This document shows, in pieces, positions 1-64,000 of a stretch of 64,000 bases of DNA (positions are counted from its first letter, which is position 1; every line of letters begins with the position of its first letter). Under the pieces are notes generated by a model. That model was given only the letters and a program-made list of their open reading frames with translations. It searched no databases and was not told the DNA's origin. The stretch is taken from contig NW_013657679.1 of NCBI RefSeq assembly GCF_000142905.1, positions 652,228 through 716,227 on the forward strand, read 5' to 3'. This DNA is from Thecamonas trahens ATCC 50062 (Eukaryota > Protista > Apusomonadida). Position numbers and translations under genes: made by a program.

Positions 1-1
1 T

Positions 2-1651
2 GATCCGCTGACCAACAAGGGAACCGGCTTTCCCTTTGCTGAGCGCGAGCGTCTCAACATCCGTGGTCTCGTCCCGCCGGCCTACTTTCCGCCCGAGGCC
101 CAGATGGAGCGCATTCTCCGCTCGTACCACGCCATCGATCCTGCCAATGCCATTGAAAAGTACAACTTCCTCTCGGCGCTGCAGGATCGCAACGAGGTGC
201 TTTTCTATCGCATTCTCTCTGAAAACATCACAGAGATGGCGCCGATTGTGTACACGCCAACGGTCGGCGAGGCGTGCACCCAGTTCAACTCGATCTTCCG
301 CCGGCCGCGTGGCATGTTCTTCTCGGCCAAGGACCGGTACGAGATGTCGGCCATGGTGTACAACTGGCCGCACTCGGTCGATGTCATTGTGGTCACTGAC
401 GGCTCGCGCATTCTCGGCCTCGGTGACCTCGGCGTCGGTGGCATGGGCATTCCCATCGGCAAGCTTGCCCTCTACGTCGCCGCCGGTGGCATCCACCCGG
501 CCCGCACCATGCCGGCCATTCTCGACGTTGGCACCAACAACGAGGCCCTCCTTGCCGACCCGCTCTACCTCGGCCTCCGCCAGCCGCGGCTGACCGGCGA
601 GGACTACGACTCGCTCATGGACGAGCTCATGACCGCGCTCAAGTTCCGCTTCCCAGAAGCGCTCATCCAGTTTGAGGACTTTTCGAATGAGAACGCGGCC
701 CGCATCCTCTCCAAGTACCGCGACACCCACCTGTGCTTCAACGACGACATCCAGGGGACCGGGGCTGTCGCGCTTGCCGGCGTCCTCTCGGCCATCCGTA
801 AGCAGGGCTACGCCCCGCACCACCTGCCCAATCTCCGCATCGCCGTCCTCGGCGCTGGCTCGGCTGGCCTCGGCGTTGTCCAGTCGCTCATCAACGGCAT
901 GATTGAAGAGGGCGCCACGCCGGAGCAAGCCCACTCGGCCTTTTACCTCGTGGACGTCGACGGCCTCCTCGGCGCCGAGCGCAAGAAGCTCTCGCCGCTG
1001 CAGAAGCCGCTGGCGCGGACCGACCTGCCCGACGGCATGCCCATGCTCGACGTTGTCCGCAAGGTCAAGCCCGACGTCCTGCTCGGCCTCTCGGGCGTCT
1101 CGGGCGGTTTCACCGAGGAGATTGTCAAGGCCATGGCCAACTCGGTCCAGCACCCGATCATTTTCCCGATGAGCAATCCGTCGTCGAACACCGAGTGCAC
1201 ACCGGCTCAGGCCATCGAGTGGACCGACGGGCGCGCCCTTGTCGCCACGGGCTCGCCGTTTGAGGTGACCACGTACAAGGGCAAGCGGTTTGCCACCTCG
1301 CAGTGCAACAACTACGTGGCCTTCCCGGGCCTCGGCTTTGGCGCCATCGCCGCCAAGGCGTCCAAGGTCACCGACGGCATGCTCTACGCCACCGCCCGCG
1401 CCATCGCAGACTGTGTCACCGACGCCGACCTCGAGGCCGGCAAGCTCTTCCCCGACCCGGACGAGCTCCGTGAGACGTCGGCGCTCGTCGCCACTGCCGT
1501 CATCAAGCAGGCGCTTGCCGAGGGCATTGCCCAGCGCCCGGGCCTCGAGGGCCTCTCGGACGGCGACATCCACTCGCTCGTCCTGTCCAAGATGTGGGAG
1601 CCTGCGTACGTGACCCTTGTCGAGGACGCGCGTGCCGCCAAGCACCGGTAG
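2..1651 (+). CDS. NAD(P)-dependent malic enzyme (5' end outside window)
   Basis: Frame open from base 2 (DPLTNKGTGF..ERERLNIRGLVPP). Motifs PIVYTPTVGEAC, VVTDGSRILGLGDLG, LDVGTNN, FEDF, FNDDIQGTG, GAGSAGLG, MSNP, ATGSPF. Confidence 0.96.
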   Translation, partial: DPLTNKGTGFPFAERERLNIRGLVPPAYFPPEAQMERILRSYHAIDPANAIEKYNFLSALQDRNEVLFYRILSENITEMAPIVYTPTVGEACTQFNSIFRRPRGMFFSAKDRYEMSAMVYNWPHSVDVIVVTDGSRILGLGDLGVGGMGIPIGKLALYVAAGGIHPARTMPAILDVGTNNEALLADPLYLGLRQPRLTGEDYDSLMDELMTALKFRFPEALIQFEDFSNENAARILSKYRDTHLCFNDDIQGTGAVALAGVLSAIRKQGYAPHHLPNLRIAVLGAGSAGLGVVQSLINGMIEEGATPEQAHSAFYLVDVDGLLGAERKKLSPLQKPLARTDLPDGMPMLDVVRKVKPDVLLGLSGVSGGFTEEIVKAMANSVQHPIIFPMSNPSSNTECTPAQAIEWTDGRALVATGSPFEVTTYKGKRFATSQCNNYVAFPGLGFGAIAAKASKVTDGMLYATARAIADCVTDADLEAGKLFPDPDELRETSALVATAVIKQALAEGIAQRPGLEGLSDGDIHSLVLSKMWEPAYVTLVEDARAAKHR

Positions 1652-1690
1652 TAGAGTAAACTAGCCAAGATACCTAGCTCCTTTCTGTTG

Positions 1691-3288
1691 TTACTCACCG
1701 TCTGCAGCGTTTGCCGACTGCTTGGCCTTGTTCTTCTTGGCGATCCGCGCAAGCCGCTTCCGCTCCCGCTTGGCGGCAATGGCAGCGAGGGCGTTGTCGA
1801 CAAAGCCCAGGTTGGCGCGAAGGAGCTCGATCTCGCCAAGAATGAGGCGAGCAATGTCCTTGAACCGCGCCTCCTCCAGAAAGGCGTCTGGCGCGTCGAG
1901 GGCGCGGTTCGGCTTGGTGGCGAGAAGGTCGGCGACGAGGGCACGGATCGAGGTGTACGCCGCCTCGTCGTTGACAATCGAGACCGAGCCGCCCTCAAAC
2001 AGCTTGGCCCGGCGAGTCATGTCGTCCTTCGAGTCGATGCAGCCGAGGCGAACAAAGGCAACCATGTTCGGGTCGAGCATCTGCGCATTGAGGTAGAACT
2101 TGCAGACCGGCGCAATATTGAGCTGGCGGAGAACAAGCGGGTGGAGCCTGGCGATGGGGTCGGCGGGGTCGGCCGGCTCGCGCCCGGGAAGGGCGGCAAT
2201 GTCGAGCGTCACCTCATACGTGTCCCAGTGGTTGGCGTAGTGCGGGACAAAGCCCGAGTGGATGAGCAGGGCAGAGTTTGGCCGCGGGCCGTAGAAGATG
2301 GTGATCGGCTCGCCGGGTGCAAAGTCGCGCGGCGCCGTGGCCTCGAGGCCAGACGAGGCCATGTTGTAAAAGGTGGTGATGGCCGAGTCCGGCGACGCCC
2401 GTCGTGGTTGCACATGTCCCACACCGGGACAAGCGCAAGCTGCGTCTTCGTGTCCTTGTCGACCTGCGCGTCGACCAAGTTGCGGGTGAGGCCGCTGGAC
2501 GCCTTAGGCACGGCGTTCTGCCGAGTCGCCACCACGCCGAGCGCCCATGCAAAGTTGGCCCACGAGAACCGCCGGTGCGCAATCGAGAACGACGAGACCT
2601 TGTCCTGGAGGTACAGATACTGCCGGACCGCGGTCTTGAGGACGGCGTACGCCTCGCCAAGCGCGGGCGATCCGCCGGCCGCCAGCGCGCCAAACTCGCG
2701 GGTGCCCCAGTAGAGCGGCGTGTTAAATGACGCCGGGAGCGCCGCAATGTACGGTGCAAACTTGGAGGACTTACCATCCGTCGCCTCTTGCATGACGTGG
2801 AGCGCGAGGAGGAGCGAGGGGAAGGCCGAGATGACCTTGTCGTCCTTGGCAAACGGGCCGAGGTGCGGACAGGCCAGCGCCGTCTCCTCCGACATCATCA
2901 GCTTGGAGTGGACAAACACGATCTGCTCACCTGCAGCAATGGGCTTGTTGGCGACTAGCCCGTTGCCGGCCTCGCCATCGCCCACAGCGACGCCGAACCT
3001 CAGCTTGGCCTCCTCGCCGCCATCGAGCTCGACCACAAACTTGCTCACCAGCCAGTCTGTGAGCTGAGCAAAGGCATCATCATCGGGATCTTCGCCGCGA
3101 AGCAGCGGCACATTCTCCTGAGTCTTCTTCAGCTCCGCTACCAGCCGAGCCAGAGCCACAGCTTCACCCTCCGTCGTCGTCTCCTTGATAATCTCCTCCC
3201 CATTGTCGTCGTACACCGGAGCTGCCGTCTTGACTCCCACCGCGAGCTCGAGCTTCTCCAGAAGCGTCTCCATGCTGCTCGCCGCCAT
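1691..3288 (-). CDS. SET-domain methyltransferase, SETD3/Rubisco-LSMT-like; apparent 1-nt frameshift at ~2398-2400
   Basis: GNGLVA, SKFAPYIAALP, WALGVVATRQN and LVPVWDMCNH in ORF 2209..3288. Continues as GEPITIFYGPRPNSALLIHSGFV plus an LSMT substrate-binding domain in ORF 1691..2422. One extra G (GAC GGG GCG TCG) joins the two. Confidence 0.85.
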
Positions 3289-3606
3289 CTCTCACCCTTT
3301 CTTCTTCTTGCCTTTCCTTCTTCCCTACAGAGTCGGGTCTACTTTGTGCTCCCCCTCTCACCGCCTTGGCCTTCCACCTCTCCCTCTCCCCCCGGAGCTC
3401 GCCACTCACTCGAATCGGGCTGTGTTTTGGCGCTGACTTGAGCCATCTGTCCGACTCTGGCTTCTGAAGCACGGATTTTTGCACGCGCGTATCATGGGGG
3501 GAGAGGGGGGGGGGGTACACATTATGGCTGACCGAGTCATTGTCATCGTCATACTAGACGGGCTGGTATGCTTGTAGAATTGGATTATTACGCATGGTAG
3601 TGCGTA

Positions 3607-3730
3607 CGATGATGATGATGGTGGTGATGATCGTGATGATCGTGATGATGGTCATGGGCTGTCCATGACCGGGTGATGGAGGTAGCAGCCGTATCGATGA
3701 TGATGATGATGTAGTAGCGATGATGATCAT
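3607..3730. repeat. (GAT)n/GATCGT low-complexity microsatellite
   Basis: Runs of gatgatgat and gatcgtgatgatcgtgat in intergenic DNA. Confidence 0.8.
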
Positions 3731-3791
3731 CACCCCCACCTCTACTGCGGCTGTCACCAGCACGTGGGGAGCCAAGTACCTTCATTTTCGC

Positions 3792-4214
3792 NNNNNNNNN
3801 NNNNNNNNNNNNNNNNNNNNNNNNNNNNNNNNNNNNNNNNNNNNNNNNNNNNNNNNNNNNNNNNNNNNNNNNNNNNNNNNNNNNNNNNNNNNNNNNNNNN
3901 NNNNNNNNNNNNNNNNNNNNNNNNNNNNNNNNNNNNNNNNNNNNNNNNNNNNNNNNNNNNNNNNNNNNNNNNNNNNNNNNNNNNNNNNNNNNNNNNNNNN
4001 NNNNNNNNNNNNNNNNNNNNNNNNNNNNNNNNNNNNNNNNNNNNNNNNNNNNNNNNNNNNNNNNNNNNNNNNNNNNNNNNNNNNNNNNNNNNNNNNNNNN
4101 NNNNNNNNNNNNNNNNNNNNNNNNNNNNNNNNNNNNNNNNNNNNNNNNNNNNNNNNNNNNNNNNNNNNNNNNNNNNNNNNNNNNNNNNNNNNNNNNNNNN
4201 NNNNNNNNNNNNNN
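3792..4214. other. assembly gap
   Basis: Run of N. Confidence 1.
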
Positions 4215-4287
4215 GGGCAAAACTTTCCACTCCTCACCTCACTCCCCCCCCCCCCCCCCTTCCCCGCTCCCCTGTCGCTCTTCACAC

Positions 4288-5433
4288 ATGGCTGTGTTCT
4301 CGAAAGCGGCCTTTGGCTGCTGCTACGTGGTGGCCGTCCTCGTCGTCTTCTCGCTGCTCTTCTTCCCGCTGGCCTGGTTCTGGCCACAGTGGAATCTAGA
4401 TCATGAAGGGCATGACGATTGTGTGGTTTCTGAACCAATTATTGATGACTACACTCTTCAGTTCAAAGTCACCCTCACCGTCGATGGCATCACGTACTAC
4501 AACGTTACTGCAGGTTGGGATCTCGAAGACCGGCCCATGGGCGCATGGTCGTGCAGGTCCGTCTCGGACAATCTTGGCGAAAAGTTCCAGAAGCACATGC
4601 AAGTCGGCGATCGGTTGACGTGTTGGACCAAAAAGGGCGCCATCAAGGCTGGGACCACACAGGCGTCGGACATCCGGGTTCTTGTCTGGCCCGAGCTCGT
4701 CCGCAACTGTTGGATCCGCTACGCCATGGCGTCCTGGGTCGTCTCGTCGGTCATGATTCTTGGCGGCCTGCTGCTCCTCACCATCAAGCTCTGCGAGATT
4801 TCCGACCGCCCGGCATCCGACGCGTACCAAGACCTAACCCAGTGCTGCGTCGTCTTTGGCCGCTCGCAGATGCTCATCTGGATTGCTATTGCTTTTGCCA
4901 TCTTTCTCGGCTGCTACTTTGGAGTCGTCTTTCCACGCATTGCCGACAAGGCCACGTGCCGGGTCAATGACAAGGGCCGCCGTATCGAGTGTTTCATGTG
5001 CTGGAATGCCAAGGACGGCCACCGTGGCCCCCAGGCGACCATCAACTGGTGCTCAAAGACCTCGATGTGCAAGGCCTCGCTCCTCGGTGACGGCTCGCTC
5101 TACCGCGCCTGGGTCGCCGTCGACTACGCCATCGAAGGCAAGCTCTACTCGGCCATTGCCGACTGGGACGTCCGCGGCTCGCTCGAGTCGCTCAAATCAA
5201 AGCTCTTCGCCAAGGGCAAGAAGGAGAAGGTTGAGCCGTTCCTCAACGGCATTACTGTCGGCTCGGAGATCGACTGCTGGGTCACCCGCTACTCGAACCG
5301 CGTCTACCTTCGCGACCCGTCCAAGCAAGGCTCATATGTTGCCGCCCTTGTCTGCGGCATCATTTTCTTTATCGTCGCCATGGGCATTGCCATGTGCTTC
5401 TGCCTTGGCGACCACATGTACCCTTGGCTGTGA
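4288..5433 (+). CDS. 4-TM membrane protein with an internally duplicated TM-loop-TM module (DUF3592/BK-beta-like topology)
   Basis: Four hydrophobic helices. Two similar Cys-containing loops: VDGITYY..AGWD..QVGDRLTCW and IEGKLYS..ADWD..TVGSEIDCW. Confidence 0.7.
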   Translation: MAVFSKAAFGCCYVVAVLVVFSLLFFPLAWFWPQWNLDHEGHDDCVVSEPIIDDYTLQFKVTLTVDGITYYNVTAGWDLEDRPMGAWSCRSVSDNLGEKFQKHMQVGDRLTCWTKKGAIKAGTTQASDIRVLVWPELVRNCWIRYAMASWVVSSVMILGGLLLLTIKLCEISDRPASDAYQDLTQCCVVFGRSQMLIWIAIAFAIFLGCYFGVVFPRIADKATCRVNDKGRRIECFMCWNAKDGHRGPQATINWCSKTSMCKASLLGDGSLYRAWVAVDYAIEGKLYSAIADWDVRGSLESLKSKLFAKGKKEKVEPFLNGITVGSEIDCWVTRYSNRVYLRDPSKQGSYVAALVCGIIFFIVAMGIAMCFCLGDHMYPWL

Positions 5434-5479
5434 CACTCAACTGCGCGCCTCAATTGAACACCACACCACGCCCATCCCA

Positions 5480-8400
5480 TCAATGGCCAAAGTCGAGCAT
5501 GACCACGCCGTGGTCCCGGTCCGAGTAGAGCCAGACGATGGCGACGTGCGGCGAGAGGTCATCGAGCAAGGAGTACATCTTGTCGAGGAGGACACGGTAC
5601 TTGCCGTGCCGCCGGCGAAGCTCAACCCGGGCCGTCGCCACGTTGGCTCGGCTTGTGTTTGTCGCTGCGTCGTAGAGGACCGAGCCCGGAATCTTGGGCA
5701 TCGCCACCAGGACCATGGCCTCGGGCTCGATCGTCGCGCCGAGCAGAGCCAGCCGCTTGGCCAGCACGCCGCGCGCCCGGCCGATCATCTCGGCCTCACT
5801 GGACCCGCCCGGGCCGGCGCTCTTGGTCACCGCGTGGGCAGCAACGGCGTCGACATCAACGCTGGCCGGTCGAGCGGACTTGGGCGACGGCACCGGCTCG
5901 CGCGACGGCGGTGGCGCGGCATGTGCCGGCGGCGGCGCAGCGTGCATCGCCTCGAGAGCAGCAAGGCTAGGGTTGAGCACGCCGGCAGCCGCGCACTGCG
6001 CCATGGCGTCGGTCCGCACCCGCCGGATGATGGTGGCGGCGACGACAGGATCGGGCGCAATCGGCGCCTCCTTGAGAATGGCCACGTCAACCAGTCGGAG
6101 CGAGACGCTGCGATCGCGGAGGCCGGCCTTGGACTCGGGCGGCTTGTCGACAAGGAGCAAGTACGGCACCAGGTTGGCCTTGGCCTCTTCGGCGGCGTGC
6201 GCAATCGAGACCGCCTCGTCGTATGCAAGCGTGGCCGCCACTCCGTTGTGCCGCAGCTGGTCGGCAACCCATAGCCGGAGGCGGGTGAGGTGGGCGCGAA
6301 GCCGCGACGAGCGCTTGTTGCCCTCTGGCGGCGCAAGGGTCACGACCATGGCATCGGCGGTGACCGCGAGCACGTCCTTGCCAAGCACTGCGGCTCTTGC
6401 GCGCAGCACCTCGGCACGCGGGCCAGAAACATCAGCGGCGGCTAGGCCGGAGCCGGTTCCGGCGGCGTCGGCCACCACCATCGAGGTTGAGCGGGCGAGC
6501 TTGTTGCGGCGCTTCTTCCGTCGCCGGCGCATGCTCTGATCCATCGAGGCCATGGTTCCGAGGTCGGCGTTGACCGAGGTCGACGACACAATGCGCCGCG
6601 AGGCACCGCCGGCCTGGTCCGACACCACCCGCCGCTGCCGCATGGTAACCAGCGCACCGACGTCGGCCATCGACTCGTGGAGCTGCTCGTACACGACACT
6701 CGCCAGCTTTTGGACGTACACGACCGAGCCGAGGGCGACGGCCGAGACTGGCGCAAGCTCCTCCGAGTACGCCACCAAGTTGACGAGGCGAGTGTACTCG
6801 CCGCCACGGGCAAGGACGGCCCAGCGCGGCGGCTCGTGCTTGGTCGCGCCAGGCACCGACTTGGCGAGCGCGTACATGATGCCCGAGTGGGCCTGGTAGC
6901 CCGCCAAACAAGTGAGGTCCAGAAGGATCGGCAGCTCCCAGCCCATGTACGACGCGTGATCGTGGACCATGCGGAGGCAGGCAAAGACCGGCGCGAGCGC
7001 GGGCACCAGCTCCACGAGCGGGTGCAGCTGCGAGAGCATGAGCGCGAGCGGGCCGCGGAGACCCTGGCCCAGCATCGAGTCGAGCTGGCTAAGTGCAGCA
7101 GGCGTCAGCTTGGGCATCACGTCCGGCAAGAGCGTGCGAAGCAGCGGCCAGCCGCCGGCGCCGTGCTCGCTAAATGCAGTCGCGAGCGGCGAGAGCATCG
7201 ACGCCGGCACACCAGCGAGCGAGGCAATCGACTCAAAGAGCGCCACGTGGTTGACATACAGCGCGTAGCCTTCGAGGTGTGGCGAAAAGGCGGAGACCAT
7301 CTCGTCGAAAACACCGAGAAGCTCAACAAGCGCGCCGACAATCGGCGGGCGGTCGGCCGGCATGGCGCGCATCGACTTGAACGAGGCCGAGAGGTGCGGC
7401 GTGGTGCCGGGCATGCCGCCGACAAACTGAGGGCCGAGAGGGTATGCTGCGGGCTGCCACGGGTCGGCTTCCTCTTCGGCCGCGCTCCGCTCTGGGACTG
7501 GAACAACAATGTCAAAGGTGTAGCCGAGCTCAAAGCCGGCGGCGGTGGTGGCCGAGACGTGGCGCGGCGGTGGCGGTTTGTCGTCGACAGCCTGCGAGCT
7601 TGCCGCGGAGCCGCTTGCGGCCGGCGCGTCGGGCGCGGCCGACTTGGTAGGCGGCGCCGAGTACATTTGCCCGACGCCGTGGCGGCGAAAGTCGGTGACA
7701 CGGTGGCGGGCAATAAAGCGGGCAAAGGGTGTGGTGAGTGAGGCCGGGAGATGGAGGATCTGGCCAGTCGAGTCGATGAACCGGTGCTTGGCGGCGTGGT
7801 CGAGGTCCGACGCGAGCAGCTCAAAGCCGAGCTGGGCGTAGAGGACCGGGACTTCGACGCGGACCATGCCGTGCGACGAGCCGAGCGAAGCGAGGACGTC
7901 GACAATGCGGGTGAGAAGCGTCGAGTGGAAGCGGCGCTTGGCGGCGTGATGGAGGCCCGACTTGGACGACGAGACCGAAGGCGGGTTGGTGACGCGGTCA
8001 TGGGCGGCAAAGACAAAGAGTGACTCGAGAAGGGCACGGCGGTACTTGGACTGCTCCTTGGCGGCGATGACGTCGATGACTTGTGAGACAAGCATGTCTT
8101 CTTCACGAATGGGCATGTGCTCGGAGCGGAGGACCTGGGCGGCGGTGGGGCGGGCGGCGGCGTCGGCCTGGGTGAGGGCGAGGACGAGTGCGGCAACCGA
8201 GGGCCACTCGTCGGCAAAGGCTTGCGGGAGCTGGTGGGCCTCGCGGAGGCGTGAGATGGTGATGACCCGATCTGTGCCCGAGGTGAAGGGCAGGAAGAGC
8301 TCGAGGAGGATGATGCCGAGTGCGTACATGTCCACGGCTTCGGTGTAGGTGGCCGACGTTGCCGACGTAACTTCTGGTGCGCGGTAGATGGGCGTACCGA

Positions 8401-11400
8401 TGCCGCGGGTCATGTTGTCGTCGGCGCCGCTCAGCTCGAGTTCGTGGATCATCATGTCCGGGTCGGGCAAGAGTGTGCCGAGTTCGCCGAGCTCGTCAGC
8501 CTCGTGGACTGGGGCGAGTGTAGTGCCCGAGGTGCTGGCAAGCGGCGGGGCGGCTGGGGCGGGCGTGGGCACGTTGTCGGTGGCGAGACCAAAGTCGCCG
8601 AGCTTGACCACCGAGTTCATGTCGAGGAACACGTTGTCGGGCTTGAGGTCACGGTGGATGATGCCCATCTCGTGGAGGTAGGCAAGACCCTCGGTGATCT
8701 GGCGGAGGAGCTTCCACTTTTCGTCGGTAGTGAGGATGGCCTCGTCGATGAGGGTCCTCAGCGTGCGGTGCGAGCAGTACTCCATCTGGATAAAGAGGCA
8801 CTGTCGCTGGCGAGCGGCGGGGACGCCAAAGGCGAGGCCGGCACGGTTGGTCTCCAGGACGGTCTCGTTGAGATTGTCGTCATCGTTGTTGTCGTCGTCA
8901 TCGCGGGCACCTCCTCCAAACTGAATGAGGTCGCTCGGCAGGTTGGCCGCAGGCTCACCGTCGTCGTCCGAGTAGTACTCGTACTCGTCGTCGGCCGAGA
9001 TGTGACCGTGGACGCCTCCTCCAAAGACAACAGCGTCTTGGTCAGCGTCATCGTCCGAGTAATCGTCCGAGTACTCGGAGCCCGAGGCGAGCGAGCCGGC
9101 GGCGGCCGAGAGGGTGGTGTCAAAGGAGAAGCGGGCGATGTTGTCCATCGAGGCCGAGGGCGTGATGGGGTTGGCGAGCGGCGAAAAGGCAAAGTCAAAC
9201 GGCTTTGAAGCATCAGGCTCTGCGCCGGGAAAGGCGAGCAGGCCGCGAGCCGAGTCAAGGGCGTCAGCCGGGTCTGCCGGCGAGTCGGAGGTGTCGTCGT
9301 CCGAGTACGACGGGTCGGCGTAGTCCGAGTACCCGGGCTCGATGTCGGCCTCGTCGACGTACTCGATCCAGGCCTGAAAGTAGCGGACGACGTACTGGTG
9401 GTTGAGCTTTGAGAGGGTGATGACCTCGCGGCGGATCTTGGAGTCTGTAACCGAGTCAAAGCCGTCGAGAACAACCTTTTTGACGGCGTAAAGGCGGCCG
9501 TCGAGCCGGTTGCGGACTTTCCAGACCGAGCCAAAGCCGCCCTTGCCGAGCATGCCGATTTCCTCAAAGTCGGCGGCATAGCGCGAGTAGCCGCTCGCAC
9601 CCGCCGTCAGCGGCAAGGTGCCTCCGGGCGAGCCGATCGGGTGCGGCGTCGTGTTGGAGAGGAGCGATGAGTCTCCTGGCGACTGGGAGGGGAAGAAGGC
9701 GCGCATGGTGGGCGAGAGGCCGGTGCCCGAGTCAAAGCCAAGTGACGAGGCGTTGGACGAGACGCGGAGGTGGCCGCCAGGCGGGGTGGCGGCCGGCGAC
9801 TCGAGGTCTGCCAGCCACGGATGAGCGAGTAGCGACTCGATCGAGGTGGCGGAGACGAGGCGAGTTGCCGACTTTCGGCGGGCGGGTGCAAGGGTGCCGA
9901 CCGAGAAGCAGGCCTCGAGAAATGAGACCGCGAGCGGCGAGGCGCCCGGCGGCGAGGGCGGAACCTGCTTGCGGGCGGCAGACTGCGGCGGGGCTGGCAC
10001 ACCGGAGAGGAGCTCGGAAACAAGAATGCCGAGCGCCCAGACGTCGCGGGCGAGTGCGGCGGCGGCGGCGTCGATGCGGCGGGAGAGGGCTGATGAGCCC
10101 GGCCCGGCCCGCGACGACGACCGCGACGAGCGGTCGAGGCTTGCGGCGTCGTCAGACGAGGTGAGCATGTCGAGCATGGGCTGGAGGCCGTAGCCCCAGA
10201 GCTTGATGCGACCGTTGGTATTAACGACAGTGGCGGCGGAGAGGAGGCCATGCGAGAAACCGGCGGCCGAGAGAGCGGCAAGGGCGTCGAGGATTTGGGC
10301 GACAAGCGGGCGGACAACGAGCTCAGAAAACGCGTGTCCGGTAAACGCCGAGAGGGCGACCGAGACCTCAAAGTCGGCCATGGCCAGCGTGGCAGTGTGT
10401 GCGCTCGTGTCAAGGAAAGCGTCACGCCAAGGCACAAGCGCCGGGTGGGTGATGAGCGACGGCATGGCAGACAGTTCCTTGACGCGGAGGGTGAGCGAGG
10501 AGGCGAGCATGAGGTCGACGACCGGCGAGAGCTGCATGTCGATGAGGACGACAGGCACGCCGGCGTTGGAGGCACCGTGGCTAAGGGCGGCAAAAAAGTC
10601 CGGAATGTGCGGGACGTGGACGCTTTCGGAGCGCGAGTAGACCGGGGCGCGCTTGCGCGGCGAGGCGTGCGGAGTGTTCTCGGTTGACGAGATGGGCGAC
10701 GAGCCGGCCGAACCATGTGGCGAGGCCGACGACGGAGCTCCGCCGGCATCGGGCCCGCCCTGGGAGGGAACCAGGACGCGAAGATTGATCTTGCGGGCGG
10801 CACGCGGGCGGGGGGGCGTGCCGAGGTTCCGACCGCTGTCCAGTTGAGGCCAGACGGGTCGGTAGCTGCGACCGGCTCGTGATGGGCGGCGCGGAGCGCG
10901 GGCGAGGCTGGCGAGCGAAGCATGGGCGAGGCTACAACCGGAACAGGCGAGGCTAGAGGCGACGGACCGTCGTCTGGAGCCGACGAGGCAAACGGCGGGC
11001 GTGACGGCGAAGCGACAGTCTTTGTCCGCTCGAGCATTTCCTCGCGGAGCGAGCGGGCCTCGGTATTGTGCTCGGAGACGTAGTTGCGGAGCTCAGAGGC
11101 GAGATCAAAGATGACAACGTCGCCAGTCGCCAGAGCCTCGTCGATGAGCGGAACGAGAAGGTCGTTCATGATCTTCTCGCAGTCTGCCTCGTCAGCGCCT
11201 TTGAGCGGAACGAGATCGACATGAGGACGTTGCCAGGGATAAGAGCGCGAGTATCGAACAATGAGCTTGAGCGCAGTATGAACACCGGGAGTGTTCTCTG
11301 GATCAGAACCAGGAGGCGCATCCGGAGGCAGAATGGTAATGGCAAAGTGAGCAGGTGAGGTATCGGAGACTCTCTCCAGTTCGTCACCAAAGACCGACTC

Positions 11401-11486
11401 GAGGACCACCAGCTCGTCCGCTTGCTTGCTCCCTGGAGATGCCGACGCGTCTTCCGGCACAAGTCCCCCCTCAGTGTGGTGGCCAT
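5480..11486 (-). CDS. GCN2: eIF2-alpha kinase GCN2 (RWD, pseudokinase, kinase, degenerate HisRS-like, C-terminal domain); two apparent frameshifts (~11465-11470 and ~10810-10845)
   Basis: RWD ([23 protein letters not shown]). Kinase motifs [83 protein letters not shown] in the HisRS-like part. ATG at 11486 in a CACCATGG context. Confidence 0.9.
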
Positions 11487-11504
11487 GGTGATTTTGGGAG
11501 GATA

Positions 11505-11560
11505 GGTGGGGAGGGGTGGTGGGTGGGTGGGTGGGTGGGTGGGTGGTGGTGGTGGTGTGA
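11505..11560 (+). repeat. (GGGT)n/(GGT)n G-rich tract with G-quadruplex potential, just upstream of GCN2
   Basis: gggtgggtgggtgggtgggtgggtggtggtggt seen directly. Confidence 0.75.
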
Positions 11561-12106
11561 CCTGTGTTTGTCAAGTTGTGGTGACTGACTTTGACGTGGC
11601 GGGGGGGCGCGGGGGGTGAACGGGAGAAAGGGGAGGGGGTGGGGGAAGGGAAGGCAAATCAAGTGCGACGTGGCTGCAGTGGTTGTGACGGCTGGAGCCT
11701 GTAATTGGATATCTATGTATGTATGTAGATCCCGGATCGATATCGATCGATACCTCCTTATCAGGATGGGCCTATGTCATGGCCTGTGGAGATTGTGTAG
11801 ATGGCGGGGAAGGGGGTGGGTGCCCAAGGCATGCATGACATCATCGTTCCAGTGTCTCGTCATCTCCGATGAGAGTCGGGACTCGGAGTCCGAGTCTGGA
11901 CGGAGCCGACGCGGTGGCAGTGACAGTGTGGCAAGTGGCCGGCCCACGACTTGTCTGCCGACCAATCAAGGAGACCATGAGCGATAGTCAGGACGCAGGA
12001 CGGAGTGTGACTCTCGGTACGCAGGGCCTGCCATGTATTCCCCGCCTCATCAATGGCATGCCATATGATTGATGTGGTTGTCAGAACTGTTGCGTGGAAC
12101 GTAGCC

Positions 12107-14110
12107 ATGCCTGGGGCTGAGCCAGCTTGGCTAGAGTCGACGGATGAGAGCGTTGGATCCGCGACGGGAGCAACGGGTGTTGGTGGTGGTGGCGGGCGGT
12201 TAGCGTGGCACGATGTGACTTATGGTGAGGATGTAGGGCTGATGTGTGGCGGGAATGGCAAGGTGGAGGATGCACAGGTTGCGCTGGATGATGCGATTGA
12301 GGCTGGGTACTCGTTTATGGTGACGCAACTTGTGCGGTATCCGCGGGCTGGCGGGAAGGGGAGCGGGGCGAGCTCGTCCCGGAGCTCGTCGGGCGGAGTG
12401 GTGTCTGCGGCGGTTCCGGAGGGCCTCACTCATAGCGACCTGGTGCTCCGTGATCTGCAGAACGCCAACTGCTTTGTGGGCATCATCGGCGACTGGCTGG
12501 ATCTGGCGTACTCGGGCGCGCAAGTCGGCGGAGAGGACGTCAAGCACTCTGCGGCCGAGCTGAAGCGAGAGCTCGAGTGGGCGATCTACCTCGGGCTTCC
12601 CGCGGTGCTGCTGAACTCGCTGCCGGACTCGGCGTCTGCGCTGGCGCACCTGGCGATGCTCACGGTGGACTCGTTCCACACCATCCAGCTCCAGTTCCGC
12701 AATCTGTGGGTGCGGCTCTCTGTCGACTCGAACGAGGACCTTCGCAAGTTTGCGACGTTTCTCACGCTGGCGGCGCCGGTGTCATCGTTTGTGGGGGTGC
12801 TCCTCGAGCTCACACCGGAGCTGCCGGACGCGGGTATGCTCGCGCGGTGGCGCGGCGAGCCTGTTCGCGGCGTCCTCGTGCCGACCTCGCTGTTTGTCAA
12901 GAACAAGGCCGGGTACCCGGTCCTCCTCCGCGCCCATCAGGCGTTTGTCAAGTCGATGATCGAGATCGGGGCCCAGATCATTGTGCAGACGACCGACGGG
13001 ACGCCGGCGAGCGAGGCGGCGGCGTACGCCGAGTACGTGGAGCACCTGGCGTCGACGATGGAGCCGTCGCCAGTGGGCGGGTACGAGGACGAGCTGCAGG
13101 CGCCGCTGCAGCCGCTGCAGGACAACCTCGAGTCGACGACGTACGAAACGTTTGAGCGTGACGCACCCAAGTACAAGCTGTACCGCAAGGCGGTGCGGCG
13201 TGCGCTCGCGGACCTCCCGGACAACCTTAGCGTTCCCGGGCAAGAGCCCAAGGCGCCGTACGTGGTGATGGTGCTCGGCGGCGGGCGCGGGCCGCTGGTT
13301 GCGGCGTCACTGGCAGCGGCGGTCGAGGCCGGACGGGCCATCAAGGTGTACTGCGTGGAGAAAAACCCGTCGGCGCTGCTCACGCTGCAGATGCGGGCCG
13401 AGGCTGAGTGGGGCGGCCTCGTCGAGGTCATCGGGTCGGACATGCGGGCGTGGCAGCCGACCGAGCTGGCCGACATCATTGTCTCGGAGCTGCTCGGCTC
13501 GTTTGGCGACAACGAGCTCTCACCCGAGTGTCTCGACGGGGCACAGCGGCTGCTCAAGCCGGGCGGCATTTCGATTCCGGCATCGTACACCTCGTACGCG
13601 GCACCGATTTCGGCACACAAGCTTCACACCGAGCTGCAGCGGACCACGTCGAGCTCGCCGTCGGTGGAGATCAACATGCAGACGCCGTACGTGGTCTACT
13701 TTTCCAATGTCCATGTCCTCGACGCGCCGCTCCCGGTCTTCACCTTTGACCACCCGAACGCCGACATTGCGGCCGGAGGCATGGCCGACAACACGCGGTT
13801 CACCTCGCTGAGCTTCACACTCCCGCACGATGCCACCATCCACGGCTTTGCCGGCTACTTTGACTGCGTCCTCTACAAGGACGTGGTCATGTCCATCAAC
13901 CCAGAGAGCCACACGCCCGACATGTACTCGTGGTTCCCCATCTACTTTCCCATTCTCGAGCCCATCCACGGCAAGGCTGGCGAGCCGGTCGAGCTCCACA
14001 TCTGGCGCAAGACCACGACGTCCAAGGTCTGGTACGAGTGGGCCTTTACATCGCCCGTCCCTACTCGGGTCCATAACCCGAAGGGAACGTCATCGCACAT
14101 CGGGCTGTGA
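12107..14110 (+). CDS. PRMT5: protein arginine N-methyltransferase 5
   Basis: N-terminal TIM barrel (ELEWAIYLGLP, NKAGYPVL). LQAPLQPLQDNLES.TYETFERD, VLGGGRGPLV, VEKNP, ADIIVSELLGSFGDNELSPECLDG, MYSWFPIYFP, KVWYEW. Start placed at GCCATG 12107. Confidence 0.96.
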   Translation: MPGAEPAWLESTDESVGSATGATGVGGGGGRLAWHDVTYGEDVGLMCGGNGKVEDAQVALDDAIEAGYSFMVTQLVRYPRAGGKGSGASSSRSSSGGVVSAAVPEGLTHSDLVLRDLQNANCFVGIIGDWLDLAYSGAQVGGEDVKHSAAELKRELEWAIYLGLPAVLLNSLPDSASALAHLAMLTVDSFHTIQLQFRNLWVRLSVDSNEDLRKFATFLTLAAPVSSFVGVLLELTPELPDAGMLARWRGEPVRGVLVPTSLFVKNKAGYPVLLRAHQAFVKSMIEIGAQIIVQTTDGTPASEAAAYAEYVEHLASTMEPSPVGGYEDELQAPLQPLQDNLESTTYETFERDAPKYKLYRKAVRRALADLPDNLSVPGQEPKAPYVVMVLGGGRGPLVAASLAAAVEAGRAIKVYCVEKNPSALLTLQMRAEAEWGGLVEVIGSDMRAWQPTELADIIVSELLGSFGDNELSPECLDGAQRLLKPGGISIPASYTSYAAPISAHKLHTELQRTTSSSPSVEINMQTPYVVYFSNVHVLDAPLPVFTFDHPNADIAAGGMADNTRFTSLSFTLPHDATIHGFAGYFDCVLYKDVVMSINPESHTPDMYSWFPIYFPILEPIHGKAGEPVELHIWRKTTTSKVWYEWAFTSPVPTRVHNPKGTSSHIGL

Positions 14111-14264
14111 ATGAATGAGACACCGATCTTTAGCCTGCTCTCTGGGAGGGAGGTGCCCATGGCTCGGGATGAGCCGTCATCGCCTCGGCTCGGGCAGAAA
14201 CAGGGCTCTGTGCCACATGGTTAGGCGAGCGCACTTGCACTTGTCTGGACAAGAAAGTAGCGTC

Positions 14265-15287
14265 ATGGAGAGTGTTACCAATCGGTCGACGACCAGCTGG
14301 CTGGCATGGCTGGGGCAGGTGGTGAGCCGGGTGGCGTGGTCTTGGCTGAGCTGGGCTTGGAGGCTGGTGCTGCGGGTGGTGACCGGGCGGAGCGCTCTGG
14401 AGCGATTGCTGGCGGCGACGAGAGACAACCAGGGAGGAGAGGAGGCCGAAGCGAGGCTGCGGGAAGTGGTGCGCGAGCTTGAGCGAGGTTGGAGGGATGC
14501 TGCTGAGAGAGTCCGCCAGCATGCGGCCGGCTGGTCGCTGCTGGAGGATGATCACGGCGTGCTCGACGATCTGCTGAGCAGCGAGACCGAGGCCGTGGTG
14601 AGTCGGTTTGCAGGCGGAGGCGATGGGCTGGTTGCGGCAAGGGGATATGATGCGGTCAAGGACGGGCTGCGGTACATCGGCGTCCGGGCAGCGCTCGATG
14701 AGGCTGTGGTGGCGCTCAAGGTCCCGTATGATCGGACCGACGCCGAGCACGAGGACAAGCTATTTGCGCTGTGGGATGCACTTCGTCCGGGACTGGATCG
14801 GCCAGAGCGGATCTCACCCAAGTGGGGCATGCTCGGCTTCCAGGGCCGCGATCCGGCAACTGACTTTCGCGGCATGGGCCTGCTCGCGCTCGAGCAGCTG
14901 CTCTTTGTGGCGCAGTCGAGCGGGACCGGGTACCTTGCGGTTCTCGCCTGCGCCGAGGCGTGCGACGAGGAGCCGTTTTACCCATTCGCCACCGCCGGCA
15001 TCAACTTTACGGCCTTTGCGCTGGCAGCGCTTCGGCGTGGCGACCTCGACGGCGCGTTAATGGCAGCGGCGGCGGCCGTCGGCGCGCATCAGTGGACACT
15101 CGATGCGGCGATGGAGGTCTTCCACGCGTTCTATGCCCGGGCGCTCCTCGCCCTCCACGCCCAGTGGCGAGCCGAAATGCCCGAGGACATTATGGCCTTT
15201 CCGGGAGTCTCTGAGCGAGTCCAGGCCGCCATGGTTGCCAGGGTGCGGCGCGGCGATCTGAACGAGCTGCTGAGTCCTGGCTTGTAA
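14265..15287 (+). CDS. ELMO/CED-12 domain protein (ELMOD-like Arf/Arl GAP)
   Basis: HEDKLFALWDAL, WGMLGFQGRDPATDFRGMGLLALEQL, YPFATAGINFT, IMAFP. Confidence 0.92.
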   Translation: MESVTNRSTTSWLAWLGQVVSRVAWSWLSWAWRLVLRVVTGRSALERLLAATRDNQGGEEAEARLREVVRELERGWRDAAERVRQHAAGWSLLEDDHGVLDDLLSSETEAVVSRFAGGGDGLVAARGYDAVKDGLRYIGVRAALDEAVVALKVPYDRTDAEHEDKLFALWDALRPGLDRPERISPKWGMLGFQGRDPATDFRGMGLLALEQLLFVAQSSGTGYLAVLACAEACDEEPFYPFATAGINFTAFALAALRRGDLDGALMAAAAAVGAHQWTLDAAMEVFHAFYARALLALHAQWRAEMPEDIMAFPGVSERVQAAMVARVRRGDLNELLSPGL

Positions 15288-15500
15288 TGTGTGGAACGGC
15301 GCTTCGGCTGGAGCCGATGGAGCGGGGGTTTGACCGCATGCCGGTCACTTTGCCCACGTGCACTCGGCCAGTTTTGGTGCTGTCGTCAGCACTAGGCAAG
15401 ACTGGTCATTACAGCCGTGGTTTTTTGCAGAGTTTCGGTTTTTGATTGGCAACCACATCGCCTTTTCTCCTTGATCAAGGACCACACTTTGAAGACTATC

Positions 15501-16559
15501 ATGGCAGAGGCAACGACGACGCAAAAGGCAGTTGTGGCAACAGGCACGGGCGAGGACTTTGGATCGCACATTGTCATCGCGGACGTGGCAGCGCCGGCTG
15601 GAAGCCCCGCCGACGGATTTGTTCGGGTCAAGGTGGCGGCGGCTGCGCTCAACCCGGTCGACTGGAAGATGGTCAAGTACAACTTTCTGGTTGCGGTTGA
15701 GAACCAAGTGCTCGGATGCGATGTGGCCGGAACAGTGGTGGCGCTTGGCGCCGGGGTGGACGAGCTGGCTGTGGGCGACGAGGTCTTTGGCTTTCAGTCG
15801 ATCGACATCGCCAACGGCACGTTCCAGGACGTGCTGGACATTCCAGCGTACCTGCTCCTCAAGCGACCGGCGCATCTGAGCGCGACCGAGGCCGCGACGC
15901 TGCCCGTGGCACTCTACACGGCCGTGTTTGGTATCTTCCGCGACCAGCCTGGCGCGGGCGCGTCGCACGCGTTTGAGCGCGATGCGGCCGGCGGCGCGCC
16001 GTTCCTGGTCTGGGGCGGCTCGTCGTCGGTGGGTCAGGTTGTGATCCAGCTTGCAGCAGCAGCCGGCTTTCATGTCATCGCGGTGGCATCGGCCAAGCAG
16101 CACTCATACCTGCGCGAGCTCGGCGCGGCGGTGACGGTCGACTACCACGATGACGACGTCGACGCCCAGATCAGAGCGGCGGCCGAGGCCGCTGGCGCTC
16201 CGCTGCGCTACGCGTTTGACACCGTTTCGGTGGCGACGACGCTGCGCAGCGCCAAGCTCCTGGATGCGTCTGCTGACGCGCCAGGCTTTGTCACCACCAT
16301 CACGGACGTGCCCGAGGAGGCTGTCGCCAACGTCTCGGTCATCCACACGCTCATGGCCAACATCCACGCCGATGGCGACAAGAAGGCGTTCATGCTTGAC
16401 GCACGGAAAAAGATTGCTGCGTGGGTCGCCGAGCTCCCCGTCAAGAGCAATCCCGTGACCGTCATCGGTACAACATGGGACGCAGTTCCTGCCGGTCTCG
16501 AGCGCCAGCACGCCGGCGTCTCCTGCACCAAGCTTGTCATCGATCGCGCCGAGGCTTAG
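15501..16559 (+). CDS. MDR-superfamily enoyl reductase/quinone oxidoreductase-like protein
   Basis: VKVAAAALNPVDWK, LGCDVAGTVV, VGDEVFG, AATLP, LVWGGSSSVG. Confidence 0.92.
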   Translation: MAEATTTQKAVVATGTGEDFGSHIVIADVAAPAGSPADGFVRVKVAAAALNPVDWKMVKYNFLVAVENQVLGCDVAGTVVALGAGVDELAVGDEVFGFQSIDIANGTFQDVLDIPAYLLLKRPAHLSATEAATLPVALYTAVFGIFRDQPGAGASHAFERDAAGGAPFLVWGGSSSVGQVVIQLAAAAGFHVIAVASAKQHSYLRELGAAVTVDYHDDDVDAQIRAAAEAAGAPLRYAFDTVSVATTLRSAKLLDASADAPGFVTTITDVPEEAVANVSVIHTLMANIHADGDKKAFMLDARKKIAAWVAELPVKSNPVTVIGTTWDAVPAGLERQHAGVSCTKLVIDRAEA

Positions 16560-16650
16560 CCGCTTCTCAACAACTCGTTCGGGCGCATTGTTACAGTAAA
16601 CAAGTTTGTGAACGGATGAGCATCTTTCCTTGCCGCGTGCCTTGCCGTCG

Positions 16651-16701
16651 ACGAGCTCACGAGTCGACGACGAGCTCACGAGCTCACGAGCCGACGAGCC
16701 G
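16651..16701. repeat. short imperfect tandem repeat (GAGCTCAC/GACGAGCC units)
   Basis: acgagctcacgagtcgacgacgagctcacgagctcacgagccgacgagcc. Confidence 0.7.
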
Positions 16702-16739
16702 AAGCCCCTCCACCCCTTCCCCCCCCTCGCCGGTGATAG

Positions 16740-16978
16740 NNNNNNNNNNNNNNNNNNNNNNNNNNNNNNNNNNNNNNNNNNNNNNNNNNNNNNNNNNNNN
16801 NNNNNNNNNNNNNNNNNNNNNNNNNNNNNNNNNNNNNNNNNNNNNNNNNNNNNNNNNNNNNNNNNNNNNNNNNNNNNNNNNNNNNNNNNNNNNNNNNNNN
16901 NNNNNNNNNNNNNNNNNNNNNNNNNNNNNNNNNNNNNNNNNNNNNNNNNNNNNNNNNNNNNNNNNNNNNNNNNNNNNN
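16740..16978. other. assembly gap
   Basis: Run of N. Confidence 1.
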
Positions 16979-16987
16979 TCCGTGACT

Positions 16988-18478
16988 ATGCCCCGCTACC
17001 GCCATGTGCCTCGACTGGCAGTATCACTTGCTTTTGTGGTCTTTGTGGTCTTCATGGTGGCATGGCCTTCATCTGCGCCGCGCGGAGGGTCATCGGCACG
17101 CATGCTCGCCGAGTTCCGGAGCCTTCCATCGACAACGGGTGCATCACGGGCGTCACCATCATCACCGCCGTGCTCGCCATCATCATCGACATCATCCTTC
17201 AAGAGTGATCACGAGTGTAGGAAGAGTGGCGCATCACAGTCTGGTCGTCAACGGCAGGAGGGCCGTCGGCTATTGGGCGATGAGAAGGCCATCCGTGCAG
17301 CAGCAGAGGCATACATGGATGTGGTTCGGCCGGAGATGTTCAACTCGTCTGGAAGAGCAGGCATTCCGGATGACGACGATGACTGGCTGGATGGCTATGC
17401 TTCTCCTTGCTGGCTGGACGATGGCGGTGGGCTGAGGTGCATGCCGGCGTTCATGATCCTGGGTGTGTTCCAGGCTGGCGTCAAGGACGTCTATCTCCGC
17501 ATGGGCAGGCATCCGGCCATCCATGATGCGTCAGGTCTGCACATTCTGTTCTGGTGCGAGCCGCACAAGTGGGAAGACTATGCGGGTACCATGTCACGGG
17601 TTGCCGAGAAACACCTCCTCTCGGCACCGGACCATCTGGTCGGCGAAGTCTCCCCCGCTACGTTTGAGTTTATGTGGGCGCAGAGCACAGACTTGCTGCG
17701 ACCGACGTTTGCAAAGGCGGCCAGGGAGTGCTGGACAGAGCTGGGCGCGGGAGGACAGGAGCGGACTGACGCCGGCCGCGACAGGTGCATCCAAGAGTCG
17801 CGAGCGGCGGAGCTCGAGTTTGCTCGTGCGCATGGCGTGCCAGCCGGACGCGATGAGACGCTCTCGGCGTTCACCACGCCGTATCTTGTACGGGCGGCTG
17901 TGGGAACGTCGACCAAGCTCATTGTGGTGCTCCGCAACCCGGCGGATCGCCTCTACGCCGCGTACAACAAGTACGGACAGTACGACGCCGAGTATGGATT
18001 TGGCCCCGACGGCTTTGATGCTTACCTCGACGCACAGCTAACGCTGTTGGAGGAGTGTATTGCCAAATACTCGCGTTTCAAGTGCGCGCTCGAGTTTGAG
18101 GCCATCGAGTATCGGTATCAAGCACTGTTCTACCACGCTGACCAGATCATCAAGTCGATGTACGGTGAGTTTCTGCCCGAGTGGCTCGCAGCGTTCCCCG
18201 AGCCCAGCGCGCTGCTCGTCGTCACCCACGAGGAGTACGTGGCGGGACCCAAGCGTGTCCTCGCCCGCGTTTTTGATCACGTCGGCGTTGACTCGACGCT
18301 GACTACTGCCGCTTGGGACGACATTCTTGAAGGTGGGCCGGCGACGCTCAACGGACAGCCGTCACGCGAGCGCCAGCCAATGCATGCCGCGACCCGCGCG
18401 CGGCTGGACGCGTTCTTTGCACCAGACGTGGCGGCGATTGCCGACTATGTGGGTGACGACTCGCTGTGGCGTGAGTAG
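16988..18478 (+). CDS. type II membrane sulfotransferase-like protein (CHST15/HS3ST-like fold)
   Basis: N-terminal TM; LRCMPAFMILG; GEVSPA; KLIVVLRNPADRLYAAY (3'PB-like); LPEWLAAFP; RLDAFFAP. Confidence 0.8.
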   Translation: MPRYRHVPRLAVSLAFVVFVVFMVAWPSSAPRGGSSARMLAEFRSLPSTTGASRASPSSPPCSPSSSTSSFKSDHECRKSGASQSGRQRQEGRRLLGDEKAIRAAAEAYMDVVRPEMFNSSGRAGIPDDDDDWLDGYASPCWLDDGGGLRCMPAFMILGVFQAGVKDVYLRMGRHPAIHDASGLHILFWCEPHKWEDYAGTMSRVAEKHLLSAPDHLVGEVSPATFEFMWAQSTDLLRPTFAKAARECWTELGAGGQERTDAGRDRCIQESRAAELEFARAHGVPAGRDETLSAFTTPYLVRAAVGTSTKLIVVLRNPADRLYAAYNKYGQYDAEYGFGPDGFDAYLDAQLTLLEECIAKYSRFKCALEFEAIEYRYQALFYHADQIIKSMYGEFLPEWLAAFPEPSALLVVTHEEYVAGPKRVLARVFDHVGVDSTLTTAAWDDILEGGPATLNGQPSRERQPMHAATRARLDAFFAPDVAAIADYVGDDSLWRE

Positions 18479-18559
18479 CACATCGATGGCTGTGAGTGGA
18501 CACGGTTATGTTCTGTGTTGTTCACTTGCTCGACCGACCGTGTGGTGCGGTTTCAGCGG

Positions 18560-21500
18560 CTATGACGACGAGTCGTACGACGAGCTCGAGTCCTCGTCGT
18601 CGTCAGACGAGTCAGAGGTCTCTGCAGCCGGTGCCTTGGGCGGCGGGACTGAGGGGACGGACGGCTTGTCGGCCTTGGCCTCGGTCTTGCTGCCGCCTCT
18701 GGTCTCGACAAGGACGACTTCCTCGGTGGACGACGAGCTGGAGTAGTCGTCGTCGTCGGAGAGCGAGACGTCAGATGACGAGTCGATGCCGCGGGCGTCG
18801 TCGAGGTGGGCGTCGTCGGCGTCGCCGGGGAGACCGTCAGAGCCGGGGGCAATGTACTGGGCAAGCGACTCGCGGGTCTCCTTGTAGCCCTGCTCGAGAT
18901 CCTGGTGGTAGGCGTACTGGTCGTCCTTGATGAGCTCGCGGTTGAGGGCGATGGCCTCACCGCAGGCAGTGATAAAGGCAGCAAAGGCGGCGCGGAGGGC
19001 GGTGACGTGCTCGTCGGGAAACTTGCCGGCGTCGTCGCCGAGGAAGACGCGGGCAATCTCCATGGGCCCGGCGTTGACCTGGAGGCGAACCGAGCCCTGC
19101 AAGACAATCTGCAGGGTCTTGAGGTTGGCGGCATCGCCGCGGAGCTCGGCGCGGATCTTTTCGACGCGGCGCTCGATCTCCTCGAGCGCGTTCTCGATGG
19201 GCGTGAGGACAAACGAGGTCCGCTCGGCGACCCGGATGCGCTTGGTGAGGTACGGGAAGGCCTTCTCGACCTTGAGAATTGTCTTGCGCTTGTACTGCTG
19301 ATCGGTGGCACCGTGCGCCTTTCCGCCCTCGGTGAATGGCGTCTCAAAGATGAACGAGCGAAGGTTGGTGTTTCGCTCGTAGTACGTGACCCGCTCGGTC
19401 GCCTCGTGGGCCTCAAAGTACGGCTCGACCGAGGTGATCTGGACAAAGGCGGTGTTCGGATCGAGTGACTTGCGGTCGACGTTGGACGAGTCGCGGAGGA
19501 TGACGACCTTGATGCCTGCGGCGGCAAACTTGGTCTCGTAGATCTCTTGCAGGCGAGCGGTGAACTCGGCGAGACGGGTAATCTTTTCCTCGCGGTAGAT
19601 AAACTCCGCGCCGTCGAGATCCTCAAAGGCGGAGCCGTAAAAGCCGACGCGGTAGTAGGAGGAGAGGATACGGTTCTGGAACTCGATCGACTGCTGGATC
19701 TTGTCAAAGAGCTCGGCGAGGTGGCCGTGGAGCGCGGCGAGGCTCGGGTAGTTGCGCTCACGGGCGTAGATGGGGATAAGCATCTTGTAGACCTCGTTGG
19801 CGGCCTCCCACAGCTCGGCGGCGACAAGTTCATCGACGGCGGCGTGCAGGAGCTTGACAAGGCCCTCGCGAGTGTAGGTCGCCTCCTGGGTCACGCCCTC
19901 GGCCTGAGAGTGGGTGACGTCGGCAACGGCAGCCTCCTCCTCGGCGTTGCGGGTGATGGCCTTGAAGGCGGCGACGCCCTTGGGCAGATGCGGCTCGGGC
20001 TCGGTGCAGAAGAGGAACTCGGCCGAGAGTGCCGCGAGGTGGGTCTGGCACATCGCGGCCTCCATGATCTGGCCATTAGCCTTGTGGAACTTCATGAGCT
20101 TGCGGAGCCAAGTGACCCGCAAGTTCGGCGCGTTCATGTAGCCCTGCGCGATGCGGTGGAGCAGATCGCCCTTCATCTCGACATCGCCCTTGGCGGAGTT
20201 GAGAAGCGCCGAGTTGCGGAGGATGTCGAAGAACCGCTCCATGAGCTCCGTGACCTGCTCGCGGAAGTCAAGCTCGTCGCGCGACTCGGGTGAGGTGTCC
20301 TCCTCTGAGTAGCGGACAATGGCGCGAAGAGCGCGGGTGACGTTGCGGTCGTCGCGGAGCTCTTCGCCGGCAAGCTCCGAGAGCGCGTTGGTCGCCTGGA
20401 GCTTCATGCGCGAAAAGTCGCGGTAGCCAGTCGGGAGCTTAAAGTTGACCTTCATGCACAGGTAGATGAGCGCGGTGGCCTCGCCACGGATTACGGCCGA
20501 GACCGAGTTGCAGTGGACCATGACCAGGCGCATGAGGTCGCAGCAGTACGGGTTGTCACCCATGAAGAAGATCGAGTCGAAGCGCTGCACAAACGACCGA
20601 AGCGACGCGTAGAGCGCGCGAACAAGCCGCTCGCTCTGATGAGTCTCGAGCAGCGAGAGGTAGACGGAGAAGACGCCCGCAAAGAGCGGCGTCTCGCCGG
20701 CGTCCTTGCGGAGACGGCCGTCAAAGAACTTGACAAACGTCTCCATGACGTCAAGAACCACCAGCGAGACCTCGGTGGCGAGCGTAGTCTCGAGTGCGAC
20801 GTCAAACGGGGTGACGTCGACCGACGCCGCCGCCGCGCGCATCATGGACATACGGCCGGCAGTGAGCGAGCCCGTGTTCGGGCCGAGGACAGAGGTGTCG
20901 CCATCACCGGCGCTCGGTCCGGCGGATGCGTCGCTGCCGCGCGCAACCGAGGCGCGGCGGACCGACGACGGGCGAGTGGTGGTACCGGACCGACCGCGGG
21001 TGCGCTTGATGGTCGAGCGGCCCGAGGTCCGCGACATGGATCCCCAGCCCGAGGCTGCGGACATGAGACCGGATGATGTGGAGGCGGACGCGGCCCAGGC
21101 CGCGGACGAAGAGCGGCGGGTTCCGCCAGTGCCCGAGTACATGTCCTCGAGTAGCTTTTTGTTGGCCTTGGACTCGGCGACGGCGGCCTCCTTGATGCGT
21201 TGCTCGCGGAGAGAGACCTGGCCCTGGTACTCAAAAGCTTCGAGGACGGTGGAGAGAAGGGCAAAGAACTCCAGCAGGATTGACTCGGCCTCGTGGTCCC
21301 ACCACGAGCGGAGGAGCCGGCGCGAGCACCGCTTGAGAAGCCAGACAAGGCCAATGAGCGCCTCGCGCTGCTCGGCGCGGTCCCATTCGTCGCGGACGCG
21401 TGGGAGACAGGCGAGCATGCGGACGTACGGAAAGTAGGTGGCGGCGATCTGGGCGTGAAGCCCAGCGCGCTCGCCCTTGTCGCCGTTGCCGACTCCTTCG

Positions 21501-24500
21501 TCATCTGCGTCGCGGAGCGCAAGAACCCGTGCGTCGAGCTCGTACTTGAAGAACAGATCGCGGAGGAGGGCGAGGCACTGGGCCCGGATGGTGCGCTCGA
21601 CGTTGTCGAGGCCTGACGCAATCTCAAAGAGCAGCAGCGACGAGAGCGGGTGTGCGGTCCAGAACCGAGCAAGAAGGGCGTCGTTTGTCGACGACTCGGC
21701 AGCAGCAAGGAGCGCGTTGGGGTCGGCGATCACCTCCGAGTTGGGCGGGGGCGGGACAAGTAGGTCGACGTCCGACGGCGAAGTCTTGAGCGGCGACGAG
21801 GCCGAGGCCGAGCCGGACTCGTCCTCGTCAGGCAGGGTGTCAGGTGCAGCCATGCGAAGAGGGCCTTGGGTCGGGACCGAGAGCAAGTAGTCGACGGTGT
21901 CGAGGCCTGGAAGCGAGAGCGAGATGGCGTGCTCGTAGTCGCAGACAATCTTGAGAAAGTTGAGCTTGATGCGGTAGAGCGAGTCGGTGAAGCCCGGCGT
22001 GGCCGGCGTGAACTGGCGGACGTAGCGCTGAACAACGACGTAGACAAAGCCGCGGTTCATGAGCGCAAACAGGTCGCGTGCAAAGAGGGCGAGCGCGGCG
22101 TTGAGCTGCTGCGCAACGACGAGGCCGGTGGAGGAGAGGACAAAGACGTGCTTGCGGAGGAGCTCAAAGACTTGGGCAACTGAGTGGCGGAACGGGTGCG
22201 GAAAGCGGGCTGGGCGGGCCGGGGCGGGCGGGCCGTCACCGAGGCTAGTGCCACCGGCGGCGCGGGTCTGGGCATCAAGCCAGAGGGTCATCGACTTGAC
22301 GACAAGCTCGAAGAGGACAGCCGCGTGTGCAGCGCCCGACTCGGAGGCGGGCGTCTTGGCATTGGCGAGGAGCGGGAGCCAGACGTCGAGGATGCCGGAG
22401 AAGAGGCGGCCTGCGCGCGACGGAACCGAGGCGTCGGCGTCGGCCTGGTCCGAGCACTTGGGTGGCAAGAGGAAGGTGTCCTCGTCAAAAATGTAGTTGA
22501 CCCAGTTGGTGAGGATCGAGTGCGGGCCCTGGGCAGTATGGAGCGAGGCCTCGACGAGAATGTCCATGGTGCGAAGGAGGGCACGGAAGGCAAGCTCTGC
22601 GACGCCCTGCTTGCGGACGCCGTTCTCGATGGAGGTTTGGCGACCGTAGAGGGCGACGTTGAGCAGGTAGTGGAGGAGCAGGTGGCCGTGGGCAACAGTC
22701 TGTGAGCAGGCGACGCGCTCGAGACCGATGACGGCAGCCTTCATGACAGGCTCCGAGTCAAACGAGGTGTGGTAGACGTGGGTAAACTCGTGGAGGGCCG
22801 GGTCCTGGACAAGGACGGTGGAGGCGAGGGTGGTGCGAAGGGCGAGCATGGGCTGGCCCTTGTCTGCAGCGGCGTCGGAGAGGTCGGCGGTGAGGTAGCC
22901 CGGAGCGAGATCGTAGACCAACGGCAGGCCGTAGAGGCCGTCGCCGATAACAAGGGCGGAGGAGCCGGCCTTGTGGTAGACAGCGTCACGGGCGCAGGCG
23001 ACGCCCGGGGCCGACAGGTCGGTGCCGAGCACATCTGACGCCGAGCTCGCCTTGGGCGCGAGTACAATGTTGAGCGGGCAGTCGTAGATGGCGGCGGTAG
23101 TGAGCGGGAGGACGGCATAGCCGACGATTTCCTCGACGGGCGGGGCGTTCTTCTTCTTCTTGGGCAGCTTGACGTTGACGTGAAAGACGGTAAAGAGGAG
23201 ATGGGTACCCGGCTCGAGGGCAAGCGGAAGCTCGAGCTTGAACTCGTCCATGAACGACGGGTTCTTGACTTGGAAAGCGACCGACGATTGGGCGTATGCG
23301 GTGCGCGGCTCGTCGAGCGCGCCGCCGTAAAAGGTGGCGAGCACGTTGTCGTCAGGGCCAATGGAGGCGTCAGACGACTTGAGCTGGACCCGGACGCCGA
23401 GATTGAGCTTGGCCTTGATGGAGACCTTGACCTTTGACGCATCAAGCGTGTCGAGCGAGAGATGAAGGTTGTTGACAAAGGCGCGGCCCGGGAGTACGGC
23501 CTCGGACACAAATGATTGCTGGACGCGGATGACGTCTGCGACGGCGGACGGGAGGTCGTCGGACGGAAGCAGCGGCTGGGCATACTTGACAAGCGCGCCT
23601 TGCGGCGGGCACTCGCCGTAGATGATGTGGCCTGTAGAAAGGTTGAAAAAGTAGACGGTGTCGTCTTCGTAGTCATAACCCTCGACCCAGAGGTCAGGAA
23701 GGCCCGGACGAGGGTCTAGGTCGACACCGGGCGGAGGCGGCATGGCAGCGGGCATTTTCTCGGCCACGGCGGCCCAGGCGTCGGCAATGGCGGCGGCGGT
23801 GTCAGAGTCGGGAGGGATGGCGGCCGGGGCGAGCGGGGCGAGCGCCGGCGAGTAGCGGCCAGGCGGAGCGTAGCCCGAGGCCGGCGCGGCACGGACCGAG
23901 TACTTGAGCTTGCCGGGAATGGCCTTGAGCTTCTTGACGTTTCCGGCCTTGATGGTCTCGTGGATGGTGGCGAGGAGCTTGGTCTCTGACACAAGCTTAG
24001 AGAGGCGGAAGAGGCGGGAGCAGGTCTGCTGGCAGGTCGGCACGCCGCGCTTGGACACGGTGACCTTGCCGGACTTGTCAAAGAGTGGGATAGCGGCAAA
24101 GGCAAAGTCCTGGCGATAGGCACCGAGACGACGGCAGAACTCCTGGGCGGCCATGTGGTACTTGCCGGGATCCTTCTTGGCGTGCTTGATGTAGGCGTCA
24201 GCAGCGTCTTCGTAGTCGCCCTGCAGGACTTTGGAGATGCGAACGACGAGCCACATGTCAGCGTGCGGGTACATGATGGGAAAGGCGACACGACGGGCCG
24301 AGGTGACTGGGAACTCGGGGATGTCCGCGCCGTAGATCATGGTGCAGAGGTGCGGCGGATTGAGCGAAGTCGAAAAGTAGTCAGTCAGCCGCGAGTTGTG
24401 CTTGAGGTCAAAGACAGCGGCCGAGACAAAGAAAGGCTCGATGTCGCCGAGCTCAAACTCGAGGCCCTCGAACGAGATCTCGACAATGGAGGCCGCCGAA

Positions 24501-25264
24501 TCGAGGTAGCCAGGACCGGTCCGGCGTGGGTCTGACATAGGAATGTCAGCAATGGCGGTGCGGTCCTTGAAGACCCGGAGGAGCGGGGCGCGGTCCTGCG
24601 AGCGGATCTTGGCGTTGCGCTTGTCGGTCTTGTGATCCCTCTCGGCAAGAAGCTCGAGCTCGATATCGTCTTCCTCGGGCATGTTGTCAGCATCGGCGCT
24701 GACGTCGCCGGTCTTGCCCTTGCCCTTGACCTTGCCGGCATCGCCGCCCTTGTCGCCCTTGCGCCTGTGGCCGTGGTGGCGGCGGCGTCTCCGCTTTCGC
24801 TTGCGCTTCTCAGAGCCCTGCTCGTCTGCGGCAGCATCCTCGAACATCTGCTCGAGCTTCGACTTCTTGGCGCCGGACGGCGCGGCGTGGGCGTGGTCAT
24901 CGCCGTCGCCCGAGCCACCCTCGTCTGACTGCGGCACCATCATGTCGACCTCGTACATCTCCAGGTCCGGGAAAAAGAGCTTTGTGGCCCGAAGCGGAAT
25001 AGGCGGGCGGCCGCGACCATACTCGGCATACTCTCGCTCGACAACAGTCCAAGAGGCGTCAAACAGAGCAAGGGTATCCGCGACATGAGGCGGGGGAGTA
25101 GGCGCAGGTGCGGCCAGCGGCAGAGGGGTAGGAGCATCAGGAGTAACAAGAGGAACAGCATCCATGCGACACACTTTCCGGTCATCATCGGGTACATCAA
25201 ACAGAGGTGTTGGCGGGTTCGACGGCGTGGCCGCTTCGATGTCGACTCTCACAAGGGCATTCTC
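18560..25264 (-). CDS. DOCK-C (DOCK6/7/8-like, zizimin-related) Rho GEF; large terminal exon, 5' exon(s) probably in the gap
   Basis: IEPFF, DHR1/C2 (PSFMDEFKLELP..HLLFTVFHV), DHR2 (APNLRVTWL, YYRVGFYG, FIYRE, QITSVEPYF, TPIENALEEI, LQGSVRLQVNAGP). CAG acceptor ends at 25265. Confidence 0.93.
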   Translation of the reverse strand, partial: ENALVRVDIEAATPSNPPTPLFDVPDDDRKVCRMDAVPLVTPDAPTPLPLAAPAPTPPPHVADTLALFDASWTVVEREYAEYGRGRPPIPLRATKLFFPDLEMYEVDMMVPQSDEGGSGDGDDHAHAAPSGAKKSKLEQMFEDAAADEQGSEKRKRKRRRRRHHGHRRKGDKGGDAGKVKGKGKTGDVSADADNMPEEDDIELELLAERDHKTDKRNAKIRSQDRAPLLRVFKDRTAIADIPMSDPRRTGPGYLDSAASIVEISFEGLEFELGDIEPFFVSAAVFDLKHNSRLTDYFSTSLNPPHLCTMIYGADIPEFPVTSARRVAFPIMYPHADMWLVVRISKVLQGDYEDAADAYIKHAKKDPGKYHMAAQEFCRRLGAYRQDFAFAAIPLFDKSGKVTVSKRGVPTCQQTCSRLFRLSKLVSETKLLATIHETIKAGNVKKLKAIPGKLKYSVRAAPASGYAPPGRYSPALAPLAPAAIPPDSDTAAAIADAWAAVAEKMPAAMPPPPGVDLDPRPGLPDLWVEGYDYEDDTVYFFNLSTGHIIYGECPPQGALVKYAQPLLPSDDLPSAVADVIRVQQSFVSEAVLPGRAFVNNLHLSLDTLDASKVKVSIKAKLNLGVRVQLKSSDASIGPDDNVLATFYGGALDEPRTAYAQSSVAFQVKNPSFMDEFKLELPLALEPGTHLLFTVFHVNVKLPKKKKNAPPVEEIVGYAVLPLTTAAIYDCPLNIVLAPKASSASDVLGTDLSAPGVACARDAVYHKAGSSALVIGDGLYGLPLVYDLAPGYLTADLSDAAADKGQPMLALRTTLASTVLVQDPALHEFTHVYHTSFDSEPVMKAAVIGLERVACSQTVAHGHLLLHYLLNVALYGRQTSIENGVRKQGVAELAFRALLRTMDILVEASLHTAQGPHSILTNWVNYIFDEDTFLLPPKCSDQADADASVPSRAGRLFSGILDVWLPLLANAKTPASESGAAHAAVLFELVVKSMTLWLDAQTRAAGGTSLGDGPPAPARPARFPHPFRHSVAQVFELLRKHVFVLSSTGLVVAQQLNAALALFARDLFALMNRGFVYVVVQRYVRQFTPATPGFTDSLYRIKLNFLKIVCDYEHAISLSLPGLDTVDYLLSVPTQGPLRMAAPDTLPDEDESGSASASSPLKTSPSDVDLLVPPPPNSEVIADPNALLAAAESSTNDALLARFWTAHPLSSLLLFEIASGLDNVERTIRAQCLALLRDLFFKYELDARVLALRDADDEGVGNGDKGERAGLHAQIAATYFPYVRMLACLPRVRDEWDRAEQREALIGLVWLLKRCSRRLLRSWWDHEAESILLEFFALLSTVLEAFEYQGQVSLREQRIKEAAVAESKANKKLLEDMYSGTGGTRRSSSAAWAASASTSSGLMSAASGWGSMSRTSGRSTIKRTRGRSGTTTRPSSVRRASVARGSDASAGPSAGDGDTSVLGPNTGSLTAGRMSMMRAAAASVDVTPFDVALETTLATEVSLVVLDVMETFVKFFDGRLRKDAGETPLFAGVFSVYLSLLETHQSERLVRALYASLRSFVQRFDSIFFMGDNPYCCDLMRLVMVHCNSVSAVIRGEATALIYLCMKVNFKLPTGYRDFSRMKLQATNALSELAGEELRDDRNVTRALRAIVRYSEEDTSPESRDELDFREQVTELMERFFDILRNSALLNSAKGDVEMKGDLLHRIAQGYMNAPNLRVTWLRKLMKFHKANGQIMEAAMCQTHLAALSAEFLFCTEPEPHLPKGVAAFKAITRNAEEEAAVADVTHSQAEGVTQEATYTREGLVKLLHAAVDELVAAELWEAANEVYKMLIPIYARERNYPSLAALHGHLAELFDKIQQSIEFQNRILSSYYRVGFYGSAFEDLDGAEFIYREEKITRLAEFTARLQEIYETKFAAAGIKVVILRDSSNVDRKSLDPNTAFVQITSVEPYFEAHEATERVTYYERNTNLRSFIFETPFTEGGKAHGATDQQYKRKTILKVEKAFPYLTKRIRVAERTSFVLTPIENALEEIERRVEKIRAELRGDAANLKTLQIVLQGSVRLQVNAGPMEIARVFLGDDAGKFPDEHVTALRAAFAAFITACGEAIALNRELIKDDQYAYHQDLEQGYKETRESLAQYIAPGSDGLPGDADDAHLDDARGIDSSSDVSLSDDDDYSSSSSTEEVVLVETRGGSKTEAKADKPSVPSVPPPKAPAAETSDSSDDDEDSSSSYDSSS

Positions 25265-25301
25265 CTGTATGTGTGTGTGTGGTGGGGGGTGGGGGGGGGG
25301 G

Positions 25302-26202
25302 NNNNNNNNNNNNNNNNNNNNNNNNNNNNNNNNNNNNNNNNNNNNNNNNNNNNNNNNNNNNNNNNNNNNNNNNNNNNNNNNNNNNNNNNNNNNNNNNNNN
25401 NNNNNNNNNNNNNNNNNNNNNNNNNNNNNNNNNNNNNNNNNNNNNNNNNNNNNNNNNNNNNNNNNNNNNNNNNNNNNNNNNNNNNNNNNNNNNNNNNNNN
25501 NNNNNNNNNNNNNNNNNNNNNNNNNNNNNNNNNNNNNNNNNNNNNNNNNNNNNNNNNNNNNNNNNNNNNNNNNNNNNNNNNNNNNNNNNNNNNNNNNNNN
25601 NNNNNNNNNNNNNNNNNNNNNNNNNNNNNNNNNNNNNNNNNNNNNNNNNNNNNNNNNNNNNNNNNNNNNNNNNNNNNNNNNNNNNNNNNNNNNNNNNNNN
25701 NNNNNNNNNNNNNNNNNNNNNNNNNNNNNNNNNNNNNNNNNNNNNNNNNNNNNNNNNNNNNNNNNNNNNNNNNNNNNNNNNNNNNNNNNNNNNNNNNNNN
25801 NNNNNNNNNNNNNNNNNNNNNNNNNNNNNNNNNNNNNNNNNNNNNNNNNNNNNNNNNNNNNNNNNNNNNNNNNNNNNNNNNNNNNNNNNNNNNNNNNNNN
25901 NNNNNNNNNNNNNNNNNNNNNNNNNNNNNNNNNNNNNNNNNNNNNNNNNNNNNNNNNNNNNNNNNNNNNNNNNNNNNNNNNNNNNNNNNNNNNNNNNNNN
26001 NNNNNNNNNNNNNNNNNNNNNNNNNNNNNNNNNNNNNNNNNNNNNNNNNNNNNNNNNNNNNNNNNNNNNNNNNNNNNNNNNNNNNNNNNNNNNNNNNNNN
26101 NNNNNNNNNNNNNNNNNNNNNNNNNNNNNNNNNNNNNNNNNNNNNNNNNNNNNNNNNNNNNNNNNNNNNNNNNNNNNNNNNNNNNNNNNNNNNNNNNNNN
26201 NN
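25302..26202. other. assembly gap flanked by poly-G
   Basis: Run of N with G runs on both sides. Confidence 1.
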
Positions 26203-26755
26203 GGGGGGGGGGTTGGGGGCGTCTGCGAGTAGATCGAGATCGAGTACTTTGTCCTCGACTTTATGTAGATGTAGCGGTACATGCTGTAGTTGGAGATCAA
26301 GCAGGAGAACTCGGAGCTCCAGAAGTGCGAGGTCAAAGTTGAGTCGCTGGTCTCCGACTCGCGCACTCGCGCGCACTGCACCCCGTCCTCGCCCTCACAC
26401 ATAAACACACAAACACACAAACATACACTCGGACATGGGTCGTCGGGGTCGTCAACGACAAGCTCCGCACCGTCCGCGCCCGCCGCTCCTCCGGATCGGT
26501 GCCGTACGGCACCTCGCGCGCCTCGCCCCGTGCTCCCAGGTCGGGCATCCTTCAGGTGGGCGTCTACGTGTCGGCCGCCATCACGTGCGGGCGCGCCTCC
26601 CACCTCAAGCCGCAGGCCAATCAGGCGTCGCGCAGCGTCGGCCGGTGACCTGGAAGGCAAGCATCATCGACAATGCGTCCGACTTATCGTACCGTTAAGG
26701 GCAAAGCAGGTGATGCTCTATTTTCCGACCAGGTGATGCTACAGTTCGATGCCCC

Positions 26756-26814
26756 TCACTCAGTCGTCGTCGACAGGTACGAGTCCGAGCTCCATCCAGA
26801 GCTCGACGTCGAGT

Positions 26815-26852
<38 letters not shown>

Positions 26853-28009
26853 GAGGTCGAGCCCGAGTCTGAGCTTGAGCTTTGGCCCATTCCGCCAAGG
26901 AACGGGTGTTGTAGCGCCGTGTACGAAGTAAGCCGGTCCCGCGCCGGATACTGGAGCAGCGAGTGGACAAAGTCGATGCCGTCGTCGGTGGGGTGGGCAT
27001 TGGCAGCAGCGGCGGCGTGGGCGGCAAAATCGACGCGCTGCCGGTTGTGGGCGCCGTGTCGCTGCAGGCTCTCCACGCCCCACGCATCGTTGTCGGGCAC
27101 ACCGAGCTCGTCCAGCCAGGCCTGGTAGTCGTCGAGGCCGAGGACCTCGGTGATCCTCGCCATGAGGAGGGCATACCGCTCGAGCCTGTCGACCGAGCCG
27201 CGCGGCGCGACAAAGGCGTCGGAGAACAGGCCCGAGCCAAGAACTAACCGTGCGGCCATGACGCCGACAGCCCACATGTCGACGGCGTAGTCGTAGATCG
27301 GGACGTGAAGGATAAGCTCAGGCGCTTTGTAAGTGGGAGTGCCCGAGAACGTGGTCTGTGCCTTGCCGTGCCGATACACCGTAGCATAGCCAAAGTCGAT
27401 GAGCCGAAGGAGCCGGCGCTGGCGATTGACTAGCACGTTGCCTGGCTTGACATCCATGTGTACAATCTGCCGTGCGTGGCAGGCATCCAGCGCCTCCACC
27501 AGCATCCGCAGATACATCGCGGCCTCGTCCGCGTTCTCCACCCGCTTGAGCGGCTCCATCACCCCGGTGTACTCGAGCACGAGGGTGTTTGTGGCGTGAT
27601 GCGGAATGGCGTCGCGGAGACGCACAATGTGCGGCGCACTTGCCAGTCGCCGCAGCATCCGGATCTCGTTGCGGAAGGCAGCATCGAGGCGGGCCCGGCC
27701 ATCGCCGCGGGTCACCAGCAGATCCATGACCTTGATGATGACCTTGGACTCGGCATTGTTCCACGCACAGTAGACTTTGGCTGTGTGACCACGCGCGAGC
27801 AGCTTGACATGCTTCCAGCTCTCTTCCTCTCGCGACTCGCCCAAGCTCGACACGCTTGCCTCCCACCAGACCTCGTCCGACTCGTCCAACAGTTGGGCTA
27901 GGTGGTACCGATTCTGTCCGAGCATCTCGAGCGCAGCCGACTTTTTGACATTGCCAAGGACTGGTACATGCCCCGCCTTGCGCCTGCAGCAGCACAAGCT
28001 GCAGAACAT
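26756..28009 (-). CDS. Ser/Thr protein kinase, divergent CK2-alpha-like (CMGC)
   Basis: IVHMDVKPGNVLVNRQRRLLRLIDFG, YKAPELILHVPIYDYAVDMW, RLTSYTALQHPF. Cys-rich N-terminus and (GS)n tail. Confidence 0.85.
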
Positions 28010-28150
28010 GGCGGAAGGGTGTAGGCGCGAGTGAGACAGGTGAAGTGAGGCCTAAACGGAGGGCGAGTCGCGGACGACAGGTGCTCCATTTTCGGCCAAC
28101 AAGCAGCAGACATGGCTTTCACTTGGCGACGCTACCCGAGTCATTTGGTG

Positions 28151-29278
28151 CTAGTTGCCTTCAGATGTGGGATGGGGGCGGGGGGTGGTGATCGAGCTAC
28201 GCATGGCGACTCGATCAGGATGGTCCGGCGGAAGATCGACGGTCGATGGATACTCGCCAGGTACGTCGAGCTCCGAGTCGACGCCGGTGGTGGCGATGAT
28301 TTCGGAGAGACGGTGGTTGAAGAGCGCGTGCTGGGCCTCATCAGCGCGGACGTAGAGGACAACGTCGCGGAGAGTAGCGTCATCGGGAAGGTTCCAGTAC
28401 TTTTTGGCAAAGTCTGGGGCCGGGCCGTCGGCCTGCGCGCCCGAGTCGATCGACTCGAGCAAAAGGGTGTAGGCCGAGATGGCCTCCTCCTCGAGATAGC
28501 CGACGAACCGATGGGCCATTCGCGGGGAAGTGGCGTACATAAGAGCGTAGGCGGTGACGTACACAGCTTGCGCCGCGACGACAAGGAACCGCTCGAGGCG
28601 GGTCGGCTCGATGACCGCCATCCAGGTCATCAAGTGCGCGGCCTCGTTCTCGGCCTCCTCCCAGAGGTGCGGGACCCAACCCTTGTCGGGGGTCATCGTC
28701 CGCAGCGAGCGCATGTGGCGGAAGGCGCCTGCGACCATGCCGGGGCACGCCGCCACCGTCTCGAGTACACACGCGTGCGAAAGGTACCGATCACGGAAGA
28801 ACATGTGGGTGAGCGGGCGGAGCATGCTCACCAGAGAAAAGGCGATCTTGTCAGTCACGTTCTGTGGCTTGTAGTGGTTGACCGGCTTGATGGACTCAAG
28901 CTCCTCCCGCGACGGCCGGATCGGGTACTTGTCCGAGTGATCGTTGAGCGCGTGATGCCGCTTGTACGCCTTGGCGATGAGCTCTTCCGTCTCACGCGCA
29001 ATCCAATCGTGGTTCCATTTGGGAACCCTGTAGCGGATGTAGTAATCACTCTCCTCAAAGATGGGCTTGCCCTCCGAGTCTCGTGCAAAGTCGTCGCCGT
29101 TGTTGTCGTTGTCGCTCTCATCGCGGGCTGCACCACCACCCGCCGACCCTGCGCCGCTACTCATGGCACGCCGCCAGATCACGGCGCTCATGCCCGCGGC
29201 TGACTTGGGTGTCAGTCCAGCCAGGCGTGGTCCGATGCGAGTGACGGCCAACGGTAGGAAGACTGCTGTGCGGAACAT
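28151..29278 (-). CDS. AOX: mitochondrial alternative oxidase
   Basis: LETVAACPGMV, EEAENEAAHL, HRFVGYLEEEA, RADEAQH di-iron motifs. Presequence-like N-terminus. Confidence 0.95.
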   Translation of the reverse strand: MFRTAVFLPLAVTRIGPRLAGLTPKSAAGMSAVIWRRAMSSGAGSAGGGAARDESDNDNNGDDFARDSEGKPIFEESDYYIRYRVPKWNHDWIARETEELIAKAYKRHHALNDHSDKYPIRPSREELESIKPVNHYKPQNVTDKIAFSLVSMLRPLTHMFFRDRYLSHACVLETVAACPGMVAGAFRHMRSLRTMTPDKGWVPHLWEEAENEAAHLMTWMAVIEPTRLERFLVVAAQAVYVTAYALMYATSPRMAHRFVGYLEEEAISAYTLLLESIDSGAQADGPAPDFAKKYWNLPDDATLRDVVLYVRADEAQHALFNHRLSEIIATTGVDSELDVPGEYPSTVDLPPDHPDRVAMRSSITTPRPHPTSEGN

Positions 29279-29503
29279 GTGTCGAGCTTGCTGGGGATAT
29301 GTTCTGTGTCAAGTGTGCGTGTGAACGCAGCTTTGCTGCCAGTTGTGCAACATTTTGAGTGTTTCGCCCATGACGCGCAGGTGAGCGGCGAAACTGTGCC
29401 GACGCGACAAGGCGCGCGAGTTGGGTAATTGTGGGTCGGTGGGCTAACAGGGACAGAGTTGCAGCTAGTATGAATGCTGGTGCAGCGGGTTTGTGCAATG
29501 CTG

Positions 29504-30795
29504 CTACAATTCGGGGATGTCGTCGGCGGCGGCCTCAAGCTGCGAGCGACGATTGCCTCGCTTGATGGTGTCCCACTTCTGCTTCTCGCGCTCCTTCTGC
29601 TGGGCCTTGGCAGTCCGCTCGACGCGCTCGGCCTCGGCGTCGAGGTCATCGAGGGCGGCTTCGATGAGCTCGACGAGGAGCTCGCCCTGGTAAGTGAAAA
29701 ACACGTGGGTTTTGTCTTCGTAGGTGCCGTCTTCGCCTGGCTCCGACTCGGTGAGGACGCACGAGAACGACTCCTGGGTAAACTCCCAGTCCTTGACTTG
29801 CGACCAGTGGTAGAAGTACAGGTACTTCATCTTGAGCAGGTCGACCATGAACAGGCCGTCGGCGTTGACACCGAGGACGACGCCGGACTCGAACGGGTGC
29901 TCAAACATGGACTCGCGGTCGTAGTTGTAGACGGCCTCGAACATGGTGGCGTTGTGGGTCTTGAACTGGCGCACCCGCTGGAGGTAAAGAAGCTGGCAGA
30001 TGAGCTTGTCCTTGCCGGCGAGCTCGGCGTGCTTGGGCTGAACAAGCTTGAACCACTCTTTGTCCTTCTTCTTCTTGGCCAACCGCGGGGCTATGAGCTT
30101 CTTCATCGGCACAAAGTTGACCTTGTGCAGCTTGGGGTTGTAGTCGCCAAACTTGATCTGCATGTACAGGGCGGCGAGCTCGACGGCATCGTCGGCCTTG
30201 GCCTCGGGGTAGTACGCGTTGAGCATCCACTGATGCGCCTGCTTCCACAGCGTGTCGACAACCGCCGGGTGCCAAGGGTTGCCCGGCGACGGGAACTTGC
30301 GCTCGTACGGCTTGGCGAGGAGGGCGGTAGTGCGGAAGAAGATCTTGCACGGCGGCTCCTTGATCTTGCCCTTCTTCCGCTTGGCCTGCTTGGCGCGGTA
30401 CCACGGCTCATCAAGCACGTTCGAGTACTGCCGCATCAGGTTCTTCCACCCCGACATGAACTCAAACGGCCGATCCTCGTCTGAGAGCTCGAGCTCGACG
30501 TCGTCGCCGCAGACCCAGATGGAGAAGCACTCGGGCCCGCGAAACTCGGGCCCCATCTCTGCCTCATCAGCCGGTCGCATTCCGATCTTGATAGCAAACA
30601 AGTCCCGCAGCTGCCCCGCCGTGATGTCCTCTGTCACCTGCAAGTTCTCATACTCACCGTCCACAAAGTGGACTTTGACCGTCACCGCGTTGGACGCCGC
30701 CTGAGCAAGGAGCCGAGAGAGGTGAGTGGGCGAGTGGAGAGTGGAGAGGGAGGGGAGGGGAGGGGAGGGGAGGGAGGGGGTTCTTGGCGTACCAT
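29504..30795 (-). CDS. FERM-domain protein; join(29504..30700,30793..30795)
   Basis: VKVHFVDG, LWKQAHQWMLNAYYP, AVELAALYMQIKFGDY, LYLQRVRQF, VVLGVNADGL. Intron 30701..30792 has GTACGC...CTCAC...CAG directly after the ATG. Confidence 0.88.
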
Positions 30796-31085
30796 AGTTG
30801 AGGAGTGGTGGTGTGGTAGAGTGGTGGTGTGGTGGTGTGGCCGTTGGCTGTGGCTGTCCGTGGGTATGGCAGGTGTGAATGGTGGTTGTGGTGGTTGTGG
30901 TTTCGAGAGAATGTCGGTGTCCGAATTCGGCAACGAACGATTGGGCAAAAGTGCCATGGATGGACGGATGGAGGGACCAAACGGGAGAACGAATGAACAA
31001 TGATGAACAATGAATGACCGAACGACCATCCATGGCAGCCATCATGTCCAGTCATGTCCAAGCAGAGTGCGACTCACGCAGGCTT

Positions 31086-31086
<1 letters not shown>

Positions 31087-31118
<32 letters not shown>
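31087..31118. repeat. poly-C (32 nt) in a divergent intergenic region
   Basis: Counted directly. Confidence 0.95.
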
Positions 31119-31119
<1 letters not shown>

Positions 31120-31199
31120 CGCGCCTTGCACGTCAACAACTGATACAGCACTTGTCTCGCATTACCGCACACACCCACACACAGACCTCCGGTCAGGTC

Positions 31200-33140
31200 A
31201 TGTGTATTCTGTTTGCACTGATCGAGGCCACAGGCTCGTTTGAGTCTGTGGTCGTCCATCTCCGTGACGAAGACCCGGACAGACCCACTTTGCCGCCGCA
31301 GTTGGGCCAGCCGGCGTATGCTGCGATGCCGGAGCGGAACGAAGCTGGCAGGTCGAGCAATGAGCCAGAACCGAGCGAAAGCACCGTTTTTCCTCCCAAC
31401 ATCGTGGCTGGACTTGATGTGCAAGCGGGCGGGACGTGGATGGGCTTCAATCGGGCGACAGGCACGCTGGTAGCGCTGACCAACGTCCGCAACAAACACT
31501 TTCCGCCGCCGCCGGCAGACGTCCGCGCCTCGCGCGGCGACATTGTTCGCCGGTTGCTTGATGTGCCTCTGCTCGAGTATGTGCGCTCCGCTGGCATCGA
31601 TCCGGCGGCCCATCCAGACTGGGCGACGGCAGATCCGCGGGTCGAGCTCGATCTCGGCGCCGCGTACTCGGGCTTCAACATCTTGCTCCTCGACGCGTAC
31701 AACCCGGACTCTGGTGCATTCACACTCTCCAACTGCTCGCGATCACGGTTGCAGCCGTTTGATGGTCAGCGCGCGCTGCTCTGCAAGGTCGGAGGCAAGC
31801 ATGTGGCGTTCTCCAACGGCGTTCTCGGCGACTCGTGGCTCAAGGTCGAGTGGCTGGCGAGCCACCTCGCGCCCGCCATTCGCGCTCTGCCGCGCGAGGC
31901 CTCGATCGACGATCTGCTAGCCGCTGTCGAGCCACTGCTTCTCACCGAGACTAAGTTCACGCCCGCCGAGCTCGACGCCGCCGAGGGTGATGTCGCCGAC
32001 TCGCCGTGGGCGTCAAGTCAAGAGTACTTTCTGCGCGGCAACGTCTTTGCCGCGCCCGGCCGGATTCTGGACCAGAATACGGTGACGCGTGCGCTCAGCA
32101 TCGTGGTGACTACCCAACACACCGTCTCGTACGCATACACGAGTACCCATCCGCTGCCCGACCCGCGGCCGGAGCGACTCGAGTGGACGGTCGCACAGTA
32201 TCCCCGCCACAGGCATGTATCCGGCCGGCCGCAGCTCGCGATCGGGCCCTCGCTTGCCGACGCAACCGTAGCAGCATTTGGAGCGTGCTTTGTCACTTTG
32301 CTCGGTGCGCAGCTCCCGAGTGCCGACGCCGAGCAAGTGGCATCGCTCATCGAGGGTGTGGCGACCTGCACCGTTCCGGTGGAGCTCGTCCACGACGTCG
32401 ACACCGGTAGGACTACAATTGTGCGCGAGGGTGGGGCCGGCGAGGCGGAGGCGCTTGGTCCGCTCCCGCTCGGCCACTACAGCCAGCCGCTCTTCTCGCA
32501 TGGCCACACTGCAGATGCGTGTCTGCTCGACACGGTTGGGTTTGTCTTGGATGTCGCACCGGTCGCGCTGTGCGCCGCGGTGCTAGTCTTTGACGCGGCG
32601 GGCGCAGTCCTCGCAACTCGCCGCCACACCGGCCCAATCTTCCCGCTCAAGTGGGTGTTCCCCGGTGGACGCGTCGATGCGGGTGAGTCTCTGCCTTGCG
32701 CTGCTGTCCGCGAGCTTTACGAAGAGACCGGGCTGCAGATTGCGCCAGAGATGCTGACCCCGATCGGAGTCTGGGAGTCCCACCTGGCCACCATCGAGCG
32801 CGCATATGCTATCGTGTACTTTGCGGCAACGCTGCCCGACTCACCGCCGATAGAGTCGCTCACCTTTCCAGCAGCCGAGGTCTCGCTCGCCGCCTGGATT
32901 CCGGCGACGTGGCATGAGACCATCATCGCCGACGACGACACACTCGCGCCAGGGGCCTCGCAAGCAGCGCGCGCGCTCGAAACGGTGGGCCTGGTGATTG
33001 GCGCCGATGGAAGCCGAGCAGCCCAGGTCTCGTGCGAGCAGCTCCGGGTGCTCCGGCACGGCGATAGCGGCATACTCGAGGAGCTTGCGGTCGGGCACAA
33101 GTTTGCGCTCGCGCTGGTCATGGCGCAGCGAGCGAGGTGA
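31200..33140 (+). CDS. TANGO2/NRDE (DUF833) domain fused to a C-terminal Nudix hydrolase (NUDT17-like)
   Basis: MCILF start, LRDE..RPT, DVQAGGTWMG, ALTNVR, SRGDIV, YSGFNILL, SNG..WLKV. Then the Nudix box WVFPGGRVDAGESLPCAAVRELYEETGL in the same frame. Confidence 0.85.
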   Translation: MCILFALIEATGSFESVVVHLRDEDPDRPTLPPQLGQPAYAAMPERNEAGRSSNEPEPSESTVFPPNIVAGLDVQAGGTWMGFNRATGTLVALTNVRNKHFPPPPADVRASRGDIVRRLLDVPLLEYVRSAGIDPAAHPDWATADPRVELDLGAAYSGFNILLLDAYNPDSGAFTLSNCSRSRLQPFDGQRALLCKVGGKHVAFSNGVLGDSWLKVEWLASHLAPAIRALPREASIDDLLAAVEPLLLTETKFTPAELDAAEGDVADSPWASSQEYFLRGNVFAAPGRILDQNTVTRALSIVVTTQHTVSYAYTSTHPLPDPRPERLEWTVAQYPRHRHVSGRPQLAIGPSLADATVAAFGACFVTLLGAQLPSADAEQVASLIEGVATCTVPVELVHDVDTGRTTIVREGGAGEAEALGPLPLGHYSQPLFSHGHTADACLLDTVGFVLDVAPVALCAAVLVFDAAGAVLATRRHTGPIFPLKWVFPGGRVDAGESLPCAAVRELYEETGLQIAPEMLTPIGVWESHLATIERAYAIVYFAATLPDSPPIESLTFPAAEVSLAAWIPATWHETIIADDDTLAPGASQAARALETVGLVIGADGSRAAQVSCEQLRVLRHGDSGILEELAVGHKFALALVMAQRAR

Positions 33141-33199
33141 GGTTCTGTGGGCGGATTAACACGCTGTGGTTCATTACGGAGCGGAGCGCGAGAGCACGA

Positions 33200-34277
33200 C
33201 TACTTGGCAAAGAGCGAGGAGAGCTGCTGCTCGATGGCGTTGATGGCGGCGCGCTGGTCAGGCGAGAGGGCAGCAAACTGCTGCGGAGTCATGGAGAGGA
33301 CCTCTGTGAGGATGGCAGTGTTCTCCTCACCGAGGGTGGCGAGAATGAGCTGCGGGTTGATGTTGGAGAGCATGTGCAGGAGGCCGGCAGTGCTGAACGC
33401 GCCCGGCTGGCCCTGCGGCGGCGGGCCCGGCGGCGGGGCGCCACCTGGCGGGGGATGCATACCCTGGGTGTGCGGCGGCGGCGGGGCGCCAGCCATGGGT
33501 ACAGCCATCTGGCCAGGCGCGCCCGGCTGGCCGGCCTGCGGCTGCGGCGGGCGCGGTGCAGCCTCCTTAGCCACAAAGGCGTCGACGTCCAGGTTAGGAA
33601 TCAAATCCTCCAGGGTGAGCATCTGCACAAAGGCCCACGACAGCGTGGGGTTCTCTCGCAGAACGGCCTGAGCGTCGTCTGGATGGATGTCAACAAACGA
33701 GCGCATCTTGGCCACAAACTCACGCCGCTGCGCCGAGGTCATCGACTCGACAACAGCAAGAACCTGCTCCAGCGACGCCTTCTCCATCATCATCTCGGGC
33801 CCACGCCGCGGACCCCCCAGGACTGCTCCTTGATTGGACCCAGTCATCGGTCCAGGCCCACCGCCCGTGCCCCCGCCGCTCGGCGCAGACTTGCGAGTGT
33901 CTTTCTCAGCGTAGTCCAGCCGCAGGGCCCTGCCGCCGACCTCCACTCCCTTCAAGTTCCTCAGGGCCGACTCGACTGTAGCACGATCATAAAACTCGCA
34001 GAAGCCATACCCCTTTGCCTTACCCGTCTCCCTACGCCATAGAACTTCCCATGTGAGTCATTCATCCCCGTACCCCAAGTCTCCAACGCGCCCGCGCTCT
34101 GCACCAAAAACTGGCATCTCGCCTCACTCCCCGCCAGCCAGCCACAACGTACTTGTCCATCTGAATACGAACCGACTTGACCGGGCCTGCGTTGGACATG
34201 ACCCTCCGAATGTCCTCTTCAGTAGTGTCAAAGGGGATGTTGCCCACAAAGACCGTAAACTCGGCACGGCGTGACAT
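33200..34277 (-). CDS. CSTF2: cleavage stimulation factor 64 kDa subunit; join(33200..34031,34153..34277)
   Basis: RRM (VFVGNIPF..DK|ETGKAKGYGFCEFYD..ALRNL), hinge domain, C-terminal EVLSMTPQQFAALSPDQRAAI. Intron 34032..34152 GTACGT...TAG. Confidence 0.93.
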
Positions 34278-35047
34278 GGTCGGCCTTGACGAGTCGGGTG
34301 GTGTCGACCGAGTGCAGGGCAGACAGAGCTTCGGGAGTGCGACCGGGCTGGGGCTGGGCGGACCAGCGGGCGAAGCTTGCTCGGCCGTCTTGATCGTGGC
34401 AGCAGGATCAACGATCCCATGTGGCCGTAATGTCTCGTGCTGCCGAGCCGACTCTGTGCTGTACCGCATCTTGCGCATCGCCAGGGGAGGGCGAAGAAAG
34501 GACGCTCCGCATGGCCGGCTAATGCACGCGATCACATGCAGCTCTACCTCCCCCTCCTCCGACCACACTCACGTTGTTCCACCCTCCGCACTCGCATCAC
34601 ATACTCTCAGAGTATCGTCATCATCGGCAAGTGTTGGTCCATCTGGATCCCCATCGCCCGATTCAAAACGAGTGCCGAGAGGCATCAACGGCAGGGCGCG
34701 ACGAGTTTGGCAAAGACGGCCAGCGAGCGCACGACACTGCACGCCAAGCACAGGCGACCACACACTTTGGGTATGTACATGGTGATATACACATTTACCA
34801 CTGCTATGGTGCCCCGTCCCATGCTGTCGAGGTTGCAGGGTTGTGCGCGGTGGCGGCGGAGGTGGAGGGGGTGTCGGTGGCGGGGCCGTGTGGCGCCGAC
34901 GTCAAATTTTGGTTGGCCAACAGAGAGCGAGGCCGAGAAGCAGTCCAAGTGCAACAGCGACTGACACATGGGAGAGCGTGGTGGTCTGGGAGGGTGTAGG
35001 TACCGTGTGTGACGGTTGTAGCTCTGTGTCGCGTGTATTCTCAAAGT

Positions 35048-38000
35048 ATGGACGAGGATATTGACCTTTCGTTCGATGCCGGCCTCGATGATGTCGACAA
35101 CCTCATCGCAGACGTCGAGCTCTCCGACTCGGACCAGGTGCTAGATGACGTGGATCTCGACGATCTGGATGATCTCGGACTTGACGATGTCGATCTTGGT
35201 GGCGGCAGCGACGATCTCGGTCTGGGTGGCAGCGACGACCTTGGGCTGGGCGACAGCGACGACCTTGGGCTGGGCGACAGTGACGACCTTGGGCTGGGTG
35301 GTAGTGACGACCTGGGGCTGGGCGACAGCGATGATTTCGACCTTGGCGATGGGAGCGACGACTTTGATCTGGGCTCGGATGAGCCAGACGTTGGCGACGA
35401 TGACGAGTTTGCCGATCTCGATCTCGGTTCTGGCGACCTCGAGGTCGATGACGACGATGCCGAGATGGAGGCACTTCTTCGCGAGGCTGAGGCTGCTGTG
35501 GACCTTGACGATGCGGAGGAAGAAAGGAATTTGGAGCCAGAGCCTGTTGCCGATCCCGTGGCCGAAGTTGAGCCCGTGGCCGAGGTCGAGCCCGAGCCTG
35601 TGGCCGAGTCCGAGCCCGTGGCCGAGCCCGAGCCTGTGGCCGAGCCCGTGGCCGAAGTTGAGCCCGAGCCTGTGGCCGAGCCCGAGCCTGTGGCCGATCC
35701 CGAGCCTGTGGCCGATCCCGAGCCCGTGGCCGAGCCCGAGCCTGTGGCCGAGCCCGAGCCTGTGGCCGAGCCCGAGCCCGTGGCCGAGCCCGAGCCTGTG
35801 GCCGAAGTTGAGCCCATGGCCGAGCCCGAGCCCGTGGCCGAAGTTGAGCCCGTGGCCGAGCCCGAGCCTGTGGCCGAACCCGAGCCCGAGCCTGTGGCCG
35901 AACCCGAGCCTGAACCCGCAGTGTCTGCCAATGACTACGGTGTTGCGGACGTGGATGAGGCATTTGACGCTGATGCTAATCAAGAGTCTGATATGGTGGC
36001 TGATCCTGATCTCGATTCCATCGACCTCAACGAGCCCGCTGTTGGCAACAACGCCACATCCATCGACCTCGACGGCAACAATGCCGATCCCACCAACTTT
36101 GACATCCTTAACGATACCGAGCTCGATAGTGGCGCATCTGCAAAGTGCAACAACGAGACCCACCCCCCCATCACCGAAGACGATGGCGAGCTCGTGATTA
36201 ACTTGCCGCGCAACTCGTCGTCCGCCGACTCACTCGAGCTGGAGGCGGCAACGAGCCCGACTCTCGCGCCGTCAGCGTCCGAAACCGCGATCAACGAGGC
36301 TGCGGCTGCGGCGCTGGCCTCGTCGCCACCGCCCGACGCCATGCCCGACCTTGTCGAACTCAACGCCGAGCTGGACAACATTCTCTCACCGGAGCGTCAC
36401 GTCGACACGCCGTCGCGCGCTCGCCCCATCCGGCCCAAGCCAAAAACCACTTTTGTCGAGCTCCAGCCGCACCGCACCCTCTCCAAGGAGCAGTGGGAGG
36501 AGAAGGTTCGCCGTGACCGTGAGTTTGAAGAGACCAAGCGTATCAATCGCGAGGCACGCATCCAGGCCGAGCGTGATGCTATCGGCAAGGCGCCCGCCAT
36601 GAAGCGCACAGCCTCGGCGCGCAAGTACGAGGAGAAGCTCGCGCGCGAGTCGTTTTTGGAGCGGACGCAAAAGGCCGAGGCCCGTCGCCGCCGCCGACAG
36701 CAGGAACTCATCGCTGCCGCCGCCATCGAAGGCAAGCCGGTGCTCTCCTCCGGCACTCGTGCCATCCTGCAGCAGTCAGCCGACGAGCGCACGTTCCAGG
36801 ACCGTGTCCGCGACGCCGTCATTGCCCGTAAGGCCTCGCGCAACGCCCCGCCACCAGAGGTTGAGCCGCCCACCCCGGCTCTCTCCTCCGGCTCCAAGCG
36901 CATTCTCAAGCAGTCGACCTACGCGCGCCCGTTTATGGAGCGTCTCGAGGATGATCTCGAGCGCCGCAAGGCCCGCCAGGCAACGACCGAGGCCGCGCTT
37001 CCGAAGCCGCGTCCTCTTGTCCCGTCGGGCCGCCCATCCAAAGTCCCACGCAAGGGCCGCGCACCCATCTCGGAGCTGCCGTTTACTCAGCGGATGAAGC
37101 TTGCGCAGCAGCGCAAGGCCGAGCGCCTCCGTCGCATCAAGGAGGACGCCGACGCCGCGTGCACATTCAAGCCGAAAATCTCGTCCAAATCGAAGCGTCT
37201 CTCCAAGCTCAACACTCAAGACGTCCCGGTCTTTGAGCGCATGCAGATTGCGGCTGAAGAGCGAAAGCTCAAGCTGCTCGAAAACGAAGCCAAGGCCGAC
37301 GCGATCAAGCGCGCCGCCGAGCTCCTCGAGCTTCAGCAGTGCACCTTCAAGCCGAACATCACCGCCCACGCCGCGGCCATGGACTCGTCGTTTGAGCTCG
37401 GCGTCGACGCATACATCGCCAAACGCAACGAGGAGCGCGAGTGGGCCCGCCAGTTTGCGGAGCGCCAGTTCACCTTTCAGCCGCAGCTCGAGCGTGCTCG
37501 CCACGAGTACGACGCCACCCGCAACGTCGAGGCCGCCCACGACCACGCACATCACCACGCGTCGCCCAAAGGACTCTCCCCTCTTGCCCGCGGAAAGGGT
37601 GGGTCGTCGGCATCTGCCTCACCGGCGTCGAGCTGGAACATTGCCGGGGGCGCCTCGCCGTCAAAGCGCAGGCCCAGGCCTGCGCCTGCGGCTGCACGCC
37701 CTTCGCCGCGCAACAAGCGCCAGGCGCCACGTCAGGCTCGCCGCAACCCCGGCCTTGCCTCCACCCGTCGCCCGCCCAAGTCGGCCCAGCCCGGCCCTCG
37801 TGCCGAGCGTGCTTCCTCGCCGGGCATCGACGAGTCGGCGCTCTCGCTGCCGCCGCTCGACGAGTCGATGGGCGGGCCCGAGACCCAGGCGCCGCCGGCG
37901 TCAAAGGCGGCAACGCGGTTCAGCTCGGCTGGGTCTAGTGATGACACTCCTCCGCCTCAGACTGCCAAGCCTGTTGCCGCCCCGCCTGCCGACGGCGCCA

Positions 38001-41000
38001 TCCTCCGCAAGGCCTCCAAGCTCCGGACGAGGCCCTGGGTCTACCGCTATCCGTTGCAGTCGGGCGGGTGGGTTTTTGTCGACGCCGCAACGCTCAAGCA
38101 CTCGCGCCGCAAGCCCGGTCCGTCCGCCGTGGTTGTCCGGCGCGACGATGCAACTCGTGACGATCCGTATTGGCACGAGGCGTGGGATGCGGCCGCGGCT
38201 GCGCCGTTCTACGTCGATCCACTCTCTGGCGCCGAGCGCGAGAGCCGCCCAGACTCGTCGCGAATTGTCTCCATGCACCAGTACTACACCCTCAACCACG
38301 ACAAGAAGAAGGGCGCCAACTACTACTACAACCCGATCACCGGTCAGCTGTCGTGGAACACCCTTCCGCCGGGTGCGCGTCTCATCGACCCGGACACCCC
38401 AGTCTACTACGTGTACGAGGGCGAGCTCGGCTCCGAACACACCTACTTTGAGCCACTCAAGCAAGAGTCGAGCTGGAAGGCCCCGCCAGAGTCGGCGCTC
38501 TGCATTCCAGCTTCCCCCGACTGGCTCTTTGCCTACCCGTCGAAGAACAAGAAGAAGACGTTTTACTACAATCCAGTGACGATGAAGGCCACATCACGGA
38601 CACCCGAGGACGACGCGGTGGTCATCGCTGTTCCGCGCAAGCCACACAAGATCCACCGCGCGCCACCGGGTGTCGACAAGCCGTCACCGGACGCGTCGCC
38701 GGCTCCAGCTCCGCTTCCGTCGCCAGATGCATCGCCGGTTCCGCCGGCCAGTGCACCCGCCAGCCCGCCAATCAGCCCGCCGACGACCGCCACCAAGCGG
38801 ATCAAGCATCGGATGCGGGTCAAGACCAAGGTCTCGCCGTCGCCGGCCAAGCTCGCAAGCGCCAAGGCTGCCGCCGAGCTCGCCGCGCGCGAGCTGGCTG
38901 CCCGCGAGCCGAGCCCGCCGCCGCCGCCGCTTGACGCGCTGTACTACGCCTTTGACCTTGGCGACAAGACGCTGTACTTTAACCGCGAGCGCATGGCGTC
39001 GGCATACGCACTGCCGGACGACGCCACCGAGGTTGTGGAGGACATCACCTCAGAATGGTGGTTCGAGTACGAGTCGCATCCGCCGTCGACCGAGCTCTCG
39101 TTTGAGCACGGCGAGCCGGCCGACCTTGCGCCGCCGCTCAAGTTTTACTACAACCCGGTGACTGGCGAGCGCCGTGAGGAGCACCCGCCGCCGGGCACGA
39201 CCGTGGTCCTCGCTGACCACTCGCGGGTGGAGACGACTGTGTACGACATCGAGTACGAGGCCGCGGCCGCCCGACGTGCAGCTGAACAGTCGGCTATCGA
39301 GGCCGACCTCGCCGCGCACTGTCAGGACAACAACATGGCGCTCTCGCCGCTGCAGTCGGCCATTGATGCCGGCTACGCAGGATATGCCGCCGCCGCTGAC
39401 GCGCTCACGCGTGAGCTCGATGCGTCGTCGGCTGCGCGAGTCGCGTCGGTCGACGCCATCGTGCGCCGGTCGTCGCCAGCCGCCGCTGCAGCTGCTGGCG
39501 ATGACGGACTCTCGGCGCTTGAGCGCGAGATCAACGCGTCGGCGCGGGCGCGACTTTCGGCACTCCGCGAGCCCGCGCGCCACATAGGGGCTCTTGCGGG
39601 CCCGCGGGCGTTTGCACTCGACTCTCGCGAGGCGCTTGGAGCCGCAGTCACCTCGACCCGTTGGTTCTACCGCTTGCCCGATGCTGCGGCTCCGGGCTCG
39701 TTTGTCTTTGTCAACCCGTACACGCTCAACTCCGACACGTCTGCGGCTGTCTTCCGGGGCACCGAGCCGCCTGCCGCTCTCCGCGCCGCAGTTATCGATG
39801 TGACGCCGGCGCTTGCGGCGCGAGTCTTCTTTGAGTTGTGGGACGCATCGACCAAGGCGCCGATGTACATTGCTGGTGCGCGGCCGGACACGCTGCTGCC
39901 GGCGTCAGCCGTTGCTGCCTGTAATGCGCCGGTGGTCATCAACTGGCACACCTACGTCTACTCGGGCTACGACGACCTCTCGACGGCGGCGCTCTCATCG
40001 CTGTCGTTCTTTGAGCCGCTGACTGGCCGGCAGTTTGTGGGCCAGTCGGCGCAGCCTGCGTTTACCTGCTCTGTCGCCGACCATCCGAACGTGTGGTATG
40101 TGGTCCGGGATGGGCAACACCCGCAGTACTACAACCCGGTGCTTGGCCATTGCACTTGGCTGGCGCCGAGTGAGCCTGTCGACGATGCAACGCCGATTTT
40201 GGTCGAGCTCGGATCGCGCGAGGTGTGGTTCGAGTATGACATGTCGCTCGAGGCCGAGATCGGGCACGTCTTTGTGGCGCCGCTCGGGACCGGGCCGACC
40301 CGCTTTGCCTACGACAAACCGGCGGGCAGAGTCGAGTCCGACTCGCCGCCGGCCTCGCTCGACGCGCTCATGGCGACGCCGCTGGTCATTCCAGCACCGT
40401 CGGACAACTCGCCGGCATACTGGAGCGCCAAGCGGTCGGCGAGCTCGGCATTTTACAAGGCATCTGCTGCGAGTGGACGGCATTCGCCGTCGCGCCGCGC
40501 CGGGCCGAGCCCGACCGCGGCGTTTGTGTCGAGCGCAAGCTCGTGGTACGAGTATGCTGCGCCGGCCGGTGACGGGCGCACCATGTACTTTCAGCCGTGC
40601 TCAGGTGTGTGGTCGTGGGACGGTCCGCCGGTCGGTGGGCATGTCGTGCAAGAGTCGGACGCGTCGTGGTGGTTCGAGTACTCGGCGCGCGCCAGTGGGG
40701 CGACGGCAGTGTACTTTAATCCTGCGATGGTGGCCTGGGAGTCGGCGGTGCCGGCGTCGGCGACTGCGGTGGTTGATGCAGCGGGAAGTGTCGCGCACGC
40801 GCCCGGACGGGCACCTGCCACAGCCCGCGCGCCAGCAGCAGACAGCAAGCTTGAGGCCGAGTACGCGTCGTTTGCAGCCGAGCGCGAAGCGGCCCAGGCG
40901 GCACTCGAGGCCGAAATTGGCGCTGGCGTGGGTCGGCAGGGCACGGACGCGCTGGCGGCAGACCTCGATGCGATGACCGCGCACGACTCGGCGGCCAAGT

Positions 41001-42637
41001 CTGCGATCGAGTTGGAGCTCGACGCGATGCTGGCGGAGCAGCTGGGGAGCGGGGAGGTTGAGTTTGGCGGCGACGATGCGGCGACTCGCGAGCTCGAGCA
41101 GCAGCTCGACTCGGTGCTCTCGCAGCGAATGTCGGAGTTGAACGACCTCGACGCGTCAGCCGAGTCGCCGCACTCGGCGCCGCACCGGCGGATTGTGTTT
41201 TCGCCGGCGTCGCGGAGCCCGGTGCGGCGGGCGGCGCCGCCGCCGAGCACTGACAACGAGAATCTCGCGCGCAAGTTGGAGAACGAGCTCGCGGGTGATG
41301 GTGTGCCCGAGCCAGAGCCCGAGTATGAGTATGGATACGAGTACGAGTACGAGGAGGTGGAGGTGGAGGTGACACCGCCGACGCCGGCGCCGGCAGCGGC
41401 AGCTCCACAGCCGGACCCTGCGCTCGAGGTCACGGCCGCCGACCGGTACTCACCGGTACTGGCGGACCTCGACGAGTCGTCGGACGTCGACGACTCGCTG
41501 CTGGACCTGGAGTCGATGGTGACGCCGGGCGAGGCAGTCGAAGAGCCGCTGAAGAAGGACGCGCCTCGCGGCAAGGACGCGTTTGTGCTCTCGGACTCGG
41601 ACGACGACGGCATGGGCAAGGGCAAGGCTGGTGGTGAGAGTCAAGGCGACGACGATCTGCTCGATCTTGGCGACGACCATGACGACGAGGTGCTCGACCT
41701 CGAGGAAGAGTACCTCGATGTGGTGCCTGATGCTGCTGACGTGTTCGACGTGGATCATCAGCGTGATCTCGACGCGCCGCTGGATGCGGACGAAGAGCTC
41801 GACGCGCTTATTGACGACGACATCGACGCACTGCTTGCCGGCTCGGGCGATGACGACCTGGGCAGCGTTCCTCAGACACCGCGGGACAAGGGCAAAGACG
41901 AGGCCGACGACGAGGACGCCCTGCTCGACGAGGTGCTCGCGGCGGAGGTCGAGACGTCTGCAGTCTCAGACACGGTGCTCCTAGACGACGGCGACGGGCG
42001 GCTGTTGGACGAGCACGACCTCGATGCGCTACTCGACGACATCGAGCTTGACGACGCGGACGATGCGGTGCCGGGCGCTGGAGCGGACGCGGGCGACGAC
42101 GACCTGGCCGAGTTTATGGCGGCGGGCGTGCACGGGAACGCGTCGTTTGACGTGACGTCGTTCATGGCGGCAGCTGACGGCGGACGCAACAACTCGGGTG
42201 GTGCGCTCAAGGTGGAAGACCTCTCCGCGCAGGCACGGACGCCGCCGCGGTCACCGGGCTCGGCGCGCACGATCGAGAAGCTGCGGGCTGAGCGGACGCC
42301 GTCGCGGCGTGTTTCGTCGCCGGTCGCGGTGCTCTCGCCGTTCAAGCTCGATCCTCTGCCGGACTTTGAGTCGTCGCTCCTCGCGTCGTCGATGGGCGCG
42401 TCGGGGCATGCGTTCAAGGTCGGCGACGTCGTGTCTGTCCGTGGCGAGGAGGGCACGGTCCGGTACATCGGCGCCACCCACCGCCCGGGCATCTGGGTCG
42501 GCATCGAGCTCCACCAACCGGTAGGCTTTTCCAACGGCACCCTCCGCGGAGTCCACTACTTTGCCTGCCCTGATCGGTGCGGCAAGTTCTGCAAGCCGTC
42601 ATCGCTAACCCTTGTCCGCTCTGCTGATAACGGATGA
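35048..42637 (+). CDS. giant (~2530 aa) repeat-rich protein with C-terminal CAP-Gly domain
   Basis: Acidic repeats, PEPVAE repeats, CTFKP motifs and many WW/OCRE-like YY.NP.TG motifs. CAP-Gly: [34 protein letters not shown]...GKF. Confidence 0.88.
35207..35345 (+). repeat. 24-bp coding tandem repeat (SDDLGLG[G/D])
   Basis: About five copies of agcgacgaccttgggctgggcgac-like units. Confidence 0.85.
35533..35918 (+). repeat. 18-bp coding tandem repeat (EPVAEP)
   Basis: About 20 units of gagcc(c/t)gtggccgagccc. Confidence 0.9.
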
Positions 42638-42734
42638 AATGAAGATGTGTATTCTGAGCCGTAGTTGTGTATGCTGACTGTGGCGTGTAGCTAGCCGCGG
42701 CGACCAGCCAGTTGTCGTACCACTCAACTCCATC

Positions 42735-43092
42735 ATGGCCTTTAACGCAGCCGAAGCGTCAGCCGACTTGTCCCAGCGTACGCACACGACAGAGCGTACC
42801 ACATAGTAGGGGGGGAGAGAGGAGGGGGTGTGACTTACGTGAGGCATGCGTACGTTTGGGTACAGGGTGGACGCGTGTGCAGGCACAGCTCGAGTCCGAG
42901 ACAACGCCAGAGGCCAAGGTGCCCGAGGTGTATCAGGCTACTGCAGGCGCCAAGAAGCTGATTGGTGGAGGGAATGGTGACGGATCGACTCGGTTTATGG
43001 ATCTGCTTCAAAGAGCTGTGGCCGAGGCCGAGGCTGCTGGCATGATGACGGGAACGACGACCACGACGACGGCAACGGGCGCATCGGCCTGA
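42735..43092 (+). CDS. small hypothetical protein (89 aa); join(42735..42777,42866..43092)
   Basis: Intron 42778..42865 (GTACGC...CAG) joins MAFNAAEASADLSQ-R-WTRVQAQLESE..PEVYQ..RFMDLL in frame. Confidence 0.65.
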
Positions 43093-43177
43093 TGAGACTA
43101 CGGGCTCGATGTGGACAGCGAATGGATGGATGTGGATAGATGCGGGGATGGTGGTTGTACGCAGTATCGTCTGGTCG

Positions 43178-43232
43178 GTGGCCGCCATGGTGGCCGCCAT
43201 GGTAGCCGCCATGGTGGCCGCCATGGTGGCCG
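43178..43232 (+). repeat. 12-bp tandem repeat GCCGCCATGGTR x4
   Basis: Copies at 43181, 43193, 43205 and 43217. Confidence 0.9.
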
Positions 43233-43600
43233 GCGGCCCATTGAGTACTGAAGCACATTGTCGCGGTTCCGGGAGTGACGGATGTCTCTCTGTAGCAGTG
43301 TAGATGACCCTAGAGCGTCACGAGCCCTGTCGGCCAGCTCGCCCCTATCCCGACCTGATCTACCACACTCATACACACACACACATGTATATACACGCAC
43401 ACACGCGCGCACACATACACGCACTCGCACGCACGCACGCACGTACACGCACATAATCTTCCCAACCAAGAGTGATCCCTCCGGCAAGCCAGGCACAACC
43501 CGATCAACCAACACGCAGCTTCGTACCACTGCCACGAGCTGCCGGGCTGCCACAGCCGACCAAGGCACAACCAACCCACCCTACCTACCCACTCACACGT

Positions 43601-43676
43601 CACCACCACCACCACCACCACCACCACCACCACCACCACCACCACCACCACCACCACCCCACACACACACACACAC
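43601..43676. repeat. (CCA)n plus (CA)n microsatellite upstream of WDR59
   Basis: Seen directly; a further (CA/CG)n tract lies at ~43370-43452. Confidence 0.9.
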
Positions 43677-43701
43677 CCTCCATCCCCTCCAAACACACAC
43701 C

Positions 43702-46700
43702 ATGGCAGAGGACGACCCATGGCGGCAGTCCATGGGTATCCACTTTGAAGGACTGCATGTGACGACCATTGGCGTCGACGCGACGAACACGGTGGGAGCC
43801 TTTGGTACACTCAATGGAGTGTTTCTTCTTGATCTGGAAGACCTTACCTCGCCTACCACCGCCATTTCTTTCCGCAATCAGTATGATGTCCGCACGCTGC
43901 ATTGGAACAGAATTCAGAGCTCGCTGCTGGCATGTACCTCGAACGATAAGGTCTATGTTTGGGATGTGGCTCAGCTGGAGGAAGCCGATGGGGATACCCG
44001 CGTGCATACAGAGCTCTCAAAGCATGTGCGATCGGTCAACGATATCGAGTGGCAAGCTCAGTCGGCTCATGTCCTCGCCTCGTGTGCCTCAGATGCGTAC
44101 ATCTACATCTGGGACATCCGCGAGCCGTCGACCGAGAAGCGTGCCTTCACCTCGTACCGGACCGACCGGGCGGGCGTGTCGCAGCTGGCGTGGAACAGAC
44201 ACGACGGGAACATTCTCGCGTCGGCCCATGCCGGCTTTGTGCGCATCTGGGACATGCGCAATGAGTCGCTTCCTGTCGGGTCATCCGCGCGCACGAGTCG
44301 CAGATCTTCGGCATTGACTGGTCGTACAACGTGAGCTCGGAGCTTGTCACCTGCGCGCTCGACAAGCTCGTCAAGTTCTGGGACGTCAACAAGCCGGAGA
44401 ACTTTATCGACTACATTCAGAGCTCGTCGCCCATTCGCCGCGCAAAGTACACTCCGTTTGGTGGAGGCCTTGTCACCGCCTCCTCCTCCACCCACACCGA
44501 CCTCAAGCTCTGGTCGCGCGCCTCGCTCCGCTCGCCCTCGCACACCTTTGCTGCCACCTCTGTCCGCGGTCAGCCCACTGATTTTGTGTGGCGCTTCTCG
44601 CCCTACGACTCGTCCACCTACCAGCTGCTCTCGTGGTCGTCCGACTCGCAGCTCCGGCTGTGGGCCATTTCCGACGACGTGTTTGCCTCTGTCGGTCACA
44701 CCCCGAGCCGCCGCCCCCTCTCGCCGGCTGTGCGGCTCAATAAGCTGGCGGGTGTCGGTGCCGCAGGCGCGGCCGCTGCTGGCACGGGCGCGAGTGCGAC
44801 CAATGCCGCTGGCACAGGGACCAGCTCCAGCCCGGGCCTCGCGGTGCCTGTCGGCGGCATGTCCCCGTCAGCTGCGCCGTCGCCGCGCGATGTCGAGCTC
44901 GTGTCGCCCGGCTCGGAGGCATCATCGCCGCCGGCACTCGGCTCGCCGCCATCGGTTGCGCTCCGGGTTCCATCCAAGATGGCTGGCGGGGGTATGCGCT
45001 CGCCGGCGGCGTCGCCGATTTTCCGCGTCGACTCCGAGTCGCAGCTGACCACGCTCGAGCAAGAAGTGGTCTACCTCAAGCAGCACCCGGTCGACGGAGC
45101 CTCGCTCGACAGGGCCAACTACGGTGCCGGCCTCGTCTTCCTCACCTTTACCTCGCAAACAAGCTCGAGCGAGATCTCGCCGCCAAGCGCGCCGGCGACG
45201 CCCATCGAGCTCCGGGTCCGGCTCATGTTTCCGGTCTCGTATCCGGACAGGGCCCGACGCTCGAGTTTGTGCAGCGGTCGTTCTTCTCGGCGTCTTCATC
45301 GGCACGGTCGAGTGAGACGACGCCCGACGTCAAGATCAGGCTCAAGGAGCTGGTCGGCTCGCTCATCCAGATGCGCGAGCGCGAGTCGATGCCGTGTCTG
45401 CACGCCACCGTCACCGAGATTGCCACCCAGTTTGACTTGCTCTCCAAGGCCAAGGCCAACCATGCGCTGCACGACGGTGAGGGCGGGCTCGAGGCCGGCG
45501 GCCGGGGCCACACCGGCGGCAACGAGTCGATCTCAGTCGTCGCCGCCGAGTTTGTCTGTCCGCGGCTCGGCGGAGCGTACTTTGGTCCGCGCGGCACCAT
45601 TGTGTTCTGGAACTGCTTCAACCCGTCGCTCTTCCGCCTCTCCAATCCGGCGAACCAGCTTGGCGACGACGACGTCGAGCCCGAGTCGCCGACCTCGCCG
45701 ACCTCTGGTCGGGCCCGGGCCCAGCAGCCCGGTCGCGACGGCAGCCGGTCGGCCGAGACGTGCTGGCCGGCGATGTGGTCCGACCTCTCGCTCTCGCTCG
45801 AGCTCGAGCAGCAAGGCCGCGAGCTGCACGTCTCCGACACCGGCGGTGTGCTCGCCACCGACGTGCTCTCATCGATCCTCGAGTCGCGCCCGTCGCTCTC
45901 GGCCAAGGTCTCGCTCACCCGGGCCACCGGCCAGGCCAAGGTCCACCACAAGACCCGGGTGCGGCTGGCTTCTGCGGCGCGGTTCATTCTCGCCTCGCCG
46001 ACGCTTGCCGAGCAGTATGCGGTCGACGCATCGCGTGCCTCGCTCCCGGCACTGTGTCAGGCCAATGCCGGCGTGGCGGCCCGAGCCAAGCGGCGGGACC
46101 TGGTCCGGGTGTGGAAGCTGGCGGCGCAGATGCTGAGCGCGTACACGCCACGGGCGCTGGCCGGCGCGCTCTGCCGGCTGGGCAGCAGTGCGTCGGGCGT
46201 GCCGTGGGCAGTCCACCCGTTTGCGCGGGCCACGCTCGCGTCGCTCTTCGATCACTACGCGGGGCTTGGTGATGTGCAGACGCTCGCGGTCCTTTCTTGC
46301 GTGTTTGCCCAGGCCGATGCGGCGGCAGTCGCTGCCCACGCCGCTGTCGCAGCCCATCTCGGCGGCTCAGCCGCGCGCATGCCCCGCGACGCTCTGCTCT
46401 TTGTCGATGCTCCGCTCGAGGCCCGCGCCAATGCGTACCGGCTCGGCTACTGCCGGCTGCTTCATGCATGGGGCCTACTCAACAAGCGTGCTGAGGTCGC
46501 CAAGTTTGTGACTCTGGCGGCCCAGGTTGCGCCGTTTAGCTCGAGCGTCATGCTCGCCAACACCTGCCCGCATGATCCGGTCGTCGTCTCGGCCGCGCCA
46601 CAGTGCTTTGCCTGTCCGCAGTCGCACTTTATGCTCGAGTGCGGAGTGTGCCGCCGCGGCATGCGCGGTCTCGCCTCGGCCTGCCTCAAGTGCGGTCATG

Positions 46701-46834
46701 GCGGGCACGTCCGCTGCCTCGCCACCTGGTTCGACGGCTCCATCCAGGTCTGTCCCACGGGATGCGGGTGCAAGTGCATCCCCGACCGCGCTGCTCGCCT
46801 CCAGCCGCAGACCGGCGTCGTAGTCATGGATTGA
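43702..46834 (+). CDS. WDR59: GATOR2 subunit WDR59/Sea3 (WD40 + RWD + C-terminal RING); two apparent frameshifts (~44278 and ~45250)
   Basis: WD repeats (HVRSVNDIEW..LASCASD.YIYIWDIR, NILASAH, AHESQIFGIDW, VKFWD). RWD FPVSYP. WAVHPF, GDVQTLAVLSCV, Y..LLHAWGL..KRAEV, CGVC..CLKCGHGGH..C..WF..CPTGCGCKC. Confidence 0.9.
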
Positions 46835-46859
46835 ACTCGTGTGATGTCTTCCTTTTTGT

Positions 46860-47424
46860 TCAGTTGTGCGCAGCCCGCTTGCGCTTCCGCGTCGAGGCTG
46901 TACATGACGCCTCGCGCTTGGCCGATGCACGAGCTTCGCGCCGCGCCCGACGCGCCGCTGCGGACGCCGCCTCGGCCTCGGCTGCGGCTGTGAGGCGGGT
47001 GATGAGAACGGTGGTCCGCGGGAGATCGGCTGGTTGGCTTTCACCGCGCATGGCGTCAATGAGCTCGAGCGCTTGGCTCTGGAACGCCTTGTGTGGCGAG
47101 TTGGCGATAATGGATATGAGCGCCGTGGCGAGATGTGCAACATGGTGCGCTGCGTGGGAGGTGGCAAGGGAGAGTGAGTTTGACGGCTTTTTTCTGAGAT
47201 CGGCAGTTCTGATCAACGCACCGCCGAGCTCTTCCTCTCCCCGGGGACGTACACACACTAGGGACTTGCGGTGGCGGAGCAGCAGGCAGGGCCCCACTCA
47301 GGAACGTTTGCGGGGCGCGCGGATGCGAGGGGGAAGCACTTGCGCTGTCGCGATGCGAGGTAGGCTCGGTGGCAGGCGAGGTCGGCGGGGCCACCCAGTC
47401 GGCGTCTTCGGGAGCGGCAGCCAT
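46860..47424 (-). CDS. hypothetical protein, probably split across two frames
   Basis: ORF 47056..47424 (ATG start) overlaps helical ORF 46860..47297, which ends in basic RKRKR. No recognisable domain. Confidence 0.35.
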
Positions 47425-47515
47425 GGGCTGAGTAGTCGAGTGGAGGCGGGAGCGGGGGAGAGGAGAGGCACGCGTTCAATGACTGACGGGCCTGACCGGC
47501 AGAACGAGGCAGAGC

Positions 47516-48863
47516 TCACTCAAACTGCTGGATGCGGGCCATGACCTTGGACATGTTGTTCTGGTGGGCCTCGTTGGTGCCGCCACCGATGGAGATGAGG
47601 CGGGCGTCGCGGTAGAGGCGCTCGACCTCGTACTCGCCAACGTAGCCGTAGCCGCCGAGGACCTGGATGGCGCGGTCGGCGACGTCCTTGGCCATGTCTG
47701 CGGCAAAGAGCTTGACGCCATCGGTGTCGAGCTGGTTGCCGTACGAGTCGAGCTCGAGGCGCGAGGCAACCTCGTAGGTGTAGGCACGGCCGGCCATGTA
47801 CTCGGCGTACGAGTTGGCAAGGTGGGCCTTCATCTGGCCGTGCTCGCGCAGCGGCTTGCCGTAGGCCATGCGCTCGGTCGAGTAGTTGTTCATGACCTCG
47901 ATGGAGCGGCGAGCAATGCCAAGCGACATGGCGGCGAGGGTGAGGCGCTCGATCTCAAGGTTGCGCATCATGCACAGCGTGGCGCCGTTGACCTCGCCGA
48001 CGAGGGCGTCGGCCGGGACGACGACGTCCTCAAAGACCAGGCCCGAGGTCGACGAGGCGCGCATGCCGAGCTTGTCCTCGATCTTGGCTCCGGGCTCAAA
48101 GCCGGGCATACCCTTGTCGACAAGGAAGAGCGAGATGCCCTTGGGGCCCTCTGCCGTGCGAGCGTAGACCAGGAAGGCGTCGCCGAGCTCGCGATCCTTG
48201 GACACCGTCCCGTTGGTGATCCACATCTTGGCACCGTTGAGCGTCCACGAGCCGTCGTCGTTGGCGCGGGCTGTCGTCGTCAGGTTGAGCACATCGGTGC
48301 CAACAGCAGGCTCGGACATGCCCATGCCGCACACAAACTCACCCGAGCAGGCCTTGGGCAGGTACTTGAGCTTCTGCTCGTGCGAGCCGTTGACCGCGAG
48401 GTTGTTCACAAACAGCATCGAGTGGGCCAGGTACGAGAGGGTAAAGGCCGGATCGGCAGCAGAGAGCTCTTCATGAGCAATCACCGCACCAACAGCATCC
48501 ATGCCAGAGCCGCCGTACTCCTCGGGCACCGTAATACCAAGGAGCCCGAGCTCAGACCCCAGCCGCCGGAACAGCTCGAGGTTGAACTTTTCCTCGCGGT
48601 TGTGCTCGAGCGCCTGCGGGCGGACCTCCGAGTCAGCAAAGGCGCGGACCTATGACACGAACAAAGTGGGCGTGGAGTGAGCGTGATGTGAGTGGTGGAC
48701 GAGCGAGCAGAGGCGGGGTGACAGGGAGGCAGTTGACGCGTACCGTCTGGCGGAGCAGCTCGTGCTCCTCGGTTGGGTTGTACAGCGACGCGAGGGCCGG
48801 CGCGGCGGTGGAGAGCGAACGGCGGCAAGCAGTGGCAAGTGCCGACGAGGTGAGGGCAAACAT
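47516..48863 (-). CDS. IVD: isovaleryl-CoA dehydrogenase; join(47516..48649,48744..48863)
   Basis: Mitochondrial presequence, LGLLGITVPEEYGG, LSYLAHS, GMSEP..GTD, NGAKMWITNG, KLGMRAS, QVLGGYGY..YRDARL..IGGGTNE. Intron 48650..48743 GTACGC...TAG. Confidence 0.92.
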
Positions 48864-49168
48864 GAAGTGCGGAGGGAGAGTGGAAGGGAGGAGGTTTGGT
48901 GTGGTAGCTTGGTGGGGGAGGGGGGAGAGAGTAGAGAGGTGGAAAGGCTGACGTGATGTGGGGAGGGGGGGTTTGGTGGGGGGGGCGGGCGGTTGGGGTG
49001 GGCGTGATCGTGATCGGGATCGCTGTTGCGATGACGATCGTGATCGTGATCGCGTTTGGGGAGGCCGGAAGGTCGTCCCTGGGAGGATGCAACCAGCGAG
49101 GGGGGGGGGGGAGGAGACGCTCGAGAAGCGCACACGTGTCTCTAAGGGTATAGAGAAGGGCGTGAGGG

Positions 49169-50240
49169 ATGGCAGCACCTGCACCTGGGAGTCGTCGGTT
49201 TGTACCGGCCAATCCGCCTGTGGGGTACCGGCTGTATGTGGACGAGTTCTCGGAGGAGAAGGAGCGAGACCGTATCCGGAGGTCTGGAGGGCGCATCTGC
49301 CCGCTCTTTGCCAAGGGCAAGTGCTTCCGTGGAAGGTCATGTCCCGACTCGCACTCGCGTGCTGCGCTTAATGCACCTGTCTGCAAGCATTGGTTGCGTG
49401 GCCTCTGCAAGCGCGGTGCTGAGCTCTGTACCTACCTCCACGAGTTCTCGCTCGACCGCATGCCTCGCTGCCAGTTCTGGGAGCTGTACAACGTACGTGA
49501 TGTGAAGGAGGTGTGTGCGCATGGATGACACGCGTGTGTGTATGTGTGGATGTGTGTACTCACGGGGGGTCTGTGGTTGGGCGGCGGCGGACGACTTGCG
49601 ACTGATGGTGGCGCTGCGAGGGTAGGAGTGCTCGAACGCAGATTGCCTGTTCCTACATCTGGCGCCCGAGGTGACCAACACCGAGTGCCCGTGGTTCCGG
49701 CGCGGATTCTGCAGGCTTGGTAGCGACTGCCCGCAGCAGCACACCAAGAAGCGGGCGTGCGATAACTACCTGCTCGGGTTCTGCCCGGACGGGCCCAACT
49801 GCCCGTTCGGCCATCCGAAGTTTGAGGTTCCGGAGGATGCTTTTGATGTCTCGGCAGCAGCGCTCACACAGTCGCAGCTTCTCTGCCCGCGGTGTAACGA
49901 GTCGGGCCATCGAGCCATTGACTGTCCCAACATCAAGGCCAATCACGTGCAGCTGCTCATGGGCCACCTCGACGACGAGCCGGCAGACACGGCCGAGCAG
50001 GCCAAGGCCCAGCTGCGCCGGCTGACCGGCGGCGGTTCGGCGGCCAACCCTATGATTATCGACGGGGCGGCCGCGCCGGTTCCGCGTGCCGCAGGCGGTG
50101 CAGCCTCGTACCGCCGGTCGCGCGCCTCGCGGGGCGCAACACTCTCGGTTGGCAAGTGGTCGGCGTCGGGCGGGGGTGGGACCGGCTCCAACTCGATGCC
50201 CATCGCCCCCAACCCGCGCTACGACGGCGCATCTAGCTAG
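49169..50240 (+). CDS. CPSF4: CPSF30/YTH1 (five CCCH fingers + zinc knuckle); join(49169..49492,49626..50240)
   Basis: VCKHWLRGLCK, CPWFRRGFC.LG..C..QH, CDNYLLGFCPDGPNC..GHPKF, CPRCNESGHRAIDC. Intron 49493..49625 (GTACGT...TAG) splits finger 3. Confidence 0.93.
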
Positions 50241-50264
50241 AACCGCTTCTGTAAACGCGCATGT

Positions 50265-51113
50265 TCACTGGCCGAACGTCTCGGCATCCTTGAGGTACTC
50301 GTCCTCCTCGGGTGTGTTCTCGCGGCCGAGCACCTTGTTGCGGTGCGGGTAGCGGCCGAAGCGGCGGACAATGTCGCCATGGTCAATCGCGTACTGCAGG
50401 TAGTTCTCGCAGAGCGAGACAACCTCATCCGGGTGGGCGTCCTTTTTCGCGCGCTCGACCAGTCGCTCTGTCTGCTCCTCCATCACGCCCTGGTCTTCGA
50501 TCGACTCCGAGTGCTCAAACGGGAGGAGGACAAAGCCAGCGACAACCGGATGGACGCGGTCGACAAGGCCATCGGCGACGGCGTCGTTCGCCAGCTGCAG
50601 CGCAATGGAATCGCCAGCAAAGGCCTGCGCGGAGCCGCGGAACATGTTGCGGGTAAACTGGTCGAGTACCAGAAGCTTGGCCACCCGGCCGGCATCATTG
50701 CTCTCCCACGAGGCCAGGCCGCCGGCGAGCGCGGCCGACACGGCTCCACCAAACTTGGACTTGATGGCCTCGTCGATAGCCTCGCCGCCCTTAAACCACA
50801 CATCGTACTTGATGGCAGGCTCAACTAGGCGGCCGTCACCAAACCAAAAGTCGAGCACCTCGGCCACACTCTCGGCATCGTCTGGCGTCAGCTCGGCGCT
50901 GGTGGCGGTGGTGGTGGCAGTGGCGGAAGGAGCCGGGTGACCCGGACTGACCCACGACACAGGCGGCACACTCCAGAACGAGCGAGTAGGCATGGCCCCT
51001 TGGTTCGGGACAGGATAGTACCCATACGCCGGCATGGGCATCGGGTAGCGGTACGCGAACGGCGGCGCAAAGTATAGCGAAGGAGCGCAGAAGAGCGGCA
51101 GGCGACCGAACAT
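50265..51113 (-). CDS. DUF924 family protein
   Basis: VLDFWFG, WF..G..D..I..KF, LLVLDQFTRNMFRGS..AFAGD, LPFEHSE, H..IVRRFGRYPHRNKVLGRENT.EE. Confidence 0.93.
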   Translation of the reverse strand: MFGRLPLFCAPSLYFAPPFAYRYPMPMPAYGYYPVPNQGAMPTRSFWSVPPVSWVSPGHPAPSATATTTATSAELTPDDAESVAEVLDFWFGDGRLVEPAIKYDVWFKGGEAIDEAIKSKFGGAVSAALAGGLASWESNDAGRVAKLLVLDQFTRNMFRGSAQAFAGDSIALQLANDAVADGLVDRVHPVVAGFVLLPFEHSESIEDQGVMEEQTERLVERAKKDAHPDEVVSLCENYLQYAIDHGDIVRRFGRYPHRNKVLGRENTPEEDEYLKDAETFGQ

Positions 51114-51151
51114 GTTGGGCTGACGGCGAAAAGTGTGCGAGCGCAGGTGCT

Positions 51152-52711
51152 TTACGGAGTCGAAGCCGGGGCCGAGGCCATGCGAGCGTAGAGAGTGGCT
51201 GTGGCGGCGCGATGGGCTTTGCGGCGGCGGCGAGTACGCTTGGCGAGGGCGGCAGCCGCAGCGTGGCCTGGATCAAGCTCGAGAACAGCCTCGCAGTCGG
51301 CGATGGCTGCGTCGTGGTCTTGTATGCACAGGGCGGCGCGGGCGCGGACGAGCCGCGCCTTGATGAGGACGGCGGGCGTGACAGCATCGGGCGGAGCGCG
51401 GATCTTGCGGCGGATGTCGAGCGCACGGGTGGCGGCAGAGATTGCCGGGCGGTGCGCGCCGGCGCGAAAGTGCAGCATGGCCGCGTTGGTGTAGCACGCG
51501 GCCTCGAGCCGGGCGCGGGCAGCTCGAGCGGGCGCGTCCATGGACTCGGCGTCTGATGAGGCAAAGAGCCACTGAGCAGCCTCGTAGACTTGCATGGCGC
51601 GGCGGAATCGTTGCGCGTTAAAGTATGTGTTGCCTACAGTCTTGGCGGTTTGCAGCGCGTCGAGCTTGCACTGCGGGCAGAGCTCGTGGTTCGGCGTGCC
51701 ACGGTCGACGTCCGACAGTCGGATCGCGACACAGGTAAGCCCACCGTCACCGTCGCTCTGGACAGCTATGCACGCCTCACCGAGCCGCATGGTGCACACA
51801 GTGTACTCTACGAGGTCGTCTTCGCGGCTTCCGTCCGAGATGGCAAACTGGGTCGACTCGCCATCGACGGCCACCCGCACTGACTGGCCCGGGACCGGCG
51901 AGACAAACGACTCGGCCGGCTCAAACACATACTTGAGAGCAGCATCGCTGACAGAGCTCGGCAGGGTCTCGGTCCAAAGGTGTGGCTGGCCCCACGCCAG
52001 TGCGTCCTTGGTCGCTCGGGTCGGATCAAGGGCGTGCATGCCGACACGGACGACGTCGACGCTTGCCACCAGTTCGACGTCAGCGCGCCACAGCAGGTCA
52101 CCGCTGTCATTAGCATCGGGACCGAGCCCTGCGGCACCCACAAACGTCGCACACTCACCGGCGACCATCGAGTCCAGACCGACATGCAGCAGGGCACCGC
52201 CGAGCGTGCGGAGCAGGCCTGCGTCGAGCACAAGCAGACCTTCAGGAAGGCTAGCTTCGGTGGCGCGGGCACGCTCAACAGCGGCCACCAGGGCAAGGCG
52301 AGCCTGGCTCTCAGTGCGCCAGCTTCGGTCCGGCGAGCTCTCGCCACGAGCTGCCTCTTCCCAGGCTAGAGGGTCTGTGTCGTCTGTCGAGTCGGTGGCG
52401 GTGAGGTTGCGAGCGACAGCAGCTGGCGAGAGGCCGTCGGCATTGCTCGCGCGATACAAGACCCAGTTGGCCCAGAGGAGCGCACCTGGCCGTGGCCGCT
52501 CCCATGCGTCGGTGGCACGAGAGCGAAGGATCTTGATGAGACTCCCGGACAGAGTTAGCGGAGCCGAGTCGCCGATGTCCAGCTCATCGACAGCGACGCG
52601 CTTCGAGTCGGCATCGGCAGCCGGCTCATCGTCCGACGATGAATGGCCGAGGAAGCCGTAGCCACCACTAAAGTGAGTCGCCATGCCGCTGAGCATTTCC
52701 TCGTCGTCCAT
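51152..52711 (-). CDS. FKBP-like/TPR protein (degenerate PPIase-like domains + C-terminal TPRs)
   Basis: GSLIKILR, GLDSMVAGECATF, TMRLGE. TPRs: KTVGNTYF, CYTNAAM, KARLVRARA..AAIADCEAVLELDPGH. Confidence 0.75.
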   Translation of the reverse strand: MDDEEMLSGMATHFSGGYGFLGHSSSDDEPAADADSKRVAVDELDIGDSAPLTLSGSLIKILRSRATDAWERPRPGALLWANWVLYRASNADGLSPAAVARNLTATDSTDDTDPLAWEEAARGESSPDRSWRTESQARLALVAAVERARATEASLPEGLLVLDAGLLRTLGGALLHVGLDSMVAGECATFVGAAGLGPDANDSGDLLWRADVELVASVDVVRVGMHALDPTRATKDALAWGQPHLWTETLPSSVSDAALKYVFEPAESFVSPVPGQSVRVAVDGESTQFAISDGSREDDLVEYTVCTMRLGEACIAVQSDGDGGLTCVAIRLSDVDRGTPNHELCPQCKLDALQTAKTVGNTYFNAQRFRRAMQVYEAAQWLFASSDAESMDAPARAARARLEAACYTNAAMLHFRAGAHRPAISAATRALDIRRKIRAPPDAVTPAVLIKARLVRARAALCIQDHDAAIADCEAVLELDPGHAAAAALAKRTRRRRKAHRAATATLYARMASAPASTP

Positions 52712-52777
52712 TGTGGGAGTAGGGAGTAGGGGATATATAAATGTAGAGGGATTGAGAGACAAGTGGGGCGAGTGGCG

Positions 52778-53848
52778 TTACTGTTGATGCGGCGGCTGAC
52801 AGGCAAGGTCACGGGCCCAATGCTCGAGCTTAGAGGCAAAGCCGCCGAGCTCGACAAGTTGGGCTCGTGCGGTGGCATGGGCATCGTCGAGAGACTGATT
52901 CTCACGCTGGAGGTTGATGATCTCAAGCAGCGCAGCCTCGAGCCGCATCTCGGCGTCCTCGGCCCGGCGCGTCAGCGCGCTCGGGTCGAGTTCGCTTGCC
53001 CAGCGAGGCGGTGGGCTGGCGGGCTCGTCTGAGGCTTGGACGGCGACGGTTGCATAGGACGGCGACGCTTGAACTTCAGCTGATGATGCGCTCGGAGTCA
53101 CTTGAATGGCGATGTCGGCGGTAGCAGGCGCGGCGGCGTGGATGACAGCCTCAGCCTCGTGCAGTCGCGCGCGAAGAGCGGTTGCGTCACGCTCGTGGGC
53201 GAGAGCGGTTCGCTTCCACACTTGGACCGAAGCAAGTGCGCTTTGCAGTCGATCTTCCAGGATGTCGACGACTGACGCGCGTGGCGGCGGAGTCGTTGCT
53301 TTGAGCGCGGGTGGAGACGCGGGCTCGGGCTCGGCGGCCTGGATGCCCTCTGCGGCGGCGACGCGCTCGGCCATGGCAACGTTGCGCTCAGAGGCAGCGA
53401 CTAGGTTCTTGCGCATTGCTGTCGAGGCGGTCATGGCGCGAGCGGCAGCCGATTGGGCGCTTGTCTCCGAGGCGCGGGCATCGGCGACGGCGCGGGCAGC
53501 GGCGGCTTGGGCTGTAGCGACCTTGAGCGCGGCAGCAGCCTCAGCGGCGGCGATCTTTGAGGCAGCAGCAGCTTCAGCAGCATCGGCACGCGCATGTGCA
53601 GCGCGAGCTTCTTCGCGAGCAGCAGCGAGCTCGGCGGTGAGCCGGGCGCCGGTGTTAATGATGGGAAGGCCGCCGTTGGCAGCGGTAACAGGCACGCGGT
53701 GCTGGCGCACAGCCGAGGCGGAGCGGAGGAGTACCGACGAGGTGAGGGCGTCAATACGGTCAGACTCTGCCTGCCATGTGCTTACTCTAGAGTGCCATGC
53801 CTCTGGTGACGCGCGAGAGTACGAGAGCGACGGATGGCTGTAGTCCAT
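52778..53848 (-). CDS. hypothetical Ala-rich coiled-coil protein
   Basis: Heptad/Ala-rich helical part of ORF 52778..54655. Start inferred at MDYSHP. Confidence 0.6.
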   Translation of the reverse strand: MDYSHPSLSYSRASPEAWHSRVSTWQAESDRIDALTSSVLLRSASAVRQHRVPVTAANGGLPIINTGARLTAELAAAREEARAAHARADAAEAAAASKIAAAEAAAALKVATAQAAAARAVADARASETSAQSAAARAMTASTAMRKNLVAASERNVAMAERVAAAEGIQAAEPEPASPPALKATTPPPRASVVDILEDRLQSALASVQVWKRTALAHERDATALRARLHEAEAVIHAAAPATADIAIQVTPSASSAEVQASPSYATVAVQASDEPASPPPRWASELDPSALTRRAEDAEMRLEAALLEIINLQRENQSLDDAHATARAQLVELGGFASKLEHWARDLACQPPHQQ

Positions 53849-54180
53849 TCGGCGGGGTGAGGGTGAGGGGGAGGGTGGGGGAGAGCGGTGTGGCGGCTTT
53901 ACGACGAGGCGACTACACCGGTGGCGACAAACGGATATTGAGATGCAAGGATCTCGAATGATATGAGTTGTAGCCATGGTGGTCCGATGGTACGCTGGGC
54001 TGAGCAGGAGCAGCCGCGTCTCAGGTCTCGGCGCCTCGGCGCCTCGGCGCCTCGGGACCTTGGCATGGTCCGAGCTGCAGTCAGCGTGAACGGCGGTGCG
54101 GAGACTAGTAGCGAGACATGTTGCATGTAGAAGAGATGGCGATTGGGCATGCAGAAAGGGAGGTGTAGGTACAGAGGGGG

Positions 54181-54532
54181 TCATGTGAGCCAGGCCGGCT
54201 TGAGGACGGCGGTGACGAGGAGATCGACGACTGTGATGGGGAGAGGACGGCGGGTGAGTGGGAGTGATGACGCATGTGCGGCGAGTGCAGATGCAAGGTG
54301 GCAAGAGCGTACGGTAGGCACCAGCATACCAGCCGGCGAGGTTGGAGAGGAACGGAACAGACTCTGCCAGCGAGGACTTGAGCCGGTGGAGCTCGGTGAT
54401 GAGCTCGCGCTCCAGCTGCTCCTCCTCGGTGAGCTCACGGAGGTACTGAAGGGTCTGTTGCCGCCGTACCGCACGCAGGTGGGTCTCGGCCACGGTCTGC
54501 ACCGGGTGGACACTCGCGAGAGGGTCTGCCAT
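54181..54532 (-). CDS. small hypothetical coiled-coil protein with probable intron 54231..54329; 3' frame uncertain
   Basis: MADPLAS..LRELTEEEQLERELITELHRLK. GTATGC donor and CAG acceptor. Confidence 0.4.
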
Positions 54533-54893
54533 GTGTGTGCGGAGGACGGCGAGTGAGGTGATGAGGACGGGGGATCGATTGACGAGCAGTCGAACTGTTG
54601 GTTGTCCGGCGGCTGGGCGAGTTGGGGGATTGGACAGTTGGCACGAGATATACATTTATGTTTCACCCGATTAGTACAGATAGCAAAGCGAAACGAGTCT
54701 GGATGGGATGTGGAATGCGTGCGTGTGTAGCGTCAGTGAGTGCAGATGGGCCAAACGCGTGCGTGTGTGTGTGATGGGGACATGTGGCGTCGTGGTGTGT
54801 GGTCGAGGTTAATTGAGTGAGATTGATTGTGGCGGGGCGAGACTGGGTGGCACGAAATATGCAGTTATGCGGTGAATTTGGGCGCGCCAGCGG

Positions 54894-54900
54894 TATAAAA
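54894..54900 (+). promoter_or_regulatory. TATA box of the histone H4 gene
   Basis: TATAAAA 70 nt upstream of the ATG in a GC-rich background. Confidence 0.65.
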
Positions 54901-54933
54901 CGCGGCGCACTCATCCGTCGTCGCCCACTCTAA

Positions 54934-55275
<342 letters not shown>

Positions 55276-55333
55276 GCATGGTGTCGCTGGCGGGCGCAAG
55301 CTCACAGCAACAACAGCAACAACAACAACAACC

Positions 55334-55357
55334 TGTGTTCTTTTCAGAACACACCAC
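55334..55357 (+). promoter_or_regulatory. histone mRNA 3' stem-loop
   Basis: TGTGTTCT-TTTC-AGAACACA followed by CCAC, about 60 nt after the H4 stop and preceded by a CAA-rich run. Confidence 0.8.
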
Positions 55358-55774
55358 GTAGCGCAGCTTGGGCAGCAAATGAAGAAACCAAATCATGCAG
55401 GCGATTGGTGGGGGTGGGCCGTTGACGACGACGCCGACCTTGATCGGGGAGGGGGGTACGCGAGTGCGCGGCGGGAGCACATCTACATGCGGGTCACCGT
55501 GCGAATCGGCACGATGCGCGGAGACTGAAGGCTAGCGCAGTCAATGGAAGGAGATCTCCAGCTGTCGGGCCAGTGGCGCGACCACTTGGCAGGCAACAGA
55601 TGGGGTTGCGTTGCGTTGGGCCGTGATACAAACGATTGTGGCAGCTTTAATTGGCCCTTTGCCGAGACGGTGACGATTGCGGCAGGAGACTAATCAAATT
55701 GGTACAGCCACCACCCTCAGCGTTACTGCCCGCAGCAGCACCTCTCCCCGTCCGAATAGACTTACTGAAAGCCC

Positions 55775-58700
55775 ATGCGTTGTGGAGGGCGTGGTTATAC
55801 AAGACGTTCTTTGCCCTTGTATCGGGTGCTTTGTGGTGCTGTCCTGGTGGCTGTCTTGGCCTTGGCGGTGCCAGCATGGGGAGTGACAATCAACGTGGCT
55901 CCAAGTGGTCAAGTGATCTCCATTGTCGTGGCGGTTAGCGGGGCGGCCAACGGTGACGTAGTGGCGATTCCTGCTGGAACATGGCGTGGGTGCCAAGTCC
56001 CGATTACTGGGCGCGGGGATGGTGCGGCTGTGACGCTGGCTGGCGCCGGTGCCGGAGTGACGATCATCGACTGCGAGCACTCGAGCCACCGTGCGTTCTC
56101 GTTCCCGACATCTGGATTTTCAGCGAAGTTTGTCATCGAGGATCTGACGGTCCGGGGCGGCGGCTCGCTGACCAATGCCAACTACTCGAGCGGCGGCTGC
56201 ATGCTTGTTGGCGCTAGCTCTGATGTGACGCTTCAACGAGTGGTCGTCGAGTCTTGCTCGCTGGTCGGAACCGATTTTGCCACCTACCGAGGTGGCGCCA
56301 TCCGGGTCCAGTCGTCGGGACAGCTCACGCTGATCGACACGATAGTCCGGGATTCGACAGCATCGAAGGGAGGATGTGTGTATTACTCTGGTTCAAAGCG
56401 AGCCAAGATGGACGGCACCACCATTACTGGGTGTGTTGCCAGCGGCGATGGAGGCGGAGTGTTTGCGACCATCGACCACCATTTTGTCATCAACGGGAGT
56501 GGCCTCGAGGTGCGTGACAACTACGCGGGTGGGTCTGGAGGCGGTCTGTACATCGTCGGCGAAACGGAAGTGTCCCAGTCAGCGATGCTCAATGTGAGCA
56601 ACAATGTGGCAGAGGTCCGTGGCGGTGGCGTGTGTGTTTCTGGCGATGATGTGTCGGGCACGTTCAACGCCGGAGTCATTGCTGGCAACTCGGCCGGCGT
56701 GTGTGGTGGAGGCATGGCCTGGTGGGGCGAGGCCGAGGTTGAAATCCGCGATATGCTTGTTTCCGACAACTCTGCGGTCGCCGGCGGTGGATTGTGCCTC
56801 GATGATTCTGGAAGCGGGCTGTCTGGGACTTTGGTTGAGGGCGTCACCATCACCAACAACGTGGCAGCCACAACTGGCGGTGGGGTTTACATCAAGTCTG
56901 GCGAGTTTACCTTTGACGACACGCAGCTGCTTTCAAACACTGCAGTTTCTGGATCGGGAGTCTTTGTCGAGAGCGGTGCCGAGCCTGAGATCACCAACTC
57001 GTTTGTGTCTGGCAACCTTGCGCTCGAGGGCGGCGCGTTCGAAACAAGCGGATCGAATGGCACAATCGGTGTGTCCAACACAGTCGTCTGCTCTAACATT
57101 GGTGTCCTGGTGCACAACTCGGATGTGCGCTGTGGCGGTGGCTCCCGCTTTGACAACGCGATGGACGGCGGATGTGCTTCGAACACGTTTTGCAAACGGA
57201 GCGCGACTGCTTGCACGTACGCCGGAGGAGCACCAGCCAGCTGTTCTGGAGGGTGCGCGCCGGGATACAGCGGCGTGCGCTGTGATGTGTTGGTGGATTG
57301 CGAGACTGTGGCAGCCAACGGCTCGTGTTCTAGCTGCGCGTCGGGATTCATGAAGAGCACCGTACCTGGTCCGAGTTTTGGGAGCTGTCTGACTGCTCCA
57401 AGCGTGCATTCTCCGCCGCCACCACGGCCGCCGCCACCAAGCCCGCCTATGCCGCCGAGCCCCTCGCCTCCTCCTCCGCCACCCTCGCCGATCTCGTCTC
57501 CACCGCCAAGTCCTCCGCCACCATCGGCAGAGTCCAAGCTCCCAGATCCGATCTCGTGGTCGCTTACCCCGTCCGTCTCGCCGTATGCTGGTGGGGTGGA
57601 GATGACTCTGCGGCGAACAAGAGCAACATCAGCGGTGCCTGCGTTTGAAGTCGGCGCAAGATACGCCATGACTATGCCTGTCTTTGCCGCGCCTGTGGAT
57701 GACGCGCCAGTTACGACGGCGTCGATCGTGGCGCAGGCCATCGACGCCAACACGCTCAAGTTTACCTCGGTGGCGTCGAACAAGACCATGTATCATCCGC
57801 TGGAGCTGTTTGTGGGAAGCAGAAGCGTCCAGCTTGCCAAGCTCATTACCTATGTCGAGCATCAGTGTTACGACGAGGGCTTTGTATGGTACGGCTCGCG
57901 GTGCCGGTCGTGCAGCGAGTTTGATGGCGCGTTCTGCCCGGGGGGCACGCGGTTTTGGCCGCTTGCAGGCTACTGGTCGCCGGGTGAGGGCGTGCCACCG
58001 ACACGATGCCAGGTCCCTGCAGCGTGTCCCGGCGCGTTGGGTGAGCGTGACAAGTATCCGCCGCGCATGGACGTGACAGGGCAGCGGATCACGGCGCAGT
58101 GCGCGACGGGCTTCTCGGGCGAGTTTTGCTCCACATGCGCAACCAACTACTACAAGGAGTATGGCGTTTGCCGCGCGTGCGGAGCCGATGACACTGTGCG
58201 GACAGAGGTGACACTGATGCTCTTGGTGGCCTCTGTCTACTTTTTGGTGGTCCTTGTGGCGCTGTTTGTGCTCTCGGCGAGAAGCCTGGTGTTGATCGTG
58301 TCCGTGCTCGTTGTCCTCCAGCAGGTAGTGACCGTGTGCAAGGTCGGCTTGCAGCACCTCTCGACGTCACTCTCGTCACCGGTCTTTCCCACCATTGTGC
58401 GGGTGCTCTCGATCATCAACTTTGAAGTCGAGGTGGTGAAACCAGGGTGCACCGTTGGCGCGCTCTCGTTCACCAGTCTCTACTACGGCACGATTGGCCT
58501 CATCTGCTTTGCGGGACTTTGCTTCATTGGTGTGGTTTGGCTGCGGACCCACTCGTGCCTCGCCGCTAGCCGCGTCTCGCATCTCAGCGTTGTGCTCCCG
58601 TCAGTAAGCTCTGGCTCTAGCTCGGTGTCGACGACTTCAGAGGACGAAGAGCAAGAGTCCAAGGACGGAGAGCGCTCGGCATCAGGCAAGGACACGAGGC

Positions 58701-60690
58701 CGCGCCGGCATCGTGGCAATCTACAGACTCGAGCGCCGGGCTATGCCCGCAAGCGGGGAATCAGTCAGGAAGAATGATGATTCATTGAAGCGGCTGGCGT
58801 GTAGTCGCTACTCCTTGGCTCTCACTCTCACGCCAGTACCCATCTCGGGTCGTCGCTCAATACGACAGCTCTGCTCGACGCGAGGACTCGAGCGCCGGGC
58901 TATGCCCGCAAGCGGGGAATCAGTCAGGAAGAATGATGATTCATTGAAGCGGCTGGCGTGTAGTCGAGTGCCGCACCGCCGCGGCGTTGACACGCTGAGA
59001 GACGCGCCGAGCGGCGAGCACATGCACTCTACTGCGTCCGGGTGGGAGACGGCAGCTTGCGGCTCAACGCCGAGCTCCGGGTGGTGTGCTATGAGGGTGA
59101 GCATGTGAGCGTGGCGGCTCTCGCCTGGGTGGTTTTGGTCACGATCTGCTGCGGCTTTCCAGTTTGGATGTTCTTTACCGGCATCAGCATGTTCCGAGCG
59201 CTGCGGGCGTTCAACATGATGGTCATCGACATGGCGTTCGAGTCGTACGGCTTTCTCCTTCACGGCCTCAAGCCGCCGTTCTTTTGGTTCCGCGCGCTGC
59301 AGTTTGTCTCGACCTTTGCGTTTGTGACCGAGACTGTTCTTCTGGAGCGGACCGGGACGCGGTTCTTTGCCACCATCATCAACTTTGCCGTAACCATGCT
59401 GCTGGTGGCTCTGCTGAATCCGTTCCGCTCGCAGCTGCAGACAACGCTGTCGATTACTGCAGGTCTGGCATCGTCAGGTCAGCTTATGTACTTTTTGTAT
59501 GAGGAAGACTTGCGTTTGTTTGGTATTTCGGTCATTCTCCAGGTGTTGTTCGTGGTTGCATGCCTTGGCTTGCTCACACTGCACCTTGCCCGGAGGCGGA
59601 GGCGCGACATGGTCAAACCTGAGGAGTACGGCGTGGCGAAACAGGCATTGTCGTCATCGTCATCGTCATCGTCGTCATCGCCATCATCGTCATCATTATC
59701 GTCATCGTCGTCGTCATCGTCATCGTCGTCATCGCCAGCAACGGCGGTGTCGACAAAGCCCGATCGCTCGGTTGCCAAGTCGTTCAGTACATCCAAGGTA
59801 TTGCCGCAACTCCCTGCGGTCGTCGCAGCTGGCTCGGCGCCCGTAGCGTCATCGGTCGAGATGGAGACTACGAGCGGCGAGATTGGAAAGCATGCGTTGT
59901 CGTTTTCAAGCAGCGACTCTCTGTTTGACGTGCTGTCGACGCCTCGTGTTGACTCGACACCGGTCGCGACGTCGGACACAAAGGTCCGAGGCAAGACAAT
60001 AGTCGACACGGTCGCGGCAGTCACAGCCGCACAAGACGCGGCAACAGCAGTCATCGGCGGCGAGGCCACCAGGCGGACCAGGCACGCAAGGCGATCCATT
60101 CGGCTCCTTTGCGCCTTGACCGATCCCAATCGCACGGGCAACTGGGGGAAGCGCCTGGTCACAAGCCACGGAGCCTGCGAGCAGTGGCGGCGTCGAAAGC
60201 AGCGGAGCTGCTGCCATGTGAGAATCTGCCCATGGCCAGCTTCTCGACTCGCAAGGGCGATGTGGCCGAGGACATCACCAGTCCGGTGGCGTCGCGGAGC
60301 AGGTCGCGGAACCGATCCTCGCGGCGGTCACGACACAAGCCGCGCGTGCCAGATACCCGCTGTGGCAGCGGTGGTTCACACCCGGACCGGCGCCGGCGCC
60401 GGCGGACACATCGTGAAGGCAGCCGGCACCGACAGTCCCGGTTGGCCTCGCCGGAGTCGGTGGACGAGTTGACGGCGAGTGGACTGGAGAGCGGAACGAG
60501 CCCGACTGGCAGTCCGCGGTTTGCTGATAATGTCAGCCCTCGGATGTCGACTGGCCGGCGGGTTTCTCGTTCGAGCACCATGCCGGACGGTGTCTCGCCG
60601 CGGTCCAGGCTGGTTGGGTCGCCCAAGCTAAGGAAGGTCACTGGACATGGGGAGCGGCTGCGGCCGAAGCCAGATATGCTTGATCATTGA
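55775..60690 (+). CDS. large cell-surface protein (signal peptide, pectin-lyase-like beta-helix, EGF-like, Pro linker, IPT-like, Cys-rich, multi-TM domain, Ser/Arg tail); interrupted at ~58720-59020, probable frameshift ~60070
   Basis: GGA/GGG..N repeats, CAPGYSGVRC, CPGG..WP..GYW..C..P.AC, C..GFSG.FC..C..NYY. TM domain with C..GDG.L......CY..H and YGFL..LK..F.W. ORFs 55775..58777 and 59042..60472 are in the same frame. Confidence 0.8.
58726..58807 (+). repeat. 82-bp direct repeat, copy 1 (potential structured RNA)
   Basis: gactcgagcgccgggctatgcccgcaagcggggaatcagtcaggaagaatgatgattcattgaagcggctggcgtgtagtcg, identical to 58885..58966. Confidence 0.97.
58885..58966 (+). repeat. 82-bp direct repeat, copy 2
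   Basis: Identical to 58726..58807; period 159 bp; unique 77-bp spacer at 58808..58884. Confidence 0.97.
59651..59735 (+). repeat. (TCR)n poly-Ser coding tract
   Basis: tcgtcatcgtcatcg... Confidence 0.9.
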
Positions 60691-60915
60691 ATTGCGTTGG
60701 TTGTGGCGTGCGTGGTGTTGATCTCACAGATGTTGGTAGGGGGGTGTTAGATGGGCAGGAGAGGGGAACGGCCTGGTCCATGGTTTGGCAGGTTGACTGG
60801 CGTCGTGGCACAGCGACCGACGAGAGGGGGCGGGCGAGAGCAACGCAAGACTTGAGTACTTGGCTGTGACCAGACCACCACAACGGAGTGAAGCAGGCCT
60901 GGAGTACAAAGGAAC

Positions 60916-63185
60916 ATGCGGCTGACACTACGTCATGGCGTGGTAGCCTTCATTGCGGTCGCGCTTGTCCACAACCTGGCGAGTATGTACTTGGCTCGCG
61001 GGCCTAGGACGACCAGCCCGCCGACATGGGCATCTGGCGCAGGCGGCGGACCAGCCAGGGGCAAGGGTGACGGAAGAACAGCAGGACTATTGCCGTCGCC
61101 ATTGCCTCCACCCCCACTGCCACCGTCGCGGCCACGACCACGACCACTGCCACCGCCGTCGTCGCCGCCTTTGCCGCCGCCGCCGACGCCACCGTCGCCG
61201 CCGCCACCACCGTCACCACCGCCGCCGGCCAGGCGTCTTGATTCAAGATATCCTGGGGCTGCGACACATCCCGAGGCAAATCCACAGGGCGTGGGGCCGT
61301 ACGAGCTGGAGCCACAGTCCGGACCGGCGCACGCTGTGCCGCCGCCAGAGCAGCTGATGTCTGACCCACCGGCCGAGTCGCGCAAGCCAGGGTGGATGGC
61401 GGTGTGCGAGAGCGTGTGCGCCGGCGACGCGGAGCCGCCAATAGTGCCGAAATCGCATGACGACAACAGTCAGCTCGCGGGAACATGCTGGAGTACAACG
61501 GATGGGGTTCGCAGGCCTGTAGCGCGGCCATCGGCGGCTGAGGCGTGGCAGTCGCGGTGGAAGTGCCGGGGCGGCTCAGTGTTCAACCGGACGTGCCTTT
61601 TTGAGAACGTATGCCTCGATCACAGCTACCCAAGCCGAGACCGGTTCGGGATGCGGTTTGTTGCGTTTGTACCGGATGATGTGCTGGCGACCATCCCGAC
61701 TCACCCGTGTCTGATCGGACAGGAGAAGCCGGGAGACACGAGATTGCCGTGCGTGTCTGTTGATGCGTTTCTCCTCCCCACAACCCGCCGCTCGAGGTTG
61801 TGGTCCTGCCTGCATCGGATGCGCCGGATCCTGAAAAGGTGACGTGGTACGGCAGTGAGAACGAGACCTCGCTTCTGTTTGACACGTTTCAGCCGCATGT
61901 GCACGGGCACGCGATATTTGATGGGCTCTACTCAGTATATTCTTTGGCAGTTGGCCATGGGCTCCAAACGGCGTCATCGCCCCCCGGGCTCGACAAAGAG
62001 CATATTCGGCTCGTTTCGGCGCTACCGCGGGCACGACATGTGGGCAAGTTTGAGGACAATATGGCGGCGCCAGTTCTCAACGAAGCGTGGCCACTGTTCA
62101 CATCCAGTCCAATGATGGACCCGGATATTCTCGCGGCAGAGGCAGGCACGTCTCAGTACACGTGTTTCCCGGCGCTTGCGACCGGGCTCGGTGGGCGGTC
62201 GTACTGGAGCAACGATCGGTGGTGCAATATTTCGCCACGGCAATCGCCAGAGCTAGATCACCCGGCACGGTGCGACCAGTCGATCCACGACGGATTTGTC
62301 GGGTTCCTCCGCGGCGTGAGTGATACAACACCGGCCGAGGTGGCAGAGAAGGCGGCGAAACGGCGGCGAGACGGCGGGGTGCTCAACGTGGTCATTGTCA
62401 ACAGGCTCAACAACCGCAAGTTTGTCAACATCGGGGCCATCGAAGCCGAGCTCAACGCCGCGTACAACAAGAGCGTCAATATCCAAGTGGTGGCGTTTGA
62501 GCGACTCTCAATTGCTGAGCAGGCAATGGTGTGCGAAGAGGCGGATATCTATGTGGCCTATGCCGGGTCGTCACTGGCCAACACGGTGTTTCTCCCGCCA
62601 CATTCGGTGGTGATCATCATCTCTTCACTCTTCTACGAGACGGCAGCGTGTGGGTTTGACCGCCTGATCACGGACCTTGGGCACTACAACATCTCGTACA
62701 TCGAACGGCGTGCGCAGTTTGTTGATCCACGCCCACAGAGCCCAGAGCTCTACACTGAGGTTGTGCGGTGGTTTGCGCACGAGCAGGCGGTGTATGGGGC
62801 TTGGCAAAAGAGCGAGCCAAGCACAAAGAGGCTAGGCGACTACCGGGCGTACTCGCTGGTGCTCGAGAGCGATCGGATCAAGGCCATGATTGACGCCGGA
62901 AGCGCACTGGTTCGCGGCAAGTACCCCGGAGCGCCAACGCCAGGCATGTGGGCAGCGGAGCCTCTGCGGTACTGGAACACGGAGATGTGGCGCAAGACGA
63001 CGGACCGATTTGATTACGGCGAGTCGCTTGGTGGAGTGGTGCACATCCCGCCTAACGACGAGGACGAGCTTGCACGGCCGCTGCACGAGGCGTGGGGCCC
63101 GTACTTTGCACAGATGCGACGGCCAGACGGGATCCGGTCCCACATGGAGCCGCGGTACGAGTTCTGTGCGTGCGATGCAAAGTAG
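60916..63185 (+). CDS. GT61-family glycosyltransferase (EOGT/POMGNT2-like), type II membrane; apparent frameshift ~61768-61779
   Basis: N-terminal TM and Pro stalk, CLFENVCL, HVHGHAIFD, IVNR..NRKFVN, FERLSIAEQ..EADIYVAYAGSSLANTVFLPP.SVVI. Confidence 0.8.
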
Positions 63186-64000
63186 TTGTGCAAATGGCGT
63201 AGATGCGGTGCGCAGCGGTGGACTCGTTGATGGGCCCGGGAGGAGAGGTCAGCAGCACCTTCGAAGGGACACCGGGCCAACAGCTTGAGCCTGAGCCGGC
63301 AGAACTCGGATTCTGGAATACTGCAGCTGTGGATTGGACATTGTGCAAGGGCGTAGTGTGTATATGTAGTACGGCAGTAATGAAATCCAATTGGCCATAT
63401 CTTGCAATGAGTGTGATGGGGGTTGTGTGCGGGGTCGAGACGTCGAGGACGTGCTCAACCACCTAGGGGGAAAACAAGTCGACACGGAAATGAGCCGAGG
63501 TGGATGGATATCGATGATGGCGATATTGGTACTGATGCTAGTGTGGGGCGAGTGATGACCGTGGGTGTGGTCGCGGGATGCGTAGCTAGTAGTGGGAAGG
63601 AGCTGGGTGGTGATGAAGGTGGGCTGATCGGGCAAGCGTGCGACGGCTGGCAGCTGGTGGTCGACGAGGCAGAGGCAGCTGAGGAGGCGGGGTCAGGGCT
63701 GGGTGGCTCGAGATTGGTATTGGTTGGTGGATGGGCAGTAAGGCATGTGATGGTTGACGGATGGCGGTGTCGGGGTCGGGCGAGAGGATGGGGGTGAGTT
63801 GGAGGAGAGGAGGAGGAGGACGAGGAGGAAGAGGAAGCGGAGTGCGCGATGGGATGGTGGTGAGGATGGCCAAGGCAAGGTGGTTGTGATTGTAGCTAGG
63901 ATGATAGTGATGGTAGTGGGGTAGGGGGTGGGGGTGGTCGTTTGTGGTGACGGGTGGTAATGAGTATGGTAGGGGGGGATGAGGGGGTCGTCACGTGGGT

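What the first reader, a model, noticed from the sequence alone, without database searches (positions are those of the whole stretch)
58720..59020. Repeat-spacer-repeat cassette: two identical 82-bp repeats around a unique 77-bp spacer, inside a gene
Seen: 58726..58807 and 58885..58966 are identical (period 159 bp). They are separated by a unique spacer and followed by ~54 bp of further non-coding-like sequence. This is the only long, exact, high-complexity duplication I noticed in the window. It puts in-frame stops (TGA TGA at 58775-58780, TGA at 58988) into an otherwise long ORF. I see no transposase, no TG..CA LTR ends, no TIR/TSD and no Cas gene. Inference: a minimal array (guide-like unit flanked by processing scaffolds), a small terminal-direct-repeat or retrozyme-like element able to yield a 159-nt unit or circular RNA, or a recombination cassette. 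Mis-assembly or foreign sequence is also possible.
Basis: partly seen in the sequence, partly recalled or inferred. Interest (0 to 1): 0.88.

Follow-up and report, generated by a model that had tools for sequence, protein, structure and literature searches.

The report
LTR fragments patched into a gene
The "repeat-spacer-repeat cassette" is two fragments of a 162-bp retrotransposon LTR that overwrite two stretches of a chromosome-end membrane-protein gene in Thecamonas trahens; the "spacer" is leftover gene sequence, so this is a repair scar or assembly oddity and not a new RNA system.

Summary
The 82-nt exact duplication is real. It is not a guide array, retrozyme or intron.

- **What the repeat is.** Both copies are antisense fragments of a 162-bp Ty3/gypsy-type LTR (TGTGCT...AGCACA). 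Three full copies exist elsewhere in the genome: one directly 3' of a pol gene, and one solo with a 4-bp target duplication. The window holds LTR[57-138] (58726-58807) and LTR[1-145] (58878-59022).
- **What the "spacer" is.** It is retained host coding sequence, in frame.
- **Host gene.** Thecamonas trahens AMSG_00324 region, one of at least 84 paralogs, 5 kb from the contig end. It lacks a transmembrane helix conserved in its paralogs.
- **Other data sets.** Contigs from an estuary metagenome, a related organism and a 2020 data set of the same organism carry ordinary coding sequence instead: 78 and 148 letters where the window has 75 and 145. No contig in the four runs laid supports the window's junctions.
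- **Best reading (about 0.6).** A real, allele- or stock-specific repair scar made by microhomology-mediated copying of retrotransposon cDNA. One junction sits exactly at the LTR's first base.
- **Rival (about 0.25).** An artefact of the draft assembly.
- **Unexplained.** The replacement preserves length, and this recurs on contig C128.

Interest is low to moderate.

The parts
55775..58725 (+). 5' part of the host gene: beta-helix/EGF-like ectodomain, proline-rich stalk and first transmembrane helices. It is part of NCBI model AMSG_00324.
   Evidence: ORF list; weak NosD/beta-helix Pfam hit; at least 84 paralogs in the genome; 100% match to P0002 AMSG_00324.
58726..58807 (-). Patch 1: LTR positions 57-138 (LTR sense is the window's minus strand). 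It stands where other data sets have 78 letters of coding sequence. Its ends share GAC and GTCG with the host.
   Evidence: Identical to LTR copy C39:3007-3168 over 82/82; alignment; X1 contig skips 58729-58803 and carries 78 other letters.
58808..58877 (+).
   Evidence: Contigs of X1 and X9 align to 58804-58878 between host-type sequence on both sides. Unique in the assembly. Weak similarity to the SLNTTQLL stretch of the C6 paralog (shuffle p about 0.08).
58878..59022 (-). Patch 2: LTR positions 1-145. It ends exactly at the LTR's first base (TGTGCT = reverse complement of 59017-59022). It stands where other data sets have 148 letters that encode the conserved transmembrane helix.
   Evidence: 145/145 identical to the C39 LTR; terminus pattern; X1 and X9 contigs carry 148 other letters; the X3 loose end reads YLQISLRTMQ; the helix is present in paralogs.
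59023..59023 (+). A single T that belongs neither to the LTR nor to the uninterrupted allele (filler nucleotide at the junction).
   Evidence: LTR homology stops at 59022; host-type contigs resume at 59024.
59024..60472 (+). 3' part of the host gene, with the remaining transmembrane helices. UniRef names the C6 paralog (P0001) 'TRP C-terminal domain'. Same frame as the 5' part.
63229..64000 (-). Context: a copy of the 1.45-kb subtelomeric repeat. The window ends at the end of contig C1, so the host gene lies about 5 kb from a chromosome end.
   Evidence: 83-86% match to the tandem units at C39:1-2997; contig C1 is 716227 bases long, which is the window's end; a motif of this repeat lies near many contig ends.

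Best explanation
**What it is (shown).** The cassette is two antisense fragments of the 162-bp LTR of a young, low-copy Ty3/gypsy-type retrotransposon of Thecamonas trahens. The fragments are LTR[57-138] and LTR[1-145]. They overwrite two stretches (78 and 148 nt in other data sets) of a subtelomeric multi-pass membrane-protein gene. About 70 nt of host coding sequence remains between them; this is the 'spacer'. The gene loses a conserved transmembrane helix and gains seven in-frame stops, so this copy is broken.

**How it arose (inferred).** This was not integrase-mediated insertion, because there is no full LTR and no target duplication. More likely, during repair of a break or gap near the chromosome end, DNA synthesis of the window's + strand switched twice onto retrotransposon cDNA by microhomology (GAC, GTCG, A). 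The first excursion copied LTR 138 to 57 and returned to the host. The second copied LTR 145 to 1 and ran off the 5' end of the donor's plus strand, which is exactly LTR base 1. One untemplated T was added and synthesis rejoined the host.

**Status.** The allele is specific to the sequenced DNA. Uninterrupted copies exist in the same species and its relatives.
For: **The repeat is an LTR.**
- Three full 162-bp copies differ by only 1-3 nt. All start TGTGCT and end AGCACA.
- The C39 copy lies directly 3' of a pol ORF (RNase H, integrase), after a purine-rich tract.
- In the C53 copy the domain order is protease, RT, RNase H, integrase.
- The solo copy C53:11329-11490 is flanked by AGGA on both sides.

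**The sequence was replaced, not inserted.**
- Contigs of X1 (estuary metagenome) and X9 (organism B) carry 78 and 148 other letters in place of the patches, and align to the spacer.
- X3 (organism A, 0 mismatches over 577 bp) shows YLQISLRTMQ just before 59024.
- Paralogs on C6, C14 and C44 have this helix in a continuous ORF.

**Junctions.**
- Microhomology is only 0-4 nt. One junction falls at LTR base 1 plus 1 nt.

**LTR fragments are real elsewhere in this lineage.**
- The C53 fragment inside RT has its 'LTR end | TTCATTG' junction also in the independent X1 metagenome.

**Precedent.** In yeast, retrotransposon cDNA is captured at breaks, and the 3' LTR is a hotspot (PMC11372161; PMC4516963).
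Against: - No contig of the four runs laid bridges any of the window's four LTR/host junctions. The one run of the same organism that covers the 59024 junction shows the uninterrupted form.
- The uninterrupted segments are absent from the assembly.
- The assembly is a gapped draft: N runs lie in and near the retroelement copies.
- The near-exact preservation of length (75 for 78, 145 for 148) is not predicted by ordinary end joining or template switching.
Confidence: 0.6

Rival explanations
1. Artefact of the draft assembly or of the sequenced library: the true genome has only the uninterrupted gene, and LTR sequence was written over two stretches during assembly, gap closure or consensus building.
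For: - X3 (same organism), X1 and X9 all show the uninterrupted form, and none of the four laid runs supports the junctions.
- The uninterrupted 30-mers are nowhere in the assembly.
- The length-preserving replacement looks like something done in alignment coordinates. It recurs in the small, gap-ridden contig C128.
Against: - Overlap or k-mer assemblers join at tens of shared bases, not at 0-4 nt. So the four junctions would have to exist in reads.
- One junction sits exactly at the biological end of the LTR.
- The region is gap-free for kilobases.
- A comparable LTR-fragment junction inside RT is confirmed in an independent metagenome.
Confidence: 0.25
2. Ordinary integrase-mediated insertion of the retrotransposon or of a solo LTR into the gene, later reduced by deletions and a partial duplication.
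For: The element is mobile in this genome: a solo LTR has a 4-bp target duplication. One LTR terminus is intact in the window.
Against: - No target duplication, and the other LTR end is missing.
- Host sequence sits between two overlapping LTR fragments of the same orientation. A simple tandem duplication would give A-S-A-S, not A-S-A-tail.
- Host sequence is lost at both patches.
- At least four separate events would be needed.
Confidence: 0.08
3. A spliceosomal intron, as in the NCBI model AMSG_00324, which skips 58600-59055 (GT..AG).
For: The public gene model jumps from 58599 to 59056. GT and AG are present at those borders.
Against: - The skipped stretch includes host coding sequence that is continuous ORF in paralogs and in other data sets. 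This includes a conserved transmembrane helix.
- An RNA-library contig (X15) reads straight through the proposed donor, covering 58465-58726.
- The same model goes on to fuse an unrelated GT61 glycosyltransferase gene. It looks like a device to avoid stops.
Confidence: 0.03
4. One reading: a minimal guide array, retrozyme or circular-RNA unit, with 82-nt processing scaffolds around a 77-nt guide.
For: Only the repeat-unique-repeat geometry.
Against: - The spacer is host coding sequence.
- The repeats are LTR fragments.
- No Rfam match, and no excess folding energy.
- No other locus has the repeat pair around a different spacer.
Confidence: 0.01

Closest known systems
Capture or copying of LTR-retrotransposon cDNA at chromosomal breaks. 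Known for yeast Ty1 (Teng et al. 1996 and Moore & Haber 1996, from my own knowledge; PMC11372161) and for mouse zygotes (PMC4516963).
   Same: - Short LTR-derived inserts, with the LTR a preferred source.
- No target duplication, and loss of target bases.
- 0-4 nt microhomology.
- A donor end coinciding with a cDNA end, plus an extra nucleotide.
- Complex multi-piece events occur.
   Different: - Here two pieces from the same donor flank retained host sequence.
- Each piece replaces a host stretch of almost the same length, which those studies do not describe.
- Nothing here is experimental.
Microhomology-mediated template switching during replication or break-induced repair (FoSTeS/MMBIR; from my own knowledge).
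   Same: Serial switches between templates at microhomologies; a chromosome-end location; same-orientation segments copied from one ectopic donor.
   Different: The donor appears to be a linear retroelement cDNA, because copying runs off at LTR base 1, rather than nearby chromosomal DNA. The length-preserving return to the original template is not a described feature.
Solo LTRs of Ty3/gypsy (Metaviridae) elements.
   Same: The sequence is that of the element's LTR. A true solo LTR of the family, with a 4-bp target duplication, exists at C53:11329-11490.
   Different: The window's pieces are truncated (82 and 145 of 162 nt). They lack a target duplication and replace host DNA.

Membership tests
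LTR of a Ty3/gypsy-type retrotransposon (identity of the repeated sequence) | Terminal TG...CA with short inverted ends | tested here: met
   All three full copies run TGTGCT...AGCACA over 162 bp.
LTR of a Ty3/gypsy-type retrotransposon (identity of the repeated sequence) | Lies directly 3' of pol after a purine-rich tract; pol domain order is protease-RT-RNase H-integrase | tested here: met
   C39 copy: pol stop, purine-rich tract, then the LTR. Domain order in the C53 copy.
LTR of a Ty3/gypsy-type retrotransposon (identity of the repeated sequence) | The same repeat at both ends of one element, with a primer-binding site after the 5' copy | tested here: inconclusive
   No element with both LTRs is visible. 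The 5' parts of the C39 and C53 copies run into N stretches or rearrangements.
LTR of a Ty3/gypsy-type retrotransposon (identity of the repeated sequence) | Target-site duplication at integrated copies | tested here: met
   The solo LTR on C53 is flanked by AGGA | AGGA.
Integrase-mediated insertion at the window's locus | Complete LTR ends and a target-site duplication | tested here: not met
   The pieces are LTR[57-138] and LTR[1-145]. There is no duplication, and host bases are lost.
Repair-mediated capture or copying of retroelement cDNA | Empty (uninterrupted) site in relatives; junction microhomology; target loss; donor end at a cDNA terminus | tested here: met
   Uninterrupted form in X1, X9 and X3. 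Microhomologies GAC, GTCG and A. LTR base 1 plus 1 nt at 59022/59023.
Repair-mediated capture or copying of retroelement cDNA | The junctions exist in the organism's DNA | not testable with these tools
CRISPR-like or other repeat-spacer guide array | Several repeats with differing non-host spacers; a structured repeat | tested here: not met
   Two repeats only. The spacer is host coding sequence. Folding is no better than shuffles.
Retrozyme / hammerhead-bearing element | A hammerhead or other self-cleaving motif in the direct repeats | tested here: not met
   No Rfam family matches at E<=10 in 58000-59800 on either strand.
Spliceosomal intron / introner | Removed from mRNA; absent sequence is non-coding in homologs | tested here: not met
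   Paralogs and other data sets code through the region. The X15 RNA-library contig crosses the proposed donor unspliced. Only about 7 copies or fragments exist genome-wide.

The most novel reading that the evidence does not exclude
The length-preserving replacement is a real biological signature. It is seen three times: 75 for 78 nt, 145 for 148 nt, and on C128 an anchor-to-anchor spacing of 93 nt against 94-96 nt in ordinary subtelomeric units. Under this reading, single-strand gaps at chromosome ends are filled by copying abundant retrotransposon cDNA instead of the sister strand. The intact opposite strand acts as a ruler, so the wrong patch has the length of the gap. This would be an undescribed error mode of gap or break repair, one that writes LTR 'patches' in register into subtelomeric genes.
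Probability: 0.2. Interest if true: 0.6.

Novelty: new member of a known kind. Interest (0 to 1): 0.3.

Why it matters
Mostly as a correction.
- A striking repeat-spacer-repeat pattern turns out to be retrotransposon LTR debris in a broken or mis-assembled copy of a large surface-protein gene family.
- The public gene model AMSG_00324 hides it behind an artificial intron and a gene fusion.

If the allele is real, it is a clean natural example in an apusomonad of repair synthesis borrowing retroelement cDNA at a chromosome end. The repeated length-preserving replacement would then deserve a look by people who study template switching.

Tried and rejected
**Readings tested and rejected**
- Rfam scan of 58000-59800: only chance-level hits.
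- RNA folding of the 152-nt unit on both strands: z = -0.6 and -1.0.
- Introner or small-TE idea: rejected once the pol gene and the LTR termini were seen.
- Simple tandem duplication: rejected on geometry. The cassette is A-S-A-tail, and the first patch replaces unrelated host sequence.
- Cryptic similarity between the overwritten host segments and the LTR: none, with alignment scores no better than shuffles.
- Paralog support for the spacer being host sequence: only weak (p about 0.08). The read evidence carries that point.

**Attempts to recover the full uninterrupted allele (all failed)**
- Two protein searches with the C-terminal part found only the C6 paralog or nothing.
- The 30-mers from loose ends are absent from the assembly.
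- Two JGI metagenome scans found nothing; records of this genome may be excluded there.

**Other limits**
- I could not compare the RT region overwritten on C53 with the C39 copy, because that stretch reads N.

Full report
**1. The observation**

Window 58726-58807 and 58885-58966 are identical over 82 nt, 159 nt apart. In the frame of the flanking ORFs I count seven stops between 58775 and 58990. The ORFs 55775-58777 and 59042-60472 share one frame. The 77-nt interval is unique in the assembly.

**2. Where we are**

The genome (28.7 Mb, 131 contigs, about 63% G+C) is the public Thecamonas trahens ATCC 50062 assembly.
- The closest paralog's protein is AMSG_11660, on a 631277-base contig. That is the length of contig C6.
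- The window's own gene is part of AMSG_00324, on a 716227-base contig. That is the length of contig C1.
- The window ends at the end of C1. Its last 770 bases are a copy of a 1.45-kb repeat that sits near many contig ends. The gene is therefore about 5 kb from a chromosome end.

**3. The host gene**

It belongs to a family of at least 84 paralogs. Members have a beta-helix-like ectodomain, a proline-rich stalk and a multi-pass membrane domain; UniRef names the paralog 'TRP C-terminal domain'.

The closest paralogs, on C6, C14 and C44, have continuous ORFs. Just before the motif C-[VI]-[RK]-[VA]-G-D-G they carry a conserved helix of the type RSRSKHAI.IL.AL.YLQLSLR. The window's gene lacks this helix. 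The second repeat copy and its tail stand in its place.

**4. What the repeat is**

The unit shared with other loci is 58878-59022 (145 nt), not just the 82 nt. Aligning all copies on the window's minus strand defines a 162-bp element that starts TGTGCT and ends AGCACA.

Full copies:
- C39:3007-3168
- C53:11329-11490
- C53:38447-38608

These differ from one another by 1-3 nt.

The C39 copy lies directly downstream of a long ORF with RT-associated RNase H and integrase domains, after a purine-rich tract. In the C53 element the domain order is protease, RT, RNase H, integrase, which is the Ty3/gypsy order. The copy at C53:11329-11490 stands alone between cellular genes and is flanked by AGGA on both sides, as a solo LTR with a 4-bp target duplication would be.

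So the repeat is an LTR. No element with both LTRs and a primer-binding site is visible, because the 5' parts run into N stretches.

**5. Anatomy of the cassette**

In LTR coordinates the window holds LTR[57-138] (58807 down to 58726) and LTR[1-145] (59022 down to 58878). Both are antisense to the gene and both are identical to the C39 copy. The LTR's last 17 nt are absent. There is no target duplication.

**6. The 'spacer' is host sequence, and the patches replace host sequence**

Public contigs were laid on 58200-59600.
- A 1045-base contig of an estuary metagenome (X1) matches 58641-58728. It then has 78 other letters, matches 58804-58878, has 148 other letters, and matches 59024-59600.
- A contig of a related organism (X9) shows the same 148-letter form.
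- A contig of the same organism (X3, no mismatch over 577 bases) has, just before 59024, letters that translate to YLQISLRTMQ. That is the missing helix.
- The X9 letters before 58804 are in frame without stops.
- These letters are unrelated to the LTR and absent from the assembly.

The uninterrupted form is therefore ancestral. It exists in the same species, and the window's form is derived. That is now shown.

**7. Junctions**

- Patch 1 shares GAC on its left and GTCG on its right with the host.
- Patch 2 shares one A on its left.
- On its right, patch 2 ends exactly at LTR base 1, followed by a single T (59023) that belongs to neither partner.

**8. Mechanism**

An integrase event is excluded by the truncated ends, the missing duplication and the lost host bases. 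A simple tandem duplication is excluded by geometry.

The most economical model is repair synthesis of the + strand that twice switched by microhomology onto retroelement cDNA.
- The first excursion copied LTR 138 to 57 and returned to the host.
- The second copied LTR 145 to 1 and ran off the 5' end of the donor's plus strand. In a reverse-transcription product, that end is exactly LTR base 1. One untemplated base was added before rejoining the host.

This accounts for the common orientation, the overlapping donor segments, the retained host piece and the exact terminus. It is inference.

There is precedent. Capture of Ty1 cDNA at breaks in yeast has the 3' LTR as a hotspot and carries extra cDNA-only nucleotides (PMC11372161). 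Retrotransposon capture at breaks is also reported in mouse zygotes (PMC4516963).

**9. The unexplained feature**

Both patches are almost exactly as long as what they replace: 75 for 78 and 145 for 148, each 3 nt shorter.

On contig C128, LTR[8-84] likewise stands in place of an internal segment of a subtelomeric unit. The anchors there are 93 nt apart, against 94, 94 and 96 nt in ordinary units.

A fourth fragment, LTR[about 92-162] at C53:40777-40847, sits inside the RT coding region and keeps the frame, although RT sequence is lost there. Its right-hand junction is also present in the independent X1 metagenome. So at least that patch is real in nature.

Length preservation is not expected from end joining. 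It could mean that a gap was filled while the opposite strand held the ends at a fixed distance. It could also point to an artefact.

**10. Real or artefact?**

*For an artefact.* None of the four laid runs supports the window's junctions. The same species' run X3 shows the uninterrupted form at 59024. The assembly is a gapped draft.

*For a real allele.* Assemblers do not create joins at 0-4 shared bases, so the junctions must have been in reads. One junction coincides with the biological end of the LTR. LTR fragments occur elsewhere and are confirmed independently.

I put a real event at about 0.6 (an allele, a duplicated chromosome end, or a stock-specific mutation) and an artefact at about 0.25.

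**11. The public annotation**

AMSG_00324 jumps from 58599 to 59056 (GT..AG) and then runs on into the neighbouring GT61 glycosyltransferase gene. The skipped stretch contains conserved coding sequence. An RNA-library contig (X15) crosses the proposed donor unspliced. I regard the intron and the fusion as modelling devices.

**12. Verdict**

Its leading interpretations (guide array, retrozyme, circular RNA) are not supported: there is no Rfam match, no excess structure, and the spacer is host sequence. The feature is a retrotransposon-LTR scar in a subtelomeric gene, of a known general kind, with one odd and unexplained property.

Noticed in passing
window 55910-63182: NCBI model AMSG_00324 (1483 aa) joins the membrane-protein gene to the downstream GT61 glycosyltransferase gene through several predicted introns. 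One of these (58600-59055) hides the cassette. It is probably a chimeric gene model.
   Followed up: partly
L033 (contig C128) 4100-4323: A 77-nt LTR fragment (LTR 8-84) replaces, in register, an internal segment of a 1.45-kb subtelomeric repeat unit. The rest of C128 is 98-100% identical to C39:1681-2920.
   Followed up: partly
L011 7278-7348 (C53:40777-40847): A 71-nt LTR fragment (3' part, ending exactly at ...AGCACA) sits inside the RT coding region of the rearranged gypsy copy. It keeps the reading frame but removes part of RT. The same junction is seen in an estuary metagenome contig.
   Followed up: partly
L007 3177-3217 (C39) and more than 30 contig ends; also window 63957-63991: A 36-41-nt purine-rich motif just upstream of the gypsy 3' LTR is also part of every 1.45-kb subtelomeric repeat unit. 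This hints that the subtelomeric repeat and the retroelement are related. An earlier scan note, s1-743456, proposes a TRIM-like array.
   Followed up: no
L012 4940-5120 (C53: about 44940-45120): Interstitial run of telomere-like repeats (TTAGGG/TTGGGG variants) about 45 kb from the contig start, next to an N stretch and G/T-rich sequence.
   Followed up: no
L011 5110 versus L007 3169-3712: The C53 gypsy copy lacks 544 bp of the pol 3' end and the purine-rich tract. Its 3' LTR is joined directly to integrase coding sequence and is followed by a poly-G run.
   Followed up: no
L007 7106-8305 (C39): An intact actin gene lies immediately beside the gypsy remnant, about 7-8 kb from the contig end.
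   Followed up: no
window 35534-35912: Imperfect tandem repeats (about 90-nt period, 77-85% identity) inside the 2542-aa ORF 35009-42637.
   Followed up: no
window 3792-4214, 16740-16978, 25302-26202: Runs of N in the window. Together with similar runs inside the retroelement copies, they look like scaffold gaps of a draft assembly (or withheld stretches). The dip to 41% G+C at 24-26 kb is partly due to one of them.
   Followed up: no
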